DNA of 39,028 nt from Massalongia carnosa (Eukaryota), in the NCBI GenBank assembly GCA_965645245.1, contig OZ287068.1, positions 3,596,001 to 3,635,028 of the forward strand. The letters run 5' to 3'. The position numbers were made by a program, and so were the translations under genes. This document shows, one piece after another, positions 1 to 39,028 of this stretch. The notes beneath the pieces were generated by a model. It ran no database searches. It had not been told where the DNA came from and saw only the letters and a list, made by a program, of their open reading frames with translations. Each line of letters starts with the position of its first letter. The stretch's first letter is position 1.

Positions 1-53
1 CGGCATGTAGAGCAGTTAGTAGCGTATCTTCGACAATCATCCTTCATGGACAT

Positions 54-1784
54 TCAGAAATAGTTTTCCAGCATTTTGGCATACATGCCTCGATACCCGG
101 GGTGTCCTTGCATCGGGGGATTATGATGATCCGATAAAAGACGCAGCTTCAGCTTGTCGAAATTCGGAATGAAGAGGCGTGTTTTGTAGTATAGTCTTTC
201 GTGACGGACTTCCAAGTCACCCATCGCCAGTCTCAGCCCGTTGCTTAGAATTTTATCGGGCAATTTCTTCAGATTTTCCAACTTAGCCTTCATGACTTCC
301 TGAATCATTGCGTCTTCTTGATATGCCTCCGCTAAAAGATTTTCTAATAATTCATCAGGCTTTTCTGCATCCGAATCATCATTCGAATTGATTGTGAACT
401 CCTCTACCGTCAAGTCCTCTACTTCCTCATCCCTGATTTGATCGGATGAGTCAGTAGTAATGTTGTCTTCAACCCGTTCTCGATTGGCCATGGATCTGGT
501 TGTCACGTACAGCTTCAGGTCCTGTTTCACTTCATCGTCCAGCTGATTTTCTTTTAGCAGCACCTGATATTGATATCTGGTGCGATCATCCTCCGCGTCC
601 ATCGGCAGATCTTGCTCTCTTCTGGTAAGGGCATCCGGTTTGCCCTCTTGCTTGCCTGGTCTATACATAATGCGAAAATTATATTCCGCCAGCATCTCAG
701 CCCAACGCACTTGACGGCGATTTAGTTGTTTCAAAGTCATGAAGGTCTCCAGATTCTTATGATCTGAGTAGACCTTTGTTGATTGCTCCACTCCCGCTAG
801 CTCCGGTCTCCAGATGACGAAACTTTCTACGATGGCTAGGAGTTCTTTATCGTAGATCTCATAATTGCATTCGGCGGGGCTCATCTTCTTCGAGAAATAA
901 GCCACGGGTTTCAGAACGACTTCATGCATCTGAGAGAGTATCCCCGATACTACGAAGTCAGATGCGTCTGTCTCCACCCAGGTCTCTAGCCTTGGGTCGT
1001 AATGAGCAAGAATCGGCGCAGAGGTAAAAGAAATCTTCATGTCTTCGAAAGCTTGCTGACATTCAGTGGTCCACACGAAGTCTTGATACTTGGTGCGTCT
1101 CTTTCCGCCTTTCGTGACATATTGCTCTCCGCGGGTTAGCTCGGTCAGACACTTCACCTTTTCGGAGAATCGCTCAATGAAGCGACGATAGAAGTTAGCG
1201 AATCCAAGAAAGGACTGCACCTCTTTTACTGACGCGGGCGTCTTCCATTCTAATATGGCCGTCACCTTTTCTGGGTCCATTCTAACGCCATTCACCCCCA
1301 CGAACATTCCGAGGTACTTGACTTCGGAGACAGAGAATTCACACTTGTCTATGTCCAGTTGAAGTCCTCTTTCTTTCAGACGACGAAGTACCTTCAGTAC
1401 CTGCTCGATGTGCTCCGTTTCTGTTTCACTGAACACCAGTACGTCGTCCAGATAGGCGGTGACGAAATAATCTAAGTATTCTCGCAGGGAGTTATTGATA
1501 TAGCTCTGAAATGTTGATGGAGCGTTGCATAGTCCGAAGGGCATCACAAGATATTCAAATTGACCGTATCGAGTATTGAACGCCGTGAGCCACTCTTGTC
1601 CCTCTTTAATCCTCATCCTATTGAATGCATGAATGACGTCCAATTTAGTAAACCACTTTGCTTTGGCGAGTTTCGCCAATATCTCGCTAATCAATGGAAT
1701 GGGGTATCGACTTTTCTCCGTGATATTATTCAGATCTCGATAATCTACGCAAAAGCGAAGACCCCCGCCTGGTTTCCTGACCAA
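54..1784 (-). pseudogene. Gypsy A pol: reverse transcriptase, RNase H and integrase zinc-finger start
   Basis: Motifs [26 protein letters not shown] and [11 protein letters not shown]. The HHCC finger continues through a TGA stop at 54-56 into CSTC. Confidence 0.95.
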
Positions 1785-1853
1785 TAGTACCGGCGCGGCC
1801 GCCTTTGACGAGCTCGGACGAATAAACCCTTTTGCTAAGTGCTCATCTAGATA

Positions 1854-2789
1854 TTATCTTACCGCGGTCAATTCCTGTTCGGACATGGGCCGAAAACTCT
1901 TGATGAACGGGGGCTCGATCCCGGGCATCAAATTGATTTCGTGATCCTCTTTTCGATGAGGTGCCAACTCGTCTGCCTTAGCCCTCATGAAGACTTCAAT
2001 CTCGCCATGAGAGGCCTCGGGTACTCGTTTTTTCAATTCTTCCAGAGTATATTCGACTTTGTCTTTCATGAACTTCTCATGATCGTCGCTGGTGATACTT
2101 GAAGCAGTCAGAAGCTTCTTCTCGTACCTATCTAACTTCTTGTTGAGCTTTTCCCTCGGATAGAAACAGTAAGTCTGATGACCCGATCTTCGAAGAAGTT
2201 TCATAAATCGCTTTGGGGTGAGGGACTGAATATCGAAATTTTCAAAGGCCTCGTTCTTTGCTGAGGCAGTCGTTTCCTTCTCCAAGATTGTGGATTCAAA
2301 TTTTGAGACTGAATGAGATCGAGGTGTGCATCCCTTACTGACGCACCGATTGGAGAACGTCATGGTGCGTTCAACCCAATCAATGTGAGGGTTATGCTCC
2401 TGCAGCCATCCATCACCGATGATCAAGGTATGATTACCTATGTCGGCCAGATAGCAGAATAACTTTTCTTCATGATCTCCGATTCTGACGGGAACGATAA
2501 CGGCCTTATCAATGATTTGATGGACTTTTCCATCCCCAAGTTCCAGTCTGACCCTGTCTCTTTTTTTTAGTCTAATGGTCTCTAGTTTTCTTTTGCGCGC
2601 AAAGGATTCATGAAGAAATTGAGCTTCACTTCCGTTATCGATCATCAACTGATTTTCATTAGAGGCTATACTACATCTAAATAAAAGATGCTTGCCCGGA
2701 ACGAGATGATCGACAGAAAGAACAGATGCTCTAACAACCCTTAATGAAACTTCTCGACATTCCTGATGGCGACTATCATCAGGAATCAT
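1854..2789 (-). pseudogene. Gypsy A pol N-terminus: aspartic protease
   Basis: LMIDNGS (DSG-like) and IIGDGWLQEHNPHIDW motifs. Same frame as the RT ORF, separated by one stop at 1854-1856. Confidence 0.88.
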
Positions 2790-2798
2790 TCTTTTTCC
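2759..2798 (-). promoter_or_regulatory. Putative -1 ribosomal frameshift signal at the gag/pol junction of element A
   Basis: Minus-strand GGAAAAA (2798-2792), a 5-nt spacer, then a perfect 10-bp stem (2759-2768 with 2777-2786). pol is in the -1 frame relative to gag, which ends SEKE*. Confidence 0.7.
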
Positions 2799-2985
2799 GA
2801 GTCCTCGGACTCGGATGAGTCTTCTCGAATGGCGACTCTACTGAGATTCACTGCTTGCCTAATGCAACAGGGGTCTCGGCCCCTATGCCCTGATCCTCTG
2901 CACGACCAACATCGGCCCTGTAGTGACAGAGTCTCTCGTTCCCCGTCCTCCAACTTGGGCGGGTGAAGCGTCCCCTCGTACCAAG
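2787..2985 (-). pseudogene. Gypsy A gag C-terminus with zinc knuckle
   Basis: Hand translation gives QGRCWSCRGSGHRGRDPCC...DSEKE*. Confidence 0.8.
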
Positions 2986-3977
2986 TGTAATGGGCTACGA
3001 GACCAGTAAGCTATTCACAAGCGACACTGATCTCGAAAGGGGAAATGCTCAGAGTGAGAGGAGGAAGATAGCTACTACGTGCTAGTCTCCGAGAGTATAT
3101 GTGATCCAAAGCTAAAGGTAGTGGAATTGCTTAGACCAAGAGATCTCGTCCGAGACCCACACGTAGGTTGTTCATAGAATAAAGACTGATTGCTAACGAA
3201 TACTACAAGATTCGTTCTGATATTTATCCTACTCACCCCAAGCCTATAGCCTTGGGAGCCTTGGAACCTTAGGAGCCTTGCAAGCCTTGGGAGTCTTGCG
3301 AGCATTACAGCCTTGCAATCCACATCCGACTTTATCGCATTACATCCAACCATCCCTCAGGATCCATCCACGAACTCGGCGTTCGCTGGATCATCTAGTC
3401 AGCCTCGAGCAGCCTTTTAGATCTTCCCTTGCAAGGTAGAACAATTCTACCCCCGGCTAGATCCCTCACTACATGCCTCAGGCTATGTAGCTTCATTTCG
3501 CCGTCACCACTACCTAGTGATGGAAGGTTACCTCCGACTGAATACCTTGCTACACTGCGGACCTGCCTCTAGACACAAGGTCTAGACAACGAGGTCATGT
3601 AGGTTCATTCAGCCGACATCACTACCAACGTAGTAATAAAGATTGAAGCTGAAGTTTACACCGGGGAGCCAACCTCTCTTGAACCATCAAGAGATCCAGT
3701 AGCTCCGAGTAGGCCAGTAGATCCCATATAGAGTTCCTTGGCGTCTCCACAGGAGTCCGCCTTACACTCCATGGCAATCTACCACCACGGCCTCGACATG
3801 TGTTTGATCTGTAAGTAGTCAAGAACGTGATAACAATAACTCCGAAGTTTCGGGGCAAGATGGCAGTGTGTCAGCCTCGACGGCTTATGCGACTTCGTAC
3901 TACGGCACGGTCCACGCTAGTTAATCCCGCAACCGCCATAGGCGATCACGTATCCCTCTAGCGCCATCCGTATTACA
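2986..3977. mobile_element. Solo LTR, 992 bp (family M, copy 1), inserted in gag of element A
   Basis: TGTAAT...ATTACA termini and 5-bp TSD CCAAG (2981-2985, 3978-3982). Nearly identical to 12843-13872. Confidence 0.95.
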
Positions 3978-3982
3978 CCAAG

Positions 3983-5219
3983 CTCCTACCCATCCTTCCG
4001 GTTTGGTCGAGACCTGTCCGAATTTCGAGTTCGGGTTGGCGGAGATGGCGGAGTTGGTCGTAGTCGCTTTTGGTTTGACTGTGATCGAGGTACTGGAGGT
4101 GGCGGTCGTGGTTTTGTTTAAACCACGACCGACGGAAGAAGAAGGAGAAGTCGTCGTTTTCGCGGGCTTCTGAGATTCCGACTTCGCGTACTTCTGATTC
4201 ATCTCCTTTCTTCCCTGTTCGATTTTCCTGGCTTCATGCAAGAGGGTTTCTAGACTGATGAAGTCCCGTCCCAATAGAGACAGCGCGATGTTCGGCCGCA
4301 GGGTGTCCTTGAACGTCTCAATTCTCTCATCCGCGGGGGTTTTTGCACGTTGCTAGAGTTTGAACATTCGATGATAGTATTCTGTCACCGTTTCATCTTT
4401 GTTCATGCTTATTTCTTTCAATTCCTTCTTCGCGTCCTTTGTCAAATATGCTATCCCGAGATAGCTCTCAATTTCCTTGAAGAACGTATTCAAAGAGAGA
4501 GTGGGACCGGCATCCACTACCCAGGTGTGTATGGCGTCGAAAATGGGATTCTTCATCTGCGATAAGGCGTAGTCGATTTTCAACTCCTCACTTGTATACA
4601 TTGGGGAGTCGGTTCTGATTTTTCTTTCCACCGTAAACGCCCATGCACTATAGGCGTCTGAGTAGGAACCGTCGAGGGCCTCCTTCGGGTTGGTGCCTTT
4701 GGGTCGATAATTGCTTAAGGGGGCAGCGACGGCGGATTGATCTTCAGTTTGACCAGTCGATGAGGTCGACATCTGAGTAGCTTCGCGAGCTAGACGTTTC
4801 ATCTCTGATATTTCACGAATGAGGTCCGAGTTTTCCGCTTTAACCTTCTGAGTCTCCAATTTTTCAGCCGCGATATCCTCCTCAAATACTAGTCTCTCGT
4901 GATCCCAGCTCTTTATCATTCGGGTCCATTCTGCCTGTAGACCTTTTAGATATTTGTTTCTTTTTTTCAAGTCCTGATATTTCTCGATCAAGACCTCATG
5001 TTGTAGGAGCGTGCCGGCTAGAACAGTGTACCATATGTCGCCGTCTCCCTTTAGGACGAGGGCCCTTCTCAACTCTTCTCGATTGGCCACCTTGATAATC
5101 ATAGCTGATTTCGACGGATTGCTTTCCGTCAGACTTCGATAAATGGCATAATTGTTTATGTCGATTTTCGATTCTGAGGTCGGGGCATCGATCTTCGGTT
5201 CCCTGCCTTTGTCTTTGTT
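3983..5219 (-). pseudogene. Gypsy A gag (fragmented; ORFs 4353-5285 and 3921-4274)
   Basis: Retrotransposon gag-like segment (KIDYALSQMK...ETVTEYYHRM) lying upstream of the knuckle and pol. Confidence 0.8.
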
Positions 5220-5429
5220 TGTCGGCAAAACAGTGTGATTGTAGGTCTGAAGATTGTGTGAGGGATAAAACGAGTTCAATTTCAATAGCCTAGTTCTACA
5301 CCAAAATCTTCAGACGAAGTCTAAAAGCTTTACTCGGGCGGAGTTCTATATAACCCCTGAAAAGTCGGTTCCTCGGCACATTACCTAATCGATGCTAGTC
5401 TGATGTCAGGTGACCTCAGGACCCTGACA
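5220..5429 (-). mobile_element. 210-bp LTR with non-matching flanks, joining Gypsy A gag to LINE RT
   Basis: Minus-strand TGTCAG...CCGACA with a TATATA box. Flanks TTGTT and CAGAA differ. Confidence 0.7.
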
Positions 5430-5984
5430 CAGAAAGCGGAGATGCGTTGATCGTGTTCATGTTCTTTAAGACGTCGTCGTGCCTTCGCCTGCAAGTGAGC
5501 TAGATGCAGCTGAATTGGAGAAACGTGAGTTTCGGCTTCGATGATGATTTGCGGAGTAGCGCGAAATCCTCCGCTTATCACTCGCAGACACTCTTGCTGT
5601 ATGTCACCGAGCTGTTTGTCGATCCTCTGCGTGCCGTCGGGACGGCCATATGGCGAATACCAGACGGTAAAGCCGAAGGTAATCGCCGGTCGCACGACGG
5701 CGCTATAAACGTGTCTCGCCTTCGTAAAGCACGCTCCCCACGTAGAAGCCGTAAGCCTGGATAATGCCAAGGTCTGTGTAGCCATTTTGCCCTGTATAAA
5801 CTTTAGATGAGGGCCCCATTTAAGCTTTGAGTCGATCTGAATCCCAAGCACTCGTACCGACGGCGAAGGCGTCTTGTCCACGCCTCCTATGCACACGGCA
5901 GCCGTCATGTCGAAGCGACGATCATTTCTGGCGAGATGTAGGAGCTCGTATTTAGCAGGCGCGAAGTGCGCTCCATGACGTCTA
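5430..5984 (-). pseudogene. LINE ORF2, C-terminal part of the RT domain
   Basis: RRHGAHFAPAKYELLH, VRVLGIQIDSKLKWGPH and YSAVVRPAITFG are typical fungal LINE RT motifs. Confidence 0.88.
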
Positions 5985-6058
5985 TCCGTGCCACTCAGAT
6001 CGCTCGGGTCGCCTCGCTTAGTGCTAGCCAGCCATACAACCCAACTCAGCCATACAAC
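5985..6058. repeat. Left TIR of the Fot1-like element
   Basis: Reverse complement of 19888-19961 with about 3 mismatches. Contains a repeated CCATACAAC motif. Confidence 0.93.
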
Positions 6059-6069
6059 CCAAAATGCTA

Positions 6070-7027
6070 TTCCTCCACATACATCGGGGTTTTTTTTCAA
6101 CAATTCCTTCAGTACTTCCTCCCATCTTTTGATACTATTCATACCTTTGGTCATCTTTAACTTTCGATGAGCTTTGGTTTGTCTAGCCACCTTGCCTAGT
6201 GCCAAAGAATATCGCTTTTCCCATGCGATCATTCGATCCTTCTCCCTCTGAGCCTCCTGATTCTCTCTATCACGGATCATTGATCGAGCCTTTCGTGCAA
6301 TAAGTATCCCCCCAATCTGAAGTACCTTATTGCTCTCTCGTTTGCGTGCTTTTCGAACCGTTTCGGCCTTTGTTTGTTGATCCCATCGTTGTTCGAGAAG
6401 TTCTCCTTTTCGGACTTCCGAAACAGCCCCCTTTACAGATTTTGCTATCATTTGTGTAAGTTCATCCGAACAACGGGAATGCATCATAATGTCTGCGGCT
6501 ACTGTACTCAATTGTCTGACAGTTCTAGGGGTCTCTTGTATTAATTGAATCGACGAGGGTAGGGTAGTCTCGCGGGGGGTGGTAACCTCTCTCTGACCTT
6601 TTCAAGAACCACCTCTGGATTATATAGAACTAGGCCGGTTGTTCTCCATGCCGACGTAATCGTTGTTGATTTGAAGGCCTTTGCCCGAAAGGTGTTGAAT
6701 GCAGCTAGAAATTCCACTTTCGAGAACGTTTCATCACAGTTCTGAATTGCATCATTGACAGCCTCGGAATGCCAATGCTTTAAAGGCTGAAACACACATA
6801 TATCAAGCGGTTGTAATAAGTGAGTGGTATGTGATGGTAATCTAAATGGAATGATGTTATGAGCGTCATAATACTCTAAAAACTGACGAGTATGATGAGA
6901 TCCATGTCCATCTATAATCAACAGTCTCCATGCCCCCTTTCGAATGTTTCGAGAGTGTTTGTCGAAGTGTATAATCTATTGCAAGGCCAGCAAGTCATTT
7001 CAATAACCTGATTCAGCAGTCGTAATA
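6070..7027 (-). pseudogene. Fot1-like transposase, DDE core and C-terminus
   Basis: LIIDGHGSHH and HTTHLLQPLDICVFQPLKH motifs. Stops near 7001 and at 6976-6978, frameshift near 6550. Confidence 0.9.
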
Positions 7028-7276
7028 TGTTGAAATAGGTACATGACTATTGCTATAAGGCTATATAATAATAAAGGTATGTATGACCATGATGTTAAGG
7101 ATGAAGAGTTGCTAGGTAGCAATCTTTTCCTATTATTAGTCACCCCCTTCTAAGCGAGATGATATTATCTTATCTTGGGACTAAGCCTAATGCGGCATCT
7201 ACGGTTTCCGTAGATGATCTGTCTATCTAGGGCAGCCGTAGGTGCTTTGTTCATTGTACTGATAGGTGTTCATTGT

Positions 7277-7772
7277 TATAAGAGGGATAGTAGACACTAG
7301 TCCTTATGGGTTATAAAGCTCAGTGTGACTGCTAATAGATTGGTAGGTGCTAAAGCTAAAAGCTGATTCCCTGAAGATGGGAATCGAGCTTTCTATATAC
7401 TCCTTGGGGTCCTATTTACTAACTACTTATCTGGTTACCTGTCTGCCTTGTTGCCTTTAGCTAAGGTCTAGTAGATAGACTTGCTGCCTTCAGCTGAGGT
7501 CTAGCAGATAACCTTGTTGCCTTCAGCTGAGGTCTAGCAGATAGCCTTGTTGCCTTCAGCTGAGGTCTCCTAGGCGTCCCAGGCCTCCCATAAGATCGAG
7601 GCTTATCTTAATAGCTTCAGTTGCTGCCTAATAAACTGGTAAGGCTGATTGCTGATGGCTTAGTATTGCTATCCGCCTTATCATGACTAAGCATCCGGAT
7701 TATCAGTCACCCGGTCTTCTTGGGTGAGTCATCCCAGGAGCTAGCGCAGTCCTGTATTGCCGCGCTATTACA
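7277..7772 (-). repeat. 3' LTR of Gypsy B
   Basis: Direct repeat of 18237-18732 with about 15 substitutions counted by eye. Contains 33-bp tandem units and is preceded on the minus strand by PPT AGAAGGGAGGTAAT. Confidence 0.95.
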
Positions 7773-7973
7773 ATTACCTCCCTTCTAGTAATGAGCTCCT
7801 GCGAAATTCATCCCAGATAGTTCGTGCGTTCAGCCCATCATCGCGTGGTAATTGCAAGCGGTTAATCGTGCCGATGGCTTTAACGTCGATGGCCGCTTGA
7901 ATGCAGGCTAGCAAGAGTTGGGATTTGTAAGAGCTTGGAAGATATTAGGATAACATAACTTGATGCTCTGGCT

Positions 7974-8150
7974 CAGCCTCATTAAAAACCTCCCACCTCC
8001 CTTCTAGGGAAGGTGCCAGGAAAAGAGCTACTGGCCTGGATGGAATCGAGCATGACGCCACCGCAACACATTGCAGAGCTCCTAGCGCAGCCTCATTAAA
8101 AACCTCCAACCTTTTTTCGTGGGCAGGTGGTAGGAAAAGAGTGCTGGCCT
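7974..8150. repeat. Imperfect 63-bp direct repeat pair in the 3' UTR of Gypsy B (7974-8037, 8088-8150)
   Basis: Both copies read CAGCCTCATTAAAAACCTCC...AGGAAAAGAG...CTGGCCT. Confidence 0.75.
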
Positions 8151-8385
8151 TATTTAGTCCTCTTTGTGCGTCGTCCTGGTTCTTTCGCTAATGAGGGAGT
8201 CCTAGTGGCCTGAGGGGTGGACTTTGCTGTTGGCTTTGTAGGATTTTTCTCATGAAATTCCCTCAATAGCTTTCGTAGATGTTTGACGCCGGCGACGGGC
8301 TCCCATGTGTCTTCCGCGTCGGGATAACCTTTCCAATGCACTAGATAATATAATCCAACCGGTCGTCCGTCTTCTGCTTCTTTTG
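8150..8385 (-). pseudogene. Chromodomain C-terminal half of the Gypsy B integrase
   Basis: YYLVHWKGYPDAEDTWEP. It joins EYEVECIRDIAVYAK (ending near 11807) when the Copia element is removed. Confidence 0.9.
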
Positions 8386-8800
8386 TATTGCGGAGGCTAC
8401 GGATTATAGGGGTGGAAGTAGGAAACAACAGCAAAAAGTACGTGCGATGATCAAGCTGATCCAATGGCAGGCTACTAATAATTGATTGAAAATGACTGAG
8501 GCTATCTATGGGGGCATATAGCCCATTATATACCGCTGCCTGCCTTGAGCACTATTCTCCCACTCTCTATGTGATCGGTCAGTCAATGCTGATATGTAAG
8601 CTCGTCTTTGTCGGAGTTCCAAAGCTGACATATTTGCCTCATTATCAATCCACTGTAGAATGTTCGAATGTCTCCTAGAATATCAGACGCGGGATGTTGA
8701 TGATAAATCCCAAGGTGGCCAATCCAAATACTTCCAATAGCTAGTGCGCATTGGGGTTAGTGTCATTTTCTATAAGCAGACATCTCGGCTATCCTCAACA
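8386..8800 (-). repeat. 3' LTR of Copia K
   Basis: About 6 differences from 11392-11806. Confidence 0.95.
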
Positions 8801-8828
8801 CTCCCACTCCGAGAATGTCTGAATAACT

Positions 8829-11339
8829 TCATGCCCTCGCATATCCTCGACTATCCGTGTCGTCTCCGGGGCCCGTCCCCAGGACCATGGGCCAAATGAC
8901 CGATGTATGTTCCCCCCTCATTTCTAACCAATAATCTCTAGTCCCAGCCCGGCTCGGAGCATTCAATAACGGCCCTCCGGGCCAGTCCTCGAAGAATTCG
9001 GGGGCCGCATGCCAGCCGATTTTCTTCGTAACGGGGTTATAGACTCGATACTGTTTCGACGAATGATAACCAACAAAAATTCCCTGAAATGACACGACAT
9101 CCATTTTATCCCTTTTTTCACTGGGGATACGGGCATGCACCAAGCATCCGTAGGTTCGTATGTGATTCAGGTCCGGTTTTCGGCCATACCAGGCCTCATA
9201 CGGGGTCATTTTTCCCCCGTGAGTATTCGTTGGTAGCCGATTTCTTAAATAATTGGCTACCATCAGGGCCTCCCCCCAAAATTCTCTGGGTAATCCGGCC
9301 CATAATTGCATGGCCCTAACCATTTGCATTAGTGTCCGATTCATCCGCTCAGCGACCCCGTTTTGCTCGGGAGTGTACGGATCAGTAAATTCCATCAGAA
9401 TGCCTTCATTCAAAAGGTCTTTTTTCAGAGCATGATATTCCTTGGCATTGTCGCTCCTAATCAGGGCCAGTTTTTCCCCTGTCTCGGCTTCGAATTTCGC
9501 TTTGTATCGATAGTAATTCTCCCTCAGGCTTGATCTGGGCCCGAAATACACCTCTGACCGACGCGTGTAGTCGTCAATGAATGATAAAAAATACTGGGAC
9601 CCCTGTAAATTCATTACTTTGTACGGGCCCCAATAGTCCGAGTATGTACGTTCCCCCCGGCGTGTGGCTTTTAATGGGGGCATTCGACTGATTATTTTCG
9701 TCATTTTGGGGTATTTGCAGGTGACGCATTTTTCGCCATCATGCTGATGCTTTATTGAATTTCCGACTCCGGTGGTCAGAAATGGGAGCTTTTCAAGCCT
9801 CCCTGGTCCGACATCTCCCATTCGGGCATGCCACAAAAGATATCCGTCCCGATTCGGATTCGGAATATGCTTTTTCTTCGTCGTTATCATGTCGGTGACT
9901 AGGGCCACATCTTCTCTGGCAGGCCTCAATAAGTACGACGATCCAATCAGGACTCCCGTGGCCAGTAAGGCATCCCCTCGGGTTATTTCGACTCCATTCA
10001 GACCAAAGCGGACAGAAATTCCCTTTGTCTGAAGAGCTCGTATGGACAGAAGATTGGTGTCGAGCTCGGGGACGTATAACACCTCGGTTAATCGTATTTT
10101 CTCCCCGTTTCTCATCCGAATGAGAATATCTCCTCGACCAATTGACGAGATGACCGTTCCGTCGGCCACACGCACTGTCGTTCTAATCAACATCATGTTG
10201 ACGAATATTCCCCTATCAGGGGTCATATGTCGACTCGCTCCGGAGTCAATAACCCATTCCTTGAGTTTTTCGAGTGGGACCGCGTCATCGTTTCGAGTCA
10301 CCAGGGCAAATTCTTCCTGAGCAGGGACCGCGTCCTTATTTTGAGCCATCAGGCCAAAATCTTCGACTTCGGTAGCCGCACGGGCGTATTCCGAGTCGCT
10401 TTCTTCAGATCGGGCATCATTCTCCTGGGTCAGTCGTGCTTCGTCCGATTTCTTCGTTTTTCGGCCCCGACTCCCTGATGATTTCCCCCGCCTCTTACTA
10501 TCATTGGTTTGATAAGCATTTTCTTTTTTCCGCTTGTGCTCTCGGCCCTCATCCGTTTTCAACCATTGAAAACAGTCCGTTTTTATGTGGCCAGCCTTAT
10601 CACAATAGAAACATTTTCCAGTGAATTTTCGGCTAGATGAGGCCTTATTAGCAATTTCCGGGGTGCTTATCTCATCTTTATTTCTTGATTCCACCTCCTT
10701 ATACTTTTCTATAACCATGGTCATGGTTATTTCTCCTTTGTCTTCCAACAGGGCCCTAACCATGGCGTACGGGGTCCCGTCAATTGAATCCATCAATATT
10801 CGAGCTAGAAGAAACTCCGACGGTTCCTCCCCGGGTCGAATTTCGGCCATTACAGCAGCAATGGTTCGTAGCTCCGAAGCTATTTGTTCAACGGAGTCTG
10901 ATGGGCCGGCTTTGTAACCACAAAGCCGTCTAGAAAGAGGTATAAGGCGTGTCAGTCCGATATCCCTATGAATACGATTTAGTGTCTCCCACTGATCGTT
11001 GGCTGTGTCCAATCGGATGATGTGTTGAAGCTGTCTGTCATCTACGGCCGTCATGATGTATGTCATGGCCGTAGCATTGTTGAATTCCCATGCTTCCAGA
11101 TCACTGGGCCGAGTCTCGTCCGGGCATACTATTCGTCCAATGACGATGCTCCAGAGCTTTTTACCTATCAGGTTATTCTTCATTATCTTACTCCATGTAC
11201 GATAATTTTCCTCGGTTAGTTTGGGAACTTTAACATCCCTTACCCCTGCTCCGGACGTGATCCGACCGTCGGCCCCATCTGATCTATCCTTGACCACGAT
11301 TTCGGGGCCGGGCGTTTGTTGAGGGGTGGATGAAGACAT
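8829..11339 (-). CDS. Copia Gag-protease-integrase polyprotein, 836 aa, ending before RT
   Basis: Knuckle CFYCDKAGHIKTDC, protease WVIDSGASRHM, LWHARMG, and integrase IRSDNAKEY and TPEQNGVAERMNR. No YVDD motif. Confidence 0.92.
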   Translation of the reverse strand: MSSSTPQQTPGPEIVVKDRSDGADGRITSGAGVRDVKVPKLTEENYRTWSKIMKNNLIGKKLWSIVIGRIVCPDETRPSDLEAWEFNNATAMTYIMTAVDDRQLQHIIRLDTANDQWETLNRIHRDIGLTRLIPLSRRLCGYKAGPSDSVEQIASELRTIAAVMAEIRPGEEPSEFLLARILMDSIDGTPYAMVRALLEDKGEITMTMVIEKYKEVESRNKDEISTPEIANKASSSRKFTGKCFYCDKAGHIKTDCFQWLKTDEGREHKRKKENAYQTNDSKRRGKSSGSRGRKTKKSDEARLTQENDARSEESDSEYARAATEVEDFGLMAQNKDAVPAQEEFALVTRNDDAVPLEKLKEWVIDSGASRHMTPDRGIFVNMMLIRTTVRVADGTVISSIGRGDILIRMRNGEKIRLTEVLYVPELDTNLLSIRALQTKGISVRFGLNGVEITRGDALLATGVLIGSSYLLRPAREDVALVTDMITTKKKHIPNPNRDGYLLWHARMGDVGPGRLEKLPFLTTGVGNSIKHQHDGEKCVTCKYPKMTKIISRMPPLKATRRGERTYSDYWGPYKVMNLQGSQYFLSFIDDYTRRSEVYFGPRSSLRENYYRYKAKFEAETGEKLALIRSDNAKEYHALKKDLLNEGILMEFTDPYTPEQNGVAERMNRTLMQMVRAMQLWAGLPREFWGEALMVANYLRNRLPTNTHGGKMTPYEAWYGRKPDLNHIRTYGCLVHARIPSEKRDKMDVVSFQGIFVGYHSSKQYRVYNPVTKKIGWHAAPEFFEDWPGGPLLNAPSRAGTRDYWLEMRGEHTSVIWPMVLGTGPGDDTDSRGYARA

Positions 11340-11379
11340 TTCGAGTCGATTTTCAGACTGTTTTTCCTATTGGCTGACC

Positions 11380-11391
11380 GGGCTCATAACC
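11380..11391 (-). promoter_or_regulatory. Copia primer-binding site
   Basis: GGTTATGAGCCC directly after the 5' LTR, the copia-type PBS for an initiator-Met tRNA fragment. Confidence 0.85.
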
Positions 11392-11806
11392 TGTTGCGGA
11401 GGCTACGGATTATAGGGGTGGAAGTAGGAAACAACAGCAAAAAGTACGTGCGATGATCAAGCTGATCCAATGGCAGGCTACTAATGATTGATTGAAAATG
11501 ACTGAGGCTATCTATGGGGGCATATAGCCCATTATATACCGCTGCCTGCCTTGAGCACGATTCTCCCACTTTCTATATGATCGGTCAGTCAATGCTGATA
11601 TGTAAGCTCGTCTTTGTCGGAGTTCCAAAGCTGACATATTTGCCTCATTATCAATCCACTGTAGAATGTTCGAATGTCTCCTAGAATATCAGACGCGGGA
11701 TGTTGATGATAAATCCCAAGGTGGCCAATCCAAATACTTCCAATAGCTAGTGCGCATTGGGGTTAGTGCCATTTTCTATAAGCAGACATCTCGGCTATCC
11801 TCAACA
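11392..11806 (-). repeat. 5' LTR of Copia K
   Basis: TGTTG...CAACA termini, followed by the PBS on the minus strand. Confidence 0.95.
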
Positions 11807-12823
11807 TTTTGCATAGACTGCAATATCTCGTATGCACTCTACTTCATACTCTTGCATGTTATCGTCTTCGAATTCAAGCTGTTCAGCTATTTGTTCGTCT
11901 ACTACCTCCCTTCTGGTGGTCTCTCTTTCCAGCAGAGACACATGAAAGACTGGGTGTATTTTCCAACTTTTCGGAAGTTCTAGCTGGTAAGCTTGAGTGC
12001 CTATAGGCCTCAACACCTTAAAGGGACCCAAGAACTTATGCTCAAGCTTCTTGTTCCTTTTTGTCTTAATATGTTTGCTGTTTACCCAAACCATATCATC
12101 GGGAGCGTAGCAACGTTCTTTCACCGTTCTATTGTGATATTTGGCTTGATTGTCTTGGGCTAATTGCAGGTTATTTTTCAACTCTGCTAACAAATCGCGC
12201 AGATTTTTAGCCGGTTCCTCAGCTGTCTTCGACTTCGATCGAGGGTCTTGGTTATCTTCATAACTCATCCATGGGTGGTAGCCTATATTAGCCTCGAACG
12301 GGGTGAGCTTGGTGCTTGAATTACGGGTGTTATTGTATGCAAATTCAGCGGTAGGGAGCCATTGCACACAGTCATCTTGCTCGAAACGGCAGTAAGACCT
12401 AAGGTAAGCTTCCATGGTACTATTTTGACGTTCTGTCTGACCGTCTGTTTGTGGATGGAAGGCTGTGCTTAGCCTACGCTTTATCTTCATGTAATAGCAT
12501 AGGGATGACCAGAGGTTTGATGTAAATAGCGAGCCCCGATCGGTGACTATGGAGTCAGGTAGGCCGTGATACTTGAACACGCAGTGCCTTAGCACTTCAG
12601 CTAACTGTTCAGCAGTCAGCGTTTTCTTCACTGCCTCATAGTGCACCATCTTGGTGAGCCTATCAATGACGACTAGGATGGAGTCATAATCAACTCCCCT
12701 CCAGTCCTTACTCTTAGGTAAGCCAGTGACGAAGTCCATCGTAATGTCCTTCCACTTATGAGTTGGTATAGGCAACGACTGCAAGTTTCCATAAGGCTTA
12801 TGCCTCGTAGCTTTGCTACTCAT
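11801..12823 (-). pseudogene. Gypsy B integrase core, GPF/Y module and chromodomain start
   Basis: ITMDFVTGLP, IVTDRGSLF, FHPQTDGQTERQN, FLGPFKV and IHPVFHVSLL. Confidence 0.93.
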
Positions 12824-12842
12824 GCAGACGTCGCAACCCTCT

Positions 12843-13872
12843 TGTAATGGGCTACGAGACCAGTAAGCTTATCACGAGCGACACTGATCTCGAAAGGGGA
12901 AATGCTCAGCGTGAGAGGAGGAAGATAGCTACTACGTGCTAGTCTCCGAGAGTATATGTGATCCAAAGAACTAATTGATGTGGAAGTGCTTAGACCAAGA
13001 GATCTCGTCCGAGACCCAAACGTAGGTTGTTCATAGAATAAAGACTAATTGCTAACGAATACTACAAGATTCGTTCTGATATTTATCCTACTCACCCCAA
13101 GCCTATAGCCTTGGGAGCCTTGGAACCTTAGGAGCCTTGCAAGCCTTGGGAGTCTTGCGAGCATTACAGCCTTGCAATCCACATCCGACTTTATCGCATT
13201 ACATCCAACCATCCCTCAGGATCCATCCACGAACTCGGCGTTCGCTGGATCATCTAGTCAGCCTCGAGCAGCCTTTTAGATCTTCCCTTGCAAGGTAGAA
13301 CAATTCTACCCCCGGCTAGATCCCTCACTACATGCCTCAGGCTATGTAGCTTCATTTCGCCGTCACCACTACCTAGTGATGGAAGGTTACCTCCGACTGA
13401 ATACCTCGCTACACTGCGGACCTGCCTCTAGACACAAGGTCTAGACAACGAGGTCATGTAGGTTCATTCAGCCGACATCACTACCAACGTAGTAATAAAG
13501 GTTGAAGCTGAAGTTTACACCGGGGAGCCTAGCTCAAGCTGCGTCCAGCGAGCCGTGCCTCCTGCTACCTCTCTTGAACCATCAAGAGATCCAGTAGCTC
13601 CGAGTAGGCCAGTAGATCCCATATAGAGTTCCTTGGCGTCTCCACAGGAGTCCGCCTTACACTCCATGGCAATCTACCACCACGGCCTCGACAGGTGTTT
13701 GATCTGTAAGTAGTCAAGAACGTGATAACAATAACTCCGAAGTTTCGGGGCAAGATGGCAGTGTGTCAGCCTCGACGGCTTATGCGACTTCGTACTACGG
13801 CATGGTCCACACTAGTTAATCCCGCAACCGCCATAGGCGATCACGTATCCCTCTAGCGCCATCCGTATTACA
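12843..13872. mobile_element. Solo LTR, 1030 bp (family M, copy 2), inserted in the Gypsy B integrase zinc finger
   Basis: TGTAAT...ATTACA termini and TSD CCTCT (12838-12842, 13873-13877). Confidence 0.95.
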
Positions 13873-15633
13873 CCTCTACATAGCGTGCTATGTCTGACTT
13901 CATCGATGGCCAGTAGTACTTTCTACTCACTAGCTCAATCGTCTTATCTTTCCCGAAGTGCTCTGCCAGCGGATCATCATGATTTAACTCAAGAATTTCT
14001 CCTCGTAAGGAGGCTGGGATGTAGGCCTTTCCTTCATAGAATAGACAGTGGTCCGAGTCCGACCATGGCTCGCTGGAGGGCGACACCTCCTGTGTCCCCG
14101 ACACGTCACTGTCTTTCAAGGTAGCTAACCTTTTCCGAACAGTGATAGCGACCTCGTCAACCTGTTGCAACTCAGGAAGACGCCCTAATACTCCCCTAGA
14201 AGCGGGTTGAGTATAAGGTGGCTCGCGCTGTGCGAGAGAGTTTCGCAATGAACTTCAGTATGCCTTCACCTTCGGAACAACCAATGTTCCACATGTTATG
14301 ATCTTCCATATTTCACCGTGGTGAGACCCCGTCGGGCCAGAAGCATCATCTAACGACTCCCCTGACATTGCCCTCATTAGACAAACGCGTGCGTTCTTAT
14401 CTGCTAGGGATGTCTGCAAAAGGTGGAGCGTTTTGCGGTTTTCAACCAGCACTTCGCCATCATCATCGCCAGCGGTAGGAGGTCTTGACAGCCCATCGGC
14501 TGGGTTCCTCTTACCCTGACGATAATCGATGCGGAAATTATACCTGGAAAGCTCTTGAGCCCACCTTACTTGCCTGCCGCTTAGGCGCTTGGTATCCCTA
14601 AACCTCGTAAGGTTATTGTGATCAGTCAACACGAGAATTTCGTGAGACGACCCCTCAAGGTAATGTCTCCAAATTTTGAAGGCCTCGACTATCGCTAATA
14701 GTTCAGCATCATGGGTCTCGTAATTACGCTCAGCCGGTAGCATCTTGCGTGAGTAATAGGCAACAGGGTGCCATTGTCCCTCGTCATCTTGCTGAGCCAA
14801 TATGCCGCCAATAGCATAACCTGACGCATCGGTTTCCACGCGTACTGGTTTACTAGAATCGTAATGCCTTAGTACCGGGGCCTCTATGAACGACTTTTTC
14901 AGCTTCTCAAAAGCCTCTAGTGCTTCCTCCGTAAGGAACTCGCTTTCGACACCCTTAGGTGATTTCTGTCTATGATTAGCGGGCTTTGTTTTCAGCATAG
15001 CGGTAAGTGGCCCTGCTATTTTACTGAACCCACGAATGAATCGTCTATAGAAATTCGCGAAGCCTATGAACACCTGTACATCGCGTACGCATGTGGGCCG
15101 TGGCCAATTTTGCACTGCTTGGATGCGATCTTTTCGCATAAAAACACCCTTAGGATTGATGACATAGCCTAGGAATTCGACTTCGTCGGTGCTGAATCGG
15201 CATTTTTGTAAGTTGCAAAATAAGCCATGCTTGCGGAGTTGTTCTAACACCCATCGCACAGCATCTTTATGGGCCTTACCATTCTGTTCGGTATAGATCA
15301 GTATATCATCCAAATAAACGATGCAGAAGACATCCAGTTTTAGTGCCAACGCTTTATTGATATAGGCTTGGAAGGAGGCCGGAGCATTGGATAATCCGAA
15401 TGGCATCACGTAGTATTCGAAATGGCCATATCGGGTGCGAAAGGCTGTCTTCCATTCGTCGCCTTTCTTAATTCTGATGCGATTATAGGCTGCAGTCAAA
15501 TCCAATTGGGTGTACTGTTTGGCCCGTCCTAGTCGATCTAAAGACTCGCCTACTAATGGTAGCGGGTAGCGATTTTTAACTGTCAGATTGTTCAGACCCC
15601 TATAATCCTACGCAGAGCCTCAGGGTACCATTT
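13873..15633 (-). pseudogene. Gypsy B RT, RNase H and integrase N-terminus (ORFs 14255-15505 and 13868-14248)
   Basis: [33 protein letters not shown] and HDDPLAEHFG. Confidence 0.93.
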
Positions 15634-16125
15634 TGTAAGAGTCAGACCTGGCGATTATCAGACACCAGGCCTAGGGATATGTGACAATGTGAAGACACTA
15701 ATGATTTGCTATACTAATATACTAAAAGAAGTATGTAGGTAAAGCGGAAGACTAATCGTTGAAGATTGCATCTCCCTCGAGCAGCCTCCTTATATACCCG
15801 GACCGAAGCCCTTGACCCTCTGGGCCCTTGACACTGTAACTATCTTGACCGCCCATTACTCCTACCGGATAAGCCGGCTAAACACTCTGCTGACTGCATC
15901 GTGGACACTGTGCTGACTGTATCGTAGACACTGTGCTGACAGTATCGTACCGTCCGCTCACTAATCGTACGAGCATCCTCGTATATCTCGATCGCTCGTA
16001 CTATACTCTCGGCAGTAGATACCAGCCGCGTAACGCAGACCAACTGCTTTCCATATGACTAAGCATAGCCGTAGAACTAAGCCCCGCTTAGTTAGCTTAG
16101 CCCTTATTCCTTCTATGCTGTGACA
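15634..16125. mobile_element. Solo LTR, 492 bp, inserted in Gypsy B RT
   Basis: TG...CA termini and TSD CATTT (15629-15633, 16126-16130). The host rejoins as FVPKAN|GTLRLCV. Confidence 0.92.
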
Positions 16126-16921
16126 CATTTGCCTTAGGCACGAAGAGAATAGGAGCTCCAGCTGGTGAGGTAGATGGCCGGATAAACCCATTAGCCATGT
16201 GAGCATCGAGGTAGGCCCTTAGCACTGTGAGCTCTGTTTCTGATAGGCTATAAATAGGTCCATATGGAGGCTGCTTTCCATCCACGAGGTCGATCGCATG
16301 ATCATGTAGCCCGTGCTCTGGTAGCTCGGCTGCACTATCTTCCGAAAAGACATCTGCGAAATCCTTATAAGCCTCAGGGAGCTTGATTTCTTGTACCTTC
16401 ACTGAGGCTATTCTAGCTCGACGGCTCGAATGGATGTTATCTACACCTAGCGCCTTAGCATGGACCACGTAGGTCGGTGTATCTTCTGATAACGCCTCTT
16501 CTATGAAGACTTCTGGTTCTATAATCTCTATCCGATGAGTAGTCATCAGGGCCGATTGAACGCTTAGTTCTCGCCAATTCAGGGTCCTTGCTGACCAATC
16601 GATATCGGGATTGGCTAGCTGCAGGAATGGCATGCCCAATACGATATTATGAGGTATATCTGCTATTGGGAATGTTTCCTCAAAGAAACGTTGCTGACCT
16701 AATTGATCAGTTACCCCGAACACCAACAGACCCATGCCATGTGTCATGACTTGCTGGTGATTAATAGCTTCCAAACTGACGCTGGAGTGTAACACTGTCA
16801 GAGCGCATATATTTGCGTAAGTTCTAGAAATAAGGTTAACTTCACTTCCGCTGTCAATTAGTGCTTTTGCTGTTTCTTTAGCGTGTGTTATTTCGTACTC
16901 TATGCAGGGGGCGACTTCCAA
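16126..16921 (-). pseudogene. Gypsy B aspartic protease and RT N-terminus
   Basis: ALIDSGSEVNLIS, VLGMPFLQLANPDIDW and PPYGPIYSLS. Confidence 0.92.
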
Positions 16922-16925
16922 TGTC

Positions 16926-18011
16926 TTAGGACTTGCCGATGCCTCTTTGATAGTAGTAGCCGGTAGGGAGGCAGCAGCGGCGACTATGCTTTTTTGGATG
17001 GGGACAGTCTTTTACCCAATGTTCGAGGGATCCACAATTATAGTAGCTATTTTTGTTATTATCTTGTATCTCGGTCACAGTGCCTAGCGGAATGGCATTG
17101 CTATTGGACGACGGCGCGCTAGTACCAGCCGGAGCCACATTCCTGCCGCCTCGGCCTCTTCCGCCTCTATTGCCTCTTCCGTGGTGACTACCTCGATGAC
17201 CTCTTCCGCCTCGACCTCCGCGATGATTAGTTGGATATGGTTCTCGGCGGCCCTGATCGTTAGAAGCCGGGGCACCTTGCTCCCGCTTGGAGTAGCCTCT
17301 ACCTGTTGATGATGGCAAAACAGCCGCTCCCTCAGCTAGTTATGCATCACTGATGAATTCCGCTATGGTAGCGGGATGTCAATGACCTAGTGCTAAGGAA
17401 TTCCGAATTATTGGTATGACTCCCGTACGAAGCTTCTGGACCATCTGTTCTTCGGTAATAGGATTTTCCGGATCTGCATCGGCTAATATTATTCGTAGGC
17501 GTTGTAAGTAGGCCGCAAAGGATTGAACAGTATCATTGGGACGTTGTTGTGCATGATGGTACTGCATCCAGGTTCGATCTTTGAAAACTTCTGTAGAGCC
17601 TAGTTGATTCATGAGGTTCTTTTTGAACTCCTTCCAGGTAAGATTCAGATGACCCCCTCGTGATAGTATCTCATGCCAATTGTCGCTAGGGGTGTCTCGA
17701 AGGTAGCTGCCTGCATAGGCTATACGACGATCTTGTTCCGTTTCAGGCATGCCACTAGTGTTAAAGACAGCCTCGCATTGTCTGGTGAATTCGAACAAGG
17801 TCTTATGGTCCTTGCCATAATACGGGTCGGGCGACTTAGCTTTGAGGTTATACCTGACAGATCGTTCCATGGAGCGAGGACGACGAGACTCTCTTTCCTC
17901 GTGCAGTCGTTCTAATTCCCTTTCATTGGCAGCGAGACGGGTACTTTGCTGAGTCAACAAGGTGGCCTGGGCCTGCATGGCTGCTGTCTGTTCGGTCAAA
18001 TGGGCCTGCAT
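16926..18011 (-). pseudogene. Gypsy B gag (ORFs 17379-18011 and 16926-17318)
   Basis: Gag core (KAKSPDPYYG...QQRPNDTVQSF), an RGG-rich tract and knuckle (Y)YNCGSLEHWVKDC. Confidence 0.87.
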
Positions 18012-18224
18012 GGCTCTAATCTCGTCGATTAGCTGGCTTGGTAGTGTTTGTTCCAGCGTATCGTAGTCCAGTAGGTCATCACCCTGATTGGACGTGGGAT
18101 GGCCGAATTCAGGTCGCTTCGTCTTCGTGTGTTCATGTTGACGATAAATAGTTTGAATTGTTTGGACGGTAGGTGTGATAGGATTGAACTATCAACAGTC
18201 GGACCAAGCTATCCTAAGATATGG

Positions 18225-18233
18225 AGCTTTTAG
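18225..18233 (-). promoter_or_regulatory. Self-priming type PBS of Gypsy B
   Basis: CTAAAAGCT lies 3 nt after the 5' LTR and is complementary to AGCTTTTAG at 18324-18316, about 30 nt downstream of TATATA. Confidence 0.75.
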
Positions 18234-18236
18234 AAT

Positions 18237-18732
18237 TATAAGAGGGACAGTAGACACTAGTCCTTATGGGTTATAATGCTCAGTGTGACTGCTAATAGAT
18301 TGGTAGTTGCTAAAGCTAAAAGCTGATTCCCTGAAGATGGGAATCGAGCTTTCTATATACCCCTTGGGGTCCTATTTACTAACTACTTGTCTGGTTACCT
18401 GTCTGCCTTGTTGCCTTCAGCTGAGGTCTAGTAGATAGCCTTGCTGCCTTCAGCTGAGGTCTAGCAGATAACCTTGTTGCCTTCAGCTGAGGTCTAGCAG
18501 ATAGCCTTGTTGCCTTCAGCTGAAGTCTCCTAGGCGTCCCAGGCCTCCCATGAGATCGAGGCTTATCTGAATAGCTTCAGTTGCTGCCTAACAAACTGGT
18601 AAGGCTGATTGCTGATGGCTTAGTATTGCTATCCGCCTTATTATGACTAAGCATCCGGATTATCAGTCACCCGGTCTTCTTGGGTGAGTAATCCCAGGAG
18701 CTAGCGCAGTCGTATATTGCCGCGCTATTACA
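18237..18732 (-). repeat. 5' LTR of Gypsy B
   Basis: 496-bp direct repeat of 7277-7772, with TATATA at 18354-18359. Confidence 0.95.
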
Positions 18733-18762
18733 ATTGTGCTGGTAGGAATTGGATCTTCAATA

Positions 18763-19831
18763 TAATAAGAACATCATCGCTAAGATCGTTGAGGAAAAAG
18801 GGAGCGAGAATGCTGATACCAGTCAAAATCAGTATTGAGGTAATGTCTCGTCCAGTCCTATTGATACATTCCACTACGGTCAGTGATTTTCTGTTTGATG
18901 GATGTTTATTATAGATCCTTCGGTCTTTTGATGCACTGACTATATAATCATTACTTGCCATGCTAATGCGATACCCGGTTTCATCAAAATTCGACTGATC
19001 TTGAGGATCTATGCTATACTTATCAATCACCTCTTTATATTTTATAAAGTGAGCCATTAGTAACTCTAAATCATGCGCATTTTTTCGCTCAACAGCTAGA
19101 GGTTTTCATCGAACTTTGAATAAATCGGGCTGTTGATTTAACCATCTCTTGGTCCAATGCGACCCGATCAAAGGAGGCGGTTCCGAAACAGGAGCTGTTT
19201 GACGAAGAATAGAATTTGCTGCGATTTCCAACATGTGCAATCGGGCAGGTATGTCCAAAGAGTCCAGTTTCTTGATATAAATTTGGAAGGGATAAACTGA
19301 GTGGTGGCAAACGATAGAAGGATGAAACAAACAAATAAATGACCGAATCAACAGAGCCTCACTGTATCGATGAATAAATCGTCACGCCCATCAATGGCCG
19401 ACTAGCAGTATGAATGAAAGTATCTATGATAGCTGTATGTGTTGATAGCAGTATGATCCGAAGATGGATATCTCGAAAGATGAGAAGGAAATTGCGAGAA
19501 ACAGACTCATATAACCGGAACGCCAAGACGCCAGCACCCGACCACATGACCAAGCACCTGACTCATCACCTCTCTTGCCACCGACCCGGTGGAGTTCCAC
19601 TCCACCCCTCTATAACATATATAGGGCCGACTCTTTATCCGGTTTCAGACGTCTAGTATGCAGTCCTCGTATCTCTGACCCAGATGGGGCCCCATGATAT
19701 CGATAACGAAGTCTTTCTCTAGGCACTTCAAATTCTCGTGCAATTGCTCGAAGTTTCGCGATTTTCCGCGTGTTTAAGTCGTCAATAGCCTTCGTAATGC
19801 GACTTTCGATTTCGGTATATGATTCAGGCAC
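18763..19831 (-). pseudogene. Fot1-like transposase N-terminus (HTH domains and first catalytic Asp), interrupted at 19284-19617
   Basis: KLRAIAREFEVPRERLRYRY (psq-type HTH), IGSHWTKRWLNQQP (CENP-B-type HTH) and NFDETGY. Confidence 0.88.
19284..19617 (-). mobile_element. LTR-like insertion of about 334 bp in the transposase
   Basis: Minus-strand TGTTATAG...CCCTTCCA interrupts ESALY|YIKKLD. No clean TSD, so the left boundary is approximate. Confidence 0.55.
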
Positions 19832-19887
19832 TGTGGTGATGGATGATAAATTGTTGAAAGGTGAATGGTTGAAATTTGACGATTTAT

Positions 19888-19961
19888 GTTGTATGGCAGA
19901 GTTGGGTTGTATGGCTGGCTAGCACTAAGCGAGGCGACCCGAGCGATGTGGGTGGCACGGA
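19888..19961. repeat. Right TIR of the Fot1-like element
   Basis: Inverted copy of 5985-6058, followed by TA. Confidence 0.93.
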
Positions 19962-20388
19962 TAGCCTACAGCTCGCACTTCTCGTGAGCACGTTCTAAAG
20001 CTCGACAGTTACTCGCAGTCGAGGTGCCGTATGCCAGTATATTGATGTCGTCAATAAACCCCAACGCGGTGACTTTGAGTCGAGATCGCTCAAGCTCCTC
20101 CAAAATATCTGCGTTCTAAAAAATGTAGAGAATAGGCGACACTGGCAACCCCTGCGGTATACCGGCATGAACAAGGCGCATCGAAGACGTCTGACCGCCG
20201 ATTGTCAATGTTGACCTTCTTTGCTGTAAAAAACTGCCGATCCATGCTACGATCTATTCAGGAATTTTCCTCTTGCGCAGATTGTGCAGCATTCTCTCCG
20301 CCGAGACGTGATCAAAGGCACTGGCCACATCAATGCTTAAAAGCGTGGCCACTTTGTCTGACCCCATGATCCACACCGTGTGTATCTG

Positions 20389-20872
20389 TGAAACGGGGAG
20401 ACCTTCTCCCAGCAGGCATTCACTACTGGAAGATGGGATCCACAGGGGCTACACAACGTGATGGTCACAATAGAGGTACAAATAGGTTGGGTCGGGTCAA
20501 AGGGTAGACTAAATGCTACCCTTTTGAAGTGCTTGATCATTGATCTATATAGGATAGGACAATCCATAACCTAAGCTCTTCTTCCATACCTTGCCCATAC
20601 TACCTGGTATTTTCGGACTCCGAAATACTTCGGACACCGAAAGACACCGGTAGATAAGACTAGGCAGGTGAGCTAGGGGAGGTGAGGCGAGGCGAGGGGA
20701 TACTTCGTGTACTACGAAAACACCTCCATAATAAGTTAAGTCCCCACACTATGCCTAACTGGGTTAGGCGGGACCTTATTGTCTTGGTGGTTGTTTTGGC
20801 TGTACGTATCCCACATAGCCACATAGGCCAGTCTTACGTTCAACGAACGCATACTAGGCCTACCCTATTACA
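20389..20872. mobile_element. Solo LTR, 484 bp
   Basis: TG...CA termini and TSD ATCTG (20384-20388, 20873-20877). Confidence 0.9.
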
Positions 20873-21092
20873 ATCTGTTCGGTGAGGAGTTCAAGCGCCG
20901 TTTCACAGGATCTTTGTCGTCGTCCTCCCATCTGAGACTCAGGAAGCAGATTGTGGGTCTCCACAATAGCGGCGATGCGTTTAGCTATGATCGATTCCAA
21001 GACCTTCCTAAGCGTATTCATAAGCACGATAGGTCTAGAGGCCTTAGTGAGAGTGTAGTTCGGCTTGTTCGGCTTCTTGATTGCAATAGTGT

Positions 21093-21430
21093 TGTAGTGG
21101 GGCGACATGTGTCATCTAACTATGGTCAGGTGACTTGGCAGGCCTGTGTGGGGATAAAACGGGTTTTTTGCTGGCGTTTTCTTCATCATCTCCGGAAATT
21201 ATCTTCTATCACCTACGCTGTCATCATTATCGTCATGTCACGTAGTCATCGACACACGTTCATTTCGTGCATCAACTAGTCGTTTAGTCGTTCAGTCGTC
21301 GAGTTGTTTTTATGTCGATGCATTCGTAGGTCTATTTAGACATTTGTGTGTGTGTATGTTCACTGCTCAGTTCGCCATCTATCATCACGTACCACCACCT
21401 TCCATTAGCACGCACGACTACCCTTCTTCA
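21093..21430. mobile_element. Solo LTR, 338 bp
   Basis: TG...CA termini and TSD GTGT (21089-21092, 21431-21434). The TSD is AGTGT if the last A is host sequence. Confidence 0.82.
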
Positions 21431-22293
21431 GTGTGAGCCTCGCGAAAGCAGAGTTGGTGATACCCCTGCTCTGTGCAGGCGCGAAACAGAAGGACCAGCG
21501 TGGGCAGTATCGACTTGATCAGAAGTTTGAGTATTCTATTCGGTATTCCGTCAGGGCCCGGAGTAGAGGCCGGCTTACAACGCTTGATTGCTGCCTCTAT
21601 CTCCTCGCCTGTGCTAAGAGACTCCGTTTCTGCGACTGCGGGAGGGTAGCGATACGGCGTCGTGTCGCTGGGGTCTGCCGCGGATGCATTGGGGAAGAAC
21701 ATGTCAGAGAGAAGAGACGTCTTTCGTCGAATGTGGACGCAGTGACTGCTGTGCCGTCCGCAAGCGTGTGCGTCAGATCGGGCACCTTGGGAATGTCTCG
21801 CGGTAAGTGACTGCGCGTACGAGCCTATCGAGCAAGACGCCATATGCCTTCGGACGCAGACGTCATCTCTGCTAAGGTTCTTCTGAAGTCGAGCTTCTTC
21901 TCCTGGTGATGATCTTCTTCTTTTCATCCGCCGATTTGAGATACCTGCGCCACGTTGCCTCTGTCTTCCACCTCGTCTACTCGCGTCTTCGACGTCGAGT
22001 CTCCGCCACAGTGACAGCGCAACGCTCGTTCCAGAAGGGTTTAGAGACGGGGCAGGGAGCTGTCTAGGGAATGGTCTCATTGTGTGCCCTCTTGCCGTGT
22101 GAAGAGGGGAGAGCCGGAAAGCTGTTGGTGACTGTATTAATTTCGAGGCTCATAACCGTGGAGCCTTCCTGAGTGAACTCGTTCGGCTCCTCGGCCTCGG
22201 GGGTTGGCGAGCGGCTTCGCTCACGCACTGCCTGATGACGTGTTGGCGCAGGTGTATGAGACGTCGTGTCGCCGGCGTTATTGCGTCGTTCTA

Positions 22294-23565
22294 CTATCTG
22301 ACTTTGTCGAGGAAGGACAACCGCCTCCGTCTCGACATGCCACGTTGGTCGTTCTTCCAGATGCCATTCAGGCGCTCCTTCTCCTCTTTTCGGACGGGGC
22401 AGAGGTGAGACCACGCCGGATGATTCCCGCCATACACGGCGCACTTGCGTCGATCCGCAGGCGCTTTGCATGCTTGAGAGCGATGTCCTTGAGCGCAGCC
22501 TGCGCCTCGAAGGGCGTTCTTACATGCGTTGCCCGTATGTCCGTACTTCTGGCAGTGAAAGCACTGTTTTAGACGAGAGTTCTTATCGAAGTACTCACAT
22601 ATTCTATGCGAGTAATCCTGCAGAAGACCCTCTTTAATCAGTCTGTTTGCCGTCTCTGCGGTGGCTACTTCAACTATTAGCGAGGAGTGAATCTTGGCTT
22701 CCGAAACTACCCTTATGGTCCATGCAATGCGGCAGATCTGCAGTCCCGGATGAAGCTGCTCATTCTGTTTCTCTAGACTCTTGATGGTAGCTTGTGCGTT
22801 AACTGTGTCAACGCTGTCTACGCGCACCCCATGCGTTAACACAGCAAATGTGCGTCGTACTACATACGCTGAGTCCGCAAGCCCTTTATGTAGCTGTTGA
22901 TCCATCTCCATTCTCGCCTTAGCTTCTATCGTGCACGCCAGCAGCTCTAAGTCGCCGCTTGGGAGACGTCGCACCGCCAGTCCATCGCCGGTCTTCTTCT
23001 CGATAGTCTTGATTCTGTCCATAAGTGCCTTGTTCGACAAGGATTTGATTTCGACTTTCTCTGCGTCGTTCCTGAACTTGATCAGAACGGACTTTCTTCT
23101 CTTTATCTCCTCCAGCTGTCGTTGCTGCTCCATTACGGAGTTGCGCGTCACCGTCGTGATGCTGTCGTTTCTGCTACTTCCCGCGGACGCTACCGCGGCG
23201 TAGCTCTTGACTGCTGCCGTCGTCTTGGTCGTGTTCGCTTCTATACGCGTTAATTGCTGTTGAATCAGCTGCATATCATTGCGTAGCTTGCTCTCCGGAA
23301 GCGCGAGAAAGTGAATCAACTCCTTTGCTTCTTGTAGCAGTGTCAAGATCTCTGATCCCTTAATTATCTCTCTGGATTTTTCGCGTAGCTGTTTTTCAAT
23401 GTCAGCTATGGCGCGTACTGCTCGGCTCGTAAGTTTTGCACTGCTTTTCTTCTCTTGTAGCGCCCGTGCAGCGATGTCGCCACGCCGCCTACTCGGCGTC
23501 GACATAACGTCGGTACGCGTTACAAGGGAAGACGTGTTGAGAGAATGGATAGATGTGAGAGTCAA
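22294..23565 (-). pseudogene. LINE ORF1 (gag-like nucleic-acid-binding protein), frameshifted near the C-terminus
   Basis: Coiled-coil N-terminus, FAVLTHGV and three knuckles (CFHCQKYGHTGNAC; xAGCAQGHRSQAC; CAVYGGNHPAWSHLC). Confidence 0.88.
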
Positions 23566-23613
23566 ATCAATAATAGTAGCCTAGATTGTAGTTGTCGATT
23601 GTTATCGCGATGA

Positions 23614-23801
23614 TGTTGAAATAGGTATATGACTATGGCTATATAAACAAGGTAAGGAGGTAAGGAACGGATATAAAAGAAGGGGTCGAGTCTCGAAAGT
23701 TCTGGCTCCTTGTCCGACGTCTTGAATAGCTAATCTAGCCTAGCTGTAGCTATAGACTCAGTCAATTAGAAAGCTTGACCATCCAATCCAGGCCCCTGAC
23801 A
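23614..23801. mobile_element. Composite LTR remnant
   Basis: The first ~30 bp match the start of LTR C (7028). The remainder is an inverted relative of 24517-24680 and ends CCTGACA. Confidence 0.7.
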
Positions 23802-24516
23802 TTCAGGCATTCCTTTTAGATATCGAGAAGCTCGATCAGGCAGGAACCGTAGTCGGTTCGGTGACGGAGGTTACAAATGAAATCCCTTCCAAATATTCAG
23901 ATTTCCATGACTTCTTTTCGAAAGATAATGCACAGAAGTTGCCTGAACATGGACCTCAGGATCATGCTATCGATACGGAAGGAAAACAGCCTCCATTCGG
24001 CCCAATATAAAATTTATCCTTGACCGAGTTACAAATATTACGGGAGTACCTCGACGAATATTTGGCCAAAGGATTTATAGTTCCTAGCACTTCATAAGCC
24101 GGTGCTCCTATTTTATTCGTCAAGAAAAAGGATGGCGGTCTGAGACTATGTGTTGATTATCGGGGACTGAACGCTATTACGATCAAAAATCGATATCCTT
24201 TACCCTTGATCATGAACCTGTTAAATGTTCTTGTTGGCGCCGTCTACTTCACTAAACTCGATATCCGGGATGCATATCATAAAATCCGGGTACGGGCCGG
24301 TGACGAATGGAAAACGGCTTTTCGATGCAGGTACGGTAAAATTGAATACTGGGTTATGCCTTTCGGACTAGTCAACGCACCTGCGTCATTCCAGGCCTAC
24401 ATAAACGAAACCCTACGGGAATGTTTAGACGACTTTGTAGTGGTGTACTTGGACGACATTTTGGTATTCTCCAAATCGATGAAAGATCATACATTTCATG
24501 TCCGACTAGTCCTGGA
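23802..24516 (+). pseudogene. Gypsy D pol fragment (RT N-terminal half)
   Basis: [29 protein letters not shown] and YLDD. Cut by LTRs on both sides. Confidence 0.9.
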
Positions 24517-25003
24517 TGTCACGAAATCAGGTCGAGGGCAAGGGCAAAGGCAAGGTGGGTTGATGGTCAAGCTTATTGATTGAGTCTATAGCTATGAATC
24601 TAGGCTAGGCTAGGTTGGCTATTCAAGACGTTCGACAAAGAATCAGAACTTCCATGATTCGACTTCTTTCTTATATCTTTGTCCTCCCATATTCATCTTT
24701 CTAGGGTGGCGGCGAATGATGTCTAGTCAGTGCGATGATGAATGAGGGGCATTATAGCGGCAATAAGCACGATGGGGTCAGCGAGGAGACGGGAGATGTC
24801 AAACATCAATGCGAAGCTATTAGACATGATAATAGTCGAAAGACGGGAATAAATCATCAATGCGAGGCTGATTAATGATCAGTAATCGGCGAATTCGAAG
24901 AATGATATGAGGTTACCGAAGGCATGGCACGACGTCCGTGAGTAGTCATCAGATCAAGGCACGTGATAGAGGCACGTGGTGAGGTCGGAGGCATTTCATG
25001 ACA
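24517..25003 (-). repeat. 3' LTR of Gypsy E (487 bp)
   Basis: TGTCA...TGACA termini with an adjacent PPT. Confidence 0.87.
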
Positions 25004-25046
25004 GTAGCTCCCCCTTCAAGGCAGAGCTCCTGCGATGCCATCTTAT

Positions 25047-26348
25047 CTATGCCTCGTGGCATTGGCAACGGGGAATTTGAGAGGGGTTTAGATGAGGGCC
25101 GGCCGCATTGGGATAGGCTTGGTGGTATTCGTCTATGACTTGCTGACAATTGATGAGATAGTTGAAAGGCTCCCAGGTGGAAGGATGCCCTTCCCAAACC
25201 ACTAGGTATTTCAGAAGCGGGGGTTGAAAACGTCGGTCGAGCTTGGAATTCAATACCCTATTGACATACCATTCTCGTTGGCCATCTTCGGCAATGACGG
25301 GGTCTCTAGGCTCCGGTCTCTGCCCGGGGAGGGGGTCATTGGCATCATGCTGCAACAGATTGACGTGAAAGACGGGATGGATTTTGACGGTATCGGGAAG
25401 CTCCAGCTGTACGATCAAGGGGTTGGAAAACACCTTGCTGACGCGGTAGGGGCCGATATTTCGGTCATCCAGCTTGACTGTGGGGCGAGCGGTTTGGATA
25501 TTTCTGGTGCTTAGCCACACCATATCGCCAACGAAATAGCGGGGGCAGGGACGTCGGTTAGCATTTGCAGTTGCTTCGTACGAAGCTTGGGCCATCAGCA
25601 TTTCGTCTCGAAGATGAGTGTCGATATCCTGCATCTTATTCACGAACTGGTTGGCTGCAACTAGGTTTGCTCTGCCCTGAGCAGTTAGGTCTTGCGGCAG
25701 GGGTTCCTCCGGTTCAAATCCCATGCGGGGATGTTGCCCGAAGTTGGCTAGGAAGGGGGAGGCCAGGATACTAGATGAATCGGTGTTATTGCTGGCGAAT
25801 TCGGCGCCAGGAAGCCATTGTGCCCAGTCATCCTGCATGTAGTTGACATAAGCCCTTAGGTAGTGCTCCATGGTGGCGTTGGCTCGCTCGGTCTGCCCGT
25901 CGGTCTCCGGGTGGTATCCGGTGGATAGCTTGGCGTCGATTTTCAGCCTCTTGCACATGAGCTGCCAGAAATCGGAGACGAATTGGGGGCCACGATCAGA
26001 AACCATGGCTTCAGGAAGCTTATGTAGTTTCCAGACATTCTGATAGAACGCATCGGCGGCGTCTTCAACTTCCATGGACGTGATAGGAATGAAATGTCGC
26101 ATCTTGGACAGGCGATCTATAACCACCAAGATGTAGCGATAAGTGATTCCCATGAAGGTGCTGGGGGTCAGGGGGCCTACATAATCCATGGAAATATCCC
26201 GCCATCTGCGCTCGGGGGGGGGGAGTGGGCGTAGCCAGCCCTGATAGCGCTGGCGGGATGGTTTTGATCTTCTGCAAGTGTGGCAGTTTCGGATAAATCG
26301 CTTGATGGACTGATGCATGCTGGGCCACCAGTAGGATCGATTTACCAA
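25047..26348 (-). pseudogene. Gypsy E integrase with chromodomain
   Basis: CHTC, ISMDYV, VSDRGPQF, YHPETDGQTERAN, IGPYRV and EWYVNRVL...YLVVWEGHPSTWEP. Confidence 0.93.
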
Positions 26349-26402
26349 CTCATGGCATTTCGAACGGCCCAGATGTCCGCCGGCGACGCTATCGTGAGCG
26401 AG

Positions 26403-28736
26403 TTAAATGATACGAAGCCTCAGACGATCGGATCGAGGTACGTATTTCTTGTTTCGAAAATACAAGATACCGTCCCTATCTTCGCATTCGGCTAATTGGA
26501 TTCGATTGTGATGCCTCTCGTTATTACGAAGGGCTTCCAGGACTTCGGGGGCGAATTGGTCTCGTGTTAGGGCTTGTTCCCAGAGGAGCTCCGCGGAGAT
26601 ATCCTCATCGGGATCGATGAGGTCCTCATCTAGCTGAGGTTCTGCTTCTTCGATATCTGCATCATCTAGGAAAGCTGGTGCCAGAAGAATGGATCGCAAA
26701 TAACTTTTTGCGACTTCCTCATCCAGGTTTTCGGTTTTCAAAATGGTTTGGTGTTGAAATTTCCTTCGCTCGTCCGTATCATCCCCTTCTTTAGGAAGAT
26801 CTCCCGATCGACGAGTTAGAGCGTCCGGTTTTCCTCCGGCTTTTCCTGGTCGATAGACTATCTTGAAGTCAAATCGAGAGAGAAATTCGCTCCAGCTAGC
26901 TTGGCGACGGCTGAGCTGCTTGGTGGAGGCAAAATACTCCAGGTTTTTGTGGTCGGATATGACGCTGATGGGGAAGGCAGATCCTTCTAGTTCGGGTCAC
27001 CATTCTTCAAAACATCGAACGATTGCCATCAGTTCTTTGTCATAGATCTCGTAGTTGCACTCGGCGGGATTGTGCTTCTTTGAGAAGTAGGCGACGGGGT
27101 GAAGTATCCCATCATCGTCGTATTGAGAAAGAATGCCCCCCGAAACATAGTCGGAGGCATCGGTTTCGACGATGATGGGACGATCGGGGTCGAAATGCCT
27201 GAGAATGACATCGGAGGTGAAAGCTTTTTTCAGCATTTCGAATGCCAATTGGCATTTGTCAGTCCACAGGAATTCCGTCTCCTTCTTGGTCAGGTTGGTT
27301 AGGGGGCCAGCTATGTCGCTAAACCCATACACGAATCGTCTATAAAAGTTAGCAAAACCCAGAAAGCTTTGCACATCTTTCACATTGACGAGGTTTGGCC
27401 AATTGACGACGGTTTCCACCTTGGCCGGGTCCATTTTTATCCCTTCGGTGGTCACGATTATCCCTAGGTATGCAATTTCGGTGACATGGAACTTGTACTT
27501 GGTGATGTCGGCTTGCAGGCCTGCATCTCGGAGTCGAGACAGGATTTTTTTGACGTGGACCTCGTGCTCCAGCTCATTGTCACTGTAGATGAGGATATCA
27601 TCTAGGTACGCAGTGCAAAAGTCAGCAAGATACTCGTGAAGCGTATCGTTGATGAAGTGCTGAAATGAGGCGGGCCCGTTGCATAGGCCGAAGGGTAGGA
27701 CCAAGGACTTGAAAAGGCCGAAACGAGTGCGAAAAGCGGTGAGTTCTTCGTCTCCTTCTCGTATGCGGAGCATATTGAAGGCGGCGATGATGTCTATCTT
27801 GGTGAATATCTTGGCTTTGATTAATTGGTGCAGGGTCTCGGCGATCAAGGGCAGCGGATAGCGATCCTTAATCGTGATGGCATTCAGAGCACGATAATCC
27901 ACGCAAAATCGAAGTCCCCCACCTGGCTTTTTCACGAACATCACCGGGGAGGCGGCGTGGGAGCGACTAGCCCGAATAAATCCCTTGGCTAGATTTTCGT
28001 CGAGGTAGCGGCGGAGCTCCTCGATTTCGGTACGACTCATACCATACAGGGCCTGACTAGGGGCCTGCGTACCTTCTTTCAGGTTTATGGCATGATCGTA
28101 GGGACGGCGGGGGGGCAAGTCTTCGGATTTCTTCTTCGAGAAGACATCTAGGAATTCGTGGTATTGCTTGGGCAGAAGGGGGGCTGGGTCGACGTTCTTA
28201 CTTTCTCGGTAAGCGTCTAACTCTTCACGAGTCACGGCGGTGGCTAGGGTTAGGGCCTTATTCATCTTAAATAAGGCTAGGTGGATTTCTTTCTCGTGCG
28301 GGCTTGCTCGAGATGGCAATGGTTGGTAGGCTGGGCTGGGTTTTTTGGCTTTTTCGATCAAATCGGGGGCTGAACTAGGTGAGGCTTTCATTACTAGAGG
28401 TTCGGGGTTGGTTTTTCCTAGAAAGAGGTCAATTTCTTTCATGGACAGGGCGAAACTATCGTGGTTTTTCTTCCGAGTCAGTCGATTGAAGGAGATAGCT
28501 CCGATTTCGCAGACATTCATCTGCGGGGTGGTTTTGCGTGCTGCTTGATGAGCACGTCTTTGGGTGGATGTCCGCAATTTGGACGGGCTTCGGTATCGGA
28601 TTTTCGGGGGGGGAAGCCCTTCCTGGATTGCATTTTCAATGCGACTGGGTTCATCGGTGGGGTTTTGAAGCTGGGGTTCGGGTTCATTGATTTCGGGTTT
28701 GATTAAGGTGAAATCGCGCGGCGCGGTTTTGAACAA
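26403..28736 (-). pseudogene. Gypsy E RT, RNase H and tether (ORFs 26997-28736 and 26403-26741)
   Basis: [25 protein letters not shown] and [11 protein letters not shown]. Confidence 0.94.
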
Positions 28737-28976
28737 AGGGATGGATTCCTCGATTTTGACGGGATTGTCAGGAATGGAATTTTTGATTGTGGGAATTTCT
28801 TCCCCCTCTTCTAGAGAAGTTATCGACGTTCAGATAGACGTGTCTTGATTGATAACTTTTCCTAGGGCGTCTTCGAGGATCTCTTCATCCCAGATTTTTC
28901 GACTCTCGGCTGGGGTGAGGAATTCTTCCTCAACGGCTTGAAGCTTGACGGGGTGGGGGCAACAGTGAGTGAGGCA

Positions 28977-29510
28977 CTAGGGGGAGGCAAAGGTGAGCGT
29001 ATTATGCCCAAAATCGGCTATGGCGTTATGCCGGCGGAGCCATGGATGGCCCAGGATAATGGGATAATTTTTTAACCCGGTGACATATAGAAAGAGTTTT
29101 TCTACATGACCTTCTAGATCCATGGTGATTTCGGCCACATGAGTGATATTGCCGGATAGAGCCCTTTGGCCGTCGAATCCTTCGAGCCGGCGGGGATATT
29201 TGAGAAGATGAAGGGGAATTTGGTTAGTATGCGCAAATTTCTCATCGATGAATGAAAAGCCAGATGCACCACAATCAATTAGATTATACGTTCTAATCCT
29301 AGATCTAGATAATCGCAAGATACCTGTCATCACCATGTGACTGTCTCTGAACGTCTTATCTGATTCAAACAGCTCCAAAGCGGAGGCTGCGGAAATTCGC
29401 GTATTGGATCTCAAAGAGGGGGAAAAACAGGCCATCAAACATGAGGAAATGAGAAGGGGGGGAGTCCCTGCACGCGACGATGTGCAGAGACTAGGCTTTT
29501 CCCTGATCAT
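28977..29510 (-). pseudogene. Gypsy E aspartic protease
   Basis: LIDCGASGFSFID and IILGHPWLRRHN. Confidence 0.9.
29463..29503 (-). promoter_or_regulatory. Putative -1 frameshift signal of Gypsy E
   Basis: Heptamer G GGA AAA (29503-29497) at the gag end QGKA*, then an 11-bp stem with one G-U pair (29492-29482 with 29473-29463). Confidence 0.75.
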
Positions 29511-29678
29511 GATGTCGGAATCCGGGGTGAAGGTTAGAACACAAGTGGAGGATTATTTCGGCGCAATCAATCGGCAAGGACTTCAACCGTCATTCTCATT
29601 CAGTCGTTAACCATTGTACGCATTGTTGGTTGCGTTGTGATGATTCAAAGAGGAGATGTCATGTCTGCTGGAGCACAG

Positions 29679-29909
29679 TACCGCGCTAACCGAATTCGGG
29701 TTTTTTCCTGTATTTCTCATGTTAATCCAAATCCTAACTACGAGAAGTGATCGATCATGCGATGATGTGAATAATGTGATCATGCGATGAGTAACTTAGA
29801 CCTGTCATTGATTTTACATTCTTAGCTGCCGTTCTGGTGGATTTTATTGATGTTTTCTCGTGTCACCTACCGCACTAACCGAAATAGGGTTTTTTCCTAA
29901 ATTCCTCAT
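29679..29909. repeat. Two 42-bp imperfect direct repeats (29679-29720, 29868-29909) enclosing two 13-bp repeats (29753-29765, 29778-29790)
   Basis: TACCGCRCTAACCGAA...GGGTTTTTTCCT...CTCAT occurs twice and GATCATGCGATGA occurs twice. Confidence 0.85.
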
Positions 29910-29949
29910 CTCTAGGACTTCGACTGCTTAGCGTCACTCTTCCCCGATC

Positions 29950-32900
29950 ATGCCTTCTACGGAGACATTGAAAAAATTATGTGGTAGGCCTCGAAAGTAC
30001 TCTACTGCTGATGAAGCTGCAGCGGCCAAGAGACGGCAGAATCGAGGCTATTACCACAATCCATCGCGCCCAGTTGGTCTTGCAGGTCCCGCCGACTTTG
30101 TTGCCTACGAGCCTCTACCTACATCCGATATTCCTAGCTACACCCTGCGTGCCATTGGTCTGCGAACCAGCCCAGACATACCAACCCCCCCGGATCGCGA
30201 TATAGTAGAAGACTGTGAGGAAGAGCTTGAACCCGAAGCATACCTAACCCAGGATAACCCCCTCGAACTGCAACTCCAAATACCCTACACGAGGAGCCCG
30301 AAATCATTCGACAAGTTGAGAAAATATGCACAGAGGAGGTGACAAATATTGAAGACGCAGACTATGATGTGGAGGTCACGGCACGCTTGGAGGAGTCGGC
30401 AGCCCATCTCGAGGCAGCAGAAGTGCTCCAGGCACTACGAATTGGGCAACAAGAGAGGTAGGAGAGCAGCAAGACCGGGTCACTGTATTCGGACTACGCC
30501 GCCCAGCAGTTTAGTGATGTCGAATCATCAGCACCTAGACACAACAGCACACCAATTCATAGTCCACCGAAAACAGATATACATCAGGGCAGTTCACCGC
30601 ATACTGCAGATACACAACGCAGTCACAGCAGGACTTCCAAGGCTCAGTCAAGTAGCACCAGTCAGTAGTAGACGTGGGACTTCGTTTCCAACGTAGAGAA
30701 ACACGCTATTATCATGGATGAAGCCTTTGACAGGTGTCGATTCTAACCCTACTTCGCCCACTTCACGCCCATCTCCAAGCATTGCTATATCTACACCTAC
30801 GCCCTCAGATCTTCATCAACCTGCTGGATCCGTCGAAGCACCACCACCCGTGCCTTCAAGAGAACCCCCCCTAGGCCAAAGTCCACAACCAGCAGTACAG
30901 CAGGCACCGCGTAGCGCGCAGAGTGCCCACATCGCAAATCCGAGCCCTGGTAAACTAGAGAGCACATCCTCTAAGCTGGCCAAGTAGCTACGTAAATTCC
31001 GGTGCTGCACTCATGAGCAGCATACCGAAGCCGATCGCCAGCATGAAGAACACCACCGACGCCGAGGTGTGCACTCAGAGTGCTCATCCATACCTGATAT
31101 TACTTCCATTGTTAAAGGGTTACACAATGGGGGCACTCCGCTTCCCGATGTCCTCAAAAGTCCCCGACTGATGAGAGCAACCGATATCCAGGGTGTCGGC
31201 TACAAGGCGGCATTCGAAGGCACTCCTAGTGCTCGCCTGGACGAAGCCACTCCCCATAATGATGGACTACCTCCGAGTCTTTGCCTGTCCAAGAAACACG
31301 TTACAAGTCGGAAGAATCGTCAATCAAGGGTCAGTTTTGACATCGACAGCACCTGTTGTTTCCCCCAGAGTCTCGGGTTTGCCCGTCGTGGGATAGAGTG
31401 GTTCCCCAAGGCCCATCCCGTCCTCAATCTCACGGGCGACATACACTTTGGGTTGAAGGTCCCTGGTTCCACGATCAAGGACAATCCATCCCTAAGATAT
31501 ATCCCGCTGCATAAGATATCCCACTACTGCTTTGGGCGCTTGGTTGGCATGAGCGATCTTCTCATGTGTATCTACTTTCCCGCCCTGCACAAAGAAAGCG
31601 ATCATGAGCATACCTCGTATCTCAGTAAGCGCGACGAGCAGCTCTGGTTGGATGGCATCCTCCTTCCCTGTATCACCAAGGTTGTTAAGTCTTCCAACAT
31701 ACTGCTGAACTATCCGGCTTCTTCTCGCATAGCCGACCTTGCATACACGGCGATATCTGCAGAGAGCCTCAAACGGAAGGAGTCTGCCAACCAGCAGTTA
31801 GTTGCCCATACGATCCAGCCGCGGTACCTCGATGAGCTCTGGACCTTGGTTGGTAGGACCATAGATGAGAATCCTGGGTTTCATCGGTTCCAAGGCGCAA
31901 CACTGTTCACGCATTCCAAGAACACCAAGCTGGCAACTAATGACTCTACTGGTTTGGTCGAAGCATACAATGGCTGGAAGAGGCAGTGGCTGGATGCAGC
32001 AGATCCGGAATTCTACAACCCAGATCGCACCTTTGTGGACATTGCAAAGCAGATCACCTCACAGGACAGCGCGCTTCCTTATGATCAGAAACCAGAGAAC
32101 CACGAAGCCGAGGTGTTCCTGTGGAAGAAGTGCTGCCTAGATGAGTATTGCAGGACGAGGATGGTCCTCAACCCGGATGGAAGCAAGGCTAAAGGGAACC
32201 CGAAGCGTACTGTATACTCCTGGGCTACCATGCGAGATACGATGAGCCAGACGCTGTTTGCTGCACCGCAGGGGGACGAGACCAAGGACGGGCTAATATA
32301 TTCTCAGTTCTATATGCTCGCCAAGACTCTATTCGGCTCTTCGAAAGTGTACGTCTTTACTAACGACTCGGTGGAGAACCTAGACCTGGACCCTGGATAT
32401 GTGCGTTCTCTGCAACAGGAGGGCGGAGGTATCACGTTCTCTAGGGGTGTGTGCGAGTTTGCCTATCTCCACAGCAAGAAGCGGGCTCATGCAAACCTCA
32501 TGGACAGTCGCTGGAAGTCTTATGGAGTGAGGGAAGAACATCGGATATCACTAAGCATGATGGAGGAGATATATGAACAGTGGAACCAGTGGACCTCTAC
32601 GACGCAGACGACATAGCAGACACCCCGTCTCCACTGGCATATTACATTGTACCTACAATCGACTTTGTATGCCTCCTCCACGCCCAGATCAATAAATACT
32701 GCTTCCTGTTCGAGCATGTTCTTGCCCACACAGCTAAGACGTACTCCCTGCCTGATGATGAATAGTAAAATTCACGTGTAGGTATAATAGCATGATTGTC
32801 ATTGAAGGTATGAATTATATGTCAGCTATCTACTGCATTATATAGCAGTAACATTGGAGACCTTTCGGCGACCCTTTTAATAATGAGTCAGCCGGTCTAC

Positions 32901-33717
32901 TGAATCTCGGTCCCCGGAGGTCACCTCGGTCCCCGTCGTAGAGTCGCCGAAGATAAGCACTTGATGAATGCCCATGATGGTAGTCCTTACCATCTGACAT
33001 CTGAGACGATCATCATGGTTGTTGCGCTGCGGGGACTCCGCTTCTGCTACGGTGGAAATATGCTGGCGCGAGAGTTCCTACTGTATAAGGACCGGTGGAG
33101 GGTTGTACGAGGAGGGAAGACCATCGTCAAGGAAGGACTCGGGATGAAGGAGAGTATAGAGCTATCCGGGTTAGGGTGGTTCAAGCCTAAGATCAACTGG
33201 GAGACGTGGCAACTAGCAGCACCACATGGTGAGAACATCCTGGTTGGGAACATGCTTATGCACGAGGAGTATAAGCGGAGGTGGAGAGCAGTAAAGGATC
33301 TCCGCGACGTCTTCATTCGTTTCAACCAAGCGGCGTCATGGTATGAGAGGTACAATGTGCAGGAGAACCCTCGATTGCTGAAGTCCTGGCTGGAGTACCT
33401 TCACGTTCTTAACCTCGAGCAGTTTGACGCAGATATCTGGAAGGCCATGCACAATATCAACAAGCAGACTAAGGAGCTAAGACGCGAGGGTGCAAAGCCG
33501 CCTGCAGAGTTTAGGTTCTGCTGCTACCGCGACATGAAGAGGATGTTCCCCGTCGACGCAGTTACTGGACAGCCAGGTTCACCGCACATGGTCACCGGGA
33601 ACAAGATACGGTTCGCCAAGGCTATAGGTCTCCTCAACTTCCTATTCCTATCCGATGAGGAAGAGCGGCGTGGCTGGGGTAACAAGCCGTACCGCGTGAT
33701 CCTGAACAAGACGTTCG
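29950..33717 (+). pseudogene. Large (>1100 aa) decayed gene of unknown function, probably mobile-element encoded; core ORF 31069-32616
   Basis: Collinear ORFs 29950-30342, 30718-30987, 31069-32616, 32580-32765 and 32961-33746 join across stops, frameshifts and one LTR (KTYSLPE|TIIMVV). N-terminal GRPRKY is AT-hook-like. Confidence 0.7.
32756..32999. mobile_element. Solo LTR, 244 bp
   Basis: TG...CA termini and TSD CCTGA/TCTGA (32751-32755, 33000-33004). Confidence 0.85.
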
Positions 33718-33950
33718 TGTTAAATGGTGAGGCTACCATCGGTTAGATAGTTAGGCTACCATCAATATAGGCATCCATCGTGAGTCCCACGGGTGCCTGC
33801 CAGGCATCTATAAGAGGTGCCTAACAGGCAGCTATGGAGGTGCCTAACAGGCAGCTATGGGTGGCCTACAGCATTACTGTTATGTGACTGCTATAAAAGC
33901 AGGTAGACAGCCCACATAGATAATTACCTTCAATGACAATCATGCTATTA
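33718..33950. mobile_element. LTR fragment (inverted relative of 32756-32999) cut by the Helitron
   Basis: Starts TGTT. 33926-33950 is the reverse complement of TAATAGCATGATTGTCATTGAAGGT in the 32756 LTR. Contains an internal tandem GAGGTGCCTAACAGGCAGCTATGG. Confidence 0.75.
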
Positions 33951-33961
33951 CGAGACCGTGC

Positions 33962-33979
33962 AATCTCAGAACTGAGATT
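33962..33979 (-). other. Helitron 3' subterminal hairpin
   Basis: AATCTCAG-AA-CTGAGATT, a perfect 8-bp stem 11 nt from the terminus. Confidence 0.85.
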
Positions 33980-34251
33980 TTGGAACCGGTTTCAAGTTTT
34001 TACGATCGATACAATTCGTAAAAGGTTGTAAATTTAAAACCATGTATGCAATACAAATTTATCTATTTAATTTCAGGATTGAAATCGAAAAATTGAAAAC
34101 TTTTCTTAAATTTTCTAAAACTTACGACTTGCGAAATTAGCGGAGAATGTCACACTTGATGACCCGGACGTTAAATTTTTGATAACACAATAAACTTGCT
34201 GTCTATTTTGCAATTGAATACATTTTCTAAGTGACATGATACCCTATATCA

Positions 34252-35968
34252 TCATAAACTTACAGCAGGATTCGGAGGAACATGAGTTATCATGTCATGT
34301 TGCGATCGCAGAATTACTTTCGGATATACAATGTTATCCGTTTTCCAGTCATTTCGTTCCGGAAACAACATACACAATCGAGACACATCCATAACTCGAG
34401 ATAATGCCACATATAACTGACCATGAGTAAAAGGAAGAGCTCGCAAATCGACTCCTATCGTGTCCAATGATTAACCTTGCGACTTGTTGACAGTCATAGC
34501 AAAGCACAATCGTATCGGAAATTGTTTGCGACTTATGATCCAGGGCAACTCGCCTTCCGTGGTATTAAGAAGAATCCGGGGAATTAATCGCGTTTCACCG
34601 TTGAATTCTTATCCCAAAATCTTTCCCTCTAGACAGGTCCGCGAAATGTGAGTAAGACGTAATCGGGTGCCGTTACAGAGACCAAGTTTGGGATACAAAT
34701 TCCGCAAAAAAATGATTCGGGCTCCAAGTTTCAGTTGCAATTGTGAAGTTTGTATAGACGATGTTTGCAAGGGTTGTAAAAACTCGGGAGGAAGAAAGTC
34801 TCCTCGTTCCTGCGCCGTATCGTTCTCTATTTGATCAACGGAGTTCAAGGTGTGCGAACCGCCCTGCAATTTATTCAGTACTGCACCGTTTAACTCCGCG
34901 ACGATATCGTTCCGCAAAGTCAAAATTGCTCGACTTGCGAAAGAATCCGCATCCAGATAAGCTTGCCGCATGCGATCGGAAGGAAAAACGGTGTCCACGA
35001 AACTGTCTAAGTTGTTCAGTTGATTGACTTGTTCCGGTAGCTGAACACGACCGGAAAAAGCAGGATCATAAGGCATTTTCCCGATCCTATCCGCAAACGC
35101 CTCATTGGCGACTTCGTTACGAATTCGCATGATTTGACGCAAAAACAGTTTTTGAAATCGCGGCCACAGAAGGTGTTTTGAATGTTCGCCGCAACGATGG
35201 GTTCCCGATTTCCACGGGGAACAACGGGCAAGATTTGAGCGAAATCTCCGCCTCACACCATCGGAATAACTCCGAAAGGTCGTCAGTACCTAAAAGGTCC
35301 GTAAAAGTGCGATGTACGGCCATGAAGCATTGTTGGTGTTGCATCGGCACCTCATCCCCAATGATTAAGGCTGTGCGTTGCAAAAGACAGTGTAAATGCG
35401 TGTTGCGGGTGATATTACACATGCTGTCCTCATTTAAAATCAAAGGAATTTTCAACCGGGAATGTGAAGTCTGTCCGCTAGGAAGAAGTAAAGCCGCAAT
35501 ACCGGGAGACGCAACGCAAAGAATGATTTTTTTCTCCGCCCGAATATCATTGCAAAGAGTCTAATATAAGAAAGTCTTACCTGTTCCTGCAGGTCCGTGA
35601 ACAAAAAAATGCGCCATTCTAGGATAATCTCTAACTCCCGCAACAATGGTATCAAAACAGTATTTCTGATCCGCATTCAATTGAGTATATCGTTCATTTC
35701 GTAACGTCGTTTCTTCGTTGAAATCGTAAGTCATTTCTGTAACGGTTCGACCATGCGTGGTGCGGACGGCAGGACCTACAGCGAACAAAGCAGGAGTCCC
35801 AGTTATAGTAGAATAGAGCTTGGTCTGCGGACTAAGTATTGTGCCTTTTGGTCGGGAGGACAGGTGGCGCAATGGTAGAAATCTATTTACTTCTCGCTTC
35901 GTCACAATTTCATTTGCGATCAACGGATTTCCAGTACTCCGACCCCAATCGTATGTAAACAGCGGCAT
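34252..35968 (-). pseudogene. Helitron Pif1-family helicase domain (frameshifted)
   Basis: Walker A GPAGTGKT, IIGDEVPMQH, GLCNGTRL, QFPIRLCFAMTVNKSQG and FTHGQLYVALSRV. Confidence 0.92.
35738..35906. mobile_element. Solo LTR, 169 bp, within the Helitron
   Basis: TGT...ACA termini and TSD ATTTC (35733-35737, 35907-35911). Confidence 0.88.
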
Positions 35969-36149
35969 ATTCTAATCCTCTAATCGTTTTCCTAAATCCG
36001 AAAGACCTCCGTTTAACAAATAAAGGCCGTAATCTAAATGCGGACTCATTAAATCGTCAGGAACATCAGTCATTGATCGTAATCGATGCGGTAAATCGTT
36101 ATATATATCATTTGCGTATCGATTCTATAAGGCCGTAGGATCCGTAACA

Positions 36150-37082
36150 CGACGATCATCGGTTGTGGCCGCATTCTCCCGCAAAGCCTCGCTGGCGGAT
36201 TTGTAAAGCTTGATAAAGGGATTCATATTGTGCAACATCTCTGTTAAACGTCGTACAATATCGGGATCCAATTCTGTATGTTGTCGAGTACGAATCGCGG
36301 TTGCTTCGTCGGGATCGTAAAAAACTGTTGAGCAAAGCGAGGAGAATCGTCAACGGGATCCAAAGGACCTTGCAGGTGATACAGTTCTCCGTGATTTTGA
36401 AAACATACCGGTCCACGACCGTTGCGAGGAAGTCGGCGATCGGTTTTGTAGTTTACGGAGGTGAACGTCAACGTGGAATTATATTTTCGGAGGTTTTTGC
36501 GAAATGTGCGGGTTCTAATATCGTCACCAATTAACAGTTGCCGTAATTAATCAGGAGGAGGCTGAAACGGTGGCAACACGACACCACCTCGCTTGCAACA
36601 GGATTTGTATACTCGATCTCGTCTTCTGTCACTCTGAACAGCTTCCGTTCCCAATGCCACGCACCGCAGTTTCTGCAATGATATGTCATGTGTTGAATTC
36701 GTTGTATCGCGGATTCTAAAGTGTACTGACTTTTAAATGCGGCAGGAAAGTTACGATTTGCAGCCGTATGGTCACGGGCTTCAACAGCACGGTCGCGACG
36801 ACGTGTTCGACGATTTTCTCGTGACTCACGATGATTAACAGGTGGAGAAACAGGTCTGGAACTCGCAATGGATGGAGAAATATGTCCGAAACTCGACCTT
36901 ACGAAACCGCGAGCTCGGTTGTGATTGTACTGACCCGCTTCTGCTTCGTTGAGCAGCATTTCTTCCCAAATGTTCGGATTTTCCAACTGCAAATCATTTC
37001 GATTTGGCTGGCTTGCCGAATGGAAAGCCGACGATACGGGAGAAACGGAATTCGTTATTGAACTGTTAGGCGAACTCTGCAA
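36150..37082 (-). pseudogene. Helitron RepHel N-terminus (zinc-finger region)
   Basis: CRNCGAWHW...SCC, YNSTLTFTS, HGELYHLQGPL, PRFAQ and NPFIKLYK, spread over several frames. Confidence 0.82.
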
Positions 37083-37557
37083 AGAAGGAAGAGTGACAGG
37101 AGATACAATCGAACTTCTTAGAGCAGGCGGACGCAGGAAAAGACTAACAGAACGTTTTCGGTGGTCGTAAGATTAGACGAACGCGTTTTGCGGGAGGATT
37201 TTCCGGAGAATTCACTTTATTATGCGGTCTACGGAGAAAATACCATTGTCGTAACGGAATGGGAAGTCGAGAAACGATTGCTCGAGGAGAAGAGCTAGGC
37301 TGCAAAGATATAGCGGTAGTCGTTGCTGTTGTTGCGAAGAGATCAGATAATTGTTAATGCTAAACCCAATTAAGACTACGTTAAACCGAATCGAGGGATT
37401 TCGCAGGTTCATTGAACGGACGGATTTAGCGCAGTTTTCGGGAACATCAAAACATGAAAAACGCGAACAACGACCACCTCTCGCGGCCCACAACGAACGT
37501 AAAAGAACGTAGTTTTCGCGATACGGACTGATATCAACAGGATCAGTTGATCTCCGA

Positions 37558-37700
37558 GGTTAGGGTTAGGGTTAGGGTTAGGGTTAGGGTTAGGGTTAGG
37601 GTTAGGGTTAGGGTTAGGGTTAGGGTTAGGGTTAGGGTTAGGGTTAGGGTTAGGGTTAGGGTTAGGGTTAGGGTTAGGGTTAGGGTTAGGGTTAGGGTTA
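37558..37700 (+). repeat. Telomeric repeat tract GG(TTAGGG)23TTA
   Basis: Perfect hexamer array with the G-rich strand pointing outward, as at a right chromosome end. Confidence 0.97.
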
Positions 37701-37912
37701 TACTCATACTCCCTGCTTGACCATGTTGCGCAGAAAATCGCAGTCGCAGGAGGAGACCCCACCCAAAACCACCTTTACCTCAGGATTTACCTCCCTGATG
37801 GCAGTGGCGGCCTGTTTCACCATGTCCGCAAAGACGTTCCACTGCGGATCCAGGTGAAAATTCCAATGGGAAGATTGTTCGGTTCGTTCCAAATTACAAC
37901 CGCTTCCACCAT
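37701..37912 (-). pseudogene. Bacterial clan GH-A glycoside hydrolase (beta-xylosidase-like) N-terminal fragment
   Basis: MVEAVVIWNEPNNL, a 1-nt frameshift, then HWNFHLDPQW...VKVVLGG. WNEP is the acid/base motif. Truncated at the telomere tract. Confidence 0.7.
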
Positions 37913-38210
37913 GAAGGCAGACTCCAGTGACGCAACTCGATGCAAAGTTAACGGACGGATACCGGACTTCCAGGAGGGGTCGTCTCTCCATCCGCATCCA
38001 CGTGGGTTGGAACTTCAGAAGGCAAGTAGAAGGTAAAGGTTGTATGTGCCTTGACGCAAGTCAGCGCAAGAGCGACGTCCAGACAGGCCATTCTCCGATT
38101 TGCGTGGCAGCCGTCCAGGTTATGCTCACCTCCCAGCCTGACGTAACGCAGAAGCTGCTGATGTTTGGAAGCCTCTCCCCATCATTTGCGCCATGCTGAT
38201 GCAGCTGCGG

Positions 38211-38684
38211 CTAATACTGAAGCTCGAGAGGGAAATAGCTTAGGGTTCCATCTTTCTTCTGGTACTTGAGGAAGAGGCGCTTGTTGCCGTTGATGGTGGA
38301 GGCGACAACGGTGCCCGTCTCGTCGTGCTTGGAGACGTCGACGTGAAAGGTTCTCACCGGGCCGTGCCAGTCGCTGGCCGTGGTCCAATCCTCGGTGAAG
38401 CGAGACAGGGGGTAATCCTGTGATTTGTCGGGGTGCTGCTGCCAGGTCGGGTCGTTCTGCCAGAGGCTGTAGGCGTGGTCAAAGTCTCCGCGCTGAACGG
38501 CTTCGAGGAAGACCTGAACCTTGTGCTCCGCCGGAAGGTTCATAAAGAACCAGCCGTGGCCGGAGATGAAGCCGGCGACCGAGAGCAGGGCGGCGAGCGC
38601 GATGGTCGCGGCAAGGCCGATGAGGATCCTGCGCTTGCGGTTTTCGGTCCCCGCGTTGAACTCCGGGGCATTCAGCAGGGTCAT
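38211..38684 (-). CDS. Bacterial hypothetical membrane-anchored protein, 157 aa (Acidobacteria-like by recollection)
   Basis: Intact GC3-rich ORF with one N-terminal TM helix and a GAGGA Shine-Dalgarno sequence 4 nt upstream of the ATG. Confidence 0.8.
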   Translation of the reverse strand: MTLLNAPEFNAGTENRKRRILIGLAATIALAALLSVAGFISGHGWFFMNLPAEHKVQVFLEAVQRGDFDHAYSLWQNDPTWQQHPDKSQDYPLSRFTEDWTTASDWHGPVRTFHVDVSKHDETGTVVASTINGNKRLFLKYQKKDGTLSYFPLELQY

Positions 38685-38706
38685 GGGTTTTCCTCAATCC
38701 TCCGTA

Positions 38707-39028
38707 TTAGACACCGTACGGGCGCGTTCGGTTGGGCTCGTGCCAAGCGAAGGCGTCTTCAAGACGCTCGCATTCGACGCCGGTAGCGAGCAGATAAACG
38801 GAGACAACGTCGAAGCGAGTGCGAACGCTGTCGCGCAGGTGTTCGTCGAAGCCCCTGAGATAGGCGCGGCCGAGCTTGCGAAGCTGTTCGCGCTTGTCGC
38901 GGTCAACGGAGACCTCGGCAGCCATGGCATCGCGAGCGGTGCGGGTCTTGACCTCGACGAAGCAGAGGACGTTCGCTTGCCAGGCGATGAGGTCGAGATC
39001 GCCTCGAACGCGCACGGAGGACCAACGG
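38707..39028 (-). CDS. yraN: YraN / UPF0102 family PD-(D/E)XK endonuclease-like protein, 5' end outside the window
   Basis: RGDLDLIAW...LCFVEVKTR...RFDVVSV family signature. Confidence 0.88.
   Translation of the reverse strand, partial: RWSSVRVRGDLDLIAWQANVLCFVEVKTRTARDAMAAEVSVDRDKREQLRKLGRAYLRGFDEHLRDSVRTRFDVVSVYLLATGVECERLEDAFAWHEPNRTRPYGV

Follow-up and report, generated by a model that had tools for sequence, protein, structure and literature searches.

At 29509-33717 of the window (39,028 nucleotides in all) lies what is probably a multi-copy fungal element of the Y'/TLH subtelomeric type, here in a dead copy that has lost its distal part; this grading covers the element-level reading and not the chemistry of the encoded protein.

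A decayed gene within an element remnant

In a tblastn comparison, the gene at 29950-33717 on the plus strand is matched over one stretch by P0001, a 1389-aa protein that is its closest intact relative, with 79% identity across the 542-aa ORF. P0001 residues 1-1123 are matched across 29968-33716 and no further fragment occurs anywhere in the window, so that this is a single gene without introns that has lost its last ~266 codons; the preliminary description, which had seen one intronless gene, now broken, is thereby upheld. The lesions comprise (i) three frameshifts, (ii) one stop, (iii) a 250-bp insertion, and (iv) the missing ~266 C-terminal codons. The features, with their strands, are:

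25047-29508 (-): Gypsy pol (IN, RNase H, RT, PR; Pfam), 5' side cut off, facing the telomere, no LTR pair
29509-33717 (+): subtelomeric element remnant, 5' end complete, 3' part lost (alignment to the 5' termini of relatives; tblastn)
29509-29545 (+): 5'-terminal box of telomere-like G-strand variant repeats, ATGATGTCGGAATCCGGGGTGAAGGTTAGAAC, which aligns to the termini of relatives
29685-29909 (+): two copies, ~183 nt apart, of the 5'-UTR motif GCTAACCGAAT.GGGTTTTTTCC, an inverted pair of single telomere-like units
29950-33717 (+): broken coding sequence, residues 1-1123 of a ~1389-aa protein (tblastn)
29983-30000 (+): GRPRKY, AT-hook-like N-terminal motif, kept as GRPRK[YFH] where relatives retain the N-terminus
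near 30257, 30659, and 32590 (+): frame changes (ORF list and tblastn against P0001)
30985-30987 (+): in-frame TAG, where relatives have Q
31003-31083 (+): Cys/His cluster, C-x4-H-x6-H-x~12-(C/H) (53-sequence alignment)
31282-32583 (+): conserved core (FDIDS, DIH, KNTK, VDIAK, CC, YSQFYxxxK, REEHR), which holds the invariant residues of the alignment
32752-33001 (+): 250-bp insertion of a small high-copy repeat, of raised depth and absent from the contigs of other copies in four runs
33718-33950 (no strand): start of another repeat, abutting the truncated gene (contig ends in four runs)
34252-37172 (-): decayed PIF1-type ('Helitron-like') helicase element (PIF1 and Pif1_2B_dom matches), nuclease domain not found
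37560-37697 (+): (TTAGGG)23, with the G-strand on the gene's strand, 3.9 kb downstream of the gene

The motif positions first read from the letters alone proved exact, namely the ATG at 29950, GRPRKY at 29983-30000, CCTHEQH at 31003-31023, HSEC at 31072-31083, FDIDS at 31336-31350, FVDIAK at 32032-32049, YSQFYMLAK at 32299-32325, and REEHR at 32530-32544. Contigs of other copies in four public runs carry +1, -4, and +1 bases at the three frame-change sites and jump over 32752-33001, an insertion that has CTGA at either side and 70 bp in common, inverted, with 33882-33950. The window copy is dead and without functional consequence.

The 5' end of the element at ~29509 was placed, to within 3 nt on either side, by alignment to the conserved termini of relatives, and the 3' limit at 33717 is the end of protein homology, with 22 contigs of four runs showing a different repeat from 33718. 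These contigs have loose ends before 33718 and also behind 33936-33950, and in depth 33718-33950 ranks above every bin except those of 35493-36074. Rearrangement, and not erosion, may have taken away the 3' part, because the small repeat next to the truncation point at 33717 was also inserted inside the gene. Within the 5'-UTR, an internal repeat (29679-29720 and 29868-29909) is accompanied by a back-joint, 29835>29679, in one contig.

On the proximal side, the integrase, RNase H, reverse transcriptase, and protease domains of the Gypsy element run from 25047 to about 29291 on the minus strand, with neither gag nor a distal LTR, and no direct repeat of at least 60 nt lies within 22500-34500, in agreement with the earlier suggestion that the gene truncates a Gypsy element. 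The related claim that every neighbour is a transposon holds for the Gypsy, Copia, and PIF1-type helicase elements but not for the final ~0.8 kb, where the sequence has a bacterial look. The preliminary description was likewise right in taking the gene for that of a repeat element, and it missed the chromosome-end character of the element; the (TTAGGG)23 tract lies in the window itself.

A conserved protein family with no recognisable domain

Intact members of the family are ~1,260-1,470 aa long and fall into 697 clusters at 50% identity. The 80 relatives that we collected (950-2710 aa) carry no genuine Pfam domain, and named genomes hold several paralogues each, with Hyaloscypha variabilis, Oidiodendron maius, and Pseudogymnoascus among the carriers; ten distant cluster representatives come from metagenome sources only. 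A core-profile search of 218-935-aa proteins returned 73 matches, every one a fragment of the family and none with a Pfam domain, a scan of viral contigs gave no relative, and a scan of prokaryote genomes gave two matches, in MAGs that resemble misplaced eukaryotic contigs. The family is under purifying selection (dN/dS of 0.11-0.33 in five pairs, each with >700 aligned codons), and it is multi-copy and patchily distributed, many of its copies being decayed. No description of it was found in the literature searched, and in Leotiomycete and Dothideomycete genomes it accounts for recurrent 'hypothetical protein' models and for unknown entries of repeat libraries.

In an alignment of 53 sequences with identities as low as ~22%, the columns without any variation are Asp148, Asp150, and Ser151 (FDIDS); Lys344; Tyr471 and Lys475 (YSQFYxxxK); and Arg544, Glu546, and Arg548 (REEHR). 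Asp380 of FVDIAK is kept in 52 of the 53 sequences, Tyr467 in 49, and His183, in an upstream [D/N]-x-H motif (Asp in 30, Asn in 12), in 52; about 25 polar residues are invariant or almost so. The Cys/His cluster is looser, with Cys36 in 51, His41 in 47, and His48 in 37 of the 53 sequences, and with Cys in 24 and His in 20 of them at position 61. The motifs singled out at the outset are thus not chance strings, as they comprise the most conserved residues of the family, and the Tyr and RxExR residues whose conservation was then in question are invariant (Tyr471, Arg544, Glu546, and Arg548). The homologues could instead have been single-copy and syntenic, with unconserved motifs; the family is multi-copy and its motifs are conserved, and the reading as an unclassified gene of a repeat element stands.

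Intact units with one exact 5' end

In intact metagenome relatives, the gene lies in units of about 4.7-10 kb that begin with one exact 5' end bearing telomere-like variant repeats, continue with the big ORF, which is the main and sometimes the only gene, often go on to a TLH-like ORF, and in several lineages close with a purine-rich tail after the ORFs. By alignment, the various lineages and the window copy have this 5' terminus in common, its box reading TTGAAGCTCGAAATCGGGGTCCGGGTCAGGAC in loci L003 and L034, and the termini of L012, L013, L014, and L035 also align. The 5'-UTR motif is found ~100 nt ahead of the ATG in L001, the L003 group, L017-L024, L034, L035, and L038, and L017 has six copies of it. 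No conserved hairpin was found at the 5' terminus (folding z-scores of -0.3 to +2.0 for four 5' termini), nor any TIR pairing both ends of the 10-kb unit, of which a 10,020-bp block is 99.95-100% identical among copies. The terminal inverted repeats and target-site duplication of a DDE cut-and-paste transposon are not seen here, as the right flank of this unit consists of telomere repeats and does not resume the left flank.

The exact 5' end, TGAAGCTCGAAATCGGGG, recurs at eight junctions (L003, L004, L006, L007, L008, L010 twice, and L034), on metagenome contigs of relatives that are ~53% protein-identical and not of the window's species, and that may be chimeric at repeats. The upstream sequence differs at each of the eight and could overlap the element by 0-2 nt. 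Among the partners, one flank is cut at three points and a second at two, and the others include a short telomere tract and a copy of the element that lacks its own 3' part; two of the junctions, L004 and L007, belong to alleles of a single locus that differ there by a 13-nt indel, which a deletion could equally produce. Truncated proximal copies occur in L006 and in L035, a circularly permuted contig with two element copies, and L010 is a tandem with about five telomere repeats between its copies. The outcome is that units lie stacked head to tail at chromosome ends. The same arrangement is seen in the window, in that the 5' end of the element (~29509) abuts a Gypsy element truncated on its telomere side, with (TTAGGG)23 downstream.

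A 3' end that faces the telomere

In all six telomere-ending lineages, the unit finishes in GGG and passes into (TTAGGG)n; in one of these lineages an identical junction, GGCGAAGGG/TTAGGG, is followed by two repeats, about five repeats, or a long array. Where the DNA stops 1-10 kb downstream of the gene, 6 of 47 loci end in telomere arrays, versus 0 of 59 loci that begin in one where the DNA starts 0.3-10 kb upstream. Tracts of at least two TTAGGG repeats are present in 11 of the 80 loci, all 11 being downstream of the gene and on its strand, so that the sense strand is the telomeric G-strand throughout; the other 69 loci have no telomere repeat. The 4.66-kb group (L017-L024) has none, its 3' end being a hairpin plus a T-run, and the contig that carries L003 continues about 33 kb past the locus, all of which counts against the chromosome-end reading.

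The second gene of the unit, where present, is an OrsD ORF downstream of the big ORF and on the same strand. This TLH-like ORF encodes OrsD zinc fingers, in some cases together with a RecQ-type helicase, and it reaches 1490 aa (OrsD, DEAD, and Helicase_C) at one locus. TLH-like sequence adjoins the gene in 21 of the 80 loci, with the full helicase only in L066 and L069; L057 and L059 have a single ORF in the unit, and the window contains no TLH-like sequence.

Relation to Y' and TLH repeats

Yeast Y' elements are subtelomeric, helicase-encoding repeats that lie in tandem with telomere tracts between them, are amplified upon telomere failure, and spread by recombination or through Ty1-made cDNA. 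The subtelomeric tandem layout with a helicase is common to Y' and our element, whereas their sequences are unrelated, and we know of no counterpart of the big ORF in Y'. Two accounts treat Y' elements as subtelomeric helicase-encoding tandem repeats (PMC1635262; PMC4522978).

The element also resembles the telomere-linked-helicase (TLH) regions of fungi. In these, the proximal boundary is defined and bears telomere-like repeats, the distal side is truncated to a variable extent, and the arrays contain interstitial telomere repeats (PMC1635262; bioRxiv 10.1101/2024.02.27.582403), and those of Magnaporthe oryzae (TLH region I), Fusarium oxysporum (TLHcr), and Botrytis cinerea (BcTLH ends) adjoin telomere repeats with the 3' end of the gene facing the telomere (PMC1635262; bioRxiv 10.1101/2024.02.27.582403, 10.1101/2022.03.07.483234). 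Our element likewise (i) points its gene at adjoining terminal repeats (6/47 versus 0/59 loci; 11/11 tracts on the same strand), (ii) has a defined proximal boundary, is truncated distally to varying extents, and occurs in arrays or as truncated copies with interstitial repeats (L010, L006, and L035), and (iii) in some units, though not in the window copy, is accompanied by OrsD/C2H2 and RecQ-type helicase genes. It differs in that its leading, and sometimes sole, ORF encodes an unrelated ~1,400-aa protein without helicase motifs, whereas TLH regions are reported, in the part of the source available, with the tlh ORF only (TLHcr of 4.3-7.3 kb; PMC12857005), and in its exact 5' ends on non-telomeric sequence, a feature that the accessible portions of the TLH sources do not describe.

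This kinship raises the alternative of a host subtelomeric gene family that is not itself mobile and that, following what has been proposed for Y' and TLH regions, spreads through ectopic recombination or break-induced replication; its protein would act in telomere maintenance or in some unrelated process. The adjoining TLH-like genes and the purifying selection on the protein would suit it, TLH arrays with interstitial telomere repeats have been attributed to recombination (bioRxiv 10.1101/2024.02.27.582403; PMC1635262), and the L010 junction, where a telomere tract precedes the 5' end, could come from invasion at interstitial repeats. Seven of the eight exact 5' junctions, however, have no telomere repeat and an overlap of at most 0-2 nt, which homology-driven copying does not predict; the 5' end is constant at every junction while the flank varies, and the family is patchy, multi-copy, and rich in decayed copies. 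We regard this alternative as rather unlikely.

The other relevant comparison is with telomeric retrotransposons (MoTeR, FoTeR, HeT-A/TART, and endonuclease-less Penelope-like elements), which, like our element, form head-to-tail stacks with one exact and one truncated end. They occur only at chromosome ends and can join in end healing. They encode a reverse transcriptase, whereas the element has none (no RVT match in Pfam; hhalign probability of 0.46%), and their orientation is the opposite one, because their 5' ends face the terminus, as PMC12857005 reports for FoTeR and MoTeR. Read on the opposite strand, our element nevertheless has the anatomy of a telomeric retrotransposon array (exact proximal end, variable distal truncation, and distal telomere repeats), and in L003 a 999-aa RVT_1 ORF lies directly distal to it on the minus strand, after two telomere repeats. 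The element could thus be a passenger, mobilised in trans when a telomeric reverse transcriptase of the MoTeR/FoTeR or endonuclease-less Penelope type copies its antisense transcript, whose 3' end would be the complement of the element 5' end, onto chromosome 3' ends. We consider this very improbable, since both long ORFs would be antisense to the supposed RNA, the element has no reverse transcriptase of its own, the proximal end of the L003 RT element (GTTCAATTCGG...) differs from that of our element, most junctions lie outside the telomere repeats to which such retroelements attach, and no role would remain for the selected, conserved 1,400-aa ORF.

Comparison of the protein with known enzymes

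Among 14 members scanned against Pfam, PHROGs, and NCBIfam at E<=10, no family was found in more than one member. PDB sequences, searched with full and core profiles, gave only low-complexity or chance matches (E>=0.08), and the ESM Atlas, queried with the whole protein and with residues 120-600, gave no usable match. Pfam likewise matched no transposase family, RVT domain, or HUH domain in the members scanned, which bears out the initial remark that no RT, DDE, tyrosine-recombinase, or HUH motif is recognisable. By eye, the Toprim, PD-(D/E)xK, GIY-YIG, Pol-beta-type NTase, and tyrosine-recombinase patterns were rejected as their required partner residues are not conserved, and Asp148/Asp150, Asp380, and Glu546 could, judged by sequence, form a DDE-type triad. 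Our hhalign comparisons (Rep_trans, pRN1 PrimPol, phiX174 A, and reverse transcriptases) were shallow, and every one gave a probability below 0.5%.

The preliminary description had proposed a Rep_trans initiator of the RepC/RepD type, and with it a new class of eukaryotic rolling-circle transposon. The order of an acidic strand, Tyr..Lys, and RxExR does loosely resemble DLAFDF...RIYNK...RVEIE in our RepC alignment, the best, insignificant hhalign stretch pairs SFGIREEHRI with YFGVRDSNRF, and an enzyme that joins 5' ends would suit the junction polarity. The resemblance ends with motif order, as every sequence test run was negative. PF02486 was matched by none of four window ORFs (E<=1), 27 diverse members (E<=0.01), or 14 members (E<=10), and hhalign gave 0.26% against a single pT181 RepC and 0.19% against a 12-sequence RepC alignment, a negative that is weak because this alignment is shallow (Neff 1.3). 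RepC has its Tyr right after FGVRDSxRF (RIYNK), whereas no conserved Tyr follows SFGIREEHRIS in the family, whose invariant Tyr lies 73 residues upstream of SFGIREEHR; from DxD to Tyr there are 323 residues in the family versus about 45 in RepC. With motif spacing judged about four-fold different, and with no circular or hairpin origin signature found, we hold the Rep_trans reading to be the most improbable of those considered.

The same description had offered a primase-like fold as its alternative, and a primase-polymerase or other polymerase that extends the chromosome 3' end on an element template, as a telomerase substitute, with DxD, His, and further acidic residues as its metal site, would have a polarity that suits G-strand 3'-end extension. 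Asp148-x-Asp150, [D/N]-x-His183 35 residues on, and His209 26 residues further, together with many invariant Lys, Arg, and Tyr residues, would suit a nucleotidyl-transfer site, with a spacing that may resemble that of AEP motifs, and helicase genes are the usual partners of primase genes in mobile elements. Against this, the third position is His and not Asp, no AEP, polymerase, or RT family was matched at E<=10 in Pfam, PHROGs, or NCBIfam, and hhalign gave 0.10% for a 5-sequence pRN1-type PrimPol alignment, 0.3% for a single pRN1-type sequence (the pRN1 branch being the one AEP branch compared), and 0.46% for reverse transcriptases. A polymerase of this kind therefore seems to us quite improbable.

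One-ended transposition of the Helitron/IS91 type and conjugative relaxases serve us as a working model only, through their one exact end, lack of TIR and TSD, and helicase partner. Tyr467, Tyr471, and Lys475 (YxxxY..K) may resemble the two-tyrosine motif of these enzymes. The element differs from Helitron and IS91 in that it has no HUH domain match, no hairpin, and an hhalign probability of only 0.09% against phiX174 A (single sequence), the [D/N]xH motif being at most a candidate HUH, and its ends read TTGAAG... and ...GGG(TTAGGG)n, versus TC...CTRR in Helitrons.

A model of end addition

On the reading of a Y'/TLH-type element, units would not be inserted with target-site duplications; instead, the 5' end would be attached to a chromosome end that is short or eroded, or to a break, and telomerase would then lengthen the GGG 3' end. 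The stack in the window would run from a distally eroded Gypsy element through a distally truncated element and other repeats to (TTAGGG)23.

We tentatively suggest, from residue conservation, that the protein may be the element's own DNA-processing enzyme, acting in a one-ended, relaxase- or Helitron-like peel-and-paste manner. After nicking the 5' boundary, it would pass that 5' end to a chromosomal 3'-OH; strand unwinding would fall to the TLH or a host helicase, and fill-in by the host would finish the process. Such a transfer would be the mirror image, in polarity, of target-primed reverse transcription. What could be envisaged, equally tentatively, is a self-encoded, DNA-based telomere-end-addition element with no RT or known transposase, in which a ~1,400-aa protein of new catalytic fold joins the 5' end to bare chromosome 3' ends and so provides a seed for telomerase.

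In summary, the origin and spread of the helicase-bearing Y'/TLH repeats at fungal chromosome ends have been disputed for decades, and we find that a second large protein family, matching no domain library searched, rides in units of this type, whose exact 5' end sits on chromosome ends that are shortened to differing degrees and have no homology to it. An end-addition element, if real, would mirror all telomeric retrotransposons known so far, and its protein may be the missing 'transposase' behind the movement of Y'/TLH-type units. If the protein does the joining, it would add a new type to the known end-healing machineries and a new kind to the known mobile elements, and the question of whether Y'/TLH elements are transposons would become directly testable.

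A dead gene copy at a probable chromosome end

The preliminary description had proposed a single, now broken gene at 29950-33717, and the plus-strand stop-to-stop frames there do join into one gene. Residues 1-80, 98-193, 201-829, 833-876, and 877-1123 of P0001 (the closest intact relative, 1389 aa) were matched in order at 29968-33716 by tblastn, with no second P0001 match elsewhere in the window, and every motif reported earlier was found in its place. The gene is broken by three frame changes, an in-frame TAG, a 250-bp insertion, and loss of the last ~266 C-terminal codons.

Features of the window
~29509, plus strand: conserved 5' terminus of the element, from alignment
30985-30987, plus strand: in-frame TAG
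32752-33001: insertion, 250 bp
33718-33950: repeat abutting the gene truncation
34252-37172, minus strand: decayed PIF1-type helicase element, between gene remnant and telomere
37560-37697, plus strand: (TTAGGG)23
38707-39027, minus strand: UPF0102/YraN-family match

The frame lesions and the insertion are private to the window copy, because contigs of related copies from four public runs (one labeled lichen metagenome) differ by +1, -4, and +1 bases at 30257, 30659, and 32590, respectively, and skip 32752-33001. The window copy is dead. The insertion itself is a small high-copy repeat with CTGA on both sides, and it shares 70 bp, inverted, with the 33718-33950 repeat.

At its 5' terminus, the element directly abuts a minus-strand Gypsy with IN, RNase H, RT, and PR, for which neither gag nor an LTR pair was found; the truncated side of this Gypsy is therefore the one toward higher coordinates, which bears out the truncation suspected earlier. 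The element is cut at 33717, and the other repeat begins exactly at 33718, with varied left flanks (22 contigs, four runs). No nuclease domain was found in the PIF1-type element. Taken in sequence, the cut Gypsy, the cut element, the repeats, and (TTAGGG)23 thus give the window the appearance of a chromosome end built up as a stack, its telomere on the right. Immediately beyond the telomere tract, and up to 39028, lies GC-rich (60%) DNA with bacterial-type ORFs, which looks bacterial. The junction has the appearance of contaminant or symbiont DNA attached to a genuine chromosome end, and the record is therefore probably chimeric after the true end.

A fungal protein family under selection

No window ORF matched a Pfam family at E<=1. 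A length-restricted search returned 80 related proteins, mostly of 1,000-1,500 aa and all named "hypothetical", from Leotiomycetes (Botrytis, Hyaloscypha, Pseudogymnoascus, and Leptodontidium), Dothideomycetes (Pyrenophora, Plenodomus, Zopfia, Macroventuria, Westerdykella, and Paraphaeosphaeria), and, for many members, metagenome contigs of 4-12 kb. Individual genomes carry several paralogues, for example H. variabilis with four V8E51_ tags, B. cinerea with five under H4I9x_, and M. anomochaeta with five under BU25DRAFT_, and an exhaustive HMMER pass yielded 697 clusters at 50% identity. Among 27 diverse members, no Pfam domain was found except one UBA domain in one protein. Members are also encoded on L083 and L084, two contigs assigned to bacterial MAGs (Acidobacteriaceae and Solirubrobacterales); both appear, from GC content and ORF pattern, to be fungal contigs binned in error.

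In a 53-sequence alignment, the motifs of the preliminary description are invariant residues of the family, and near-invariant positions include a C-H-H-(C/H) cluster, [D/N]xH183, H209, D252, K341, K383, CC411-412, Y439, Y467, Q469, D497, Y522, K526, and R528. dN/dS was 0.11-0.33 between intact copies in five pairs with >700 aligned codons, and 0.33-0.45 in three short pairs. The family is a real protein under selection.

As to enzyme type, searches of the family against the Atlas, PDB sequences (profile search), and Pfam, PHROGs, and NCBIfam at E<=10 returned nothing, and a core-only profile search returned nothing on this point. Membership in Rep_trans, as proposed earlier, gained no support: hhalign against pT181 RepC gave 0.26% (single sequence) and 0.19% (12-sequence alignment), a weak negative with shallow comparison profiles. 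The motif spacing also differs ~four-fold from that of RepC, and the RepC Tyr after the FG.R strand has no conserved counterpart in the family; we regard this reading as less likely. So, too, is a polymerase, where profiles that are also shallow gave weak negatives against pRN1-type PrimPol (0.3% and 0.10%) and the reverse transcriptases of the window and L003 (0.46%), as was the case for phiX174 A (0.09%).

The intact element in relatives

A metagenome scan for the family yielded 80 loci, and the junction evidence comes from such contigs of relatives, other than the species of the window. A 10,020-bp block, 99.95-100% identical between copies, is common to six loci (L003, L004, L006, L007, L008, and L010) whose flanks differ. 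Within the block, a 1448-aa ORF is followed first by a 610-aa ORF bearing an OrsD (PF12013) domain and next by ~2.3 kb of purine-rich DNA. Its left end is exact (TTGAAGCTCGAAATCGGGG...) at eight junctions behind different sequences: one flank cut at three different nucleotides (L003, L004, and L007), a second cut at two (L008 and L010), the shortened purine-rich tail of another copy (L006), ~five telomere repeats behind a complete copy, forming a head-to-tail pair (L010), and a further unrelated flank (L034). At each joint, 0-2 nt could be shared between the two sides. On the right, the block invariably ends in ...GGCGAAGGG and continues into TTAGGG repeats: two and then a minus-strand RVT_1 element, ~five and then the next copy, or an array at the contig end. 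The RVT_1 element is as follows.

L003 10064-14294, minus strand: RVT_1 ORF, 999 aa, beginning directly after the two telomere repeats at the element 3' end

It is oriented like telomeric retrotransposons of the MoTeR/FoTeR type, its 3' end being proximal. The L035 contig, of a lineage 89% identical, holds two copies in circularly permuted form, as expected of an assembled tandem array. L057 and L059 carry a 5.3-kb unit with the big family ORF alone. Conservation across lineages with proteins ~50-70% identical extends to the 5' terminus (WTGAA, followed by G-strand telomere-variant repeats) and to a 5'-UTR motif; L017-L024 represent one lineage with different ends. The family gene has TLH-like sequence beside it in 21 of the 80 loci, in one case a complete OrsD+DEAD+Helicase_C gene of 1490 aa.

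Tandem repeats with telomere-like units are present within or immediately proximal to the 5' region in L008 (3835-4169, a 19-bp unit with TAGGGTTA) and L017 (5424-6884, six copies of a ~189-bp 5'-UTR unit), and are reminiscent of the HAR and X-element repeats in other fungi. In some lineages, other recurring ORFs that lack Pfam domains, in clusters of 344-464 aa, occur 3' of the big gene (L040 4658-7812, L041, L044, L008 112-1428, and L018 6746-8023) and could be additional genes of the element.

Of the 80 loci, 11 contain telomere tracts, always on the gene's strand and always downstream; the other 69 show no telomere repeat. Where the DNA of a locus stops 1-10 kb downstream of the gene, six of 47 loci end in telomere arrays; where it begins 0.3-10 kb upstream, none of 59 starts with one. 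These six loci come from as many lineages; their 3' sequences differ, and each ends in GGG. L030 (9730-9763) and L032 (9745-9766) share an element 3' end (...GAGCGGG), followed by TTAGGG repeats in one and in the other by (GGGTTCCGGTCC)n, a repeated 12-mer that is possibly a variant terminal repeat.

Putative mechanism and relation to subtelomeric elements

The element thus combines an exact 5' end, a GGG-telomere 3' end, fixed orientation, head-to-tail stacks, and a selected ORF, and its 5'-end partners are non-homologous and variably shortened. The favored reading, an inference, is that the unit is added onto chromosome ends that are bare or short, after which telomerase caps it. With the G-strand as sense strand, the element 5' end must join a chromosomal 3' end, a polarity opposite to that of target-primed reverse transcription, in which the 5' ends of MoTeR and FoTeR point outward (PMC12857005). 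In the main rival reading, recombination spreads the block, as for Y', the yeast subtelomeric element, and the protein does something else. An antisense-RNA reading is less likely. A 5'-end-transferring nickase would give exactly such junctions, and at a chromosome end a single cut would be enough. That the family protein is such a nickase is a tentative and rather doubtful proposal for its chemistry; the acidic and His residues, together with the invariant Y467-x3-Y471-x3-K475, would fit this role but prove nothing.

The anatomy matches published regions of telomere-linked helicases (TLH). M. oryzae TLH regions are bounded sharply at a "near" side that carries telomere-like repeats, are truncated distally to varying extents, and have the TLH 3' end toward the telomere (PMC1635262); F. 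oxysporum TLHcr are single or arrayed, full-length or truncated, with telomere repeats on both sides (bioRxiv 10.1101/2024.02.27.582403); and B. cinerea Vv3 ends carry TLH genes and a helicase-only "Helitron-like" element, the latter in almost all subtelomeres (bioRxiv 10.1101/2022.03.07.483234). The PIF1-type element of the window resembles this helicase-only element, and accompanies the family as the B. cinerea element accompanies TLH genes. In the literature passages searched, we found neither a description of the family protein nor exact-5'-end junctions on non-telomeric sequence. With its TLH-like anatomy, and a protein family and junctions not found in print, we therefore file the element, provisionally, as a new form of Y'/TLH-type subtelomeric element; there is a substantial chance that it will prove something categorically new once the protein fold is seen.
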